Numbered from the stretch's first letter, positions 1 through 64,000 are shown. The stretch: DNA of 64,000 nt from an uncultured Rikenellaceae bacterium (GCA_964577305.1 CAZNYS010000004.1:8661-72660); one strand, 5' to 3'. The notes: generated by a model from the sequence alone, not told the origin. Made by a program: numbers and translations.

Positions 1-142
1 TGCAATCAAAGCGCTGAAGCTCCGGAACCTGTTGCTCAATATGCTTAAAGTTGAACGGGACAAGCACTCCTGAAGAAGGATCATGTACCATTCCTATAGT
101 GCCTCCTGTGTATAAGATAAGTATTGAGGATATGTCTTTCAA
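1..142 (-). CDS. ansA: L-asparaginase type I (N-terminal part; runs off left edge)
   Basis: Manual translation from TTG at 142: LKDISSILILYTGGTIGMVHDPSSGVLVPFNFKHIEQQVPELQRFDC. Contains the YTGGTIGM catalytic-Thr motif and lies in frame directly after the tatD stop. Not in the ORF track. Confidence 0.85.
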   Translation of the reverse strand, partial: MKDISSILILYTGGTIGMVHDPSSGVLVPFNFKHIEQQVPELQRFDC

Positions 143-151
143 AACAATACT

Positions 152-922
152 TTAGTCCAAATTAAACAAATTAATACAATTTGATGTGGTTATCCTGGCA
201 ATTTCTTCAACAGGCAGATTTTTTATTTCACCCAGTTTTTCTGCTATAAACCTGATATAGGAGCTTTCGTTGCGTTTACCCCTTTTTGGTACAGGAGCCA
301 GGTAAGGAGAATCAGTTTCAAGTATTATTTTTTCCAGGTCGATTGATTCAAGTGTTTTATCAAGATCTGAATTTTTGAATGTAAGTATACCTCCTATTCC
401 TATGAGAAAACCCCGGCTGATGATTTCGTGTGCCTGTTCAATGCTGCCTGTAAAAGCATGAAATACTCCGCGAAGATCATGTAAACCTGTAGCATCCAGC
501 AAGGTGAGAATTTTTTCCAGGCTTTCACGCGAATGTATAACAACAGGCAGGTTCTCTCTTCCGGCAATTTTCACCTGTTCTTTGAATGCATCTTCCTGTT
601 CCCTGAGGTATGTTTTGTCCCAGTAAAGATCAATGCCTATTTCGCCTATTGCTATGAATTTATGCTTACCGAGATTGTTATTAACTGCTTCAAGCTGTTC
701 TTTATAGTCATCCCTTATACTGGTAGGGTGTATTCCTATCATGGGATAGCATATTCCCGGGTAATTACTCACCATTCTCAGCAATGGACCAACAGAGTCT
801 TTGTTAATATTTGGCAGGAGCATTTTTGTAACATTACAATTAAGGGCCCTGCTTATGATCTCATCCCTGTCATCATCAAACTCAGGTAAATAAAGGTGCG
901 TATGACTATCGATAAGTTGCAT
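152..922 (-). CDS. tatD: TatD family deoxyribonuclease/hydrolase
   Basis: DSHTHL, GEIGID, HSRES, HAF and LETDSPYLAP motifs; 256 aa. Confidence 0.93.
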   Translation of the reverse strand: MQLIDSHTHLYLPEFDDDRDEIISRALNCNVTKMLLPNINKDSVGPLLRMVSNYPGICYPMIGIHPTSIRDDYKEQLEAVNNNLGKHKFIAIGEIGIDLYWDKTYLREQEDAFKEQVKIAGRENLPVVIHSRESLEKILTLLDATGLHDLRGVFHAFTGSIEQAHEIISRGFLIGIGGILTFKNSDLDKTLESIDLEKIILETDSPYLAPVPKRGKRNESSYIRFIAEKLGEIKNLPVEEIARITTSNCINLFNLD

Positions 923-945
923 CTTGTTTTAATGACATGAGGCTG

Positions 946-953
946 CAAACATA
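946..953 (-). promoter_or_regulatory. Bacteroidota -7 promoter box (TATGTTTG) for tatD-ansA
   Basis: Matches TAnnTTTG about 25 bp upstream of the tatD start. Confidence 0.55.
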
Positions 954-960
954 GAAAACA

Positions 961-993
961 AAAAAAAAGGAGACAAGTTAATGCCCCTTTTTT
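961..993 (-). terminator. Probable intrinsic terminator after gdhA
   Basis: Weak GGGGCA/TGTCTC stem with G-U pairs followed by a T8 run on the minus strand. Confidence 0.4.
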
Positions 994-1021
994 ATCTATA
1001 GGTATAAAAACAGTATACTGC

Positions 1022-2362
1022 TTAGACTACTCCTTGAGCAAGCATAGAGTCTGCCACCTTAATGAACCCTCCGATATTTGCTCCTTGTACATAATTAATA
1101 TAACCGTCCTCTTGTGTTCCGTATTTAACACAGGTATCATGGATATTCTTCATGATCATCTGGAGCCTGTCATCAACTTCTTTACGTGTCCATGAAAGGC
1201 GCATTGAGTTCTGAGTCATTTCAAGGCCTGAGACTGCTACACCACCTGCATTAGCTGCTTTCCCGGGGCCATAGAGTATGCCGGCCTCCAGGTAGGCATT
1301 AATAGCTTCCGGGGCGGAAGGCATATTAGCTCCCTCTGAAACACAGTAGCAACCATTCTTAATGAGTGTTTTTGCCTGTTCTTCATTAATCTCATTTTCG
1401 GTCGCATTAGGCATTGCAACATCGCATTTAACACCCCAGGGCCTTTTACCCTCGAAATATTCAACGCCATATTTTTCGGCGTATTCCTTTATCCTGCCGC
1501 GTTTGACGTTCTTCAGTTCCATCACGTATGCCAGTTTTTCTTTATCTATGCCTGCCGGGTCGTAGATATAGCCTGATGAATCGGAAAGTGTTACTACCTT
1601 ACCTCCCATTTCGGTAACTTTTTCACATGCATACTGTGCTACATTACCTGAACCTGATATTGCCACCACTTTCCCTTTGAGTGTATCGCCTCTCGTTTCA
1701 AGCATATTCTGGGCAAAATAGGTTGCACCATATCCGGTTGCCTCAGGACGTATAACTGAGCCACCCCAGTTTATGCCTTTCCCTGTGAGGACACCGGTGA
1801 ACTCATTCCTGAGCCTTTTATACTGTCCGAACAGGTAACCTATTTCGCGTCCGCCAACACCGATATCACCTGCCGGCACGTCGGTGTTAGGACCAATATG
1901 GCGTGATAATTCTGTCATGAAACTCTGGCAGAACCTCATTACTTCGTTATCAGACTTACCCTTGGGATCAAAATCTGATCCTCCTTTGCCTCCTCCCATA
2001 GGGAGCGTTGTCAGACTGTTTTTTAATACCTGCTCAAAAGCAAGAAACTTCAATATTCCCAGGTTAACAGTAGGGTGGAACCTTAAACCCCCTTTATAGG
2101 GGCCAATGGCACTATTCATTTCGATACGGTATCCTTTGTTAATCTGGATTTCTCCTTTGTCATCAAGCCATGGTACCCTGAAAAGAATAACCCTTTCGGG
2201 CTCTGCAATTCTTTCAAGGATCTTGGCATGTTTATACTTGGGATTTTCTTCAATGAAAGGGATTAGTGATTCAGCAACTTCCTGTACGGCCTGGTGAAAT
2301 TCGTTTTCACCCGGGTTCTTAGCCTTGATAGCTGCCATAAATTTTTCAACTCTTGGGTCCAT
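1022..2362 (-). CDS. gdhA: NADP-type glutamate dehydrogenase
   Basis: GPYKGGLRFHP, GGGKGGSDF, DVPAGDIG, SGSGNVAQY...SDSSG and PGKAANAGGV motifs. Confidence 0.95.
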   Translation of the reverse strand: MDPRVEKFMAAIKAKNPGENEFHQAVQEVAESLIPFIEENPKYKHAKILERIAEPERVILFRVPWLDDKGEIQINKGYRIEMNSAIGPYKGGLRFHPTVNLGILKFLAFEQVLKNSLTTLPMGGGKGGSDFDPKGKSDNEVMRFCQSFMTELSRHIGPNTDVPAGDIGVGGREIGYLFGQYKRLRNEFTGVLTGKGINWGGSVIRPEATGYGATYFAQNMLETRGDTLKGKVVAISGSGNVAQYACEKVTEMGGKVVTLSDSSGYIYDPAGIDKEKLAYVMELKNVKRGRIKEYAEKYGVEYFEGKRPWGVKCDVAMPNATENEINEEQAKTLIKNGCYCVSEGANMPSAPEAINAYLEAGILYGPGKAANAGGVAVSGLEMTQNSMRLSWTRKEVDDRLQMIMKNIHDTCVKYGTQEDGYINYVQGANIGGFIKVADSMLAQGVV

Positions 2363-2583
2363 AGTCTTTATTTTTATTAATGTTTTTTAGATTTAAGAGA
2401 AGCTAAAAATAGAAATTTCATTTTTAAAAGAACCTACAGTATAAACCTTCTTTGTAAATATTCAGAAATAAAATACAGGATGAAATGTCAATATATAGAT
2501 AATCAAAACTATAATACATTCATATGTGTTATAAAACATGCACGGTAACATGACTTTTGTCATGATTCATTCGTGAAAGCAAA

Positions 2584-3720
2584 TCAGATTTTCCTACGAT
2601 AAATATTTCCCGGGATACTTGTTATATGACCTGAAAATTCAAGTTTTAAAAGGGCTGATGATAGCTGATGCAATGGTTTGCCGAGAGAACTGCTTATCTG
2701 ATCTGATGCTAATTCTTCATTTTCATTGAATAATGCAAATATTTTTTCTTCAAGGGGGCTCAGGTTCTCAGGGAACAATTTCTTTTGTTTGTTTTCGGAT
2801 TTGGATCTCAACCAGTTAAGGTTATAAATTACATCATCGGCTGATTCGATAAGAGCTGCCCTGTTAGATTTGATAAGAAGATTACATCCTTCAGATAAGC
2901 GGTCACCCGGACTGCCGGGAACTGCCATCACTTCCCTGTTATACGACATGGCAATATCGGCAGTAACCATAGCCCCTCCCTTTCTTCCTGATTCAATAAC
3001 CAGGGTGGCATCAGATATACCTGCTATGATCCTGTTTCGCTTGAGAAAGTTATTTCTTTCAGGAGCTTCAAACGAAGGGAAATCTGTAATAAGTGCTCCC
3101 TGTGATATTATTTGCTTTGCTATGGATAAATGGGCTGAAGGATATAGTGTTTTAAAACCATGACCCAGAATTGCCAGTGTTTTGAGGTTTTCTTTCAACG
3201 CAGCTTTATGTGCAGTAATGTCAACACCGTAAGCAAGCCCGCTGGTGATTATCAGCTCAGGGTATTCATTGGCAAGGTTATTAATAATAGTCTTACATAT
3301 ATCTTTACCTTTTCGTGTAATATTCCTTGTACCCACAACACTGATAATCTTTTTATCATTAAGGTTTGCATTACCCTTGAAATATATGAGCAATGGTGAG
3401 TCAGGGCATTCTTTCAGCCTTTCCGGGTATTCGTTTTCATCATAACATGTAACGCCTATATCGTGTTTACGAATATAATCCAGCTCCTCGGCTGCTTTAT
3501 CCATAAATTCCCGGGAGCAAAGGTGGGATGCAATGGTTTTACCTATGCCGGGAATACGTATCAGGTTACGATATGATTCATTAAAAACAGCTTCAGCAGA
3601 GCCCAGGTGTTTGATAAGTTTTCTGGCATTTATATCACCAACGGCAGGTACCATGCCAAGGGCAATAGTACAGATCAGTTCTTTATCTGTTTTCATTTTC
3701 AGCATGAGACATTTTACCAA
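2584..3720 (-). CDS. dprA: DNA-processing protein DprA (true start probably ATG 3705 or 3696)
   Basis: VVGTR, SGLAYGVD, RNRIIAG, ESGRKGGAMVTA and GCNLLI motifs plus C-terminal winged helix. The TTG at 3720 overlaps a TATCTTTG -7 box (3718-3725). Confidence 0.93.
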   Translation of the reverse strand: MVKCLMLKMKTDKELICTIALGMVPAVGDINARKLIKHLGSAEAVFNESYRNLIRIPGIGKTIASHLCSREFMDKAAEELDYIRKHDIGVTCYDENEYPERLKECPDSPLLIYFKGNANLNDKKIISVVGTRNITRKGKDICKTIINNLANEYPELIITSGLAYGVDITAHKAALKENLKTLAILGHGFKTLYPSAHLSIAKQIISQGALITDFPSFEAPERNNFLKRNRIIAGISDATLVIESGRKGGAMVTADIAMSYNREVMAVPGSPGDRLSEGCNLLIKSNRAALIESADDVIYNLNWLRSKSENKQKKLFPENLSPLEEKIFALFNENEELASDQISSSLGKPLHQLSSALLKLEFSGHITSIPGNIYRRKI

Positions 3721-3777
3721 AGATAATAAATAGGTGTGAATTTGAATATGCTGAAATGCATAAAAACAAGATAGAAG

Positions 3778-3806
3778 AAAGGCTGCTCATAAGTTGAACA
3801 GCCTTT
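3778..3806 (-). terminator. Intrinsic terminator after second gdh
   Basis: 12-bp stem AAAGGCTGTTCA/TGAGCAGCCTTT (one G-U) followed by TCTTCT. Confidence 0.7.
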
Positions 3807-3828
3807 ACATAATACTATGGGGGTGTAT

Positions 3829-5166
3829 TTAATAAATACCGTAGTCCAGCATAGAATTGGCTACTTTCAGGAAGCCAGCAATATTTGCTCCCTTAACATA
3901 ATCCACATATCCGCTTTCAGTAGTTCCATATCTCACACATGCCTCATGGATATTGATCATTATTTCATGCAGCCTGTCGTCAACCTCAATACGTCTCCAA
4001 TGAAGTTTCATTGAGTTTTGCGACATTTCAAGTCCTGATGTGGCCACACCACCTGCATTGGCAGCCTTGCCCGGCGCAAATAGGAGTTTATTTTTCTGTA
4101 TTATTTCAATCGCTTCAGGCGTACAGGGCATATTGGCTCCTTCACATACACAAATGCATCCGTTGTTGACAAGATTCTGTGCGTCTTCGGCATTCAGTTC
4201 GTTCTGGGTAGCACATGGGAGTGCAATATCCACTTTAACTTCCCAGGGATGTTTACCTTCGTGGAACTGTGCTGACGGAAATTCATATGAATATGGTTTA
4301 ACAATATCTTCATTTGAGGCTCTCAGTTCCAGCATATAATCTATCTTATCACCGGATACTCCGTCGGGATCATAAACATAACCATCAGGTCCTGAAAGTG
4401 TTACAACTTTGCCGCCCAGCTCGATGACTTTCTGGACTGCGCCCCATGCTACATTTCCAAAACCTGATACAGCCACTGTTTTGCCTTTGAATGTTTCACC
4501 TATGGGAGCAAGCATTTCCTTAGCAAAGTATACACATCCAAAACCTGTGGCTTCAGGTCGTATAAGTGAGCCACCCCAGTTTATACCTTTTCCTGTGAGC
4601 ACACCTGAATGTTCACGTTTCAATTTTTTGTACATACCAAAAAGAAACCCTATCTCACGGCCACCCACTCCGATATCACCGGCGGGGACATCCATTTCAG
4701 GGCCAATATAGTTCCATAGTTCAAGCATGAATGAATGACAGAACTTCATAATCTCAGCATCCGATTTACCTTTTGGATTAAAATCAGAGCCACCTTTACC
4801 ACCACCCATGGGGAGTGATGTGAGTGAGTTCTTGAAGATTTGTTCAAAGCCAAGGAACTTCAGAATACTGAGGTTTACACTGGGGTGGAAACGTAAGCCA
4901 CCCTTGTATGCACCTATGGCATTGTTGAACTGTATACGGTACCCGAGGTTTACCTGTACCTTACCTTCGTCATCCATCCATGGTACTTTAAATGTGATGA
5001 TCCTGTCCGGCTCTATAAGCCTTTCAATGATATTGGCAGATTCGAAATGTGGATTATCATTATAGACTTCCTCAATTGATTCAAGTACTTCCCTGACTGC
5101 CTGAAGGTATTCAACCTCGCCGGGGTGTTTCTTCTCGAGGTTGTTAAGAACAATATCTACATTCAT
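3829..5166 (-). CDS. gdhB: Glutamate dehydrogenase, NAD-type signature
   Basis: GDH core motifs with SGFGNVAWGA...TLSGPDG, as in NAD-specific clostridial and Bacteroides GdhB enzymes. Confidence 0.88.
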   Translation of the reverse strand: MNVDIVLNNLEKKHPGEVEYLQAVREVLESIEEVYNDNPHFESANIIERLIEPDRIITFKVPWMDDEGKVQVNLGYRIQFNNAIGAYKGGLRFHPSVNLSILKFLGFEQIFKNSLTSLPMGGGKGGSDFNPKGKSDAEIMKFCHSFMLELWNYIGPEMDVPAGDIGVGGREIGFLFGMYKKLKREHSGVLTGKGINWGGSLIRPEATGFGCVYFAKEMLAPIGETFKGKTVAVSGFGNVAWGAVQKVIELGGKVVTLSGPDGYVYDPDGVSGDKIDYMLELRASNEDIVKPYSYEFPSAQFHEGKHPWEVKVDIALPCATQNELNAEDAQNLVNNGCICVCEGANMPCTPEAIEIIQKNKLLFAPGKAANAGGVATSGLEMSQNSMKLHWRRIEVDDRLHEIMINIHEACVRYGTTESGYVDYVKGANIAGFLKVANSMLDYGIY

Positions 5167-5267
5167 TATTAGAAAATTTTGATGATTTTATAAAGGATTC
5201 ATTAATGGTTCAAATATGATATTAGCAAAAATGTTAAAAAATGATTAAACTCATAAGTCAGAACTGA

Positions 5268-5750
5268 TTAATGCTGTTTTATATATTTGTCAAGTGACCC
5301 TGCTATTTTATTAAGTTCTGATTTTGATAACGAGGAGATATAAACAGGAGAATAGCTTGCTTTTTTATTTCCCATCAGGCGATATAGTTGTATCGATTTT
5401 ATCAGGACCGGGAAGGGTTTTGTTATTTTATAGCCAAGAAACTCATTTTTTGGAATTTCTACCGAATTCTTTTTCCCGCTTAAAAGGCCTACAGAGTAGT
5501 ATCTGAAGATAATATTCTTACCATCATCTGAGAAGTAGATGTATTTGTATTTCAGTAGAAGAGGCAGGAAAGCCAGTATAATGTATGCAGCTGTAAGGAT
5601 AAGCGTGGCATAGAATTCCTGGATGCCAAATACAGGAAAATGCAGCTGCTTCCCGAAATACACGACATATACATATACAAGCATGATCAGTGTGGCTATG
5701 AATAACCTGATTCTTAAGCCTATAATAGTCTTGCTATTATCAAATGTCAT
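5268..5750 (-). CDS. Hypothetical membrane protein (two N-terminal TM segments plus soluble domain)
   Basis: 160-aa ORF with two hydrophobic stretches, filling the gap between gdhB and tadA. Confidence 0.65.
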   Translation of the reverse strand: MTFDNSKTIIGLRIRLFIATLIMLVYVYVVYFGKQLHFPVFGIQEFYATLILTAAYIILAFLPLLLKYKYIYFSDDGKNIIFRYYSVGLLSGKKNSVEIPKNEFLGYKITKPFPVLIKSIQLYRLMGNKKASYSPVYISSLSKSELNKIAGSLDKYIKQH

Positions 5751-5793
5751 CCGGGAAAATATTTTTACAAACCTAAATTATTTTTTAAAGATA

Positions 5794-6264
5794 TCAATTA
5801 ATTTCGTCAGACAAATCCTGTCTTTTCATTTTAAAAAAATCCTGTAATATATTTCGGCACTCTCTTTCCATAACACCTTGTAGTACACTGGTTTTATTAT
5901 GCAACACACTGTCTTTATTAAGAGAATAGCCTTTCTTTTCGTCAGAGGTTCCGTATATCAGTCTCCCTATCCGGCTCCAGAATAATGCCCCGGCACACAT
6001 AGTACATGGTTCAAGGGTAACATAAAGGCTGCATTTATCAAGGTATTTACCTCCAAGGTATGTGTTTGCAGCAGTTATTGCCTGCATTTCGGCATGGGCC
6101 GTGGGATCATTGAGTGTTTCAGTAAGGTTATGTGCCCTGGCTATAATCCTGTTATTGCATACCACTACGGCACCAACCGGCACCTCTCCTTTATCCCTTG
6201 CTGTTTCGGCCTCAGTTAATGCGGCCTTCATAAAGGTTTCATCCGAAAATTCTATTGTCATCAT
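5794..6264 (-). CDS. tadA: tRNA adenosine deaminase / nucleoside deaminase
   Basis: EVPVGAV, HAEMQAI and PCTMC zinc-deaminase motifs. Confidence 0.88.
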   Translation of the reverse strand: MMTIEFSDETFMKAALTEAETARDKGEVPVGAVVVCNNRIIARAHNLTETLNDPTAHAEMQAITAANTYLGGKYLDKCSLYVTLEPCTMCAGALFWSRIGRLIYGTSDEKKGYSLNKDSVLHNKTSVLQGVMERECRNILQDFFKMKRQDLSDEIN

Positions 6265-6352
6265 TATTATGAGAGATGTTTGTGTAAATGTAATAAAAAC
6301 AGAAATATATCTCAGATGACTGTAATTCGTTTCAGTGTAATGATGTTTTGGT

Positions 6353-6360
6353 TATTTTTG
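6353..6360 (+). promoter_or_regulatory. -7 promoter box (TATTTTTG) for aspS
   Basis: TAnnTTTG 23 bp upstream of ATG 6383. Confidence 0.5.
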
Positions 6361-6382
6361 TTTCAAATTTATCAGGCTCATT

Positions 6383-8152
6383 ATGTACAGAACACACAAT
6401 TGCGGAGAACTGACTTTATCCAACCAGGGTGAAAAGGTTGTATTAAGTGGCTGGGTCCATAAATCACGCGACCTGGGCGGAATGACGTTTATTGACCTGC
6501 GTGACAGGTATGGCAAAACCCAGCTGGTCTTCAATATGGAAATAAAACCTCAGTTATGCGCTGAAGCGAGAAAGCTGGGGAGAGAATATGTCATCCGTGC
6601 TGAAGGTATAGTTGAAGAAAGAAGCAATAAGAATCCAAAGATGCCTACCGGTGATATTGAAATAATTGTAGAAAGCCTTGATGTACTTAATACCAGTGAT
6701 CTGCCTCCCTTCACCATAGAAAATGATACCGATGGGGGTGATGAATTAAGGATGAAATACAGGTATCTTGATCTCAGACGCGAACCTGTTAAACAGAATA
6801 TAATTCACCGGCACAGGGTTGCCCAGGAGGTTAGAAAATACCTGGATGCACAGGGCTTTATTGAAATAGAGACTCCTGTGCTTATTAAATCAACACCCGA
6901 GGGGGCACGTGACTTTGTAGTTCCCTCAAGGGTGCATCCGGGATGCTTTTATGCACTGCCTCAATCACCCCAGACCTTTAAACAACTGTTAATGATATCA
7001 GGGTTCGATAAGTATTTTCAAATTGTCAGGTGCTTCCGGGATGAGGATCTCCGTGCTGACCGGCAGCCAGAGTTTACCCAGATAGATTGTGAGATGTCTT
7101 TTGTTGAACAGGATGATGTCCTGAATGCTTTTGAAGGACTGGCTGTTCATCTGTTCAAAGCAGTAAAGAATATTGATGTGAAGGAGAAATTTATTCGTAT
7201 GACATACGAACAGGCTTTCTCAGAATATGGGACAGATAAACCTGATCTTAGATTCGGGATGAAAATCACGGAAATACGTGATACAGCCAAAGGAAAGGGA
7301 TTCAATGTATTTGATAAATCAGAATATATTGGAGGTATAGTTGCTAAAGGTTGTTCTGATTATTCACGGAAGGAGCTTGATAAGCTTACTGATTTTGTGA
7401 GAAAGCCTCAGATTGGTGCCCAAGGACTGGTATACGTAAAATATAATAAAGATGGCTCATTCAAATCATCTGTTGACAAATTTTTTAGTCCTGATGATCT
7501 GAAGCAATGGACTGAAATCATGACCGCCCGACCGGGCGACCTGCTTCTTATACTTGCCGGTGAACGGATGGATACCCTTAGAGCACTGTCTGAACTTCGT
7601 CTGGAAATGGGCAACAGTCTGGGCTTGAGAGATACTGAGCAGTTCAAAGCTTTATGGGTTGTGGATTTTCCCTTGCTGGAATGGGATGACGAGACAAACA
7701 GGTATTATGCAATGCACCACCCTTTTACATCACCAAAACCTGAAGACCTTCATATGCTTGAATCAGATCCAGGCAAAGTGCGGGCAAATTCTTATGACCT
7801 GGTGATCAATGGTGTTGAAATTGGTGGAGGTTCGATAAGAATACATGATGCTGAAATACAAAAGAGAATGTTCAGAGTGCTGGGATTTACAGATGAGGAG
7901 GCCCATTCACAGTTTGGTTTCCTGATGGATGCTTTCAGATATGGTGCACCACCACATGGAGGTATTGCTTTCGGTTTCGACCGTTGGGTAGCTCTTTTCA
8001 CTGGTTCTGAAACAATAAGGGATTTTATTGCTTTCCCGAAAAATAACGCGGGAAGGGATGTAATGATAGATTCACCTTCTGCAATTTCAAAGGGGCAGTT
8101 GGATGAATTGCACCTTGCAATAAAAAAAGTTCCCGGGACAGATAATATTTGA
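6383..8152 (+). CDS. aspS: Aspartate--tRNA ligase, bacterial type with GAD insert
   Basis: [46 protein letters not shown] and [12 protein letters not shown] motifs. Confidence 0.97.
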
Positions 8153-8280
8153 TTTATTGATCCTGAAGCTGCATGTGGATGACACCATGCCTACATGTAT
8201 TAACATTATTGTTCATCACAATTAAAATATTATTACTAAATTTGATTTGATTGAAATAATATAAAATAATACTTGTAACC

Positions 8281-9195
8281 ATGAACGACTTCTTATCAAG
8301 AAAAAACAAAGCTAAACTGGCAATTATTCCAGTTGCCATTCTATTAATGTGCTTAATACCACCTTCCATTTATGCACAGACTGATATACAGGTCTCGAAG
8401 GAATATATGATTAAGCTAAAAGACGGGGGATCGATCACCGGCAAGATTGTGTCAGAGAATAGTCAGCAGATCGTTGTGGAAACTACATCCATGGGGCGGG
8501 TAACTATACAGAGGTCTAATATCGAGCAGATGACCTTGCTTACGGAGAGTGATGCGGGCAAGGGCTGGTTTCCCAATCCCAATCCGGGCAAATACCTGAT
8601 TGGAAGCTCGGCAATAGCGCCTGATAAGGGTTCGGCTTATTATCAGAACACATGGCTCTTCTTTAATTCCTTCAGTTATGCATTCACAGATTACTTAAGC
8701 CTTTCAGGCGGTTTTGAGATATTCTCCATTTTTGCAGGAGGAGATGGCCCTTATGCCTTTTATCTCAATCCAAAAGCATCGTTCAAAGTTGCTGACAACC
8801 TGTATGCTGGGGGGAATATCCTGTACGCAAACACAATTAAAACAATCGATGATTTCGGAGGACTCGGTACACTGAATGCATTTGCAACATACGGTAATGA
8901 TAATAATAACCTGACGGCCGGCCTGGGCTGGGGATTCTTTGAAAAGGAGTTCAGCAGTAAGCCGGTAATCTCCATTTCAGGGATGGTAAGGGCCTCCAGG
9001 CGCATAGGGTTTGTAAGCGAGAACTGGCTGATACCTGAAGTTGGGGAAGACGGTTCGTATTACGGTATATTTTCATATGGTATAAGATTCCTTGGAGATA
9101 ATATATCTGTTGATCTGGCATTCATAAATAATCCTGATATTGCGAAAGCACTGTTTATCGGTGTTCCCTTCCTTGATTTCGTATTCAATTTTTAG
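8281..9195 (+). CDS. Putative outer-membrane beta-barrel protein with small N-terminal domain
   Basis: Signal peptide ending YAQ, LKDGGSITGKIV small beta domain, alternating aromatic strands, C-terminal Phe. TAAATTTG box at 8237. Confidence 0.6.
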   Translation: MNDFLSRKNKAKLAIIPVAILLMCLIPPSIYAQTDIQVSKEYMIKLKDGGSITGKIVSENSQQIVVETTSMGRVTIQRSNIEQMTLLTESDAGKGWFPNPNPGKYLIGSSAIAPDKGSAYYQNTWLFFNSFSYAFTDYLSLSGGFEIFSIFAGGDGPYAFYLNPKASFKVADNLYAGGNILYANTIKTIDDFGGLGTLNAFATYGNDNNNLTAGLGWGFFEKEFSSKPVISISGMVRASRRIGFVSENWLIPEVGEDGSYYGIFSYGIRFLGDNISVDLAFINNPDIAKALFIGVPFLDFVFNF

Positions 9196-9236
9196 AATAC
9201 AGAAAGGAGAAGCTCGATCAGGCAATTACATATTTT

Positions 9237-10562
9237 TTAATCCACAGGTGTGCCTATAAGTGTTGCCGCGGTACAATCAATTATCTTGATCTTTACATAA
9301 TCCCCGGATTTGTATTTACCCCGGGGGAACACCACCACCTTATTCTGGGAAGTCCTGCCGGAAAGGTCATCAGGTGATTTTTTTGAAAAGCCTTCCACCA
9401 GCACATCGTATACATTACCAATATCCTTTTTCTTGCTCTCCAGTGATAATTTGTTTTGAAGTTCAATTATTTCATTCAACCGCCTTGTCTTAACTTTATC
9501 CGGAACATCATCAGGGTATTTTCTTGCAGCTTTTGTATCAGGTCTTTCATTATATTTAAACATATACGCAAAATCATATTCAGCCCATTTCATAAGGCCC
9601 AGGCTGGCTTCATGATCTTCCTCTGTTTCTGTACAGAAGCCAGCTATCATATCGGATGAAACAGAACACACGGGGAGGATGTTTCTTATAGCTTTTATCC
9701 TTTCCATGTACCATTCCCTGTCATATTTCCGGTTCATTAATTCCAGGATTCGGCTGCTGCCGCTCTGGGCAGGGAGGTGTATATGTTTGCAGATATTATC
9801 GTAACGTGACATAACCCTCAGCACATCATCCGACATATCTTTTGGATGTGATGTAGAAAAACGGACTCGCAGCAGGGGGTTAACCCTTGCTGTTAATTCC
9901 AGCAGTTCAGCGAAGCCTGTCTTAATTTCATTATCTGCCCATGAATATGAATCAACGTTTTGACCCAGCAGGGTAACTTCCCTGTAACCGTTATCGAATA
10001 GTTCCCTTACTTCATTTAAAATGGTTTCAGGGTCACGGCTGCGCTCTGCTCCCCTGACATAGGGTACCACGCAATAGGCACACATATTATTGCATCCCCT
10101 CATTATTGATACAAATGAGGATACCCCATTCCTGTCCAGTCTAATCGGTGAGATATCTGCATAGGTTTCTTCCCGGGAAAGAAGAACGTTAACTGCCTCA
10201 TGCCCCTGGGATGCTTCGCTGATTAATCTTGGCAGGTCCCTGTAGGCATCGGGCCCGACAACTATATCCACCATTTTATCGGTAACAAGGAGTTGTTCCT
10301 TCAGTCTTTCCGCCATGCATCCGATCACACCCACAAGCGTTCCCGGGTTTTTCCTTTTATGATGTTTGAACACGTCAAGCCGGCCCCATACCCTCTGTTC
10401 TGCATTATCTCGTACAGAGCATGTATTTACCAGTATCAGGTCGGCATCATCCATCCTGTCGGTTATCAAAACCCCATCATCCTTAAGTATGGATACCACT
10501 ACCTCACTGTCAGCAACATTCATCTGACATCCATATGTTTCTATGTATAATTTGCGGGGCAT
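9237..10562 (-). CDS. miaB: tRNA-2-methylthio-N6-dimethylallyladenosine synthase
   Basis: [22 protein letters not shown] radical-SAM motif and C-terminal TRAM domain. TATTTTTG box at 10603-10610. Confidence 0.96.
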
Positions 10563-10619
10563 TTGTTATAAAACCTCTTATACAATGATTTTGTTCAGGC
10601 TGCAAAAATACAAAACGTA

Positions 10620-11270
10620 TTATGAATTTCTATCCCTGACCCATATTATCGGATTTTCATTGATATATTTTCTTACCCTTAACAATTGTTTATTGGTAAA
10701 TAGGATTCTGTCGTAGAATCCCGATTGCCATCCAAATGTTGGATCGATTTTTCTGGCATTTCTTGTAACGATTGATTTATATGAACCAATAATTGATGAA
10801 ACGGTATTTTTACCCTGGTTTTGAAATCGTTTTTGGCCAGGTGTTAATATTGGTTTTTTGGGTATGTTATGTATTGTTTTTACGGATTTTGGGTGTGATT
10901 TTATTTCTGTGAATGATGTAGGTTTTGTGGATAATTTGGTAGAATCAAGGCATTGCCTTGATTCTACTACATTTATATCAGGGTGATCATCAACATCAAT
11001 GAATATATACGGTTTATTCAAAACCAAAATACAATGAATATGATTCGGCATTATTACATATGTGTCAATAATTGCAAATGGGAAATGATCATGAATGGAT
11101 AATATGAATTGTTGGGCAATTCTGCCTATTTTGGATAAATAAATGTCGTAATTATAAATATCCCCCAAAAAATTTTTCCTATCCCTGGTACAGATGGTGA
11201 TAAAATATTTACCCCTCCAACCATAATCCCATTTTTGCAATCGGATAGGTCCAATTCTATATTTATTCAT
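10620..11270 (-). mobile_element. REP-associated tyrosine (HUH/Y1) transposase, RAYT family; probable start ATG 11270
   Basis: RLQKWDY, YFITICT, MPNHIHCI (HUH), SIIGSYKS, WQSGFYD and YINENP motifs. Visibly AT-richer than its neighbours. Confidence 0.85.
10939..10967. repeat. REP-like palindrome inside the RAYT coding sequence
   Basis: GTAGAATCAAGGCA-T-TGCCTTGATTCTAC, perfect 14-bp arms. Confidence 0.9.
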
Positions 11271-11388
11271 GAATTTCTTCGTCAATTCCTCAGAAATCAA
11301 ATTAATGAAAACACAAAATGAAATGCAGCATTTCAAAGGTATGCAAAATATTAATTCAATAAAGGAATTGAATTTAACAGATTATTAT

Positions 11389-13704
11389 CTATTCCCCTGA
11401 CATTGAATAAGGGTACGATTCAGGTTCGGTACACCTTTTCTTATTGGATTCTTCGGACATTGTGAATATTATTTTACCACCTTGCTGGAGGGCATCGTGT
11501 GTAAAATAATTATAATTTACGGTCTTCCCGTTAAGGGTGATATTTTCAATGTAATAAGATTTGCTGCCATTTCCTTCTGCAAGAATCTCAAGGGTGTTTC
11601 CTTCCGGCATTTCAATAGTCATCTTATCAAACAATGGTGACCCGATAACATACTGGTCTGTTCCGGGGCATACAGGATAGAATCCCATTGCACTGAAGAC
11701 ATACCATGCTGATGTCTGCCCGTTATCTTCATCACCACAGTATCCATCTGGGGTATAATTATAGAGCCTGTCCATAACCTGGCGTACCCTGTACTGTGTT
11801 TTCCATGGTGCTCCCGCGTAGTTATACAGGTATATCATATGCTGGATCGGCTGATTACCGTGGGCATAATTGCCCATTCCGGCCATCTGCATTTCTCTAA
11901 TTTCATGAATTACGATACCGTAATACGAATAATCGAATACAGGAGGAACCTCAAAAACTGAGTCAAGCTTTGCTACAAACTGGTCATTCCCTCCCATGAG
12001 GCTTACCAGGCTGTCAATATCATGAAATACACTCCAGGTATAATGCCAGCTGTTCCCTTCAGTAAAGGCATCACCCCATTTGTATGGGCTGAAAGGTGAT
12101 TGAAAACTGCCATCGAGATTTTTCCCCCGCATTAGTTTCCTCCCGGGGTCGAATACATTTACAAAATTATATGCCCTCTCTTTATATAATTCCAGTTCTT
12201 CTTCGGGCCTGCCCAGTTCCTGACCCAGCTTCCAGATACAATGATCAGCATAGGCATATTCCAGTGTACGTGCCGTGTTTTCCCTGATACCCACATCATA
12301 TGGTATATACCCAAGTTTATTATAATATTCAGCTCCATACCTTCCCACAGAATGCACAGGACCATGTCCTTTAGTGTTTTTGATCATTGCCTCGTACAGT
12401 GTTTCGATATCATATCCCCTGATTCCTTTCAGGTAGCTGTCAGCAACCAGTGAAGCCGAGTTTGAGCCTATCATACAATTTCTGTGCCCGGGGCTTGCCC
12501 ATTCAGGAAGCCAGCCACTTTCGAGATATGTATTTACCAGGCCACTCATGATATGACTGTCAAGTTCAGGATACATAAGAGTAAAGAAGGGAAACACAGC
12601 TCTGAACGTGTCCCAGAAACCATTATCAGTGAACATATACCCGGGTAATATCTCACCGTTATATGGGCTATAATGAACAATTTCTCCTTCAGCGTTTATC
12701 TCGTAGAATTTTCGCGGGAAAAGCAGCAGCCTGTAGAAGCAGGAATAGAAAGTCCTTATTTTATCGTTATCATCACTTTCAACCCTGATCCTTCCAAGTT
12801 CCCTGTTCCAGGCTTCCTTTGCCTCTTTCATTACAGTATCAAATGACTTTGTGCCAATCTCATTTTCAAGATTCCTTTCAGCTTGTTCGGGGCTGATAAA
12901 TGATGAAGCCACGCGGGCATATACAATTTCATCTTTTCCTGTTTTGAAACCTATAATGGCCCCTGCATGAAAGCCCTCGGCTTCTAGGATATTAGCCTGA
13001 AGCTCTTTATTAAGCCATGTGTGTGTATAATCAAAGTCCTTATCAAATTCTATTACAAAATAGTTATAAAAATTATCAGGGACACCTCCGCTGTTGTTCC
13101 TGCAGTAACCGATTATTTTGCGCTCGTCTGATAATATTTTCACCATAGAGCCTCTGTAAAAACCATCAACCAGGATCCATGAGGAATCATTTTCAGGAAA
13201 TGTAAACCTGAAGATTGCAGCCCTTTCCGTTGGTGTTATTTCAGCAGTTACGTCATGATCGGCCAGATATACACTATAGTAATATGGTTTTGCTGTTTCT
13301 GCCTTATGTGAGAACCAGGAAGCCCGGTCTTCACCGTCAAATCTTATCTCGCCGGTTATGGGCATTAAAGAAAAGGCTGCATAGTCGTTAATCCACGGGC
13401 TTGGCTGGTGGGTCTGTTTAATACCCCGTATTTTATAGGCATCGTATGTATATCCCCAGCCATTACCCATTTCACCTGTCTGGGGAGTCCAGAAATTCAT
13501 TCCCCACGGCATTGCTATGGCAGGATATGTATTCCCGTTTGACAGTTTGAACTCAGAGTCGGTCCCCATAAGCGGGTTTACCAGTTCAGCGGGGTCAAAT
13601 GAAATGCTGTTATCATCATTTTTCTGGGTACAGGAGCTGACCAGGGTAGTCAGTAATACTACCAGCATAATGGGTGTAATAATCTTATTCATATTTATAT
13701 TCAT
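11389..13704 (-). CDS. GH92 alpha-1,2-mannosidase (lipoprotein)
   Basis: Lipobox SSC; GNTYP, THQPSPWINDY, DFWDTFRA-type, EGNSWHY, HGNQPIQH and GDEDNGQTSAWY motifs. Confidence 0.92.
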   Translation of the reverse strand: MNINMNKIITPIMLVVLLTTLVSSCTQKNDDNSISFDPAELVNPLMGTDSEFKLSNGNTYPAIAMPWGMNFWTPQTGEMGNGWGYTYDAYKIRGIKQTHQPSPWINDYAAFSLMPITGEIRFDGEDRASWFSHKAETAKPYYYSVYLADHDVTAEITPTERAAIFRFTFPENDSSWILVDGFYRGSMVKILSDERKIIGYCRNNSGGVPDNFYNYFVIEFDKDFDYTHTWLNKELQANILEAEGFHAGAIIGFKTGKDEIVYARVASSFISPEQAERNLENEIGTKSFDTVMKEAKEAWNRELGRIRVESDDNDKIRTFYSCFYRLLLFPRKFYEINAEGEIVHYSPYNGEILPGYMFTDNGFWDTFRAVFPFFTLMYPELDSHIMSGLVNTYLESGWLPEWASPGHRNCMIGSNSASLVADSYLKGIRGYDIETLYEAMIKNTKGHGPVHSVGRYGAEYYNKLGYIPYDVGIRENTARTLEYAYADHCIWKLGQELGRPEEELELYKERAYNFVNVFDPGRKLMRGKNLDGSFQSPFSPYKWGDAFTEGNSWHYTWSVFHDIDSLVSLMGGNDQFVAKLDSVFEVPPVFDYSYYGIVIHEIREMQMAGMGNYAHGNQPIQHMIYLYNYAGAPWKTQYRVRQVMDRLYNYTPDGYCGDEDNGQTSAWYVFSAMGFYPVCPGTDQYVIGSPLFDKMTIEMPEGNTLEILAEGNGSKSYYIENITLNGKTVNYNYFTHDALQQGGKIIFTMSEESNKKRCTEPESYPYSMSGE

Positions 13705-14678
13705 TTAACCTGTTTCATAAGTTTGAATGAGTTCACTATTATAATTGCGAGCAGTCCGCCTGCAATAGTAAATAATACTGTAATTCCGTTTACCAGTATT
13801 CCATAGGTTATGCCTGTTTCTTCACTCAGGTTAAACAGGAGGAAGAGCTGTAAGACAAAGAAGTGTGTGGTCCCTATTCCTCCGGGGCTGGGGATAGCCC
13901 ATCCAATAGTTCCCACGAAAAGGACCACAAAAGCGAAATACAGGTTGAGGTTCTCAGTTGAAGGTAATGACCTCAGGCAGCAATAATTCATTAAAATCAT
14001 AAGAAACCAAACCATAACTGTTTGGAGTGCAAATATGCGGTACGACTTTATCCTGAATGTATTTCCTAAGGTTGCCCAGAACTCCTTCAGAAAAGACCTG
14101 ATTTTATGTAGAAGCTTATAATGCCTGAATATCAGGATCAGGGCAGCAATAACCAGTACCAGCCCCAGTAAGATTAAACCAAGGTTCAGTAAATTCGCTG
14201 AGACTGATTTTTTAATACTGTAAACAGCCGTTTTAATCAATTCACGCAATCTTCCGAATTCAAGAAGGATTATAACTGCTATTGCCAGTATAAGTACAAT
14301 CAGGTCATATATCCGTTCAGATATTACAGTACCAAGGCTTTTTGAAACAGGTATACCTGATGATTTTTGTAATGATGTACACCTGATTATCTCACCCAGC
14401 TTTGGTGTGAAGCTGTTTATGAAAAATCCCAGGAGCAAGGAATAGGATACATTCTTAATTTGAGGAAAGTTGCCATTGTTTTCCATTAGCAATTTCCACC
14501 TGTAAGCCCTGAAAAAGAACATAATTAACAGGAATAAAATGCTTAATAATATCCAGTTGATCCTGGCTGTTAACAGAAGTTCAAATATATCGTCCAGGGG
14601 TTTGTTCTTAAGAGTAAGGAAAAGGAAGAATCCTCCAATAATAATTCCTGTTGCAGCATTTATTACATGTTTCCTCAT
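13701..14678 (-). CDS. Lysylphosphatidylglycerol synthase TM-domain (flippase-like) protein
   Basis: RAYRWKLL, PKLGEIIR, ERIYD and PSPGGIG motifs; polytopic. Confidence 0.8.
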   Translation of the reverse strand: MRKHVINAATGIIIGGFFLFLTLKNKPLDDIFELLLTARINWILLSILFLLIMFFFRAYRWKLLMENNGNFPQIKNVSYSLLLGFFINSFTPKLGEIIRCTSLQKSSGIPVSKSLGTVISERIYDLIVLILAIAVIILLEFGRLRELIKTAVYSIKKSVSANLLNLGLILLGLVLVIAALILIFRHYKLLHKIRSFLKEFWATLGNTFRIKSYRIFALQTVMVWFLMILMNYCCLRSLPSTENLNLYFAFVVLFVGTIGWAIPSPGGIGTTHFFVLQLFLLFNLSEETGITYGILVNGITVLFTIAGGLLAIIIVNSFKLMKQVK

Positions 14679-14741
14679 GCCAGATATGGTTTTCCGGGAA
14701 CGTTTTTAGCGGATAAAGATAATAAGAAATGATTTATATCT

Positions 14742-15632
14742 TTATTTAAGCCTGAGATATACCGGGCGGTGATCGGATATAACTTCCTGGTAGTCGGTAA
14801 AACACCGGTCAGGCCTGTTAACGATTGAAGTGTCAATATTTGCATACAATTCGTCCGTTACACATATATGATCTATATGGCTTGGCCATGAGGGGTATGA
14901 CCACCATGCAACACTACCACGGGCAATAGTCATGTCTGTGAACATAAAATTATCAGGATCATTTACCATGGTCCAGAACACGTTGGTCTCGTAGGTTGTC
15001 CCATTTATTTCATCATTGAGGTCTCCAAGAACAATAACCGGCTCATCCGGGTAATTATTTGATATATATTTATATAAAGAGTCAGTGGCATTTCTTCTCC
15101 GGTCTTCGTTTTCAGTGCCTTCACAGCATTTAAGGTGGTTGTTTATCATTATTGCATCTATACCTGTCGGTATATGTGTTACATGTATTTCAAAAGGTGG
15201 CCGGGGGAATGACCAGTAATCATCCTCGAATATTATTTTACTTTCAGCCTCATTAAGACTAATCTCCGATACCTTGTAAAGAAATGCCAGGTTCCAAACG
15301 GAATTGTTAATCGGGTAATATTCTCCTTCCCATCCAATGAGTCTTTCAACAAGCTTATCAAACTCTGCTTCTGAGCTTATCTCCTGCAGGGCAATAATAT
15401 CAACATTCATTTCCTTTATCAGCTCAGCCACCACCTCTGCTGTTTCTTCATCATATCTGGGATATTCCTGGATATTGAAAGTAACTATATCGAATGTATT
15501 AGCGGAGCCACTTATGACACATTCCGAAAAATCTATTCCTTCATTACCATTGGAGGGCTTTTTGCGGCATGATACCATGATAAGGACAATTGACAAGGCC
15601 ACTAAGAAAATTATGAACAAGTTCCTGTGCAT
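14742..15632 (-). CDS. Endonuclease/exonuclease/phosphatase (EEP) family lipoprotein; probable start ATG 15632
   Basis: Lipobox VSC; TFNI, ALQEI, NHLK, LGDLND, IDHI and SDHRP motifs. Confidence 0.82.
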   Translation of the reverse strand: MHRNLFIIFLVALSIVLIMVSCRKKPSNGNEGIDFSECVISGSANTFDIVTFNIQEYPRYDEETAEVVAELIKEMNVDIIALQEISSEAEFDKLVERLIGWEGEYYPINNSVWNLAFLYKVSEISLNEAESKIIFEDDYWSFPRPPFEIHVTHIPTGIDAIMINNHLKCCEGTENEDRRRNATDSLYKYISNNYPDEPVIVLGDLNDEINGTTYETNVFWTMVNDPDNFMFTDMTIARGSVAWWSYPSWPSHIDHICVTDELYANIDTSIVNRPDRCFTDYQEVISDHRPVYLRLK

Positions 15633-15671
15633 ATTTATTTCTTTCCTTATGTAAAGATGCAAAAAATAAAT

Positions 15672-15711
15672 GTAAAGACGCCCAATTTAGGCGTCTATAC
15701 GAAGTCTCTAC
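15672..15711. repeat. Degenerate REP-like palindrome with extra right-end remnant
   Basis: GTAAAGACGCCCAATTTAGGCGTCTATAC followed by GAAGTCTCTAC. Confidence 0.75.
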
Positions 15712-15777
15712 GAAACACATACATTAATATTATAAGTAAAAATTTAATTTTGTAATTACTTTATAGATAAACATCTT

Positions 15778-16887
15778 ATGAAACATCTGATCCTTATACT
15801 TTCACTACTGATCCTATACGGTTGTCACAACAGTTTAGAAAACAATTCAGCAGGCGTATCTACTGTTTCATTTTACGTTGGCACTTATACCGGGTCAGGA
15901 AGCCGGGGGATTTATAAGTTCCTGTTGCACAACGACGGCCGACTTGAACGGATTAACCTGGCAGCAGAGACAGAAAATCCATCATTCCTGGCATTTAGCG
16001 CCAGCAGGGACTTCCTGCTGGCAGTGAATGAGAAAAGTCCGGAAGGAACAGTTGAATCGTTCCGGACTCGGGGTGACAGCTTGGTAAGAACCAGCCGGAG
16101 CCCTTCAGGCGGTGCACATCCGTGTTTTGTAGCTATTAATGAAGATGGCTATGTATTATCTGCCAACTATTCAAGTGGCACCATTGGCTTGCTGAAACTG
16201 GATAGCACCGGTGTACTAAGTGTGTTGCTTGATGTTCAGAAGCATACAGGAAGTGGCACAACCAGCAGGCAAAAAAGTCCGCATGCCCATTCCGCCTGGT
16301 TTGAACCAGGAACCTCGCGGGTAATCTCGGTAGACCTGGGTACAAACGAGCTGTGGTTCTCAGATCTGGATACCCTGCATGAAAAGCTGTTGCCTGAAGA
16401 GCAACAAAAGCTTGGTATGGATCCCGGAGCGGGACCCCGCCACCTGGCATTCCACCCCAATGGTATTTGGATCTACGTGGTAAATGAGCTGAACAGTACC
16501 GTGACGCTTGTTAAAAGAACTGGGGGAGGAACATTTGAAAAAGGGCCATCATTTACAACCCTGCCGAAAGATTATACTGGAACTAATGCCTGTGCAGATA
16601 TTCATGTTTCATCCGATGGAAAGTTTGTTTATGCTTCTAACCGGGGGCACAACAGCATTGCCATTTTTGAGACAGATCAGCATGATGGGACACTAAAGCT
16701 AATCGTACACCAGTCCACCTGCGGAGAATGGCCCCGAAATTTCGCCCTGTCACCCGGTGAAAACTACATGCTGGTGGCCAACCAGAATTCAAATAACATA
16801 GTGTCGTTCAAACGTGACAGTTTCACTGGTCGTATGGAACCGATAGATACCACAGAAGCACCTTCCCCTGTTTGCATTTTGTTTTAG
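15778..16887 (+). CDS. pgl: 6-phosphogluconolactonase-family (Pgl/YkgB beta-propeller) lipoprotein
   Basis: YVGTYT, NPSFL, ANYSSG, HAHS, GAGPRHLAFHP, SNRGHNSI and WPRNF motifs; lipobox YGC. Confidence 0.85.
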   Translation: MKHLILILSLLILYGCHNSLENNSAGVSTVSFYVGTYTGSGSRGIYKFLLHNDGRLERINLAAETENPSFLAFSASRDFLLAVNEKSPEGTVESFRTRGDSLVRTSRSPSGGAHPCFVAINEDGYVLSANYSSGTIGLLKLDSTGVLSVLLDVQKHTGSGTTSRQKSPHAHSAWFEPGTSRVISVDLGTNELWFSDLDTLHEKLLPEEQQKLGMDPGAGPRHLAFHPNGIWIYVVNELNSTVTLVKRTGGGTFEKGPSFTTLPKDYTGTNACADIHVSSDGKFVYASNRGHNSIAIFETDQHDGTLKLIVHQSTCGEWPRNFALSPGENYMLVANQNSNNIVSFKRDSFTGRMEPIDTTEAPSPVCILF

Positions 16888-16915
16888 TAGAAACGTCCAA
16901 TTTGTACGACTCTAC
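16887..16915. repeat. Degenerate REP-like palindrome
   Basis: GTAGAAACGTCCAATTTGTACGACTCTAC; first G is the last base of the pgl stop codon. Confidence 0.7.
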
Positions 16916-16917
16916 GT

Positions 16918-17868
16918 TTATAACGTTAAATGAGAAAAGACCTGAGTCAATTGCACCCTGTTTCGTACATTGACTTTCCTGAATATATTATATGTATGGT
17001 CTTTGACGGTCTGAAGGGAAATAAACAGCTCATCGGCTATCTCCTGGTTTGTCTTGCCCCTGCATATCTCTGTAATTATCTGTTTCTCCCTGTTTGATAT
17101 GCCATATTGCTGGTAAAGATCCTCAAGTGAATCAGTGAGATCAATGAATTCATTAGCATTTCTTTTCAGGTAGGATTTCAGTAATATTATCAAAGCCAGG
17201 TCGGAACAGAAATAGAATAAAAGGAAATATAAACCAACATATACACTCCAGTAAGCAAAATGCAATGCAATAGCATTCAGCAAGGCAATACCTGCGAGAA
17301 TAAATCCAAACCTTACCAGCAGTATCCTTTTTTCATTGTTACTGGTCCTGACAGCTCTGTATATAAGTATAACAAGGATATATATCTTGACAAGCAGGTC
17401 AATTGAATAAAGTACTATCCTGACTAACTGGCTCAGGTCAACACTGTTCAAACCCGCGTTTTCGGGCATATTTCTAAGTATCAGTCCGTAAATAAGGAAA
17501 GAGGCCGTGGCCAGTGTAAAGAATATAATGGCAACTGACTGGCTTACCTTTCTCGAAATAAGCTCATTTGATGCTTTAATAAGGATATACCATGCTGCAA
17601 TTATAAAAGGGACACCGAAAAAAGGTATAACAGCAGCAATTGATTCTATCTCTGCAATTTTAATGTCATACTTAAGTAGGATTTCTCTTATTGCTATACC
17701 ACCGAGTATGCCGTAAACTCCAAAGACAAAATGAAGTATTTTATAATAGAAAAAACTGTTCAGGTAATCAACCCGGTATATTTTCCTGAGTCGGGATAAA
17801 AGTATCAGACTGTACACTCCTCCTGAAACAGCGACAACAATGACAACAAAAACAGCCAGTCTGATCAT
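16918..17868 (-). CDS. Membrane-anchored LuxR-type HTH regulator; probable start ATG 17868
   Basis: About 7 hydrophobic helices, then ISNREKQII...GKTNQEIADELFISLQTVKDHTYNIFRK LuxR HTH. Confidence 0.85.
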   Translation of the reverse strand: MIRLAVFVVIVVAVSGGVYSLILLSRLRKIYRVDYLNSFFYYKILHFVFGVYGILGGIAIREILLKYDIKIAEIESIAAVIPFFGVPFIIAAWYILIKASNELISRKVSQSVAIIFFTLATASFLIYGLILRNMPENAGLNSVDLSQLVRIVLYSIDLLVKIYILVILIYRAVRTSNNEKRILLVRFGFILAGIALLNAIALHFAYWSVYVGLYFLLFYFCSDLALIILLKSYLKRNANEFIDLTDSLEDLYQQYGISNREKQIITEICRGKTNQEIADELFISLQTVKDHTYNIFRKVNVRNRVQLTQVFSHLTL

Positions 17869-18034
17869 CAGATAATATTTATTACAAATGAAACAAATTA
17901 CTTGCTTCAAGACAAAATAATTTACTAAGACCTTATCATACCAAAGTTGGATAATAAACAAATCCTACTTTTGGCGGATTGACTTTGGCTGTATTACATA
18001 TATATATTTGAAGTAGAAATCAAAAAATAAAATC

Positions 18035-18724
18035 ATGGAAAAAATAACAGAATTATTACCGAAGGCAGGTTCAGCGTACCGACATGGCTGGAGAGTGATG
18101 AAGAAAAACTTCATCTCATTATTCCTGGTAGCATTGATTATCTTTGTGGCAAGTATACCTCTTGGTATCTTTTCCAATGTTTCTGATATCCATCCCGATA
18201 AATGGGGTATTGTAGCTGTGGCAATGATTTTTGCCCAGATATTCGCTCTGGCCTATTCTTTATTTGTATTATCACCGTTAGAATACGGGTCAAAACTTGT
18301 TTACCTGAAAGCAGCCCGGAATGATCATTTTGAAGTAGTAGATATGTTTGACTCGTTTAAAAACTACCTGGACGTTGTTCTTGCCTCACTTCTCAGTGGA
18401 GCAATTATTGTATTTGGTTTTTTCTTCCTTATCATCCCGGGCATTGTTTTTGCCTGCCGGCTGGCTTTTGTTCCTTTTCTTGTTATGGATAAGAAGCTTG
18501 ATCCCGTGAAGGCTGTTGAGGAGAGCTGGAGATTAACAAAAGGTCATGGATGGAGGATCTTCTGGATGGGAATCCTGGCCTTTTTCCTAATTATTGCCGG
18601 GCTTATTGTACTTATTTTCGGAGTATTTATTTCGGCTATATGGATCAGCTCAACCTTTGCTTCTCTTTACCATGCCGTACTGGTTGAAAAAGGAGAATAT
18701 GTAATACCAAATGGCAATCAGTAA
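18035..18724 (+). CDS. DUF975-like integral membrane protein
   Basis: Polytopic, with LLIIPG-like and A.EESW.LTKGH.W motifs. Confidence 0.65.
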   Translation: MEKITELLPKAGSAYRHGWRVMKKNFISLFLVALIIFVASIPLGIFSNVSDIHPDKWGIVAVAMIFAQIFALAYSLFVLSPLEYGSKLVYLKAARNDHFEVVDMFDSFKNYLDVVLASLLSGAIIVFGFFFLIIPGIVFACRLAFVPFLVMDKKLDPVKAVEESWRLTKGHGWRIFWMGILAFFLIIAGLIVLIFGVFISAIWISSTFASLYHAVLVEKGEYVIPNGNQ

Positions 18725-18727
18725 TCT

Positions 18728-18756
18728 GTAAAGACACCCAAATTGGGCATCTCTTA
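18728..18756. repeat. Degenerate REP-like palindrome
   Basis: GTAAAGACACCCAAATTGGGCATCTCTTA, 3 bp after the stop codon. Confidence 0.65.
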
Positions 18757-18791
18757 TGTTGATATAACAACCCATCATTTTTGTTTTCATG

Positions 18792-18817
18792 ACACCGGTT
18801 GAGAAACCGGTGTTTTT
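18792..18817 (+). terminator. Intrinsic terminator
   Basis: ACACCGGTT-GAGA-AACCGGTGT followed by TTTT; perfect 9-bp stem with GNRA loop. Confidence 0.8.
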
Positions 18818-18852
18818 CGTATTTTTGCATTTGAAATATAAATAAGATAATT

Positions 18853-19605
18853 ATGTCAGGACATAGCAAATGGTCGACCATTAAGAGGAGAAAGGGTGCC
18901 AATGATGCTAAAAGAGGCAGAATGTTTACCCGTTTGATTAAAGAAATTACCATAGCTGCCAGGGAAGGCGGAGGTGATCCGGAAGCGAATCCCAGGCTGC
19001 GCCTGGCTGTTCAAAATGCAAAAGGAGCCAATATGCCCAAGGATAATATTGAAAGGGCTATAAAAAAAGCTACAGGAGACGATGCGACAAGGTACGAAGA
19101 GATAACATTTGAAGGATACGCTCCAAATGGGATAGCAGTTTTCGTGGAGTGCCTTTCCGACAATAATAACCGTACAATTGCAAATGTCAGGTCAGTATTC
19201 AATAAATTCGGAGGAAATCTCGGTACTCATGGCTCATTAAGTTTCCTTTTTGACAGGAAAGGAATATTTACAGTCAGGAAAAATGATGAAATTGATATGG
19301 ATGAATTTGAGCTAGAGTTAATTGACGGTGGAGCAGAAGATATTGAAACAGATGATGATATGATAACAGTGACCTGTGCAATGGAAGATTTTGGTAACCT
19401 TAATAAGAAGCTGGAAGAGAAGGGTGTGGAACCTGTAAGTGCCGACCTCCAGAGGATTCCTAATGACACCAAAGAACTTGACCTTGCAGGTGCAGGGAAA
19501 GTACTCAAACTGGTAGATACCCTTGAGGATGATGATGATGTACAGAACGTATTTCATAATCTCGAAATGACTGAAGAACTGGCTGAGGAGCTTGAGAAAC
19601 AATAA
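18853..19605 (+). CDS. yebC: YebC/PmpR family protein
   Basis: MSGHSKWSTIK, NPRLRLA, NMPKDNIERAI and EDDDDVQNV motifs. TATTTTTG box at 18820. Confidence 0.95.
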   Translation: MSGHSKWSTIKRRKGANDAKRGRMFTRLIKEITIAAREGGGDPEANPRLRLAVQNAKGANMPKDNIERAIKKATGDDATRYEEITFEGYAPNGIAVFVECLSDNNNRTIANVRSVFNKFGGNLGTHGSLSFLFDRKGIFTVRKNDEIDMDEFELELIDGGAEDIETDDDMITVTCAMEDFGNLNKKLEEKGVEPVSADLQRIPNDTKELDLAGAGKVLKLVDTLEDDDDVQNVFHNLEMTEELAEELEKQ

Positions 19606-19632
19606 AAGGAGATAATTTACTATTTTTATGGC

Positions 19633-20088
19633 ATGAAAAGATATATCCTACTTATAGCCCTTTTTGCATTATGCAGCAGCATTCAGGCACAAAAACTGAT
19701 AAAGGCAGAGGAACTTATTAACGGAAGCGGTAGTTACCGGGCGGGTCGCGTGGAAATAAACCAGGATATACGCGTCGATTCACTGCTAAGCAGACATATA
19801 ATGGCAAATGCCGAAACTGATGGTATAAATGGCTACCGGATACAGATTTACAGGGGTTCAGGACGTAATGCCAGAGAGGATGCAAACGAAACAAAAGCTG
19901 AGTTTATTTCTGGATTTCCCGGTATACAATCATATCTGAGGTTTGATCCACCCAATTATTTTAAAGTGCGGGTGGGTGACTACCGTACAAAGCATGATGC
20001 ATATCCCGATTTCAAAATGGTGAAGCGGAAATTCCCAAATGCTTACATAGTAACAGATATTATAACTTATCCCGACCTGGATCAGTAA
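19633..20088 (+). CDS. SPOR domain protein
   Basis: Signal peptide; GYRIQIY...YFKVRVGDY...FPNAYIV SPOR fold. Confidence 0.8.
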   Translation: MKRYILLIALFALCSSIQAQKLIKAEELINGSGSYRAGRVEINQDIRVDSLLSRHIMANAETDGINGYRIQIYRGSGRNAREDANETKAEFISGFPGIQSYLRFDPPNYFKVRVGDYRTKHDAYPDFKMVKRKFPNAYIVTDIITYPDLDQ

Positions 20089-20091
20089 ATT

Positions 20092-21990
20092 ATGAGTGAT
20101 CAGATTAAACATGAGTGTGGCATAGCAATGATAAAGTTGCTTAAGCCGCTGGAATATTTTATTGAGAAATATGGGAGATGGGATTATGGCCTGCAGAAGA
20201 TGTACCTGATGCTTGAGAAACAACATAACAGGGGTCAGGATGGTGCAGGAATTGCCGGTTTGAAGAAAGGAGTCAAACCCGGTGAAAAATATTTTTTCAG
20301 GCACAGGTCAAACGGAAGCAACCCTATAAGGGAAATATTTGACACCATCTATAATGACGTAAGGAAGCTGGGATTTGAGCAGCCTGATAAAATAGAATAT
20401 AACTCCCTGAGACAAAATCTTCCTTATGCCTCAGATATTTATGTCGGGCATGTCAGGTACGGAACCTATGGTCTCAACAATATTGAAAATGTTCACCCGG
20501 TGATGAGATTAAATAACTGGAGGTCCAGAAATCTCGTACTGGCAGGAAATTTTAACCTGACAAATGTAAACGATATCTTCGGATCACTGGTTGATATAGG
20601 CCAGCACCCAACCGATTTTTCTGATACGGTAACCATACTTGAGAATGTTGGACATTTCCTTGATGAGGAAGTGGAATCGCTATTCATGAAGTACCGTGCA
20701 AAAGGACTGGAAAAAAAGGAAATTTCTCCTTTGATAGAAAAAAATATTGAGGTGGCTGAAGTCCTGCGAAATGCCAGTAAAAGATGGGATGGTGGCTATG
20801 CCATGGCAGGCATGCTGGGACATGGGGATGTCTTTGTTGTCAGAGACCCCTGGGGGATACGTCCTGTATTTTATTATATTGATGATGAGGTGATTGTGGT
20901 GGCCTCGGAGCGACCGGTAATTCAAACATTATTTAACCTCAAAACTGACCAGGTTAAAGAACTGCAACCAGGCTATGCCCTTACTGCAAAATCCTCAGGA
21001 GAAGCTAAAATTGAAATGATACGCGAGCCGGAAATAGAGAAAAAGTGCTCTTTTGAACGTATCTATTTTTCCAGGGGAACAGATAAATCAATATACAGGG
21101 AGAGAAAGAAACTGGGAGAACAACTCACAGGAAGGGTGCTGGAGGTAATAGATTTTGATCTTGAAAATACAGTATTTTCTTATATACCGAATACGGCTGA
21201 AAGTGCTTTTTACGGGTTAATAAAAGGCTTGGAGGATTATCTTAGGGATCATAAGGTTAAACTTATCAGGGAAAAGGGTAACGAATTGTCAGATAAAGAA
21301 CTGGAAATAATACTTTCATCAAGGCCCCGCATTGAAAAACTGGCTGTGAAAGATGCAAAACTGAGAACATTTATTACTGAAGATAAATCACGCGACGACC
21401 TGGTTGGCCATGTCTATGATGTTACCTACGGGGTGATAAGAAGAGGAATTGACAGTATGGTGGTACTGGATGACTCAATAGTCAGGGGTACAACCCTTAA
21501 AAAAAGCATAGTTCGAATACTTGACAGGCTGGACCCTCGCAAAATTGTAATAGTCTCTTCATCACCCCAGATAAGATATCCTGATTGCTACGGTATTGAT
21601 ATGGCTAAAATGGGTGACTTTATTGCTTTCAGGGCGGCAATTGAGTTATTAAAAACCAAAGGTATGGAAGGTAAAATAGGTGAGGTATATGAAAAAGCTC
21701 TGAAAGAGAACCGTAAGCCCCTGAATGAAATAATAAATGTTGTAAAAGAAATATACGATCCTTTTTCCGCTGATGAAATATCGTCACAGATAGCACGTAT
21801 GCTTAAACTTCCCGTAATAAATGCTGATCTAGAAATAATATACCAGTCTATTGAGGGACTCCATGAAGCATGCCCCGGGCATCTTGGCGATTGGTACTTT
21901 ACAGGCAATTATCCCACACCCGGCGGCAATAAAGTAGTTAACCAGTCTTTTATTAATTACATAGAAAAAAAGGACACAAGGGCATATTAA
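20092..21990 (+). CDS. purF: Amidophosphoribosyltransferase (long Bacteroidota form)
   Basis: IKHECGIA N-terminal nucleophile Cys, HNRGQDGAG, RDPWGIRP, FERIYFSRG and VLDDSIVRGTT PRPP loop. Confidence 0.92.
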   Translation: MSDQIKHECGIAMIKLLKPLEYFIEKYGRWDYGLQKMYLMLEKQHNRGQDGAGIAGLKKGVKPGEKYFFRHRSNGSNPIREIFDTIYNDVRKLGFEQPDKIEYNSLRQNLPYASDIYVGHVRYGTYGLNNIENVHPVMRLNNWRSRNLVLAGNFNLTNVNDIFGSLVDIGQHPTDFSDTVTILENVGHFLDEEVESLFMKYRAKGLEKKEISPLIEKNIEVAEVLRNASKRWDGGYAMAGMLGHGDVFVVRDPWGIRPVFYYIDDEVIVVASERPVIQTLFNLKTDQVKELQPGYALTAKSSGEAKIEMIREPEIEKKCSFERIYFSRGTDKSIYRERKKLGEQLTGRVLEVIDFDLENTVFSYIPNTAESAFYGLIKGLEDYLRDHKVKLIREKGNELSDKELEIILSSRPRIEKLAVKDAKLRTFITEDKSRDDLVGHVYDVTYGVIRRGIDSMVVLDDSIVRGTTLKKSIVRILDRLDPRKIVIVSSSPQIRYPDCYGIDMAKMGDFIAFRAAIELLKTKGMEGKIGEVYEKALKENRKPLNEIINVVKEIYDPFSADEISSQIARMLKLPVINADLEIIYQSIEGLHEACPGHLGDWYFTGNYPTPGGNKVVNQSFINYIEKKDTRAY

Positions 21991-22931
21991 TTACTTATGT
22001 CATAATCTTCCCTGTAGGAGGCAAGATGACGGTTGATTTTCTCAACATACATGTCTTTAATGGTGATCATGATACCTGTTTCATTTACATTTCCAAAGCT
22101 TTCATTATGTATGGTTCCGAATGTACGCATTGTAGGAGACAGGTTCATATAAGCATTAATAAGCGGAGGTATAGTCTCTCCTATTTTCCTCACTTCCTGT
22201 GACAGCATCTTGTAGTCATCTTTATAGTTGTCAGCCGTAAAAATATTTTTCATAAGCTCCTCGTCAATATTCAGCGAAATATCTCTTTTTGGTACCACCA
22301 GGTTGTCGGGATCACTGAAATGCTTCTTCATGAAATATATTATCATGCTTCGGGCATGGATATGAAAATGAGGATACATGGTTACCTTGCCAAATAAATA
22401 CCTTACCGATGGATTCTCAATTACTATTGCTCCCAATCCATCCCATAGATTATCAAGTGCAAACAGGCTTTTTCTGCCCTTTGCCTTTGACTGGTAATCG
22501 GGCTGTACGAAAGATCTACCAAGCTCCATCAGGTTTGGGAGGAATTCTTTCGTGAATTTATCCGAAAAATTGAAGTATTCATAAGATGCCATATCTGAAG
22601 GATCAACTTTCTTCTTGCTGTTATCATGAATAAAAAACCTGTATCCTCCAATAATATCCTTGTTTTCAGGATCCCAGACAATCAACTGCTGATGAGGGGA
22701 TTCTTCAGAATAGTCGTATTCGTCCAGGTCAATTGCTTTTCCCGTTCCGCCACCAGCACCCCTGAACGTAAGTTCCCTGAGCCTACCTACCTCGTGCATA
22801 AGCTTAGGGGAATCATGGCTTGTAAAAACATATACCTCGTTATTTGCATTATTCGTCTTTCGCAAAAGCTTGTCTTCGGTCAGCTCCTTTTCAATCTCAT
22901 GCATTGGTATTCCATCTACAATTTTCTTCAT
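21987..22931 (-). CDS. GNAT N-acyltransferase (OlsB/GlsB-like, probable glycine-lipid N-acyltransferase)
   Basis: EVGRLRELTFR, DLDEYD, IIGGYR, ELGRSFV and PPLINAYM motifs. Confidence 0.75.
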   Translation of the reverse strand: MKKIVDGIPMHEIEKELTEDKLLRKTNNANNEVYVFTSHDSPKLMHEVGRLRELTFRGAGGGTGKAIDLDEYDYSEESPHQQLIVWDPENKDIIGGYRFFIHDNSKKKVDPSDMASYEYFNFSDKFTKEFLPNLMELGRSFVQPDYQSKAKGRKSLFALDNLWDGLGAIVIENPSVRYLFGKVTMYPHFHIHARSMIIYFMKKHFSDPDNLVVPKRDISLNIDEELMKNIFTADNYKDDYKMLSQEVRKIGETIPPLINAYMNLSPTMRTFGTIHNESFGNVNETGIMITIKDMYVEKINRHLASYREDYDISN

Positions 22932-23015
22932 ACTTTTCTGTTTTGACCAAATAAATCTTAGACTATTTAAATAAAACGGACGAAACCTTCAATTCAAAAA
23001 TAATAAAATTATTCA

Positions 23016-23855
23016 TTATTGAATCACTTCAGCCAGTTCATATGATTTACCTTGAATCCACTCCGCCCACTCAAGTGGTGTTTTAGACTTATCAAATCTT
23101 TCCCATGGTATGCGTTCACCAAAGACGATGTGGAGATCTTTGTCCTTCTGCTGAAACATTTCATCGGGTAAGTAGAGCATTTCAATATTTGATTTAATTC
23201 CAATTGCTTTCCTGAAATTCGATAGATTATAAAACCAGTTTGAATTTCTTCCTGAAAAATATACCGGGGCAATATCGCGTTTATGCTTTATCGCTTTGAC
23301 AAGAAAATTCTTCTGCCATTGAAGATCCTTTATTTTACCATGTTTCTTCCTTGAACATAAGCCGGCAGGGAAATATAGTATCTGGGAATCAGAAGCGTAT
23401 GCTTCCTCAATCTCTCTTGCAGATTCCCTTGCCTGGCTTCCGTGCTTGTTGATTGGCAGAAATATTCCCGACATGTTCCCGATATTCATCAGGATGTCGT
23501 TAACAGGAAATTTTATATCATCAAAATATTTCGATAATTCGGTCATAAAAACAAGCCCGTCAAGTCCCCCAAGTGGATGGTTCGAAACAAATACATAACG
23601 TCCCTCACCCGGTATATTGTGTTTATTATGGACCTCATAATTTATCCCAAGGTATACCAGGCCGGCTTTAACCAGTTCAATATTATTGAGGTCACCGTAT
23701 TTCGACATGAAATCATTGAGTTCATCCTCGTGGATTACCCTTTTCAGGTACCTGATAATAAAACCTGGTATTAATCTTGCAAGCCCCGGATTTTTGTCCA
23801 TGAATATATCTTTTATGTCTATCCTGGTCTCACCGGATACTTTATTCTCATCCAT
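23016..23855 (-). CDS. Glycerolipid-type O-acyltransferase (GlsA/OlsA-like)
   Basis: NHPLGGLDG (HX4D) and YFPAGLCSR motifs. TAAATTTG box at 23890-23897. Confidence 0.78.
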   Translation of the reverse strand: MDENKVSGETRIDIKDIFMDKNPGLARLIPGFIIRYLKRVIHEDELNDFMSKYGDLNNIELVKAGLVYLGINYEVHNKHNIPGEGRYVFVSNHPLGGLDGLVFMTELSKYFDDIKFPVNDILMNIGNMSGIFLPINKHGSQARESAREIEEAYASDSQILYFPAGLCSRKKHGKIKDLQWQKNFLVKAIKHKRDIAPVYFSGRNSNWFYNLSNFRKAIGIKSNIEMLYLPDEMFQQKDKDLHIVFGERIPWERFDKSKTPLEWAEWIQGKSYELAEVIQ

Positions 23856-24001
23856 TTAGTTACCCCCTGACTAATTATATTTGGCATTGCAAATTTAATC
23901 AAAAAACCTCAAATCAGGATATACGAAACTCACACTTAAACGCCTCAGGGCTTCAGTTACGGGCATAAACAATCACAGAAAAAATGTGAAAAGTTATTAA
24001 C

Positions 24002-24038
24002 AAAGTGTAAAAAAATGGAGTAAAGTGGGATAAAGTGG
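24002..24038 (+). promoter_or_regulatory. Probable MraZ operator: four 10-bp-phased AAAGTG(G/T) repeats
   Basis: AAAGTGT 24002, AAAATGG 24012, AAAGTGG 24022 and AAAGTGG 24032, just upstream of mraZ. Confidence 0.8.
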
Positions 24039-24077
24039 TGAATTTTTCTTAATTTTACCCTCAAACCTTTTTTTTAT

Positions 24078-24545
24078 ATGGCCACATTTATAGGTGATTA
24101 TAGTTGCAAGATTGATGCCAAGGGGAGGCTGATTTTCCCGTCTGCGTTCAAAAAGCAGATGCAATCAACTTCACTAGATCATTTTGTAATAAGGCGCGAC
24201 ATCTTTGAACAGTGCCTGGTTTTATATACTGCCGGTGACTGGGAAGAGCAAATGAATAAGATCCGCAGCAGTATAAACCCTTACAACAGGGAGCATAACA
24301 TGTTTTTACGTAATTTCTTTAAGGGAACGGCAGAGCTGATTCTTGACAGCAGTAATCGTTTGCTGATCCCGCGAAGGCTGCTTGAAATAGCGGGTATTAA
24401 AAAGGAAGTAATACTCGCAGGTCAGGATGGAAGGATAGAGGTATGGGCAAGTGAGAAATATGATAAAATAGATATGCCGGTGGATGATTTTGCTGACCTG
24501 GCTGAAAAACTTATGGGAGGTAAATTACCTGAAGAAGAATTATGA
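24078..24545 (+). CDS. mraZ: Division/cell-wall cluster transcriptional repressor MraZ
   Basis: IDAKGRL, LDSSNRLLIP and IEVW motifs; first gene of dcw. Confidence 0.95.
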   Translation: MATFIGDYSCKIDAKGRLIFPSAFKKQMQSTSLDHFVIRRDIFEQCLVLYTAGDWEEQMNKIRSSINPYNREHNMFLRNFFKGTAELILDSSNRLLIPRRLLEIAGIKKEVILAGQDGRIEVWASEKYDKIDMPVDDFADLAEKLMGGKLPEEEL

Positions 24546-25441
24546 TGATATACCATGTCCCTGCATTGCTGAATGAATGTATTAACGGGCTGAACATTCA
24601 GCCTGACGGGATTTATGTTGATGTAACATTCGGAGGTGGCGGTCATTCAAAGGAAATATTGAAGCATCTTGACAAAGGAAAGCTGATAGCTTTCGATCAG
24701 GATGAAAAGGCTGAAATAAATAAACCGGTTGATGACCGGTTTCTGTTTGTAAACCAGAATTTCCGTTTTCTAAGGAACAACCTCCTTTACCACGGTGTGA
24801 ATTCAATCAATGGTTTGCTGGCTGACCTGGGGGTTTCTTCCAGGCAGTTTGATGATCCGGAAAGAGGTTTCTCCTACAGGTTTGAATCAGGGCTTGATAT
24901 GCGGATGAACCAGGGAGCAGGAACAACAGCTGCTGATATTGTAAATAAATACCCGCGGGATGAGTTGAGGAGGATGCTGAGTGATTACGGGGAATTCAGA
25001 AATGCAGGTGATCTGGCATCAGCAATTGTATCATACAGGATAGGATCTCCTATTGCCACAACGGGCGATATGGTCGAGTCAGTCAGGGATTTCATACCAT
25101 CACGTGCAGAGAATAAATTTCTCTCACGGTTATTCCAGGCCCTGCGGATCGAGTTAAACAGGGAAACAGAATTTCTCAGGGAGATGTTATTGCAGGCAAC
25201 CGATATACTGGTTAAGGGTGGAAGAATAGCAGTGATAACATACCATTCGGTTGAAGACAGGCTGGTAAAGAATTTTTTCAGGAGCGGCAATTTTGAAGGT
25301 CGCCAGGGAAAGGATTTTTACGGTAATCCTGTAAGTCCTTTCATTCTTGTAAATAAAAAAGTGATAATCCCCTCTGCAGAAGAGATAAGCAGAAACAGAA
25401 GGGCAAGAAGTGCAAAGTTAAGGATAGCAGAAAAAAAATAG
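24542..25441 (+). CDS. rsmH: 16S rRNA m4C1402 methyltransferase
   Basis: HVPALL, DVTFGGGGHS, DLGVSS, LDMRM, YHSVEDR and RARSAKLR motifs. Confidence 0.96.
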   Translation: MMIYHVPALLNECINGLNIQPDGIYVDVTFGGGGHSKEILKHLDKGKLIAFDQDEKAEINKPVDDRFLFVNQNFRFLRNNLLYHGVNSINGLLADLGVSSRQFDDPERGFSYRFESGLDMRMNQGAGTTAADIVNKYPRDELRRMLSDYGEFRNAGDLASAIVSYRIGSPIATTGDMVESVRDFIPSRAENKFLSRLFQALRIELNRETEFLREMLLQATDILVKGGRIAVITYHSVEDRLVKNFFRSGNFEGRQGKDFYGNPVSPFILVNKKVIIPSAEEISRNRRARSAKLRIAEKK

Positions 25442-25443
25442 AC

Positions 25444-25806
25444 ATGGATAAAGGTAAAAAAACGGCAGGTACCGGCAGTCAGCCAGGAGGAGAAGGCTTT
25501 ATTAAAAGCCTGTTCAGTGGATCACTGTTCAGTGAAAAAATTATCCTTGGTAACCTGCCATTTTTTTTGCTGCTGACTGTTCTGGGGGCTTTGTATATAG
25601 CCAACAGGTTTCATGCAGAAAAAATAATCAGAAAAACCGACCTGTTGCAGGAGGAAGTAAAGGAGCTGCGGGCAGAGGCTATGGCTACTGCATCTGAATT
25701 GATGTATATAAGCAAGCAATCACAGGTAACCAGGCTGATAAATCAACGCGGACTTGAACTGAAAGAGTTGAAAAAGCCACCTTATAAAATTGTGGTAAAA
25801 GAATAA
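25444..25806 (+). CDS. ftsL: FtsL-like cell division protein
   Basis: Single TM plus coiled coil between rsmH and the PBP gene. Confidence 0.8.
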   Translation: MDKGKKTAGTGSQPGGEGFIKSLFSGSLFSEKIILGNLPFFLLLTVLGALYIANRFHAEKIIRKTDLLQEEVKELRAEAMATASELMYISKQSQVTRLINQRGLELKELKKPPYKIVVKE

Positions 25807-25808
25807 GC

Positions 25809-27911
25809 ATGGCACTTAGGGATGAAATAATATGGCGTAGCGGAGTAATGTATATTGCTATTATCATTATAGCCATGGGCATACTGGCACGCATTTTTAT
25901 TATCCAGTTCATGGAAGGAGATAAGTGGGTTGAGATGGGTGAAGAGTATGTCTACAAAACTGATGTTGTTCCGGCAAACAGGGGTGATATTTTATCTGAT
26001 GACGGCAGGTTACTGGCCAGCTCCATTCCATATTATTCAGTTTATTTTGACACCAGAAGCACAGGGATGGATCAGCAGACATGGACCCAGGGGCTGGATG
26101 GCCTTTGTGATGGTTTATCCAAAATAATAGGATTGAAGTCTGCTGATGCATGGAAACGCGACCTTACGAATGCCAGGAGAAACGGGGAAAGATATTACCT
26201 CATTAAAAGAAGGGTAAGCCATAATACCCTGAAAGAGTTGAAGCGACTACCTATATTCGAAAATGGAAGGTATAAAGGAGGCTTTATAGCGGAAACAGAG
26301 AATATGCGCAAACTTCCACACATGAGACTGGCCAGCCGGACTATAGGGTATCTGACAAAAGGTGCTACCGGTAATGTGGTAGGCCTGGAAGGAGCATATG
26401 ATGCCGAACTTACAGGCGTCAGCGGATCGGTATTAAAGCAACGCCTTACCGGCGGAGCATGGATGCCGGTAAATAATAAAAATTCATTGGAGCCCAGGGA
26501 TGGTAATGATATCCTTACCACTATAAACATTGACCTGCAGGATGTGGCTGAAACTGCCCTGGAGAAACAAATCGTAAAGCAAAATGCCCATCATGGTGTT
26601 GTAGTACTGATGGAAACAAAAACAGGGGACATTAAAGCCATGGTAAATCTCGAGTTAGGGGAAGATGGGAATTATTATGAATCATATAATTATGCCGTTG
26701 GTGAAAGTACTGAACCGGGATCTACCTTTAAGCTGGCTTCATTTATTGCAGCCCTTGAAGATGGGGTCATAAATCTCAATGATACAATAGATACAGGTGC
26801 CGGGCAGGTCAGGTATTATGATAAAACAATAAGGGATACCAGGCGTGGAGGTTATGGAAAATTAAGCGTTAAAGAAATATTTGAAAAATCCTCAAATGTT
26901 GGAACAGCAAAGATAATTTACGAAAACTACAAAGGACGCCCCGGTGATTATGTCGACAGGTTATACCGTATGGGCCTGAATGAAAAACTTGGTATTGATA
27001 TTAAAGGAGAAGGCACCCCACTTATAAGATACCCGGGGGATAAATACTGGTCAGGTATTTCACTGCCTATGATGTCGCATGGCTATGAAGTGCAGATGAC
27101 CCCTCTTCAATTACTTACTTTTTACAACGCCGTTGCCAATAGTGGACGAATGATGAAACCGCGTATAGTAAGGGAAATTCAATACCATGGCGAGACCATA
27201 AAAAAAATAAATCCTGAAGTGCTTAACCCGGCTATATGCTCTCACTCAACCATTGAGAAAGCACGAATATTACTGGAAGGGGTTGTAGAGAATGGCACGG
27301 CAAAAAACCTGGATAATGACACTTACAGGATTGCAGGCAAAACAGGAACGGCACAGATTGCCAATGATAAGTATGGTTACAAGCATGGTGGTAATATATC
27401 TTACCAGGCTTCATTTGTAGGTTACTTTCCTGCAGACAACCCTGTCTATTCCTGTATTGTGGTAGTTAATGCTCCCTCAAACTCAGTTTATTACGGAAAC
27501 CTGGTAGCAGGCCCGGTATTTAAGGAAATAGCTGATAAAGTATATGCTACACGTTTTTTCGATACACCACAGGAGCCTGATCACAGCCTTCCAAAAGTGA
27601 AAAAAGGATATGCTGATGATACAGAATACCTGCTGGCTGACCTGGGAGTGATGCATAAGTATGGGGGAAAAGAGAAATGGATTGAATCATTTTCAGATGA
27701 AGACACTCTAAGACTGAAGAAGCTGGAGCTGATAGAAAACCTGGTTCCCAATGTGATAGGAATGGGACTCAAGGATGCCCTTTTCCTACTCGAGAACTCA
27801 GGACTGAAAGTGACGGTTCAGGGCAGGGGAAGAGTGGTAAGCCAGTCATTGCGCCCGGGTGTCAGAATAGTACGGGGCTCGAATATAAATATTGAACTGT
27901 TGAACAGATGA
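25809..27911 (+). CDS. ftsI: Class B penicillin-binding protein (FtsI) with PASTA domain
   Basis: EPGSTFK (SxxK), SSN and KTGTAQ motifs; C-terminal VPNVIGM PASTA. Confidence 0.93.
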   Translation: MALRDEIIWRSGVMYIAIIIIAMGILARIFIIQFMEGDKWVEMGEEYVYKTDVVPANRGDILSDDGRLLASSIPYYSVYFDTRSTGMDQQTWTQGLDGLCDGLSKIIGLKSADAWKRDLTNARRNGERYYLIKRRVSHNTLKELKRLPIFENGRYKGGFIAETENMRKLPHMRLASRTIGYLTKGATGNVVGLEGAYDAELTGVSGSVLKQRLTGGAWMPVNNKNSLEPRDGNDILTTINIDLQDVAETALEKQIVKQNAHHGVVVLMETKTGDIKAMVNLELGEDGNYYESYNYAVGESTEPGSTFKLASFIAALEDGVINLNDTIDTGAGQVRYYDKTIRDTRRGGYGKLSVKEIFEKSSNVGTAKIIYENYKGRPGDYVDRLYRMGLNEKLGIDIKGEGTPLIRYPGDKYWSGISLPMMSHGYEVQMTPLQLLTFYNAVANSGRMMKPRIVREIQYHGETIKKINPEVLNPAICSHSTIEKARILLEGVVENGTAKNLDNDTYRIAGKTGTAQIANDKYGYKHGGNISYQASFVGYFPADNPVYSCIVVVNAPSNSVYYGNLVAGPVFKEIADKVYATRFFDTPQEPDHSLPKVKKGYADDTEYLLADLGVMHKYGGKEKWIESFSDEDTLRLKKLELIENLVPNVIGMGLKDALFLLENSGLKVTVQGRGRVVSQSLRPGVRIVRGSNINIELLNR

Positions 27912-29368
27912 AGAAGCTGACGAACATATTAATTGGCATTGATTACCCGGTTGAGGTATCTGCAGCTGATATTTCTGTGGCTAATATTTGTTTTGATTCC
28001 AGGAAGACCATTAAAAATGACCTTTTCATTGCAGTCAGGGGTACTATAACTGACGGACATAACTATATAGATGAAGCTATCAGCCTTGGAGCCATAGCAG
28101 TAATATGTGAAGAGATTCCTGAGAATGCAAACCGCGGTATCTGCTGGATTAAGGTGGAGGATTCTGCTTATGCCCTTGCTGTCTGTGCTTCAAATTATTA
28201 TAACAATCCTTCTAATGAAATAAAACTGGTAGGTATTACAGGGACAAACGGAAAAACAACAACAGCAAGCCTTTTATACAGACTATTTACTGCCCTGGGA
28301 TATAAGGCTGGTTTATTATCGACAGTGACAAATTATATTGCCGGAACAGAGCTCGAGGCCACACTTACTACTCCCGATCCTGTGAGAATCAATATGCTTT
28401 TACGAGAAATGATTGATTCAGGCTGTGAGTTTGCATTTATGGAAGTCAGTTCTCATGCTGTTGCACAAAAGAGGGTAAAAGGCCTTTACTTCAGTATGGG
28501 CATATTTACGAATATTACCCATGATCATCTCGATTATCACGGCAATTTCGATAATTACCTGAAGGCCAAAAAAGCATTCTTTGATCAATTGCCTGCCGGT
28601 TCTATCGCCCTGGTCAATGCTGACGACCGTAACGGGAGTCTGATGTTACAGAATTGCAGGGCCGCCAAGTATGAATATTCATTGAAAACAATGGCTGATT
28701 ATACATGCAGGATCATTGAACACAGTATTGACGGTATGGGTCTTAAGTTCGGAAACCAGGAAATCTGGACATGTTTCATTGGTGAGTTCAATGCTTACAA
28801 CCTGCTTGCTGTTGTTTCAGCCGCAGAGTTACTTGGGCAGGACCGCCATGAAGTCCTTACAAATATCAGTAACCTTAAAGCTGTCCCTGGCAGGTTTGAA
28901 GTGATACGATCCGGTATGGGCACAACGGCAATAGTAGATTATGCACATACTCCTGATGCACTGGAGAATGTTTTAGCAGCTATTAATAAAATGAGACAGA
29001 CGGGAAGCAAGCTTATTACTGTGGTTGGTGCAGGAGGCGACCGCGACCGGGGCAAACGGCCCATAATGGCGAGGATCAGTGCTGAAAAAAGCGACAGGGT
29101 GATATTAACATCCGATAACCCTCGAACTGAAGATCCTGATAAAATAATTGATGATATGACTAAAGGAATACCGGCGGAGATGCAGGCTAAGGTCCTGAGG
29201 ATCACTGACAGACGCGAGGCAATACATGCTGCTTCAATGATAGCCGGTGAAAATGATATAATCCTTGTTGCAGGGAAAGGTCATGAAACATACCAGGAAG
29301 TAATGGGGCAACGCCATCATTTTGACGACAGGGAGGAATTAAGAAAAATATTTATGTCGGCAAACTAA
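27908..29368 (+). CDS. murE: UDP-MurNAc-dipeptide--meso-DAP ligase
   Basis: [24 protein letters not shown] and DNPR (DAP-specific) motifs. Confidence 0.95.
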
Positions 29369-29378
29369 AATATTAATA

Positions 29379-30635
29379 ATGTTATATTACCTTTTCAAAT
29401 ATCTTGAATCATTAAATATTCCCGGGGCAGGAGTTTTTGAATATATCTCTTTCCGGTCAGCTGCAGCAGTTATTACCTCACTGCTGATATCACTTCTCGT
29501 TGGCAAAAGGATTATCAATTATTTGCAACGCATGCAGGTTGGAGAAGTTGTGCGTAAACTTGGCCTTGAGGGGCAATATAAAAAAGAAGGGACGCCTTCA
29601 ATGGGAGGCCTGATAATACTTGCCTCGATAATTATACCCACACTTTTGTTTGCCAGGCTCGATAATATATATGTAATACTGATGCTCATTACTACTTTCT
29701 GGCTGGGACTTATAGGTTTTATTGACGATTATATAAAAATTTTCAAAAAGAATAAGAAAGGACTCGCCGGGAAGTTTAAAATAATAGGCCAGCTGGTACT
29801 GGGTTTGATTGTTGGTGTCACATTGTTATTTAGCGACCAGGCAGTAATACGGGAGATTGTGACAGCTGATGAATTGACTATCACTCAGACTTCAGAATAT
29901 CTTCAGGCAGCCAATATAGATCAACCCGACGAATATGTGACCAATGACGTGAAGTGTACCAAAACTACAATCCCTTTTGTGAAAAATAATGAATTTGACT
30001 ATTCATGGTTGGTACTATTCATTAAGAAAGAAAACAGGCAGAATGCAGGATGGGTCGTCTTCGTGATAGTTGCGACGATTATCGTAATAGGAGTATCGAA
30101 TGGCGCTAATCTTACTGACGGCCTCGATGGCCTGGCAACAGGTACATCTTCAGTCATAGGAGTAACGCTTGGTGTACTGGCTTATTTGTCGGGCAATATC
30201 ATATATGCTGATTACCTGAATATTATGTACATCCCGTACACAGGAGAGCTCGTGATATTTGCCAGTGCATTCATTGGAGCAACCGTAGGCTTCCTGTGGT
30301 ATAATTCCTACCCGGCACAAGTATTTATGGGCGACACGGGCAGTCTGGCACTGGGTGGTATAATTGCTGTTTTTGCCATAGTGATAAGGAAAGAGCTTCT
30401 TATTCCTATACTCTGCGGGATATTCCTGGTTGAAAGTCTTTCGGTAATGATACAGGTGAGCTGGTATAAAAGAACCCGGAAAAGAAGCGGGAAGGGTAAA
30501 CGTGTTTTCCTGATGGCACCATTGCATCACCATTACCAGATGAAAGGTTTTCCTGAACCTAAAATAGTTACAAGATTCTGGATAGTGGCCATAATGCTTG
30601 CGGTACTGAGTGTAGTAACATTAAAAATCAGGTAA
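29379..30635 (+). CDS. mraY: Phospho-MurNAc-pentapeptide transferase
   Basis: [29 protein letters not shown] and APLHHHY motifs. Confidence 0.96.
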
Positions 30636-31975
30636 TGAAAGACAGGCTTGTCATACTGGGTGCAGGTGAAAGTGGTACGGGATCAGCTATCCTGGCTGCC
30701 AGGGAAGGATATGATGTCTTTGTATCTGATAATGGAATTATTAAAGACAGATACAGGAAAGACCTTGAAGTATATAATATTGATTTTGAAGAAGGGAAAC
30801 ATGATACCAGCCGGCTGTTAAAAGCTGATCTTATTGTGAAAAGCCCGGGGATACCTGATGATAAATCACCCGTAAAGGAACTGATTAATGCAGGGATAAA
30901 GGTAATATCAGAGATTGAATTTGCAGATAGGTTTACAGGTGCAAAAAAAATATGCATTACCGGCAGCAATGGTAAAACAACCACAACAAATCTCATCTAT
31001 GAAATATTGAGGAAAGCAGGCTTCAATGTTGCCCTGGCAGGTAATATAGGTCATTCATTCGCCCGCCAGGTGGCCATAGGTAATTATGATTATTATGTTA
31101 TTGAGTTAAGCAGTTTCCAGCTTGATGGCATGTATGATTTCAAAGCTGATATAGCTGTTTTAATGAATATTACACCTGACCATCTTGACAGGTATGGCAA
31201 TACTTTCCAGGAATATATTGATTCTAAATTCAGGATAATAAATAACCAGTCAGAGAATGATTATTTTATCTACTGGGCTGATGACCCCGTTATCCGGCAG
31301 GAGCTTGCATTTCGCTCGCCGAAGGGTCAGTTGCTGCCATTTTCTGCTGTCAGATCAGATGGTATGGCAGGATATATTGATAATGACAATCTAAACCTTT
31401 CCATTCACAATAAAACCGAAGAAATTATGACTATTCATGACCTGGCACTTAAAGGCCGCCATAATACTTATAACTCTATGGCTGCTGCAATAGCGGGTAA
31501 AATACTGAACATAAGAAAGGAAATAATAAGGGAGAGCCTCACTGATTTCCAGGGGGTGGAACACCGCCTCGAAACGGTTATTGCAGTGCATGGTATTAAC
31601 TTTATTAATGACTCCAAAGCTACCAACGTTAATTCTTCATGGTATGCCCTTGAGTGCATAACAACCAAGATAGTCTGGATAGCGGGGGGAATTGATAAAG
31701 GCAATGATTATTCCGAACTACATAAGCTGGCAAAGGGAAAAATAAAGGCTATTGTGTGTCTTGGCACAGATAACAGTAAGATAATAAATGCTTTTAAAGG
31801 ACTGGTCCCAACTATAATTGAAACAAAGTCGATGAACGAGGCAGTAAAGTCTGCATATTACCTGGCATCAACGGGTGACACAATATTGCTTTCTCCTGCC
31901 TGCGCAAGCTTTGATCTTTTCGAGAACTATGAGGACCGCGGAAGAAAATTTAAGGAAGCGGTGCGGAACCTGTAA
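30635..31975 (+). CDS. murD: UDP-MurNAc-L-Ala--D-Glu ligase
   Basis: ITGSNGKTT, ELSSFQL, NDSKATN and SPACASFD motifs. Confidence 0.96.
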   Translation: MKDRLVILGAGESGTGSAILAAREGYDVFVSDNGIIKDRYRKDLEVYNIDFEEGKHDTSRLLKADLIVKSPGIPDDKSPVKELINAGIKVISEIEFADRFTGAKKICITGSNGKTTTTNLIYEILRKAGFNVALAGNIGHSFARQVAIGNYDYYVIELSSFQLDGMYDFKADIAVLMNITPDHLDRYGNTFQEYIDSKFRIINNQSENDYFIYWADDPVIRQELAFRSPKGQLLPFSAVRSDGMAGYIDNDNLNLSIHNKTEEIMTIHDLALKGRHNTYNSMAAAIAGKILNIRKEIIRESLTDFQGVEHRLETVIAVHGINFINDSKATNVNSSWYALECITTKIVWIAGGIDKGNDYSELHKLAKGKIKAIVCLGTDNSKIINAFKGLVPTIIETKSMNEAVKSAYYLASTGDTILLSPACASFDLFENYEDRGRKFKEAVRNL

Positions 31976-31986
31976 TATGTGTTGAT

Positions 31987-33198
31987 ATGAAAACAGTGTT
32001 TGGTGGTTTATTCAAGGGAGACAGAGTAGTATGGGGATTGATAGTGGTATTCATGATCTATTCCCTGCTTGCCGTTTACAGCTCTTCAGTGAGTGTGGCA
32101 TTTTCAAGGCATGGAGGTGATACTACTTTTTTCCTTAAATCGCAGGCAATGATGCTGATCTTCTGTCTCTTTATCATAACTGTGACCCACCATTTGCCTT
32201 ACAGGATATATTCATCACTGGCAGGTTTTATACTCTTTGTGGCCATAATATTACTGATAATTACACTGATCTTCCCGGTAAGGATAAACGAAGCTTCAAG
32301 GTGGATAATGATACCGGGCACAGGATTTATGATCCAGACATCAGATCTCGCGAAAGTAGCTTTGATAATATACCTGGCCCGCATGCTTTCTCAGAACCAG
32401 AATAACCTGAGGGATTTCAAACTTATGACCAGGATTATGATAGTACCTGTGGCAATAGTGTGTGCATTGATCATGCCTGAGAACCTGTCAACGGCAGTAA
32501 TGATCTTCGGTATGGCACTGGTTATCATGTTTATTGGAAGAATGCCGGTGAAATATCTCTTTGCCTGGCTGGGACTAGCAATAGCAGCCATAGTAATTTT
32601 TGCTCTGCTCCTTGACCTGGTAACAGAAACTAACAGGGTTTCAGTATGGAAGAGCAGGATAGAGAATTACGTGAAGGGAGAAAATGACAGTGATACTGAC
32701 TATCAGGCCAACCAGGCCAAGATAGCTATCGCAACAGGAGGACTTATCGGCAAAGCTCCCGGCAACAGCGTGCAGAGGAATATGTTGCCACAGTCAAATT
32801 CTGATTTCATTTTTGCGATAATAATAGAAGAATACGGGTTGATTTTCGGTGCACTGCCGGTACTGTTTGTTTACCTTATCCTGTTGTTCAGGGGAATAGC
32901 AATAGCAAGAAAATGTGAAACAGCTTTCCCGGCCTTCCTTGTGCTGGGCCTTACCATAATGCTGGTAACCCAGGCAATAATTAATATGGCAGTGGCAGTG
33001 GGTCTGTTTCCTGTTACGGGACAGACACTGCCAATGATAAGCTGGGGAAGAACATCGATGGTTGTATCAAGTTTTTCACTTGGGGCAATACTGGGAGTGA
33101 GCCGTGTAATAAGGGCTAAAGCCCGGAAGGACCAAACAGTTAACATGGAGGAGGAAGATCCGGGCGACGGACTAATATATGAAACTGCAAATGAGTAA
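31987..33198 (+). CDS. ftsW: SEDS peptidoglycan polymerase FtsW
   Basis: SRW, NLSTA, SDFIFAIIIEEYG and GQTLPMISWG motifs. Confidence 0.92.
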   Translation: MKTVFGGLFKGDRVVWGLIVVFMIYSLLAVYSSSVSVAFSRHGGDTTFFLKSQAMMLIFCLFIITVTHHLPYRIYSSLAGFILFVAIILLIITLIFPVRINEASRWIMIPGTGFMIQTSDLAKVALIIYLARMLSQNQNNLRDFKLMTRIMIVPVAIVCALIMPENLSTAVMIFGMALVIMFIGRMPVKYLFAWLGLAIAAIVIFALLLDLVTETNRVSVWKSRIENYVKGENDSDTDYQANQAKIAIATGGLIGKAPGNSVQRNMLPQSNSDFIFAIIIEEYGLIFGALPVLFVYLILLFRGIAIARKCETAFPAFLVLGLTIMLVTQAIINMAVAVGLFPVTGQTLPMISWGRTSMVVSSFSLGAILGVSRVIRAKARKDQTVNMEEEDPGDGLIYETANE

Positions 33199-34288
33199 AC
33201 GAATAATCATAAGCGGAGGAGGTACGGGTGGACATATTTTCCCCGCCATCTCTATTGCCAATGCCCTGGAGAGTATTGACAGTAGTGTTATTATTCATTT
33301 TGTAGGTGCCCTGGGCAGGCTTGAGATGGTAAAAGTACCTGAGGCCGGTTATGAGATAAGCGGATTGCCCGTGATGGGATTTGAACGTAAGCTTAACCTT
33401 AAAAATATTGAAGTAGTAATAAAACTTATTAAAAGCCTGTGCAAGGCACGAAAGATTATCAAATCCTTTAAACCGGATGTAGCAGTCGGTGTTGGTGGCT
33501 ACGCCAGCGGACCACTTCTGAAGATGGCAGGAAGGAAAGGTATCCCTACGCTAATACAGGAACAAAACAGCTATGCCGGTTTAACAAACAAAATGCTTGC
33601 AAAGAAGGCAGGGGTGATATGCGTGTCTTATGAGGGTATGGAGAAATATTTTCCAAGAGAAAAAATATTGCTGACAGGTAATCCGGTAAGAAAAGACCTT
33701 AATGAGCTGGGTGATAAAAGAGGAGAGGCTATTGATTATTTTGACCTCGATGAGAATCTCCCAGTTGTACTGGTACTTGGAGGTTCAGGCGGCAGCCGTA
33801 CCATTAATGAGAGTATTGCTGCAGGACTGGAGAAATTTAAGGACAATAAGGTACAGGTGATATGGCAAACGGGAAAATACTATTATAACAGTATGACGGA
33901 AATGCATAAAAAATCAGCAGGCTTACTGGTTCATATACATGATTTTATAGACATGATGGACCTCGCTTTTGCAGCAGCTGACGTAGTAGTATCGCGCGCC
34001 GGTGCAGGAACAATATCAGAATTGAGTATAGTTGGTAAGCCTGTTATTCTTATCCCTTCACCCAATGTGGCTGATGATCACCAGACAAAGAACGCCATGG
34101 CACTTGTTGGTAAAGAGGCTGCCCTGATGCTGAGAGATAGTGAATCAGTGGAGAAGCTTGCTGACACAATTATTGAACTCATTACAGACAATGAAAGAAG
34201 AAGGAGCCTGTCAGAAAATATTTCTTCAATGGCCATAAAAGATTCAGATATAATTATTGCAAAGGAAATATTGAAGCTTGCAGAATGA
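33179..34288 (+). CDS. murG: Lipid II GlcNAc transferase MurG (probable start 33191)
   Basis: GGGTGGHIFPA, GGYAS, EQNS, SRAGA and HQTKNA motifs. Confidence 0.96.
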   Translation: MKLQMSKRIIISGGGTGGHIFPAISIANALESIDSSVIIHFVGALGRLEMVKVPEAGYEISGLPVMGFERKLNLKNIEVVIKLIKSLCKARKIIKSFKPDVAVGVGGYASGPLLKMAGRKGIPTLIQEQNSYAGLTNKMLAKKAGVICVSYEGMEKYFPREKILLTGNPVRKDLNELGDKRGEAIDYFDLDENLPVVLVLGGSGGSRTINESIAAGLEKFKDNKVQVIWQTGKYYYNSMTEMHKKSAGLLVHIHDFIDMMDLAFAAADVVVSRAGAGTISELSIVGKPVILIPSPNVADDHQTKNAMALVGKEAALMLRDSESVEKLADTIIELITDNERRRSLSENISSMAIKDSDIIIAKEILKLAE

Positions 34289-35667
34289 TAGATTTCAGTA
34301 AAATATCGCATGTATGGTTTGTTGGTATCGGGGGTATCGGCATGAGTGCTCTTGCAAGATATTTTGCTGTCGGAGGGTTTAGTGTTGGCGGTTATGACAG
34401 AACTGAATCATCAATAACAGGCGCACTTGTTTCTGAAGGTATCATGGTTATTTACAGTGATGATCCGCATGAAATACCCGGAAAATTCCTTAAGAGGGAG
34501 AATACACTTGTTATATATACACCTGCTATTCCCCCCGGTAATAAAATCTCAGCTTATTTCAGGGCAGAAGGTTTCAGGATACATAAACGATCTGAAATTC
34601 TTGGCATTATATCCAGTAAAAGCCGTGCTATAGCAATAGCGGGTACTCATGGCAAGACATCTGTGTCTGCAATTACCGCTCATTTATTAAAACAGTCTGA
34701 TATTGATTGCTCTGCTTTTCTGGGGGGTATCTCAAAAAATTACCAGACGAATCTGTTAACAGGTGAAAGCAACATTACAGTGATAGAAGCTGATGAATTC
34801 GACAGGTCATTTCATTACCTCAATCCTGAAATGGCTCTCATCACATCAATGGATGCCGACCACCTTGATGTGTATGGCAGCTATGACAATATGGTACAGG
34901 CCTATGAGGAGTTCGCCGGGAAGATAAAAAAAGACGGAATACTGGTTCTGAATGAGAAAATTGCCGGAAGATTTGAAAAGCCGGGTAATATAAAAACATA
35001 TACTTATGGATTAAGTCCTTCTTCAGATTTTTACTCATTAAGTATCTCAGCATATAATGAGGCTTATCGCTTCAGTGTACATACTCCATGGGGCATTATT
35101 GATGAGCTGAGTCTTCTTATACCGGGAAAGATGAATATTGAAAACTCAGTGGGTGCGATTGCACTGGCAAGGCTGGCAGGAGTGAGTGAAAAGGATATCA
35201 GGAAGGCACTTCTTTATTATAAAGGAGTGGTTAGAAGATTCGATGTCAGGATAAGCGGTGATAAGCTGATATATATTGACGACTATGCCCATCACCCCGA
35301 AGAGCTTAATTACTGCATTGCATCGGTTAGGGAATTTTATGGTGACAGGAAAGTAACAGGGATATTTCAGCCTCATCTCTATACCAGGACAAGGGATCAT
35401 GCAGATGCGTTTGCTGCTGCCCTTGATAAACTTGACAGGGCAATATTACTGCCTGTTTACCCTGCACGTGAAGAGCCGATTGAAGGAGTTGATACAGGGA
35501 TGATATTTAACAGGATGAAGCTGAAGAATAAAATACTTGCAGGGAAAGATGATTTGCCTGGGATATTGCAGGATGAAAAGGCTGATATAGTTCTTACCCT
35601 GGGAGCAGGAGATATTGACAGGCTTGTTGAGCCAATTGAAAATATGTTAAGGGAGCAATTAGGATGA
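34285..35667 (+). CDS. murC: UDP-MurNAc--L-alanine ligase
   Basis: GIGGIGMS, AGTHGKT, EADEFD, DDYAHHP and FQPHLYTRT motifs. Confidence 0.96.
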   Translation: MIDFSKISHVWFVGIGGIGMSALARYFAVGGFSVGGYDRTESSITGALVSEGIMVIYSDDPHEIPGKFLKRENTLVIYTPAIPPGNKISAYFRAEGFRIHKRSEILGIISSKSRAIAIAGTHGKTSVSAITAHLLKQSDIDCSAFLGGISKNYQTNLLTGESNITVIEADEFDRSFHYLNPEMALITSMDADHLDVYGSYDNMVQAYEEFAGKIKKDGILVLNEKIAGRFEKPGNIKTYTYGLSPSSDFYSLSISAYNEAYRFSVHTPWGIIDELSLLIPGKMNIENSVGAIALARLAGVSEKDIRKALLYYKGVVRRFDVRISGDKLIYIDDYAHHPEELNYCIASVREFYGDRKVTGIFQPHLYTRTRDHADAFAAALDKLDRAILLPVYPAREEPIEGVDTGMIFNRMKLKNKILAGKDDLPGILQDEKADIVLTLGAGDIDRLVEPIENMLREQLG

Positions 35668-36437
35668 GAGTGATCAAAAAAATATGGTGGCTGCCACTGG
35701 TTATATATATGACCATTATACCGTCATTTATGTCCGATAAATTCAATAATGAGGTGTGCAGGGGAATAAAAATATCAATTACGGATTCGGCGGAACACAG
35801 GTTTATCACCCAGGGGAACCTGCTTTCGATGATACAGAATGAAAACATGAAATTACTTGGTGCCGGACTTAGCACCATCGACCTGGAAAAGATAGAAAAT
35901 ATTCTGGCCGGAGTACGTGAGCTTGAATGCGTGGAGGTATACACTACTGCTGACGGTATTTTACATGTCGATGCAGACCAGCGTAACCCCGTAATGCGTG
36001 TGATTACTTCTTTCGGGAATAATTTCTATATCGATAAATATGGCTTTGTTATACCTCACAGCAATACGTTTACACCACGTCTGATTGTGGTGTCGGGGAA
36101 TATAGAAGTACCTGACAATTGTATCATGGGGAAGAGCATACTGGAACAGGATGAAAATTTAATGGTGATACAAGCATTCAGGATGGCTGAATACATAAAT
36201 GGTGATGAATTCTGGAGCAGGCTTATCGAACAAATATGGATAAACGAAAAAGGGGAATTTGAACTGGTACCCAGAATAGGTGAACATATCGTGAAATTTG
36301 GCACTGCAGGGAATTATGAGTGGAAATTCAGGGTATTGAGAACATTTTACAAAGAAAAAATGGCTGACGCAGGATGGAATAAGTACGATGAAATAGACAT
36401 GCGTTTTAAAGGACAATTAGTATGCACAAAAAAATAA
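35664..36437 (+). CDS. ftsQ: Cell division protein FtsQ/DivIB
   Basis: N-terminal TM, POTRA-like region, IDMRFKGQLVC C-terminus; position in dcw. Confidence 0.85.
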   Translation: MRVIKKIWWLPLVIYMTIIPSFMSDKFNNEVCRGIKISITDSAEHRFITQGNLLSMIQNENMKLLGAGLSTIDLEKIENILAGVRELECVEVYTTADGILHVDADQRNPVMRVITSFGNNFYIDKYGFVIPHSNTFTPRLIVVSGNIEVPDNCIMGKSILEQDENLMVIQAFRMAEYINGDEFWSRLIEQIWINEKGEFELVPRIGEHIVKFGTAGNYEWKFRVLRTFYKEKMADAGWNKYDEIDMRFKGQLVCTKK

Positions 36438-36473
36438 TATTCTACAGTTAAACCATATCATATTGAATAAGTT

Positions 36474-37823
36474 ATGAATAGTAATGAACAGTATGTAGCA
36501 GCAATTGACATTGGAACTACCAAGATAGTATCCATTGTTGGAAAGAAGAATCAAAACGGTAAAATTGAGATTCTTGGTCTTAGCAAGGCGCCTTCTAACG
36601 GGGTTAAAAGGGGCGTGGTGCTGAATATCGAGGAAACCGTAAGCGCTATTGAACGAACCGTGGCTGATGTCCAGGAGCGATCTGGAATAGTATTCACTGA
36701 TGTATTTGTTGGTATAGCCGGGCAGCATATTAAGAGCATGAAAAGCCGGGGTTATATTAACCGTGATTCTGTTGATGATGAAATAACCAAAGATGATGTA
36801 TTTAACCTGACCCAGGATATGCATAAGATACCTATTGAAATCGGGGAGGAGATAATACATGTAATCCCGCAGAATTTCATTGTTGATAATGAGACAGGTG
36901 TTAAGAATCCCATTGGTATGTGCGGAAAGAGGCTTGAGGCAAATTTCCATATTGTTATAGGCCAGGTTGCTTCGGCCAAGAACATTGAGAAATGCATCAG
37001 GAAATCAGGACTTAATGTCAAAGATCTTATCCTTGAGCCATTGGCATCGTCCGATGCGGTACTCACCGATGATGAGAAAGAGGCAGGAGTGGTACTTGTT
37101 GATATAGGTGGTGGTACAACCGACGTGGCAGTTTATTATGATAATATCATAAGGCATACAGCTGTAATACCCTTCGGCGGGAACGTTGTAACCAAGGACA
37201 TTAAGGAAGGTTGCTCAATCCTGCAGAGGTATGCTGAACAGTTGAAGGTCCAGTACGGGTCGGCGCTGGGAGATATCGCTCCTGAAGATAAAGTAGTGTC
37301 TGTACCAGGCATCAGCGGCCGGGAGCCCAAGGAAATATCCTTCAAAAGCCTTGCGTATATAATACAATCAAGGATGGAGGAGATAATAGATGCGGTGAAT
37401 TTCGAAATGCAATCATCAGGTTATGCAGAGAAAATATCTGCAGGTGTGGTTATCACCGGAGGCGGCGCCATGCTCAAGCATCTTCCTCAGCTTGTTAAGT
37501 TCAAAACGGCAATGGATGTCAGGATAGGACTACCAAATGAGCACCTGGCAGGAAATTCCAGGGATGAAATAAACCAGCCAATGTTCTCAACAAGTGTGGG
37601 ACTGATAATGCGTGGGTTTGATTACCTGGAGACATATAAGAGTAATTTTAATGCCGGTGAGAAATCTGAGATGTCCGAAGAGCAGGAGGAACTGTTTGGC
37701 AGGCAAAAAGTGGAAATAGAAGCTGAAATATTTGAAGATAATGATGGAAAGATGAGCTGGGCAGAGAAATTTAAGAAAAGCCTCAGTAAGATGTTTGAAA
37801 CAGAAGACCAGGATATAAGTTAA
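36474..37823 (+). CDS. ftsA: Cell division protein FtsA
   Basis: IDIGTTKI, DIGGGTTD and TGGGA motifs. Confidence 0.96.
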   Translation: MNSNEQYVAAIDIGTTKIVSIVGKKNQNGKIEILGLSKAPSNGVKRGVVLNIEETVSAIERTVADVQERSGIVFTDVFVGIAGQHIKSMKSRGYINRDSVDDEITKDDVFNLTQDMHKIPIEIGEEIIHVIPQNFIVDNETGVKNPIGMCGKRLEANFHIVIGQVASAKNIEKCIRKSGLNVKDLILEPLASSDAVLTDDEKEAGVVLVDIGGGTTDVAVYYDNIIRHTAVIPFGGNVVTKDIKEGCSILQRYAEQLKVQYGSALGDIAPEDKVVSVPGISGREPKEISFKSLAYIIQSRMEEIIDAVNFEMQSSGYAEKISAGVVITGGGAMLKHLPQLVKFKTAMDVRIGLPNEHLAGNSRDEINQPMFSTSVGLIMRGFDYLETYKSNFNAGEKSEMSEEQEELFGRQKVEIEAEIFEDNDGKMSWAEKFKKSLSKMFETEDQDIS

Positions 37824-37874
37824 TAAAAGAATATGCTGACATACTGAATTGAATAACCTTAAATACATATAGCC

Positions 37875-39326
37875 ATGTCTGACGAATTAATGAATTTTGA
37901 TCTGCCGGTTGAACGATCATCAATAATTAAGGTGCTGGGAATAGGCGGTGGAGGGAATAATGCCGTAAACCATATGTATAACGAAGGTATTACCGATGTA
38001 AATTTTGTTGTTTGTAATACCGATGCCCAGGCCCTGGCCGAAAGCCGGATACCGGTAAAAGTCCAGATAGGTGAGGATCTGACTGAAGGAAGGGGTGCAG
38101 GTAGTAAACCTGAATTAGGGCGCAGAGCCGCGGAGGAGAATATTGATCAGGTGCTAAGCGCTCTGGGGGGTAATACCCGGATGGTATTTATTACCACAGG
38201 AATGGGAGGTGGTACAGGAACAGGAGCTGCCCCTGTAATTGCACGGGCCTGTAAAGAGGCCGGGCTGCTGACAATAGCCGTGGTAACCATACCATTCAAG
38301 TCGGAAGGCAAAATAAGGATAAAAAATGCTGTGCAGGGTATCAATGACCTGAAAGATCATGTCGATTCCCTTCTGGTTATTAATAATGAAAAACTCAGGG
38401 AGATATTCGGGGATCAGCCCGTATCAACAGCTTTCGCAAAAGCCGACGATGTGCTTACCATGGCAGTGAAAGGGATAGCTGAAATAATTACGGTAGCAGG
38501 TTATATAAACGTTGATTTTGCTGATGTCGAAACGGTAATGCGTGATTCAGGCGCTGCGGTGATGGGAACAGGATCATCATCAGGAGAGGAAAGGGCTATA
38601 AAGGCGATAGAAGAGGCAATATCATCACCTCTGCTTAATTCCAATGATATACATGGCGCTAAAAGTATACTATTAAATATCACTACAGGCCTGGGTGACC
38701 ATGAGCTTACCATGGACGAACTGGGTGAGATAACAGACTTTATTTACGATGTGGCTTCAAATGATGCACTGATTATCAGGGGACTTTCAAAGGACGAAAG
38801 CCTGGGAGACAGGATATGTGTAACAGTTATTGCTACAGGATTTGAACCCAATAGTGTGCTTGAGCCTTACAGATCGAACCCAAAAACGGAAAAAATAAAC
38901 CTGGAAACAGGGCAGGTAAGCACAAATGTGCAGGAGAAGAAAAAAGGAGAACCGGATACTATCAGGGTCAAAACAAAAAAACCTGAAATATTCGATGATT
39001 ATGAAAATGAACTGCAGAGAAAACTTGAATTTGATTTCGCTATTAAAAATGAAAAGGAAAGCAGTGAATTTAATAAGGGTGATGGCACACTGAGGAAAAT
39101 AAAACATATGCAGAACATTCTTAAGAATGAAGGCCTGTCGAACAAAACCATGAGGGAGAATGTCGATGAGTTTGAAGATGTGCCGGCTTTTATAAGGAAA
39201 AAAATCAAGATCGATAGTGATAAAAGAAAAGACAAATCGGAAGTATCCAAATTCACATTATCAGATGACGATGACGAACCTTCACTGAGGGACGATAATG
39301 CGTATCTGAACGATAATGTTGACTAG
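37875..39326 (+). CDS. ftsZ: Cell division protein FtsZ
   Basis: [16 protein letters not shown] and NVDFADV motifs; VPAFIRK C-terminal peptide and Bacteroidota LNDNVD tail. Confidence 0.97.
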
Positions 39327-39352
39327 CTGCTCTGGACATAACTGTAGATTTG

Positions 39353-39385
39353 AAGGCAGGCCGACTCCCACAGCCTGCCTTTTTT
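39353..39385 (+). terminator. Intrinsic terminator of the dcw operon
   Basis: AAGGCAGGC-11 nt-GCCTGCCTT followed by TTTT. Confidence 0.85.
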
Positions 39386-39414
39386 CATGAGTTTTTTATT
39401 TATCTTTGGGGACC

Positions 39415-41349
39415 ATGAACAGGGCATTGATATACATTACTTTATTAAGTGTTTCATTAAATGCTTTTGCACAGAAAGGCAAAATACCGGAGAAGGCCGA
39501 TTCTGTTACCCATGTAACAAGGCAGTTTAAACTGGATGAAACCTTTACAGAGATTATTGATGTCGCTTTAGATACACTGGTAAATACATTTCACAGGTAT
39601 AAGAAAACAGAAGTAATTTCACCCTTTTTTCAAAACCTCGGTAATTACGGCCTGCCTTATATAGAGGTAGATTTCTTTGACCGACCCGTCGATCCCGAAT
39701 ATTTTATTTACAGGCACCTGAGATATTTTATGCACCATGCAGGAAATAAGTTGTATGTCGATACTCATGTACCCTTCACTGAACTTAAGTGGACCTATGG
39801 CGGGGAGAGAAGCCTTGCGGAACAAACATTGGGTGTGCGGCATTCTCAGAACGTAACCCCTTTTTTTAATATTGGCCTTGATCTTGATATAATTTACAGC
39901 CTGGGACAATATATTTACCAGAAATCGGATAACCGTGTTTTTACCCTCCATTCATCATACCTGGGGAATAAATACAAGGCGCTTGCCTCGTGGAGCATTA
40001 ATAATCTTAATGCTTATGAGAATGGCGGCGTTGCAGATCCAACAGTCCTTGACCAATATGAAACAAGGGATGTTCCTGTTAACCTGGGTGGACTGAATGA
40101 GGCAATAAGCAGGATAAAGAATATGAATTTTCAGGTAGTACAGAAATATACCATTGGTGGTGGAGGGGATACCCCTGCTGACAGTACGGAAAACAAAAAG
40201 AAAAGCGGGGTAAGCGGAACGTTCTCACATATCCTTGAATATGAAAAAGGAAGAAGAATATACGAAGATAATGCCCCGGGTATTGGCTTTTATGACACTA
40301 TTTTTATAAATGAAGCTGTTACATACGATTCCCTTTATGCCAGGGTTTTGAAGAATACCCTCAGGTTTGACTTTAATACAGGCGAAACAGCAAAATTCCA
40401 GCTGGGTATAGGTGTGGGGGCCGTAAATGAACAGAATGTTTTTGCACAGATCATGCCGACTCATGAAGAGGAAAACCCGGCAGACTCGGTAAAGTGGAAA
40501 GAAAGTTCAAATGCAGTGCTGGGGACACTGTTCAACCGGATTGGGAAAAAATTCGGATGGCGCGCCGATGGGAAATTGTATTTTACGGGTTTAAGAGCAG
40601 GCGATTTTGAACTGAAAGGAACAATTAATAAAAGCTTTAATGAAGGAGAAAAAGAGACAGAACTGGTTGCCAGGGGAAGTATGCTGAATACAGGACCGGC
40701 ATGGTGGATGAAAAGATGGGGGAGTAATCATTTTGAATGGTCAAATGATTTAAGTAGCGAGTTCAGAATTAACCTGGGCGGATCCTTTGATTACCCTGGT
40801 ATGAACTTTAATGCAGGAATCGATTATGCAATTATCACCAATATGTTCTATTTCAATACGGAAGCAATACCGGAACAGTATGATGGTGTGATTTCAGTAA
40901 TCAGTGCCAGGCTGAATAAAAACTTCAGCTTCTGGAAATTCAGGTTTGATAATTCCGTTCTGCTTCAGAAAAGCAGTCATAAAGATATCCTTGACCTTCC
41001 TCTCGTTTGTGCAAGGTCATCTTTTTACTTCGATCATGAATTCCATTTTAATGCAACGGGAGGCAGGCTACAGACACAACTGGGCTTTGAAGCTGAGTAT
41101 AATACCGCTTATTATTCATATTCCTATATGCCGGCCACCGGTATATTTTATGTACAGAACGGAATAAAAACAGGAAATTATCCCCAAATAAATGTGTTTG
41201 CAAATATCAAGGTGAAGCGTACAAGGATATTTGTTGGATTTGATCATGTCAACTATGGTTTGATGGGCTATGATTACTTTATAAGTCCCTATTATCCAGT
41301 GAATATAAGAATGTTCAAATATGGTATTGCGTGGACGTTTTATAATTAA
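39415..41349 (+). CDS. Putative outer-membrane porin (Bacteroidota putative-porin family); probable start ATG 39415
   Basis: Signal peptide, QNLGNYG, HSQN, ENGG and C-terminal YGIAWTFYN beta strand. The TTG at 39406 overlaps a TATCTTTG box. Confidence 0.75.
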   Translation: MNRALIYITLLSVSLNAFAQKGKIPEKADSVTHVTRQFKLDETFTEIIDVALDTLVNTFHRYKKTEVISPFFQNLGNYGLPYIEVDFFDRPVDPEYFIYRHLRYFMHHAGNKLYVDTHVPFTELKWTYGGERSLAEQTLGVRHSQNVTPFFNIGLDLDIIYSLGQYIYQKSDNRVFTLHSSYLGNKYKALASWSINNLNAYENGGVADPTVLDQYETRDVPVNLGGLNEAISRIKNMNFQVVQKYTIGGGGDTPADSTENKKKSGVSGTFSHILEYEKGRRIYEDNAPGIGFYDTIFINEAVTYDSLYARVLKNTLRFDFNTGETAKFQLGIGVGAVNEQNVFAQIMPTHEEENPADSVKWKESSNAVLGTLFNRIGKKFGWRADGKLYFTGLRAGDFELKGTINKSFNEGEKETELVARGSMLNTGPAWWMKRWGSNHFEWSNDLSSEFRINLGGSFDYPGMNFNAGIDYAIITNMFYFNTEAIPEQYDGVISVISARLNKNFSFWKFRFDNSVLLQKSSHKDILDLPLVCARSSFYFDHEFHFNATGGRLQTQLGFEAEYNTAYYSYSYMPATGIFYVQNGIKTGNYPQINVFANIKVKRTRIFVGFDHVNYGLMGYDYFISPYYPVNIRMFKYGIAWTFYN

Positions 41350-41358
41350 TCAGTATAT

Positions 41359-42840
41359 TTGCTTCGTATTTCTTATCGGAAGATGCATCAATACGGAATT
41401 AAAATATTTTTTTTGATTAAAAGGATATATTTTTTTGCTTTTATACTCTCACTATTAATATTTTCCTGTGATTCCGGGCCCAAAGCTGTTGATGATAATA
41501 TACCCGTCAATCCTGACCTTGATGAGATAAGGGAGCGTGGAAAACTCGTTGCCCTGACAGACTTTAATTCCATAAGCTATTTTATTTACAGGGGAGAACC
41601 TATGGGATTCCAGTTTGAATTGCTTCAGGAATTTGCTGATTACCTTCAGATTGAACTTGAGATAGTGACTGAAAATGACCTGAGCCTCTCATTTGAAATG
41701 CTCAATGACGGAAGAATAGACATAATGGCAATAAACCTTACCATTAGTAATGAAAGGAAAAAGATAGTAAAGTTTACGCATCCTATAACTCAGACAAGGC
41801 AGGTACTTGTTCAGAAACGACCCAATAACTGGCGTGAGATGACAACAGATGGGATTGATGATGTACTTGTGAGAAGCCTTCTGGATCTTGCTGATAAAAC
41901 GGTATATGTGCAGTCAGGATCATCCTTTGCACAGAGGATGATAAACCTTCAGGATGAGATAGGTGATACCATATATATTGTTGAAGTTCCAATAGAAGTA
42001 GAAGAGCTTATAACACTTGTGGCCAATGGTGAGATAAATTATACCGTATCGGATGAAAATACAGCAATGGTAAACCGCACATATTATCCTGACCTTGACC
42101 TGGAAACACCTGTAAGCTTTGAACAGAACCTGGCGTGGGCAGTGAGAATCAACGGGTCGGATAAACTGCTTGAAGAGATTAATAATTGGATTGACGGGTT
42201 TAAAAAGACTGAAAGGTATGCACTGCTGTATGCCAAGTATTTCAAAAACTCAAGGTCAAAACATATAGTACAGTCAAATTATTACAGTCTTGGCAGTGGG
42301 AACATATCACGCTGGGATGATTATCTCAAACGATACAGCGATTCAATAGGCTGGGACTGGCGCTTACTGGCTTCACTGGTACTCCAGGAGTCACGTTTTG
42401 ATCCTGATGTACAATCATGGTCAGGAGCTTACGGACTCATGCAGCTGATGCCTGCAACAGGGAAGCAATTTGGTATTGACATTTATTCAAGCCCGGAAAA
42501 CAATATCAGGGCCGGCATAAAGTATATACAATGGCTTCAGGAACTATTCGAAGATAAGGTGCCTGATGAACAGGAAAGGATAAAATTTATTCTTGCTTCA
42601 TATAATGTTGGTCCGGGACATGTGCTTGATGCACGCCAGCTTGCTCATAAAAATGACCGTGATCCCGAGGTATGGGATGATAATGTGGCTTATTACCTGC
42701 TGCGAAAGTCAGACCCTGAATATTACCATGACCCAGTGGTTGAACATGGTTTCTGCCGTGGTGAAGAACCATTCAACTATGTGATAGAAGTGCTCGACAG
42801 GTATGAACATTATAAAAATTTTATGGGGGGAGGCGATTAG
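41359..42840 (+). CDS. mltF: MltF-like lytic transglycosylase (SBP domain plus SLT domain); probable start ATG 41383
   Basis: GEPMGFQFEL, QESRFD catalytic Glu, GAYGLMQLMP and ASYNVG motifs; lipobox FSC. Confidence 0.85.
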   Translation: MLRISYRKMHQYGIKIFFLIKRIYFFAFILSLLIFSCDSGPKAVDDNIPVNPDLDEIRERGKLVALTDFNSISYFIYRGEPMGFQFELLQEFADYLQIELEIVTENDLSLSFEMLNDGRIDIMAINLTISNERKKIVKFTHPITQTRQVLVQKRPNNWREMTTDGIDDVLVRSLLDLADKTVYVQSGSSFAQRMINLQDEIGDTIYIVEVPIEVEELITLVANGEINYTVSDENTAMVNRTYYPDLDLETPVSFEQNLAWAVRINGSDKLLEEINNWIDGFKKTERYALLYAKYFKNSRSKHIVQSNYYSLGSGNISRWDDYLKRYSDSIGWDWRLLASLVLQESRFDPDVQSWSGAYGLMQLMPATGKQFGIDIYSSPENNIRAGIKYIQWLQELFEDKVPDEQERIKFILASYNVGPGHVLDARQLAHKNDRDPEVWDDNVAYYLLRKSDPEYYHDPVVEHGFCRGEEPFNYVIEVLDRYEHYKNFMGGGD

Positions 42841-42845
42841 AGGAG

Positions 42846-42875
42846 AAGGCTAAGGCTGAGGCTAAGGCTTAGCCT
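42846..42875. repeat. Hexamer tandem repeat (A/G)AGGCT x4 plus inverted TAGCCT
   Basis: AAGGCT AAGGCT GAGGCT AAGGCT TAGCCT between convergent genes. Confidence 0.8.
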
Positions 42876-43513
42876 ATAATTATCCCCTCCCTTTTTATCA
42901 CTACCAGCAATTCATGCAGCATCATCGCCGTGGCACCCCAGATTACATGACCATTGTAGTAATAGTGCTTGACATCAAGCACTTCATTCCTGATAAGCAT
43001 TGATTTCTCCTTCACAATATCATCGTTAAAGAAATCGGCTAATCGCGCTTCAATAACAGATACTACCTCTTTCCTGTCAGGTGAAAAGTCAGGCCGCTTA
43101 TTACAAAAAGCAACAACAGGGTTAACTTCTATATTACTGACCGGTATGAACAGAGGTGTCAGGATTCCGAGTATTGTGAACTCTTCATCGCATATACCAA
43201 TTTCCTCACATGTTTCTCTAACTGCCGTATCCGTAAGGCTGTGGTCTCCTTTTTCCCTCTTGCCCCCCGGGAATGAAATCTGGCCACTGTGAACACCATC
43301 ATACTCCGGTCTTTGAATGAAGAGTGTATATATTGTATCATTAACAGGGTACAGCAAAACTAAAACACCCGCAAGTTTTGAATCGCTTCTTTTCTTTCGC
43401 GGGAAATTCCTTGTCATCCTGTCTGAAGAAGCCATTTCCCACTGTGCGTCTGTTCCGGGAAGGGGCTTACCCAGGGCAGTTTTCATACTGCTGATAAATC
43501 GGTCGTGGTTCAT
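42869..43513 (-). CDS. Nudix CoA pyrophosphatase
   Basis: HSGQISFPGG...AVRETCEEIG Nudix box and IWGATA motif. TATATTTG box at 43518-43525. Confidence 0.88.
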   Translation of the reverse strand: MNHDRFISSMKTALGKPLPGTDAQWEMASSDRMTRNFPRKKRSDSKLAGVLVLLYPVNDTIYTLFIQRPEYDGVHSGQISFPGGKREKGDHSLTDTAVRETCEEIGICDEEFTILGILTPLFIPVSNIEVNPVVAFCNKRPDFSPDRKEVVSVIEARLADFFNDDIVKEKSMLIRNEVLDVKHYYYNGHVIWGATAMMLHELLVVIKREGIIIG

Positions 43514-43589
43514 GGTACAAATATAGCAAATGCCCGGGTCACACCCCGGGAATAAAAAACGTAATTATTTTGTAGATTTGGTAATAATT

Positions 43590-43994
43590 ATGGAGCAAAG
43601 AGATTATATATTAAGAGAGATTGAAAAAATCTCAGTGGTAATAATGGCCATACTGGGTAAATTCAGGCGGATAAAGTCAAAGAAACAGTTTGAACAGGAA
43701 AGAACAATGATTGACAATCAACTGGAAGAAGCCAACGGGTTAACAATCGATAAACTTTTATCTTTTACAGAAGAAGAAATAATTTCATTTATAGATGTAA
43801 ATGAAGGGTTTGTCCCGGGGAACATGGAACTCCTTGCTGACCTGCTTATTGCATTTGCCGAAAATTTACCTGAAAATGAGAGTCGTAATCTTTTAAATAA
43901 AGCCGTAATAATTCTTGAATATGTAGACCGTGAAACCAAAACCTTTTCAATGGAACGGTCGTTGAAAATATCCTGTTTAAGGGAAAGGCTCTAA
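43590..43994 (+). CDS. Hypothetical helical protein (DUF6483-like); probable start ATG 43590
   Basis: MEQRDYILREIEK N-terminus. TAGATTTG box at 43573-43580. Confidence 0.55.
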   Translation: MEQRDYILREIEKISVVIMAILGKFRRIKSKKQFEQERTMIDNQLEEANGLTIDKLLSFTEEEIISFIDVNEGFVPGNMELLADLLIAFAENLPENESRNLLNKAVIILEYVDRETKTFSMERSLKISCLRERL

Positions 43995-44037
43995 CAATGG
44001 TTGCTACGAAAGTACACTAGCTCCCCCTGATCCAAAT

Positions 44038-45423
44038 TTATTTTCTGAATTTCCTGACAAATTCTTCAACCTCTTTAACACCTCCCTGGTAAACGAGGTA
44101 TCCGTTATAGGGTTCTCTTTCTGTTATTTCGTCATTAACAGGCCTCAGCATTATTTCTTTTACTTTCGCAGGATCATCAGTCTGGCCCAGGGCCCAGCCC
44201 AGTTTAACCCATGCAACCTCGGGCAGCATATTACCAAGGGGCACTACACCCTTGGCCATCATATCACGGCCGGTTTCATAAACCATCATATGAACATAGC
44301 CCCAGATAGTCTGCAGCGTCATAAAAACTGACACTCCCTTTTCTTTTGCTCTCTGCAGCGCAGGATATAGTTCCCTGTTGACATGGCCCAGCCCTGTTCC
44401 AACTATAATAATTCCTTTATAACCCATATCAATCAGGCTGTCAAATATTTCAGGCTGCATATGCGGGTAGTAATAAAGCATGGTAACCTGCTCACTGAAG
44501 TATGGCATGATTTTTACCTTCTTGTCCTTACGACGGGGATTATATTCTTTCTTGATATGTTTAATCCCTTCTTTCGTGACTGTTGCCACAGGCGTATCTC
44601 CTATTGTCCTGAAGGTCGACCGGTAAGAGCTGTGCATTTTCCTGACCCTGGTTCCCCTGTGCAGGAAGCCATAATCGTCGGAAGTAGGGCCGAACATGCA
44701 AACCAGTACTTCTGCAATATCACCATGACCCGCAGCGTATGATGCATGAATAAGGTTAAGGGCGGCGTCGGATGAAGGGCGGTCGGATGATCGCTGTGAA
44801 CCGACCAGGATCACTGGTATGGGAAGGTTCTGAACCATAAATGACAGTGCTGCTGCTGTATGATGCAGGGTGTCAGTACCATGACCGATTATTATCCCGT
44901 CAGCACCATTCTCAATCTCCTTGCCAATGGCCTTGGCCAGGGTAATATATTGTTCAGGACCCATATTCTCGCTGAAAACAGCAAATAGTTTTTCAGTATT
45001 TATATTACATATATCGGCCAGTTCAGGTACAGCCCCGTAAAGTTCCCCGGGTGAGAAAGCCGGTATAACGGCTCCCGTACGGTAGTCCAGTCGTGATGCT
45101 ATGGTACCTCCCGTGCCAAATAGTTTGACAGTGGGTTTATCATCAGAATACGGAAATTCTTTTTCTGGTATCTTGTAATTGGCTTTCTTGTAGCCTGTTT
45201 CTTTCATTGATGTTATAGTGCTGATATTGATACCAATATTATAGCCGGTTTCAATTTTCAGCACCAGGTGCATATCATCATCATTTTCTGATCTTGGCAA
45301 TACAGTACCCCTGAATACTCCCCTGGTGGTTTCAATATAAGCCTGTCCCCATACCCTCACATTGTATTTTTTGAGAGTATTGAGTGCTTTACCCCTGTAT
45401 CCCTGGAATATTTGATCAGTCAT
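44038..45423 (-). CDS. gatD: Glu-tRNA(Gln) amidotransferase subunit D (archaeal-type GatD)
   Basis: GatD N-terminal domain (LKIETGYNIGI), GGTIASRLDYRTGAV, HGTDT, GSQRSSDRPSSD, VRKMHS, GTGLGHV and MLPEVAWVKLGWALG motifs. Confidence 0.93.
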   Translation of the reverse strand: MTDQIFQGYRGKALNTLKKYNVRVWGQAYIETTRGVFRGTVLPRSENDDDMHLVLKIETGYNIGINISTITSMKETGYKKANYKIPEKEFPYSDDKPTVKLFGTGGTIASRLDYRTGAVIPAFSPGELYGAVPELADICNINTEKLFAVFSENMGPEQYITLAKAIGKEIENGADGIIIGHGTDTLHHTAAALSFMVQNLPIPVILVGSQRSSDRPSSDAALNLIHASYAAGHGDIAEVLVCMFGPTSDDYGFLHRGTRVRKMHSSYRSTFRTIGDTPVATVTKEGIKHIKKEYNPRRKDKKVKIMPYFSEQVTMLYYYPHMQPEIFDSLIDMGYKGIIIVGTGLGHVNRELYPALQRAKEKGVSVFMTLQTIWGYVHMMVYETGRDMMAKGVVPLGNMLPEVAWVKLGWALGQTDDPAKVKEIMLRPVNDEITEREPYNGYLVYQGGVKEVEEFVRKFRK

Positions 45424-47398
45424 CTGTCATGATTCTTTGTTCGAGTTTTATTCTCAGTTCACTTAACCTTATATTGCCTGTTGCCTGGCTTCTAACCTGG
45501 CCCATAATCCAGTTAACCGCACAACCAGGATCATCCGATTTACGTTCTTCATTAAATTTTTCGTACAGGAAAACAGCAGGAGCAAGAATGTCATTTATTC
45601 CTTTCTTTTTGTAATTCAATATTGTGAGTATGGATTCATATCTCATTTTGGGATGTTGGTACAGAACCTTAATCATCGGGCCTGCTATTTCAACCTGCAG
45701 ACATTGTGAATTTATAAAACCAAAAAGCTTATAAATTATATCATAATTAAAGTTCTTGTGTGGTTTCATGGTCCCTTCAATATTTTTAAACCTATGACCA
45801 AGGAAAATCCCTATAGACCTGGCGTCAAAACCAAAATCATTTGAGATTGAGACTATCAGGGGGTACAGGTTTTTACTCAGGATATACTTGTATGTATCTT
45901 CCGGTATTCCCCATTTTTTCATCTGCTTAATCCTGCCTGAAACATAATCCGGCAATTTTGCTCTTATTTCTTCAATCTGTTCATCGCGCAGAGGAATAGG
46001 GGCAGAGTCGGTATCGGGATACATCCTGTTCTTACCCGGAAGCACTCTCTCAAACATTGTTGTACCATCCGGGAATGATTTTCTGGTTTCGTTTGGTACA
46101 CCTGTAAAAGCAATCTGTATTCTTTCCTCCACCGTTTCAAGTGCTGTGGGTATATCTTCGGGAGGTCCCCACAGGATTATCAGGGCATCCTCATCTGTAG
46201 CTCCAAGGAAATCTGCTATCCTCTTCCATTTATCCCTTGACAGTAAAGGTTCCAGCTCTTCTGAATGGGTCATATTGGGTTTTTCGATGCATGCGATAAC
46301 CTTCAACCTGTCACTTATCTCATCGGCAAATATTCTCCCTGGCTGAGTGAAGTGTGACAGTATTGCATTGCAGTCTGGAAGCCTGAGAGAAAAGACCTGC
46401 ATATTATTATTAAAAGCTTTCTTAACAGGTTCTGACAGTAAAGATGTATCACTGCCAGATATTTCCCTGTATACGATTTTCCATCTTGAAGGATCATTCA
46501 CTCTGTCATTGAGAATATCCCTGATATGAAGAAGTGCATATTGCCGGAATGCTTCATTATGTGACAGTTCAGGTATCCAGTTATTATGTGCCACACCTTT
46601 AACCTCAACCCTGCTTCCCCCCTCGCAGCTTACATTTACGTCTTCCCTTCCTGAACCTATACCCGTACGAACCTTTCCGGTACTCCTGTTCAGGTACCTG
46701 ATATATTCTGCTGCTTCAGCCAGTTCCCATGGTGTGAACATGTCGGGGTAGGTAACCGTTTCAATCAGTGGCATGCCCAGACGGTCTGTTTTGAATATTC
46801 GGGTATGACCGATATCTGATATTTCACGGCATGAATCTTCTTCGATACTTAGCTGCATTATCCTGACTTTCTTATTGGTCAGTTCAATTTCACCTTCTAC
46901 ACCCAGTATGGCTGATCTCTGGAAACCCGTTGGTATGCTGCCATCAAGATATTGTTTGCGTATAATGTGAACTTCACCTACAATGTTGAGCTTACATAAT
47001 AATGATATTTCAAGTGCTATATCAAGTGCTTTCCTGTCAATAGGAAAAGGAGGAGTATCATCAACTTCATAGGTGCAGGCGTTATCATTATGGATACGAT
47101 AGATTATCTCTTTGCGTGTCTTAAATTCCATAAGAGCAGTTCCGTCGTATTCACCAAGCTCACTAAGGGTAGGACGCATATGGCGTATGACTTCGGCATC
47201 ATAATCGTTATTATCATGGTAGATCCCTGCCGGGCAGCGACAAAAAAGCTTACTTTCAGTGTCCAGCTGCTGATGAACCTCAAGTCCGGATTTAAATCCT
47301 ATCCTGAGGTAATCCTTCTCAGATGCATCATGCAGACTAACATAACCGATCAGCTTAAGGGTCGATTCATAGTTCCTTTTTGGACTAAACCTTTTCAT
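45416..47398 (-). CDS. gatE: Glu-tRNA(Gln) amidotransferase subunit E (archaeal-type GatE)
   Basis: GLEVHQQLDT..KLFCRCP, RPTLSELGEYD, DGSIPTGFQRS, IEEDS, DRLGMPLIE, REDVNVS, RVEVKGV, GAD-like insert, GVPNETR...LPG..RMYPDTD and a helical tail. Confidence 0.93.
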   Translation of the reverse strand: MKRFSPKRNYESTLKLIGYVSLHDASEKDYLRIGFKSGLEVHQQLDTESKLFCRCPAGIYHDNNDYDAEVIRHMRPTLSELGEYDGTALMEFKTRKEIIYRIHNDNACTYEVDDTPPFPIDRKALDIALEISLLCKLNIVGEVHIIRKQYLDGSIPTGFQRSAILGVEGEIELTNKKVRIMQLSIEEDSCREISDIGHTRIFKTDRLGMPLIETVTYPDMFTPWELAEAAEYIRYLNRSTGKVRTGIGSGREDVNVSCEGGSRVEVKGVAHNNWIPELSHNEAFRQYALLHIRDILNDRVNDPSRWKIVYREISGSDTSLLSEPVKKAFNNNMQVFSLRLPDCNAILSHFTQPGRIFADEISDRLKVIACIEKPNMTHSEELEPLLSRDKWKRIADFLGATDEDALIILWGPPEDIPTALETVEERIQIAFTGVPNETRKSFPDGTTMFERVLPGKNRMYPDTDSAPIPLRDEQIEEIRAKLPDYVSGRIKQMKKWGIPEDTYKYILSKNLYPLIVSISNDFGFDARSIGIFLGHRFKNIEGTMKPHKNFNYDIIYKLFGFINSQCLQVEIAGPMIKVLYQHPKMRYESILTILNYKKKGINDILAPAVFLYEKFNEERKSDDPGCAVNWIMGQVRSQATGNIRLSELRIKLEQRIMTDD

Positions 47399-47640
47399 TC
47401 TTCGATCAATAATATGGCCAATTTATGGAAGAATGCGGAGATATCAAATTCCTGTCTTTTTAAGGAAGAACAGGTGATTTAATAAATTAAATAATATTTC
47501 CCGGTATTTGTTAATTTATCTCAAATTGGGCTTTTGCTTATATAAAATCTTAAACAGAAAAGCAGAAATAGAAAATTGACAGAAATTTAATTTTTTTGTC
47601 CGGTAATGAATGGCATCCCTCTTTATTCTATCTGAATGAA

Positions 47641-48885
47641 TCAATCGAACTTAATGGCTTTAACCGGACTAATGGCAGCAACAAGCCTTGAAGGTATAAG
47701 GAGCATGATCAGGATAATAGATATTGTGCCAAGGTTAAGAAATATAAAATGAAGAATATGAAAATTAATCGGAACAGTAGTCAGGTAGTATGATGATGGA
47801 TCAAGGCTTATAAGCTCGAATCTTTTCTGTATGGCGGCCAGTCCATAGCCGATAATATTACCCCAGAGAAGTCCTGCTGCTATTATATACGCTGCCTGGT
47901 TGAGGAAGATTTTCTGGATAAGCTTATTATCAGAACCAAGTGCTTTAAGTATACCTATCATATTGGTTTTCTCAAGTATCAGTATCAGCAGGCCTGATAT
48001 CATTGTAAACGCTGCAACAAGGAGCATAAGAACTACAATAACAATTACATTGGTGTCCTGGAAATTTAGCCAGTCAAGGATCTGCGGATATTTTATCTTT
48101 AAATTGGTGACCTTTAATTTTTCATGGTCCTCAAGGAATTTGTAACCTATAGCATCCCTGACAATAAAGGTCATCAGGTCAATATGATTAAAATTGTCAA
48201 TGAAAATCTCGAAGCCACTTACCTGGTCCTCCTTCCAACCATTTAACCTTTGTATATGCCCGATATCTCCGAAAATATATATTTTGTCCATAGCCTCGAC
48301 GCTTGTTTCGTATATGCCTTCAACAGTGAATTTTCTCATTCGCGGAGGGTCCTGGACAAAGTACATGGCAAAATCATCACCAAGGCCAAGATTTAACAGA
48401 TCAGATATGGATCTTGAAATTATTACACCATTTGAAATGGTGCTGTCGTTCAGGCTGAGAACAGAACCTTCCACCAGGTTCTTCCTGAAAAAGCTCCAGT
48501 CATAGTCGGTGCTTACACCTTTAAGAACGACACCCTGAATGTTTTCTTCTGTTTTTATGATACCTGCTTTCGTGGCAAAAACATGTATGTTTACAAATCC
48601 CCTGTATTTATCAAGCTTCGATGTAAATTCCTGCCTGGATGAGATGGGAGCCGTTTCAAAAGAGTAGTTGGAATCGAAGTTCAGTACCTGTATATGACCG
48701 CTGAAGCCAGCAATCTTATTCCTTATTTCCTGTTTAAACCCTGTAAGTATGGCAAAGGCAAGTATCATTACCGATATACTGAGAGCTATCCCTGCAATGA
48801 CTATCCTGTTAATCGGCCTTGAAAAGGTCAACCCCTTCCTTCTTTCACTTATCAGTCGTTTTGATATGAATAAGGCGGTTTTCAA
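47641..48885 (-). CDS. LolC/E-family (FtsX-like) ABC transporter permease
   Basis: GIALSISVMIL, GFKQEIR, MacB-like periplasmic domain, LEKTNMIGILKALG and SPVKAIKFD motifs. Confidence 0.88.
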   Translation of the reverse strand: MKTALFISKRLISERRKGLTFSRPINRIVIAGIALSISVMILAFAILTGFKQEIRNKIAGFSGHIQVLNFDSNYSFETAPISSRQEFTSKLDKYRGFVNIHVFATKAGIIKTEENIQGVVLKGVSTDYDWSFFRKNLVEGSVLSLNDSTISNGVIISRSISDLLNLGLGDDFAMYFVQDPPRMRKFTVEGIYETSVEAMDKIYIFGDIGHIQRLNGWKEDQVSGFEIFIDNFNHIDLMTFIVRDAIGYKFLEDHEKLKVTNLKIKYPQILDWLNFQDTNVIVIVVLMLLVAAFTMISGLLILILEKTNMIGILKALGSDNKLIQKIFLNQAAYIIAAGLLWGNIIGYGLAAIQKRFELISLDPSSYYLTTVPINFHILHFIFLNLGTISIILIMLLIPSRLVAAISPVKAIKFD

Positions 48886-48992
48886 TTATCCTGATTTGCT
48901 TTCAAAATTAGTAATTAATAAATAAGTTTATCAGAATTCAGATCCATTGATCCTGTGACAAAGAAAATATAACTTTAAGCAAAAATAAGATT

Positions 48993-50159
48993 ATGAAATA
49001 TTACATGTTGTTACTTGCTTTATTATTCGCGTTACAGGCCCGAAATACATGCTGTGATAATGTTGTTCCGGGTGCATGGCAGTTTAATGAATATAATCAT
49101 CTTATTGAAGGGAAGAGGATTGGTTTCATAGGAAACCATACAAGCATGGTTGGCAATGTTCACCTTGTCGATACACTGTTGTCGAGGGGTGCGGATATTA
49201 TAAAAATCTTCGGACCCGAACATGGTTTCTGGGGTATTGGTAATGCGGGTTCAATGATACTGGATGAAAAGCATCCTGTACATAAGATTGAAATTATCAG
49301 TCTATACGGACAAAAGAAAAAGCCATTACCCCCAGATATGGAAGGTATTGAAATAATGATATTTGACGTTCAGGATGTAGGAGCACGGTTCTATACGTAT
49401 ATCTCAACATTACAATACGTAATGGAAGCGTGTGCGGAGAGTGACATAGACCTTATCGTACTGGATCGTCCCAACCCAAATGGTTTCTATGTTGATGGGC
49501 CTGTTCTTGATACTGCTTATAAATCTTTTGTGGGGCTTACGCCCATACCGCTTGTTCATGGCATGACAATTGGTGAATATGCCCTTATGCTTAATGGAGA
49601 AGGCTGGCTGAAAGATGGTATGAAATGTGGGTTGCACGTTGTTAAATGCGGTAATTATACCCACGATAAATATTATGACCTGCCCGTTAAGCCATCGCCT
49701 AACCTTCCTGACATGAACTCAATTTATCTCTATCCCAGCACATGCCTGTTTGAAGGCACAGTCCTGAGCTGTGGCCGTGGAACCGATACACCATTCCAGT
49801 TGTTTGGCCACCCGGATATGCCGGATACCGGCTTCAGCTTTACACCCCGGCCAAACGAGGGCTCGTCAGATCCTCGTTTCAATGGAGTTGAATGTTATGG
49901 TGTCGACCTGAGAAATGCGATGGAAGATGGACTGGTACCTGTTCCATACCTGCAGTTACACTGGCTGATAGATGCTTATAATTATTTTCCTGATAAGGAG
50001 AACTTTTTCACCTCCTATATTACATTGCTCACAGGGAGTGAAAACCTGAAAGAACAGATTGTCTCGGGAATGTCAGAAGATGAGATAAGAGAAACATGGA
50101 AGGAGGATCTTTCTGAATTCATGAAGATGAGGGAGAAGTACCTGTTATATGATGATTAA
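48993..50159 (+). CDS. namZ: Exo-beta-N-acetylmuramidase NamZ (DUF1343)
   Basis: NHTS, FGPEHG, FDVQDVGARFYTY, LDRPNP, PSPNLP and EGT.LS.GRGT motifs. Confidence 0.88.
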   Translation: MKYYMLLLALLFALQARNTCCDNVVPGAWQFNEYNHLIEGKRIGFIGNHTSMVGNVHLVDTLLSRGADIIKIFGPEHGFWGIGNAGSMILDEKHPVHKIEIISLYGQKKKPLPPDMEGIEIMIFDVQDVGARFYTYISTLQYVMEACAESDIDLIVLDRPNPNGFYVDGPVLDTAYKSFVGLTPIPLVHGMTIGEYALMLNGEGWLKDGMKCGLHVVKCGNYTHDKYYDLPVKPSPNLPDMNSIYLYPSTCLFEGTVLSCGRGTDTPFQLFGHPDMPDTGFSFTPRPNEGSSDPRFNGVECYGVDLRNAMEDGLVPVPYLQLHWLIDAYNYFPDKENFFTSYITLLTGSENLKEQIVSGMSEDEIRETWKEDLSEFMKMREKYLLYDD

Positions 50160-50161
50160 GA

Positions 50162-50188
50162 TAAAAGACAAAAGTAAAAAGACAAAAG
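50162..50188 (+). repeat. Short tandem repeat TAAAAGACAAAAG x2
   Basis: taaaagacaaaag taaaaagacaaaag directly after the namZ stop. Confidence 0.7.
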
Positions 50189-50191
50189 GAA

Positions 50192-50320
50192 CAGGCCTGG
50201 AGGGCCTGAATAACAATAGCCCCGGACTAAGTCCCTGACCGACTGAGAAGAAGCGTCAGGGTTACACCCGGGGATGTAGATAATAATACCGCCCCAAACC
50301 CCACCGCAGCCGGGTGGATA
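50192..50320. other. GC-rich multi-hairpin intergenic element (REP/MITE-like or ncRNA)
   Basis: CAGGCC/GGCCTG hairpin, nested CCCCGG...CCCTGAC...GTCAGGG...CCGGGG stems, CCACC/GGTGG stem. Confidence 0.55.
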
Positions 50321-50382
50321 TAAATATCTAAGGTCTTGAATTTTTTAAGCGTATGTAATTAATGTAAAAAATATTTGGAAAT

Positions 50383-50405
50383 ATGTACAGTATACATTAC
50401 ATTTG
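50383..50405 (+). promoter_or_regulatory. Putative Xre operator overlapping a -7 box
   Basis: ATGTACAGTATACATTACAT (16/20 palindromic) overlapping TACATTTG at 50398-50405, about 20 bp before the HTH gene. Confidence 0.6.
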
Positions 50406-50425
50406 GTAAAAACTAATTAACAAAG

Positions 50426-50635
50426 ATGAAACTGGGAAATAATTTAAGGCGTTGTCGTTTTGACCGAAATGAAATGTCCCAGGAAGACCTAGCGAAAGAA
50501 ATAGGTGTAACGAGGCAGACTATACATTCAATTGAAAAGGGGAAATTTGTTCCATCCGCCTTACTTGCATTCAAACTGGCCAGATTCTTCAATAAACCTG
50601 TTGAAGAAGTATTTTATATTATAGACGAAGAATAG
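50426..50635 (+). CDS. Xre/HTH_3 transcriptional regulator
   Basis: MSQEDLAKEIGVTRQTIHSIEKGKFVPS motif. Confidence 0.92.
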   Translation: MKLGNNLRRCRFDRNEMSQEDLAKEIGVTRQTIHSIEKGKFVPSALLAFKLARFFNKPVEEVFYIIDEE

Positions 50636-50669
50636 AAGTTAACCATATGTAAATAACAGCAGTAAGGGT

Positions 50670-51560
50670 ATGAAAGCAAAAATAAAAATAAACACACTGG
50701 CCTTAATGCTCTGCAGTATTATATCCTTTGCCAGCCTTATCTATATACTTTACCAGGTTAATACCAACCTGGTTGTTGCTATTAATATTTTTCACACAAA
50801 GTTTGAAACAATCCATTACCTTGTAGGCTTTGGTCACCTGTTTGTCCTGTTGTTTCACATATACGCTATTGTATATATCTTCTTGCATATCAGACATTTC
50901 GCTTCACTTAAGCTGTTCAAAATAATTTTATTAATCCTGGGTGTGATTTCTCTTTTTTCTATCGGGGTTGAAAAGGTGATGATAGATGAAATAGCAAGGG
51001 AATACAGGCACGGACTGGGTATAAATGAATTATATATCCTTAAGCTTGCATACATCATCAATATTGTTTTCAGTCTTCTTTTGTTTGTTTTTCTGTTAAG
51101 AACAGTCAAACTGATAGATCTGGAAAATGCAGAGACTGTTCCTGTGGATGAAAATCTATTTATTATCGGGCAGAGCCTTGGGATTATTTCAGGTATTACC
51201 GGATTATGGTTTACTCTTCATATGATCAAATTTGTCGGCGCAGAGATTATGATGGATAAGTTATGGGTTTTTATACCATTCTATATATTGTTTCTTATTC
51301 CCTATATACTTGCCATACTTTACTGGTTGTCGATAAAAAGGAAACAGTGCATCCATGACTGGTACGATGAAAAACAGGTACAGGATATGTTAAAATCCTC
51401 CCTGGTGACATTGGTGTTATCAGTTCCCGGTCTGGCATTTTTATTGATGTTCCGGGTACCCCATGCTATTTTCTCATTAATTTACTACGTATTCCTGGTA
51501 TTGTTTCTCTTCTCAGCAAGCACCCTTTATTTTTTCAAGTTAAAAGATATTATGAAGTAG
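50670..51560 (+). CDS. Uncharacterised polytopic membrane protein
   Basis: About 8 hydrophobic segments and a C-terminal WYDEKQ motif; co-oriented behind the Xre gene; AT-rich. Confidence 0.7.
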   Translation: MKAKIKINTLALMLCSIISFASLIYILYQVNTNLVVAINIFHTKFETIHYLVGFGHLFVLLFHIYAIVYIFLHIRHFASLKLFKIILLILGVISLFSIGVEKVMIDEIAREYRHGLGINELYILKLAYIINIVFSLLLFVFLLRTVKLIDLENAETVPVDENLFIIGQSLGIISGITGLWFTLHMIKFVGAEIMMDKLWVFIPFYILFLIPYILAILYWLSIKRKQCIHDWYDEKQVQDMLKSSLVTLVLSVPGLAFLLMFRVPHAIFSLIYYVFLVLFLFSASTLYFFKLKDIMK

Positions 51561-51584
51561 AGACGCAAAATTTTGCGTCTCTAC
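51557..51584. repeat. Perfect REP-like palindrome
   Basis: GTAGAGACGCAAAATTTTGCGTCTCTAC; its TAG is the stop codon of the membrane protein gene. Confidence 0.92.
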
Positions 51585-51592
51585 TTTAATCG

Positions 51593-51646
51593 ACATTCGT
51601 TAATTGATATTCGTTAATTGCTATTTATTAATTGATATTGGATATT
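51593..51646 (+). repeat. 14-bp-period (2x7) degenerate tandem repeat
   Basis: acattcgttaattg atattcgttaattg ctatttattaattg atattggatatt. Confidence 0.75.
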
Positions 51647-52845
51647 CACCGGGTTTTTCCCGGATACACTTTCAGGGCTTCTGCCAGGGTTTCCATTGCA
51701 TTTTTAAGATCATTGACATTCAGCACGTATGCTATTCTTACTTCATTTCGTCCCAGGCCGGGAGTTGAGTAGAAGCCCGATGCCGGGGCAAGCATAACTG
51801 TCTGGTTTTTATATTCAAAATCCTCAAGCAGCCATTGTGAAAACTTATCTGAGTCATCAACAGGGAGTTTCACGGTACTGTAAAATGCCCCTTTGGGTTT
51901 TGGACAATATACGCCTTGCATTTTATTAAGAGCTTCCACCATGAAGTCACGCCTTGCTATATATTCATTGTATACATTATCAAAATACTCCTGAGGTGTA
52001 TCAATAGAAGCTTCCCCAACGATCTGGCCCAGACCGGGAGGGCTTAGTCTTGCCTGTGCAAACTTAAGTGCTGTACCAAGTACATCTTTGTTTTTGGTAA
52101 TCAGGGCACCAATTCTTACTCCACATTCGCTATATCGTTTTGATACTGAATCCAGCAGTATAACATTGTCTTCAACACCTTCAAGATTCATAGCTGAGAA
52201 GTGTTTCTCCCCGTCATAGCAGAATTCCCTGTATACTTCATCAGAAAAAAGGAACAGGTCGTGTTTAAGTACTATTTCACGCAACTGGCGAATCTCATCT
52301 GCAGTATAAAGGTAGCCGGTTGGATTATTTGGATTACATATCATTATACCCTTAGTTCTACGGCTTATCTTTTTCTCAATCTCGCTCAACGGAGGGAGGG
52401 CGAAATCGTCCTCTATTTTTGATGTTACAGGTACAATTTTTACACCCGCCGTAGTGGCAAAACCGTTATAATTGGCATAAAATGGTTCAGGTGTGATAAC
52501 TTCATCACCCGGGTCCAGGCAGCTCATGAATGCGAAGAGTACAGCTTCAGAACCACCTGTGGTTACAATAATCTCGGTATGATCAATATTGATACCCAGC
52601 TTCTGGTAATAACCTGACAGTTTCCGGCGGTACGATTCGTTCCCTGCCGAATGGCTGTAAACTATAACTTTCTCCTGCATTTTCTTCAGGGCATCCAGAG
52701 CAACCTGTGGTGTGTGAATATCAGGTTGCCCAATATTGAGATGATAGACTTTACGCCCTTTTCTTTTTGCTTCTTCGGCATATGGTACAAGTTTTCTGAT
52801 GGGGGAGGGAGGCATTGATTTGCCTTTTTCTGAAATCTGTGGCAT
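51646..52845 (-). CDS. PLP-dependent class I/II aminotransferase (aspartate aminotransferase-like)
   Basis: LNIGQPD, GGSEA, NPNNPTG, SDEVY and SVSKRYSECGVRIG (PLP Lys) motifs. TAACTTTG box at 52874-52881. Confidence 0.9.
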   Translation of the reverse strand: MPQISEKGKSMPPSPIRKLVPYAEEAKRKGRKVYHLNIGQPDIHTPQVALDALKKMQEKVIVYSHSAGNESYRRKLSGYYQKLGINIDHTEIIVTTGGSEAVLFAFMSCLDPGDEVITPEPFYANYNGFATTAGVKIVPVTSKIEDDFALPPLSEIEKKISRRTKGIMICNPNNPTGYLYTADEIRQLREIVLKHDLFLFSDEVYREFCYDGEKHFSAMNLEGVEDNVILLDSVSKRYSECGVRIGALITKNKDVLGTALKFAQARLSPPGLGQIVGEASIDTPQEYFDNVYNEYIARRDFMVEALNKMQGVYCPKPKGAFYSTVKLPVDDSDKFSQWLLEDFEYKNQTVMLAPASGFYSTPGLGRNEVRIAYVLNVNDLKNAMETLAEALKVYPGKTR

Positions 52846-52932
52846 ATTTTGTTTTTTTTTTGGTTCAACTATACAAAGTTAATTTTTCAGGACATAAAAA
52901 GGAATGATTTATAACATTAAAATGGAATGATG

Positions 52933-53230
52933 TAATTTGCTCCTTTCTCCCGTCATAGCCTTCGGCAAAGTCGGGCTTCAGTCGCGTAACTGGATCCGCT
53001 AACGCGGATCGTAATAAACTCACTGCGTGAGCGTAACTTGCTCGCTGACACTCGCGTAATTAGTCGGGTCAAAGGGCTAATGAGGGTGAAGAAGGAATGA
53101 CAGATTGAATATTTTATCCAGCGAACTAATTACGCGAACAAAGTGAGCAAATTACGCCCTGCGCTTCGATCACCGAAGCTCGAAGAGCGGAGGCGTTCAG
53201 CAGGGCAATTTACGCTCCGCGGAGCGGAGC
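52933..53230. other. Structured intergenic repeat element (MITE/REP-cluster-like)
   Basis: Inverted repeats 53032-53064 and 53125-53156; hairpins GATCCGC/GCGGATC, CTCAC/GTGAG, GCCCTGC/GCAGGGC and GCTCCGC/GCGGAGC. Confidence 0.65.
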
Positions 53231-53323
53231 ACATTACATTACCTGTAAGTATAATGTTATCCTTAAAACTGGGATCGAATTCAAAAGGTGAATATATGAT
53301 TAAGATTATAAAGTATTAATTTA

Positions 53324-53331
53324 TATTTTTG
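53324..53331 (+). promoter_or_regulatory. -7 promoter box (TATTTTTG) for valS
   Basis: TAnnTTTG 28 bp upstream of the ATG. Confidence 0.55.
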
Positions 53332-53358
53332 CACTTCATAAACTGATTATTAGACAAT

Positions 53359-55998
53359 ATGGATATACCTTCCAAATATAATCCTGAAAGTTCGGAATCG
53401 AAGTGGTATAAATACTGGATGGAACATGGTTTTTTCAACAGTATGCCTGATGAACGGGAGCCTTTCGTCATTACTATTCCCCCACCTAATGTCACGGGTG
53501 TTTTGCATATGGGTCATATGCTGAATAATACACTGCAGGATGTACTTGTAAGGAGGCAGAGGATGATGGGAAAGAATGTATGCTGGGTACCAGGAACCGA
53601 TCATGCTTCAATAGCAACAGAGGCCAGGGTTGTGGCAAAACTAAAGGAAGAAGGTATTAGTAAAAGTGATCTGACGCGGGAGGAATTCCTTAAGCATGCA
53701 TGGAAGTGGACAGAAAAGCATGGAGGAATAATTCTTGAGCAACTTAAACGACTGGGAGCATCATGTGATTGGGACCGTACACTTTTTACCATGGATGATT
53801 TGAGATACCGGTCGGTAATAAAGGTTTTTGTTGACCTGTACAATAAAGGGCTGATTTATAGAGGTATACGTATGGTAAACTGGGATCCTGAAGCAAAGAC
53901 TGCTGTTTCTGATGAAGAAGTGGTGTACACTGAAGAAGATTCAAATCTCTATTACGTAAAGTACAGGATCAGCGGATCAGATGAATTTATCACCATAGCC
54001 ACAACAAGACCTGAGACAATACTTGGTGATACTGCTGTATGTGTCAATCCCTCTGACGGAAGGTATAAAAACCTAGAGGGCAGGAGAGTTATAGTTCCAA
54101 TGGTAAACAGGGAGGTGCCGGTTATATATGATGAATATGTTGATATGGAATTCGGGACGGGCTGCCTGAAAATCACTCCCGCACATGACATTAATGATTA
54201 TGAAATAGGCCAGAAACACGGGCTTGAAGAAATAGATATATTCAATGATGATGGAACATTAAGCAGCGAGGCAGGTTTATTTATTGGAACAGACAGGTTC
54301 AAAGCCAGGGAGTTATCGATTAACCTTCTGGAGGAACAGGGATTGCTTTCGAAAGTTGAGAACTACAGGAATAAGATAGGAAGGTCGGAACGTACAAATT
54401 CGGTAATTGAGCCAAAGCTTTCGATGCAATGGTTCCTGAAGATGGAAGAAATATCAAAGCCGGCGCTCGAAGCAATTGTTAATTCAAATATTAATATCTA
54501 CCCGCAGAAGTTCAAGAACGTTTACAGCCACTGGATGGAAAATGTTCGCGACTGGTGCATCAGCCGTCAGCTCTGGTGGGGACATCGTATACCTGCATGG
54601 CATTACAGCTCAACTGGTTTTGTTGTTGCTGAGAACGAAGATGAAGCTCTTGCACTTGCCCGGAAGGCTACAGGTAATGTGAAGTTATCTTCTGCTGATA
54701 TAAGGCAGGATGAAGATGTGCTGGATACATGGTTTTCATCATGGCTTTGGCCCATTACCTGCTTTAACGGTATACTTGAACCTGATAATGTGGATATTAA
54801 ATATTATTATCCTACCAATGTACTTGTTACGGCACCTGAAATATTATTTTTCTGGGTTGCAAGGATGATAATTGCAGGTTATGAATACCGTACTGAGAAA
54901 CCATTTGATGATGTTTATCTGCATGGCATTGTCCGTGACGAGGATAGAAGGAAAATGTCAAAATCGCTTGGCAATTCACCTGAGCCTTTAAATCTTATTG
55001 AGAAATATGGTGCCGACGGTGTGCGCGTTGGCATGCTTCTTTGTTCGCCTGCAGGCAATGATCTTCTTTACGATGATTCACTGCCGGAGCAGGGCAGGAA
55101 TTTTGCCAATAAGATATGGAATGCTTTCAGGCTCGTTAAAAGCTGGGAGACAGATAAAAATATTACGGAACAGCCGGCATGGTCGGCTGAGGCAGCAGAG
55201 TGGTTCCGGAACCGGTTAAATGAAGCTATACGCGAATACTACAGGGCGTTTGAAAAGTACAGGATATCGGATGCTTTAATGATAGTATACCGTTTATTCT
55301 GGGATGATTTTGCCAGCTGGTACCTTGAGGCTGTCAAACCCGACTACAGGCACCCTGTGGATTTAATCACGTTCAGGAACACACTGGATTTTCTTGACCG
55401 GCTCGTAAGGCTGATACACCCTTTTATGCCATTTATTACCGAGGAAATATGGCAGATGATAGAAAACAGGAGTGCCGGGAACAGTATTATGGTGTCGGAT
55501 ATGCCGGATGCCGGCAAAGTAAGCAGCCGGTCTCTGAAAGATTTTGACCATGCAAGGATGCTTGTCAGTGCTGTAAGGAATATAAGAAAAGAGAAGAGTC
55601 TCCCGACCAGGGAAAGCCTGCAGTTGTTTGTCAGCAAAAAAAGTATTGACGGCGAACAGTCATTTCAAAATCTGGTTAAGCGTCTGGCAAACATATCAGA
55701 TATTCAACAAACAGATAGTAAGCCTGGTGATTCTTTAAGTTTCATGATAGGCACATCGGAATACTATTTAATTATAGGGGAAAAGATTGATATTGCGGCC
55801 GAATTAGCAAGGCTTGAAGCTGATTTAAAATATAACAGAGGCTTCCTTGATTCAGTGATGAAGAAGCTTAATAATGCAAGCTTTGTAAGTAATGCCCCTT
55901 ATAAAGTAGTTGAGCTTGAAAAGAAAAAGAAGTCTGATACAGAGCGTAAGATCAATGCACTTCTTGAACGGATTAATGACTTAAAAGGTAAAGGTTAG
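53359..55998 (+). CDS. valS: Valine--tRNA ligase
   Basis: [42 protein letters not shown] and C-terminal coiled coil. Confidence 0.97.
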
Positions 55999-56003
55999 TT
56001 GTT

Positions 56004-57308
56004 TCAGGGCATAAGTTTGCGGACGAAGTAGTTCTCATCTAATTTTACCAGTTCCCAGTTATTGTTAAGTACAATATGCCATCCGTCACCCGTGATATGC
56101 TGTTTTTCCTTTTTAACATTTTTAGCCGGTACACGAAGAAATTTAAGGTTGGGTGATACCAGGCATCCACCTTCCTCAACTGCCAGCTTACCCCAATTAT
56201 CAGAGACCCTTATTGTCTGGTAAATTGTCCCCAGTGTATCAACGGGGTCAGTATCTTCTGCTTCGAATGAAAAGTTCGGGCTCTCCAGTTCAATAAGCAC
56301 CACAGGCCTTTCAGTAAACTGGGCTGTCCTGCGCCTCAGCCCTTCCCTTAATTGTTCTTCACGTTTTCTTTCTTCTTCTTTAACCAGGTCGATGTCGTAA
56401 CTGAAAGCAAGACTTCCAGCAATATCGCGGCTGATTTCAGGCAGTGATATATCATATTTATCCATGAGAACTGCTCCAAGGTCAAAATCCCTGCTGTCTA
56501 TCGAGGAGAAATCAAAACCTGTATCATTTAGAAGATGCGCATACAGGTTACCATGGACGAAGCCATATGAAAATGTATAGGAGCGAAAATCATAAATCCT
56601 GTGATAATATTCCAGGAGCTTCTTAAGATATTCTTCCCTGGATTCAGTGCAAAGCATCATATATGTAAACGAGGCGAGGCCTTCATAGTTCTCGAATTTA
56701 TTCTCTTCCTGTATATATTTCGGATACAATTCCCTGCGAGCTGATCTGAAAACGAGTGCATCCCTGATAGCCTGCTTTCGTGTTTCCCCATTAGTACGGA
56801 TAGCTCTTTCCAGTGCCTTCCATTCCATTTTAAGCCATAAACGAGCAGTGCGCTCACCCATATGACTTGTGTTGTAGTCAGGGGTATCAATATTTTTTCT
56901 TATCTGGAAACAATGGAATAAACCATGGATACACCTTGAAGTAATCCTGTAATAGTCCTCTTCTTCAGGTACAGGAGCCATTGCAAATAAGGTGCCACCA
57001 AACTCCTTTGCATAGTTAATCACTTCTTCCCTGGGATAATTGCCTGTAAAGATATCTTCCCTGGGTTTGAGAAGCCCCTCTTTGTCCTGGACATTGGAAT
57101 ACAGTTTTCTTGTTCTGGTATCGATCAGCAGTATAGGTCCGTAAAGATTTTCACCCCAGAGGTCACCATTATCTTTATTGCATAATTTCTCTACTTCTGA
57201 AAAATAGTAGCTTGCTTTATCCACAGTGAAATACTCAAGGCTTTCATCTTGCTTACACTGTGTGAAAAATAGGGGGAGAATAATAAATAGGATTGTACAC
57301 CTTTTCAT
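56004..57308 (-). CDS. Hypothetical lipoprotein with degenerate zinc-peptidase-like motif
   Basis: Lipobox TQC; IHGLFHCFQ with a downstream YEGLASF. Confidence 0.6.
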   Translation of the reverse strand: MKRCTILFIILPLFFTQCKQDESLEYFTVDKASYYFSEVEKLCNKDNGDLWGENLYGPILLIDTRTRKLYSNVQDKEGLLKPREDIFTGNYPREEVINYAKEFGGTLFAMAPVPEEEDYYRITSRCIHGLFHCFQIRKNIDTPDYNTSHMGERTARLWLKMEWKALERAIRTNGETRKQAIRDALVFRSARRELYPKYIQEENKFENYEGLASFTYMMLCTESREEYLKKLLEYYHRIYDFRSYTFSYGFVHGNLYAHLLNDTGFDFSSIDSRDFDLGAVLMDKYDISLPEISRDIAGSLAFSYDIDLVKEEERKREEQLREGLRRRTAQFTERPVVLIELESPNFSFEAEDTDPVDTLGTIYQTIRVSDNWGKLAVEEGGCLVSPNLKFLRVPAKNVKKEKQHITGDGWHIVLNNNWELVKLDENYFVRKLMP

Positions 57309-57473
57309 GCTTGCTTGACTTTAGTTCTCAAAAATAATAAAAATCTTATTCCCGGCTAATTACATTATTGTAATAAATTTAAATATGGTTCAGGATGATA
57401 TATGATATTTGTTCAAAAAGACTAAATCTTTATATTTGGAACCCCATAAGTACCCAGTTAAATAAACAAAATC

Positions 57474-58979
57474 ATGATCGATAATGAAATTTTAATGAAT
57501 CCCAACGAACTGGTACAATTCCTTAAAAAGCCTGCCGGTCAGTTCACCAGGGCTGATATAATAAGATTTGTTGAAGCCAAGGGAATAGAGATGATAAACT
57601 TCCGTTATGTTGCTGAAGACGGGAAGCTTAAGACACTTAATTTTGTAATGTCGGACCGCCAGCATCTGGAGAACTTATTATCGGAAGGAGAGAGAGTTGA
57701 TGGTTCCAGCCTGTTTTCATTTGTAGGGGCCGGCTCAAGCGATCTTTATGTCATACCTAGGTACCGGACTGCTTTTGTAAATCCTTTCACAGAGAGGCTT
57801 GCCCTGGATATACTGTGTTCATTTTATGATTATGAGGGAAAGCCACTTGAAAGTGCTCCTGAAAATATATTAAAGAAAGCATATGAGCGGTTTATGACAA
57901 AATCAGGTTTGGAGATCAAAGCGCTGGGAGAACTGGAATATTATGTTAAATCGATTGAAGATGATCTGTATCCCATGATACACCAGAAAGGATATCACCA
58001 GTCTATACCTTTTGCGAAATTTGAGGATCTTCGTATTGAAGCACTTGAGTTGTGTGCAAAGGCAGGGTGCAGGATCAAATATGGGCACTCAGAGGTTGGC
58101 AGCTTTACCAGTGAGGGAGAAAATTATGAGCAACATGAGATTGAATTCCTTCCAACTGATGTTGATTTTGCAGTTGAACAGATGGTAATAGCCAAATGGA
58201 TACTCAGGATGCTGGGTTATGAGCATGGTGTTGAAATCAGCTTTGCTCCGAAGATAACAGTAGGGAATGCTGGTAGTGGACTGCATATTCATATGTTGCT
58301 TGAAAAAGATGGGAAGAATATTATGCTGGACAAAGGAGAGATAAGCAATACAGCAAGGAGAATGATCGCAGGTATACTCGATCTCTCAGTGTCACTGACA
58401 GCTTTCGGTAATACCATACCTACATCTTACCTGAGGCTGGTTCCCCACCAGGAGGCCCCGACAAATATATGCTGGGGCGACCGCAACCGCTCGGTGCTGG
58501 TACGTGTGCCCCTGGGCTGGTCAGATACAGGTAATATGGTTAAACAAGCAAATCCCTGCGAAGAGTCTGAAGCAGACTTCACCGGAAGCAGGCAGACTGT
58601 TGAATTCAGGGCCCCCGACGGCTCGGCCGATCTGTACCTGCTGATGGCAGGACTTGTCACTGCGATTAAACACGGACTCGAGATGGAGAATGGTCTGGAG
58701 TATGCAAACAGCCTGTATGTTTCAGGAAACCTGTTTACTGAGGAGAATAAAGCCTTCCGTGAAAAGCTGCAATCATTACCCACATCATGTTGGGAATCGG
58801 CTGAAAACCTTGACCGACAACGATCATTTTATGAGAAAGACAATGTGTTTCCGCCCGGTCTTATCGACAGTATAGTAAAAAGGTTAAAATCATTTGATGA
58901 TAAAGATCTGAGTGAGAGGCTTTATGGTAAAAAGAATGAGCTGGCCGAACTGGTTAATAAATATCTGCACTATAGTTAA
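57474..58979 (+). CDS. glnA: Glutamine synthetase, type I-like
   Basis: DGSS, GELEYY, HSEVG, QHEIEF, GSGLHIH, EAP...WG.RNRS...R and VEFR motifs. TATATTTG box at 57431. Confidence 0.9.
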   Translation: MIDNEILMNPNELVQFLKKPAGQFTRADIIRFVEAKGIEMINFRYVAEDGKLKTLNFVMSDRQHLENLLSEGERVDGSSLFSFVGAGSSDLYVIPRYRTAFVNPFTERLALDILCSFYDYEGKPLESAPENILKKAYERFMTKSGLEIKALGELEYYVKSIEDDLYPMIHQKGYHQSIPFAKFEDLRIEALELCAKAGCRIKYGHSEVGSFTSEGENYEQHEIEFLPTDVDFAVEQMVIAKWILRMLGYEHGVEISFAPKITVGNAGSGLHIHMLLEKDGKNIMLDKGEISNTARRMIAGILDLSVSLTAFGNTIPTSYLRLVPHQEAPTNICWGDRNRSVLVRVPLGWSDTGNMVKQANPCEESEADFTGSRQTVEFRAPDGSADLYLLMAGLVTAIKHGLEMENGLEYANSLYVSGNLFTEENKAFREKLQSLPTSCWESAENLDRQRSFYEKDNVFPPGLIDSIVKRLKSFDDKDLSERLYGKKNELAELVNKYLHYS

Positions 58980-59899
58980 TCCTTACCGGTATCGGAATTG
59001 ATATTGGCCGTTTTGATACTCGCATTTAACTCGAAACCAATCAGGAGGGTAATTGAATTAAGGTAAAGCCAGAGTAAAATCACCAGGATTGTCCCCATTG
59101 ACCCATACAGCCTGTTATACTGGTCGAAATTATTTACATATGCTGAAAAGCCAAGAGATGTAAATATAAATAGCAGCGTAGCCAGGGATGACCCTGCAGA
59201 TATAAACCTGAATTTTGCTTTTCTTGATGGTGCCAGATAATACAGAAAAGATATTGCCAGGAACAAAAGACCTATTATGGCAATCCATTTTGTGGTTTGC
59301 AATACATAATATACAATACCACTTTCGATAATATTGTTCTCAACAAGCTTCTCAACAGCTGATCTTCCGAAGATAAGAAGTATGGTAGATACAGTTATCA
59401 GTAAGCCTATGATAAAGAAAAGGAAGAATGCTATCTTCCTCTGTGCAATCCAGCTCCTTGTTTCAAATTTATGGTCAGATACCACAAATGCATTTATCAG
59501 GGCGTGAATACCGTTGGTTGACGTGATGGCAGATGCCAGGAACATTATAATAAGAAAGACATTGCTCCTGTTGGTAATAGCATCCCTTATGCCCTGTTCA
59601 AGAAGGATATAGGCTCTTTCCGGCATTATGCTCTCAAGGAGTAATATTATTTCGTCCTGTATACCGGTTATTGGTATGTAAGGAATGAGTGTGAAAAGAA
59701 GAAAAGTGGCGGGAACAAGGCTCAGCAATAAATTAAATGCTATGGATGAGGCTCTGGTCACCAGGGCTCCTTTCCTGAAACCCCTGATGAAAAAAACTAT
59801 AACATCATACATAGGAACCCTGTCGAAGCCCGGTAGCACCAGGTTTTTGAGCCGTTCAAGGATGTATTTACCTATTTTATCTCTATTGAATAGTCTCAT
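58976..59899 (-). CDS. YihY/BrkB family membrane protein
   Basis: RASSIAF, GSSLAT and YNRLYGSMG...LLWLY motifs. Confidence 0.9.
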   Translation of the reverse strand: MRLFNRDKIGKYILERLKNLVLPGFDRVPMYDVIVFFIRGFRKGALVTRASSIAFNLLLSLVPATFLLFTLIPYIPITGIQDEIILLLESIMPERAYILLEQGIRDAITNRSNVFLIIMFLASAITSTNGIHALINAFVVSDHKFETRSWIAQRKIAFFLFFIIGLLITVSTILLIFGRSAVEKLVENNIIESGIVYYVLQTTKWIAIIGLLFLAISFLYYLAPSRKAKFRFISAGSSLATLLFIFTSLGFSAYVNNFDQYNRLYGSMGTILVILLWLYLNSITLLIGFELNASIKTANINSDTGKD

Positions 59900-60738
59900 A
59901 TGGCCTTGAGGCTGATGTCCATACTTTTAATATGGTGTGTAAGGGCACCAACTGAAATATAATCGACGCCACATTGGGCATATAACCTTACCTTTTCCAG
60001 GGTGATACCTCCTGATGATTCAACCTCGTATCTTCCGTTTACCAGTTCTACAGCTTTTTCTGTTTCAGAAATGCTGAAATTATCAAGCATTATCCTGTTA
60101 ATCATACCCTGATCCAGTATCTGTTTAAGCTCATCCATGTTCCTGGCTTCAATGACAATCAGCAAATCCTTTTTTGTCTTCTCAAGGTAATTATTGGCCT
60201 TGATAATTGCATTTTTGATACCGCCTGCATAATCAATATGATTATCCTTGAGCATTATCATATCAAACAGTCCCATACGGTGATTAACACCACCGCCTAT
60301 TCTCACTGCTTCTTTTTCAAATGCCCTGAACCCTGGTGTTGTTTTCCTTGTGTCAAGTATCCTGGCTTTGTAACCCTTTACAGCATCGACATACATTCTT
60401 GTGGTGGTTGCTATACCACTCATCCTCTGTATTATGTTAAGGACCAGCCTCTCTGATTTCAATAAGCCTTGTTCGGGTCCTTTAGCAATGAAGCCTATAT
60501 CACCGGGCTCAACATTACTGCCGTCAGTCAGGCATTCACTTAGTTTTATCCTCTCATCGATCCGGCTGAAAACATAACCGGCCACGTCAATACCGGCTAT
60601 TACTCCGGCTTCTTTGATAAGAAGCCTGGCTTTACCCATTGCTTTATCAGGTATACATGCAAGTGAGCTGTGATCTCCATCTCCTATATCTTCTGCCTGC
60701 GCAAGGTCAATAAGATTACAGATTGCCTCCTGTATCAT
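59896..60738 (-). CDS. nadC: Quinolinate phosphoribosyltransferase; probable start ATG 60738
   Basis: EDIGDGD, RMSGIAT, DTRKTTPG, NHRMGL, MLKDNH, IMLDNF and ESSGGI motifs. Confidence 0.95.
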   Translation of the reverse strand: MIQEAICNLIDLAQAEDIGDGDHSSLACIPDKAMGKARLLIKEAGVIAGIDVAGYVFSRIDERIKLSECLTDGSNVEPGDIGFIAKGPEQGLLKSERLVLNIIQRMSGIATTTRMYVDAVKGYKARILDTRKTTPGFRAFEKEAVRIGGGVNHRMGLFDMIMLKDNHIDYAGGIKNAIIKANNYLEKTKKDLLIVIEARNMDELKQILDQGMINRIMLDNFSISETEKAVELVNGRYEVESSGGITLEKVRLYAQCGVDYISVGALTHHIKSMDISLKAI

Positions 60739-61135
60739 CCTTCTCAATTCTAAGCTGGTGTATGAGTGATTTTGAATCAATTTTTTTGATCAGGAAGTAT
60801 ACCCTGAAATTACCGTTCCGGGTACGTAAATTACCAATAGCATAAGCTGACTCAGACCTGCCGCCTTTGTGTTTAATAACAAAATCAATCGTAGGATGCT
60901 CGCGAAAAAAATCCTTAAGTATCCCTTCGGCAATATTCCTGGTGTAAAAATCTTCTTTTTCAAGCAAGACAAGCTCAACTGTTGAGTTCAAATATCCTGA
61001 CAGGACATCAACATTACCTGCTTTAAAGGCAAGTGTGATCTCATCAGGGATATCTGCTGACTGCCCTGAAGTATAGGTGATACCTGACAATGCAAAAATA
61101 ATTATTATAGATGTTATTATTCTCATGAAGCTCAT
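60716..61135 (-). CDS. DUF4783-like secreted protein
   Basis: Signal peptide; AFKAGN...L.DFF...Y.IG.L.T..G.FRV pattern; conserved position before nadC. Confidence 0.7.
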   Translation of the reverse strand: MSFMRIITSIIIIFALSGITYTSGQSADIPDEITLAFKAGNVDVLSGYLNSTVELVLLEKEDFYTRNIAEGILKDFFREHPTIDFVIKHKGGRSESAYAIGNLRTRNGNFRVYFLIKKIDSKSLIHQLRIEKDDTGGNL

Positions 61136-61291
61136 TATTAATATTTGGTACTAACGCAAAAATAATCGAAATTAATTAAATCATGAAATAGAACTGTTTA
61201 TACAGGCATTATCTTATAATTCAGATTGTTTGTTTAAATTCGTAAGTTTAACCTTAACAACATTATCTGAAAGGGATTAAACAGGCCTTTT

Positions 61292-61765
61292 ATGAAATTA
61301 TCACTTATACAGGTAGGAAAGACTGATGAGAGATTTCTCAGGGAAGGCTTATCGGTGTATTACTCCAGGATAAGAAAAATGATGCCTCTGGAGGTAATAA
61401 CTGTAGCTGAGCCAAGGGATTCACACAGCAAGCCGGAATCAGTTCTTAAGAAGGAAGAGGCGGATACCATATCTGCACGGTTTAAACAGGGCGATATTAT
61501 AATACTTCTTGATGAAAGTGGCGAACAGATGGGTTCCAGGGGGTTTGCTTCTTTTATACAGAAAACTATGAACTCAGGTCCCAGGCGGATAGTATTTGTT
61601 ATCGGAGGGGCATGGGGTATGGGTGATGAACTTGCAGGCAGGGCAAACAAGATAATATCACTTTCGAGCATGACCTTTTCACACCAATTGGTACGGTTAT
61701 TGTTCGCTGAACAGCTATACAGGGCATTGACAATAATCAGGGGCATTCCATATCATCATGACTGA
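61292..61765 (+). CDS. rlmH: 23S rRNA pseudouridine-1915 methyltransferase
   Basis: LLDESG, FVIGGAWG and SMTFSHQLVRLLFAEQLYRA..I..G.PYHH motifs. Confidence 0.96.
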   Translation: MKLSLIQVGKTDERFLREGLSVYYSRIRKMMPLEVITVAEPRDSHSKPESVLKKEEADTISARFKQGDIIILLDESGEQMGSRGFASFIQKTMNSGPRRIVFVIGGAWGMGDELAGRANKIISLSSMTFSHQLVRLLFAEQLYRALTIIRGIPYHHD

Positions 61766-61782
61766 AAAATGAGAGCCGGCAA

Positions 61783-64000
61783 ATGAACGTTTTACTGACA
61801 AACCGCAGGTTATTCTTTATACTGGCAGCAGTATTTGTCCTGGCATTGGTATCTGATATCATCTCGGAAAGTGAGATCAAATACAACCTTAAAGCAAAAG
61901 CATTGGAGCGTAAGCTGCAGAGAGCAGAAAAAGAAGGCATGGAGTACCTGCAAAAGGTGGCAGAAGAGGATTCACTTTTTATTGAACCTGAATATACCGA
62001 AAATATTCATTCAAATCGTATTTACAGTCTTTTTAAATATACAGGGGGGAAACTTATTGCCTGGACAAATAATAGTATTCTTCTGCCCTCTGTATACAAT
62101 AATGAACTGTTTAAAGAAAAACTTGTCAGGCTCAATAATCGCAGGGTAATTGTGAACAGTTTACAGGAAGGTGAGGATATATATCTATGCCTGATAAACC
62201 TTTACGTGGATTACAGTATTAGTAACAAATACCTTAAATCGGGCTTTAATCCTGAGTTTGGTTTAAAAACTAACACAGGTTTCAGTACTGACAGGGAGTC
62301 GGGTTACCCTGTTTATGATACTGGTGGACAATATCTTTTTTCTCTGGTTTTTGATCAAAAGGGTAATTTTATTTCAGGGATTACGGTTATTCCCGTAATA
62401 ATATGGTTGTTATTTTCTGTTATTTTTCTTGTGACGGCAGATAGAATTGCCAGGTGGTTGGTACAAAAGGGATTTTCTTATCTTGGATTCATAGCATCAT
62501 TACAGGCTGTAGTTATTTTCTATCTCATTTTCCTGTTACTCGATAAGCCTGGCATATTCACAGAAATGGAAATATTTTCTTCCTTCAGGTTTAATCTTGG
62601 ACCTCTTGTTCCCTCACCCGGGCATTTATTATTCCTGAGCGTTCTATTCCTATTTATCTGCTTTGAATTTTATAAATATTTCCCTGACCCCTCATGCAAT
62701 GGGAACAAATCATGGCGGGATTTCTTAAAGCTAACAGTATTTCTTTCAGTATCTTCATTAATATTCTTCATCTTCAGCAGGTTGCTGAATGTTCTTGTTC
62801 TTGATTCTAATATCCATTTCAGGATCTTTGAGATACTTGATATTGACATCTTTTCTTTGATTGCCATAACTGCAGCTGCTTTAATATTGGTTGGATTAGG
62901 TATTTACCTGTTGAGAATCGTGAGATTTTGTAATAGAGTGCCATTAAAGACCATGTTGCCGGTATTATTTGTATCATTGATTATTGTATACCTGCTAAAT
63001 CTGTTATTTAGACAGCCATCTTTAATACACGTGCTTGTTTTTCTTTTACTGGTCCTTCAGGCATGGTTCTTCAGAAGAGAAAAATCAAGATTGATAAACA
63101 TTTCAGTCACTTTTGCTATAATAGCAGCTGCCTATGCAGCATATATTATCCCTGGCCTTACCTGGCAGAAAGAAACAGAGAAACTAAAAGTAATATCTGT
63201 TAATTTCAGTAGCCAGAATGATATATACGGAGAATCGCTGCTGCTTGATCTGTGGCCAGAACTGAAAGGAGACAGCCTGCTACCGGTTATGATGAACAGG
63301 GATTTCTTAAGCCCTGATGATGTAAATTCAATATATTCATATCTAGACCGTGAATATTTCAATGGTTACTGGGATAATTATGACAAGATTTACACTATAT
63401 GTAAGGATGATTCACCACTGTATTTTGAATCCGATACAGACAGGGTAGAAAACTGCTTTGATTTTTTCCAGGGAAGAGTAGAAGAATTGGGGATACCTCT
63501 GACAGACAGCAATATTGTTTTTCTGGACAATAATTCAGGCAGGCCTTATTACCTTGGATGTCTTTACTTTGACGTGGATAATGGCAGGGAAAATGGTTTG
63601 TTTATTGAGCTTATTAACCTTGTAAGATTTACACAGTCAGGGTATCCCAAGCTCCTCATAGATGAAGAATATGATAAACAAGCCAGCACCGGGGATTATT
63701 CAATTGCGAAATATATTAATAACTCACTGGTATTACAAACGGGGGAATATCCATTTGATTCCTATTTTAACTTCAATGTAAACGATTCCACAGCTTATCA
63801 TACCGTACCATATGATGATAATATTGAATATTTCGTATACACTGATGATGAAATTTCAGTTGTTGTGGCAAGGCCACGTATTGATTTCATAGATATTATT
63901 GTAACATTTACACACCTGTTTATTGCCTTCTTTATACTTTTCGTAATAGTACTGTTGATTATCAGACCCCCGGAAACCATTTTCCCCGGGAGAATGAATT
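61783..64000 (+). CDS. Large polytopic membrane sensor, probably a histidine kinase (N-terminal part; runs off right edge)
   Basis: Manual translation from ATG 61783 shows no stop to 64000 (about 739 codons). Many TM segments and LIAWTNN, NKYL, PSPGHLL, YFNGYWDNYD, GYPKLL and YSIAKY motifs recalled from Bacteroidota large sensor kinases. The kinase domain is not in the window. Confidence 0.7.
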   Translation, partial: MNVLLTNRRLFFILAAVFVLALVSDIISESEIKYNLKAKALERKLQRAEKEGMEYLQKVAEEDSLFIEPEYTENIHSNRIYSLFKYTGGKLIAWTNNSILLPSVYNNELFKEKLVRLNNRRVIVNSLQEGEDIYLCLINLYVDYSISNKYLKSGFNPEFGLKTNTGFSTDRESGYPVYDTGGQYLFSLVFDQKGNFISGITVIPVIIWLLFSVIFLVTADRIARWLVQKGFSYLGFIASLQAVVIFYLIFLLLDKPGIFTEMEIFSSFRFNLGPLVPSPGHLLFLSVLFLFICFEFYKYFPDPSCNGNKSWRDFLKLTVFLSVSSLIFFIFSRLLNVLVLDSNIHFRIFEILDIDIFSLIAITAAALILVGLGIYLLRIVRFCNRVPLKTMLPVLFVSLIIVYLLNLLFRQPSLIHVLVFLLLVLQAWFFRREKSRLINISVTFAIIAAAYAAYIIPGLTWQKETEKLKVISVNFSSQNDIYGESLLLDLWPELKGDSLLPVMMNRDFLSPDDVNSIYSYLDREYFNGYWDNYDKIYTICKDDSPLYFESDTDRVENCFDFFQGRVEELGIPLTDSNIVFLDNNSGRPYYLGCLYFDVDNGRENGLFIELINLVRFTQSGYPKLLIDEEYDKQASTGDYSIAKYINNSLVLQTGEYPFDSYFNFNVNDSTAYHTVPYDDNIEYFVYTDDEISVVVARPRIDFIDIIVTFTHLFIAFFILFVIVLLIIRPPETIFPGRMN

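Follow-up and report, generated by a model that had tools for sequence, protein, structure and literature searches.

The window analysed here, a 64,000-nucleotide stretch of DNA from an uncultured Rikenellaceae bacterium, carries a complete pair of genes for the tRNA-dependent amidotransferase GatDE. Both GatE and GatD scored above the curated equivalog cut-offs of NCBI, and every catalytic residue is kept. We consider it probable that the two genes encode a functional GatDE in a coupled operon that is native to Bacteroidales, and that they belong to a bacterial clade which descends from a single ancient transfer out of an Asgard-like archaeon, with vertical inheritance within Bacteroidales. 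GatDE has been described as an archaeal signature protein that occurs in archaea only (PMC2330236, PMC8762117), and reviews up to 2022 still present it in this way. The same reviews hold that GatDE co-evolved with archaeal tRNA(Gln), a view invoked to account for the fact that archaea never took up GlnRS.

An earlier note on this DNA had described gatE and gatD as adjacent, full-length genes, and the coordinates and lengths that we obtained (Table 1) were exactly those it gave. Both subunits of GatDE were present in one genome, as overlapping neighbours within the window. The identical 8-nt gatE/gatD overlap was found in a 5.98 Mb bacterial genome and in Calditrichia, and the overlap in Aminicenantes was 1 nt. 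Across 84 loci, gatD lay immediately downstream of gatE on the same strand in 78, and an adjacent gatD was absent from four; the arrangement was alike in three other phyla. Many genes in the window have TAnnTTTG, the −7 motif of Bacteroidota, a short distance upstream, but with 60 copies over the whole window where 65.7 were expected the motif is not enriched. No perfect TAnnTTTG was detected within the spacer upstream of gatE, a generic promoter and terminator scan around the operon stayed at chance level, and Rfam returned no element or regulatory RNA anywhere in the window. The proposal that the flanks and promoters are clearly of Bacteroidota type was thus borne out for the genes, which are bacterial, but not for the promoters.

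Table 1. Position of the gatE-gatD operon and of the GatE domains in the window
Feature	Position	Strand	Description
gatE	45416..47398	minus	ORF, 660 aa; tRNA-dependent kinase/amidotransferase subunit E
gatD	44038..45423	minus	ORF, 461 aa; glutaminase subunit D
gatE stop/gatD start overlap	45416..45423	minus	8 nt, ATGACTGA; translational coupling
Spacer between lolE-like gene and gatE	47399..47640	minus	242 nt; presumed promoter region
GatE residues 1-28, N-terminal extension	47315..47398	minus	archaeal GatE alignments begin at residue 29
GatE residues 29-295, cradle (catalytic) domain	46514..47314	minus	H42, E186, E213; loop 234-253 adjoining tRNA pair 1-72
GatE residues 296-420, AspRS-like (GAD) insertion domain	46139..46513	minus	Pfam GAD; faint AspRS Foldseek matches
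GatE residues 421-467, cradle domain second part	45998..46138	minus	invariant ETR and MYPDTD motifs
GatE residues 468-660, helical domain and YqeY-like tail	45419..45997	minus	tRNA D-loop sensor; strongly diverged in Bacteroidales

GatD reached 497.7 bits against NF003217 (cut-off 310) and 496 bits against TIGR02153 (cut-off 324). Its domains comprise GatD_N (PF18195, residues 33–70), asparaginase N (PF00710, residues 99–291) and asparaginase C (PF17763, residues 312–425), and it matched 2d6f_A with an E-value of 4e-116 and 44.7% identity. Residues T107, T183-D184 and K262 correspond to T101, T177-D178 and K254 of the Methanothermobacter thermautotrophicus (Mth) protein and were invariant across 72 GatD sequences. 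This was in full agreement with the earlier claim that the glutaminase residues and the N-terminal domain of GatD are kept. A stand-alone type I L-asparaginase was considered as well and was rejected, since TIGR00519 gave 381 bits, which is below the 498 bits of the GatD-specific models. Such an enzyme consists of ∼330 aa with asparaginase domains only and has neither GatD_N nor a GatE partner, whereas the GatD in the window has a 95-residue N-terminal region with PF18195 and shares its operon with gatE.

For GatE, the scores were 471.2 bits against NF003107 (cut-off 456) and 411.4 bits against TIGR00134 (cut-off 319.6), with the NCBIfam GatE model aligned to residues 27–656, and PF02934 was also matched. 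A sequence search retrieved the crystal chain 2d6f_C with an E-value of 5e-91, and the AlphaFold model (pLDDT 81.5) had its best Foldseek matches to GatE in 2d6f and 1zq1, with TM-scores of 0.79–0.83 and alignments to the crystal chains across 510–538 columns. H42, E186 and E213 are equivalent to H15, E157 and E184 of Mth GatE, which have been listed as its Mg2+/kinase site (PMC2330236). None of the three varied among 8 Bacteroidales and 34 other bacterial sequences, and at least 85 of the 88 archaeal ones keep them; R251 was conserved too, and further invariant columns (E437, T438, R439 and R458-D464) fell in the second part of the cradle domain. The metal and kinase residues are therefore retained as had been proposed, since they map to experimentally defined Mth sites and do not vary in these 42 bacterial sequences. 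Pfam GAD was detected in the insertion domain, a GatE feature that GatB lacks and the stretch of the protein with the lowest conservation, over positions 2–90 of the 95 in the profile (E-value 1.7e-4), and PF02938 was matched outright in some members of the clade. The predicted AspRS-like insert is thus there, although its GAD match (22.2 bits) is slightly below the gathering score of 23.4. For residues 1–28, the consensus frequency fell from 0.67 in Bacteroidales to 0.15 in other bacteria and 0.05 in archaea. As judged from these alignments, the N-terminal extension is missing from archaeal GatE and its conservation is confined to Bacteroidales.

GatB and GatE have a cradle and a YqeY-type tail in common (PMC2330236, PMC2811023). 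The possibility that the window GatE is the GatB of a GatCAB enzyme was rejected, since GatB models gave only 48–109 bits against cut-offs of 315–680 (at best 109 against 338) and the partner gene is gatD. Bacterial GatCAB follows a similar logic, with a tRNA-dependent kinase and a glutaminase joined by an ammonia tunnel (PMC2330236, PMC2811023), but the glutaminase encoded here is the asparaginase-type GatD instead of the amidase GatA, and there is no GatC. A second GatB-like copy was not found in the window and the flanks of 86 loci (∼1.3 Mb).

With archaeal GatDE (M. thermautotrophicus 2D6F; P. abyssi 1ZQ1), the pair in the window shares the two subunits, the catalytic residues and the domain order, namely GatD_N followed by asparaginase in GatD, and cradle, AspRS-like insert, helical domain and YqeY-like tail in GatE. 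Both proteins are collinear along their whole length with the GatD and GatE crystal structures, and identity was 44.7% for GatD and ∼33% for GatE. In contrast to the archaeal enzymes, it resides in a bacterial host, its GatE starts with the 28-residue extension, its genes form a co-directional overlapping cassette where the nearest archaeal relative has a divergent pair, and both the 1-72 loop and the tail motif are changed, with loss of the Pfam signature of the tail. Specifically, PF02637 did not match the tail of the window GatE, while it gave 84 bits in Heimdall and 39 bits in another bacterium. The helical tail noted earlier is nonetheless present and homologous, though strongly diverged: hhalign aligned it with archaeal tails over 189 columns (99.0%, E-value 5e-18), and its model (pLDDT 92.8) had GatB, GatE and the tRNA-binding N-terminal domain of GlnRS as top folds. 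These alignments and the fold search rule out that the tail was swapped for an unrelated domain. Decay is ruled out as well, because the tail is conserved within the clade, its dN is low and its model is confident.

Archaeal GatE carries the motifs LMGxxMxx-xRGxxDG in the tail and VKRGlGT-IRQD in the loop, and the corresponding Bacteroidales motifs are NWLMGQLRxQ-AxGNVDL and VRTGIGA-GRED. The archaeal forms of the GatE-specific tail motif (the GXXAXGX region) and of the basic loop by pair 1-72 are absent in Bacteroidales; the changes from VKRG..IRQD to VRTG..GRED in the loop and from RGxxDG to xGNxDL in the tail set this group apart from archaea and from other bacteria alike. GatE proteins of other bacteria, which are 41–59% identical to the window GatE, keep an archaeal-like RG(K/R)x(D/P)G and the PF02637 match, both of which were lost in the Bacteroidales subclade. 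The altered tail motif and 1-72 loop are predicted recognition elements, not catalytic ones. In archaeal tRNA(Gln), the A1-U72 pair and the D-loop are read by archaeal GatDE (PMC2330236, PMC9499178), whereas pair 1-72 of bacterial tRNA(Gln) is U1-A72. This difference and the changed loop and tail count against our main explanation. Since the tail and the 1-72 loop have diverged in Bacteroidales, it is possible that the tRNA specificity of their GatDE is altered.

Both gatE and gatD are under strong purifying selection. The dN/dS ratio was ∼0.02 for GatD and ∼0.06–0.08 for GatE including the tail, and for the GatE tail it was ∼0.08–0.11 against the nearest relatives; all these values are rough, as synonymous sites were saturated (dS above 1.2 or undefined). 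The neighbouring genes are bacterial and include a dcw cluster, a bacterial-type AspRS, ValRS, a LolE-like permease, NamZ and Nudix. In GC, GC3 and codon usage, gatE and gatD were indistinguishable from the housekeeping genes of the window. The complete GatDE pair lies on a genuine Bacteroidota chromosome.

The bacterial GatDE clade comprised at least 594 GTDB species genomes, which were essentially all bacterial and came from several phyla. Its members included Bacteroidales, Calditrichia, KSB1, Latescibacteria, Krumholzibacteria, Aminicenantes and Desulfobacterota, with Marinifilum, Labilibaculum and Perlabentimonas as cultured carriers among the Bacteroidales. In the members of the clade outside Bacteroidales, too, overlapping gatE-gatD cassettes were found in ordinary bacterial contexts. 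The restriction of GatDE to archaea, which is a literature statement on distribution and not a biochemical criterion (PMC2330236, PMC8762117), was not observed, given the bacterial host contig and the number of bacterial genomes. Within Bacteroidales, synteny was conserved down to 60% GatE identity, also in the three cultured genera, which indicates vertical inheritance of gatE-gatD in this order. By neighbour joining, the only method used for the phylogeny, bacterial GatE was monophyletic in 200 of 200 bootstrap replicates and a split uniting bacteria with Heimdall was recovered in 166 of 200. Rooting with GatB, an outgroup test on 175 columns, placed the root inside the archaea in 260 of 300 replicates. 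The Heimdallarchaeota/Hodarchaeales sequences (P0160/P0277 and P0200) were the closest archaeal ones, yet only 37% identical; Heimdall GatE scored 405 bits compared to at most 345 for other archaea, and KQYLDGSI and [EV]YDGTALM, two motifs of the bacterial clade, occur among archaea only in Heimdall/Hodarchaeales. Unlike the window GatE, they have normal GAD and YqeY Pfam signatures, and their gatD and gatE are transcribed away from each other, among archaeal genes. The bacterial clade attaches beside the GatE of Heimdall/Hodarchaeales, and with GatB as outgroup it falls, tentatively, within the diversity of archaea. This suggests that a single archaea-to-bacteria transfer in the distant past gave rise to the clade. 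The source would most likely have been an Asgard-like archaeon, after which GatDE may have spread through the FCB group and other bacteria and passed vertically within Bacteroidales.

Two other accounts of how these genes came to lie in the window were weighed against this ancient transfer. An assembly chimera, which the earlier note had raised, or archaeal contamination joined onto a bacterial contig has nothing in its favour except that an "archaeal" enzyme in a bacterium is odd a priori. At least 24 contigs of independent JGI and Logan assemblies carried the identical GatE, flanked on each side by the same genes, the same synteny was seen in isolates and in the closed chromosome OY764960.1, and there was neither a GC break nor foreign codon usage. 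Because both junctions recur in independent assemblies, we regard a chimera as excluded for practical purposes. A recent, lineage-specific transfer from an archaeon directly into this Bacteroidota genome would fit the fact that GatDE is otherwise typical of archaea. It is nevertheless highly improbable, since the nearest relatives of the window GatE were hundreds of bacterial sequences while the best archaeal match was the distant Heimdall-type one, the bacterial sequences were consistently monophyletic, synteny was kept across Bacteroidales families and the composition has been ameliorated. The inter-domain transfer proposed earlier thus stands in so far as an archaeal origin is tentatively favoured, but in view of the bootstrap support, the size of the clade and the synteny it was not a singular or recent event in this genome.

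The most likely function of the enzyme, by analogy with archaeal GatDE, is to convert Glu-tRNA(Gln) into Gln-tRNA(Gln); we infer both the reaction and the substrate tRNA from homology. GatDE would be made from the translationally coupled operon as a heterodimer, by analogy α2β2. GatE is expected to bind Glu-tRNA(Gln) via the cradle, the insertion, the helical domain and the tail, and to phosphorylate the γ-carboxyl group with ATP/Mg2+ at H42, E186 and E213. GatD, a putative type I asparaginase-like glutaminase with T107 as nucleophile and the triad T183-D184-K262, would release ammonia from Gln or Asn, which would then pass to GatE and amidate the activated intermediate to yield Gln-tRNA(Gln).

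In a survey of Bacteroidetes, 13 of 14 genomes encoded GlnRS and 12 of 14 had GlnRS without gatCAB, the norm being GlnRS and a discriminating GluRS without gatCAB, while Fluviicola taffensis has no GlnRS and depends on an amidotransferase (PMC3927822). These figures support the earlier statement that Bacteroidota normally rely on GlnRS. If the organism is typical of the surveyed Bacteroidetes, GatDE would have no Glu-tRNA(Gln) substrate. In the window and 86 loci (∼1.3 Mb), tblastn with E. coli seeds gave no match to GlnRS or GluRS; ARAGORN detected no tRNA within the window, and the flanks held only those for Ala, Ile, Arg and Leu, with no tRNA-Gln or tRNA-Glu. That these Bacteroidales lineages lack GlnRS and use GatDE with a non-discriminating GluRS as their sole route, as in archaea, is a special case of our main explanation which we hold as a tentative possibility. 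The very strong conservation and the vertical retention across deep divergence would suit an essential gene, F. taffensis provides a precedent, and the other phyla of the clade are mostly from groups in which GlnRS is uncommon; the prevalence of GlnRS in the survey and the four loci without an adjacent gatD argue against it.

It is rather unlikely that GatDE was repurposed in Bacteroidales, with its kinase and glutaminase chemistry kept for a different aminoacyl-tRNA or role, for example Asp-tRNA(Asn), the clean-up of Glu-tRNA(Gln) mischarging beside GlnRS, or an aminoacyl-tRNA outside translation. Such a change of role could explain why the genes are strongly conserved against a baseline of GlnRS and discriminating GluRS that would deprive canonical GatDE of its substrate (PMC3927822), and it is in line with the altered loop adjoining pair 1-72 and with a tail that changed rapidly along the Bacteroidales stem before becoming conserved. 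However, the residues of the catalytic pocket are invariant and identical to those of archaeal GatE, there is neither a new domain nor a conserved third gene, and in every group, also in archaea, no region varies more than the tail. We grant a similarly low probability to the idea that Bacteroidales GatDE acts beside GlnRS and was retuned, via the rebuilt tail and the 1-72 loop, to a bacterial-type or different aminoacyl-tRNA. Candidate substrates would then be U1-A72 tRNA(Gln), Asp-tRNA(Asn) or a tRNA with a role outside translation. If true, an enzyme believed to have evolved in step with archaeal tRNA(Gln) alone would have a new specificity.

The earlier note knew of no functional characterisation of such an enzyme, and our literature search likewise retrieved no description, functional study or published assay of bacterial GatDE. 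It could not tell whether bacterial homologues are annotated; the clade proteins are already labelled GatD and GatE automatically by NCBI PGAP and JGI. The bacterial branch is large and auto-annotated but apparently undescribed. The correct automatic annotation tempers the novelty, since recognition and characterisation are missing rather than detection, but a large and conserved bacterial clade contradicts the statement that GatDE occurs in archaea only. A tRNA-dependent amidotransferase of any kind is unusual in Bacteroidetes, and the clade constitutes a natural experiment in how GatDE copes with the identity of bacterial tRNA(Gln) (U1-A72) and with bacterial GluRS partners. As Marinifilum, Labilibaculum and Perlabentimonas can be grown in culture, the question is directly testable. 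The finding also bears on gene exchange between Asgard archaea and bacteria, and on the evolution of GatDE, GatCAB and GlnRS, in particular on the presence of these systems in LUCA versus their later transfer.

As the earlier note had claimed, the window carries complete gatE and gatD genes, and the positions and lengths given there were confirmed. The gatE stop codon and the gatD ATG lie within an 8-nt overlap (ATGACTGA). When compared with the curated NCBIfam models, the GatE protein reached 471 bits for the equivalog NF003107 (cut-off 456) and 411 bits for the equivalog TIGR00134 (cut-off 320), and it remained far under the cut-off of every GatB model. GatD scored 498 bits for NF003217 (cut-off 310) and 496 bits for TIGR02153 (cut-off 324), and so passed both GatD models. 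At the Pfam level, GatE contains a GatB_N domain, while GatD_N and both asparaginase domains are present in GatD. These family matches are far above chance. Convergent with gatD lies a small ORF without an NCBIfam match, which is kept only in the closest relatives (L004 and the two identical contigs, L001 and L002).

Positions in the window of the genes, GatE segments and sequence motifs discussed in the text
Feature	Position	Strand	Basis or remark
gatE	45416..47398	minus	660 aa ORF
gatD	44038..45423	minus	461 aa ORF
GatE N-terminal extension, residues 1-28	47315-47398		28 residues
GatE basic loop near pair 1-72, residues 234-253	46640-46699	minus	sequence comparison by clade
GatE tail motif, residues 630-648	45455-45511	minus	sequence comparison by clade
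ORF convergent with gatD	43530-43994	plus	154 aa
Protein with partial PurF match	20092-21990	plus	632 aa
Glutamine-synthetase-like protein	57474-58979	plus	501 aa
TAnnTTTG, examples	6353, 8237, 15745, 18003, 18820, 39401, 41354, 53324, 57431	plus	
TAnnTTTG, examples	946, 43518, 48903, 52874, 57329	minus	

The catalytic residues were likewise found to be kept, in agreement with the previous reading. GatD aligns end-to-end with GatD of M. thermautotrophicus (2D6F_A; E 4e-116, 44.7% identity). The residues defined by experiment in that protein, T101, T177, D178 and K254, are matched here by T107, T183, D184 and K262, all four of which are invariant among 72 GatD sequences. In GatE, residues H42, E186 and E213 correspond to H15, E157 and E184 of the M. 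thermautotrophicus protein, which are Mg2+ ligands whose mutation abolishes both kinase and transamidase activity (PMC2330236). These three residues, together with R147, K148, R161, R251, K267 and R439, are invariant in 42 bacterial and in nearly all of 88 archaeal sequences. Moreover, dN is low in both genes, with a dN/dS that, at saturated synonymous sites, comes to roughly 0.02 in gatD and 0.06-0.08 in gatE.

An assembly artefact was rejected, because the same locus occurs in independent contigs, the GC content shows no break and the codon usage is native. Specifically, independent JGI and Logan assemblies contain at least 24 contigs in which an identical GatE is flanked by the same genes on either side. 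One flank encodes a LolE-like permease, NamZ, an aminotransferase and ValRS, and the other GatD, Nudix, SLT, porin, FtsZ and FtsA. No break in GC content was seen in the window, and gatE and gatD fall inside the range of its housekeeping genes in GC, GC3 and codon usage. With its dcw cluster, bacterial-type AspRS and ValRS, the context is unmistakably bacterial. The gatE and gatD genes of the window are real, intact and native.

Many gene starts in the window are preceded, at a distance of 20-45 nt, by the Bacteroidota -7 promoter motif TAnnTTTG. Across the whole window this motif is not enriched (60 found, 65.7 expected), and none was found in the spacer upstream of gatE (47399-47640). At 10 kb from gatDE, a divergent enzyme of the glutamine-synthetase family is encoded (211 bits; GlnA cut-off 429). 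Another protein, with a weak and partial match to PurF (122 bits; cut-off 350), appears to be a putative class-II glutamine amidotransferase-domain protein.

Relatives of the window GatE proved to be widespread. More than 120 protein clusters with 66-97% identity derive from MAGs of Bacteroidales, Bacteroidia or Bacteroidota, and these clusters have already been assigned the GatE name by NCBI and JGI. Searching the 50%-identity representatives exhaustively added about 45 clusters with 43-59% identity, below which the values drop to typical archaeal levels. With a profile built from these clusters, named proteins were retrieved from MAGs of Calditrichia, KSB1, Krumholzibacteria, Latescibacteria, Aminicenantes, Desulfobacterota and Clostridiales, as well as from closed genomes of 4.1 and 6.0 Mb. 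By scanning one genome per GTDB species with two peptide patterns, GatE relatives were detected in at least 594 genomes. Both patterns occur in all bacterial GatE proteins of our sequence set and, among archaea, only in those of Heimdall- and Hodarchaeales; since archaeal matches are restricted in this way, the count is essentially bacterial.

The best 80 of these relatives (59-80% identity) were used as loci. Among them are a closed Bacteroidales chromosome of 4.27 Mb (OY764960.1) and four cultured isolates, Perlabentimonas gracilis M08_MB (NZ_JAANIG01), Labilibaculum euxinus A4 (NZ_WTCR01), Labilibaculum sp. K2S and Marinifilum flexuosum DSM 21950 (NZ_RAPQ01). A porin-SLT-nudix-gatD-gatE-lolE-namZ-aminotransferase-valS block is common to the window and about half of these 80 loci, the isolates included, and this shared Bacteroidales synteny indicates long vertical inheritance. 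In three of the more distant relatives retrieved by the profile, the gatE-gatD cassette, with an overlap of 8 nt or 1 nt, is located amid the core bacterial genes secA, dnaA, recO and pnp, and no conserved third gene accompanies it there. Four Bacteroidales loci (L012, L024, L046 and L062) lack a gatD immediately downstream of gatE although the sequence runs on, in L046 for 10 kb, and in a few other loci the two genes are 0.3-2 kb apart. GatE proteins of the Bacteroidales subclade (60-65% identity) were also encountered in MAGs labelled Lentisphaeria, Eubacteriales, Ignavibacteriaceae or Aminicenantes (L010, L043, L057, L060, L066 and L081), which are either mislabelled bins or recent bacterium-to-bacterium transfers. 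These six loci are without the window synteny, as are many Bacteroidales-labelled ones.

In a bootstrapped NJ tree of GatE (82 taxa, 628 columns), all bacterial sequences fell into one clade (200/200), within which those of Bacteroidales were nested as a subclade (200/200). The other side of the tree is archaeal (Heimdall-, Hod-, Thorarchaeota and 'archaeon'), and a split between bacteria plus Heimdallarchaeota and the remaining archaea was recovered in 166/200 replicates. When three GatB cores served as outgroup (175 columns, 300 replicates), the root was placed inside the archaea in 260/300 replicates, and archaeal monophyly was obtained in only 35/300. Heimdall- and Hodarchaeales GatE proteins are also the only archaeal ones with the bacterial-clade motifs KQYLDGSI and [EV]YDGTALM. 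On the Heimdallarchaeota contig Ga0247413_1056966 (L089, 5939-9488), the nearest archaeal gatE adjoins gatD in an archaeal context, but the two genes are divergently transcribed, which makes the overlapping, co-directional cassette a trait of the bacterial clade. Taken together, the tree, the GatB root and the gene arrangement favour one ancient transfer of GatDE from archaea to bacteria, possibly from an Asgard-like donor, which would have been followed by spread among bacteria; with such simple methods, the root is tentative. The singular inter-domain transfer proposed in the earlier note thus gives way to a large, old and already auto-annotated bacterial GatDE clade.

For the AlphaFold2 model of GatE (pLDDT 81.5, pTM 0.79), Foldseek ranked crystal chains of archaeal GatE first (target-normalised TM 0.79-0.83) and GatB next. 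In the insertion domain, a full-length match to Pfam GAD scores 22.2 bits, just under the threshold of 23.4. No GatB_Yqey signal was obtained with Pfam for the C-terminal 193 residues, while this domain scores 84 bits in a Heimdallarchaeota GatE and 39 bits in a non-Bacteroidota bacterial GatE. By profile-profile comparison, however, the Bacteroidales tail is collinear both with tails of archaeal GatE (99.0%, E 5e-18 over 189 columns) and with those of other bacteria (99.3%, E 9e-21); the latter match archaeal tails with E 8.5e-44. A model of the tail by itself is confidently helical (pLDDT 92.8), and the fold search ranked GatB, GatE and, from yeast GlnRS, the GatB-like tRNA-binding domain highest, with weak E-values. 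The tail dN/dS relative to the nearest relatives is about 0.1. The profile alignment, the predicted fold and the dN/dS together indicate that the tRNA-binding module is retained; its evolution was fast on the Bacteroidales stem, with conservation afterwards.

At its N-terminus, GatE carries an extension that is missing from archaeal GatE, is predicted with high confidence to be helical and is conserved only in Bacteroidales. The sole low-confidence segments of the model (pLDDT < 50; residues 69-95, 109-115, 151-158, 190-197 and 452-463) overlap the most invariant motifs (RHMRPTLSELGEYDGTALMEF, KQYLDGSIPTG and MYPDTD), and probably represent loops of the active site or the GatD interface that take on order only within the complex. 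Two GatE representatives are far longer than usual, P0158 (943 aa) by about 300 residues and P0183 (781 aa) by about 165 N-terminal residues, which suggests that they are fusions.

Judged by homology, the window GatDE should convert Glu-tRNA(Gln) to Gln-tRNA(Gln). Pair 1-72 of bacterial tRNA(Gln) is U1-A72. Archaeal GatDE, in contrast, recognises A1-U72 of the archaeal tRNA together with the D-loop (PMC2330236, PMC9499178). According to a survey of whole genomes, 12 of 14 Bacteroidetes possess GlnRS and a discriminating GluRS without gatCAB (PMC3927822). Both this GlnRS norm and the different base pair are a difficulty for the canonical role. Neither the window nor 1.3 Mb of flanks yielded a glnS, gatCAB, gltX or tRNA(Gln) gene. 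Two GatE-specific recognition elements have been named, a basic loop next to pair 1-72 and a tail motif (PMC2811023), and both are altered in the window GatE. Bacteroidales have the loop VRTGIGA-GRED, where archaea carry VKRGlGT-IRQD and the other bacteria VR(R/T)GxGA-xRQD; their tail motif is AxGNVDL, in place of the xRGxxDG shared by archaea and the other bacteria. The changes may have adapted the enzyme to bacterial tRNA(Gln) or to a different tRNA, or may be neutral drift of a variable region.

A description of bacterial GatDE was not found in the full-text literature covered, to which most subscription journals do not belong. The window GatDE is a bacterial member of a known enzyme family, and the bacterial clade to which it belongs contradicts the standing statement of the field that GatDE is confined to archaea; the finding is open to testing in cultured strains.
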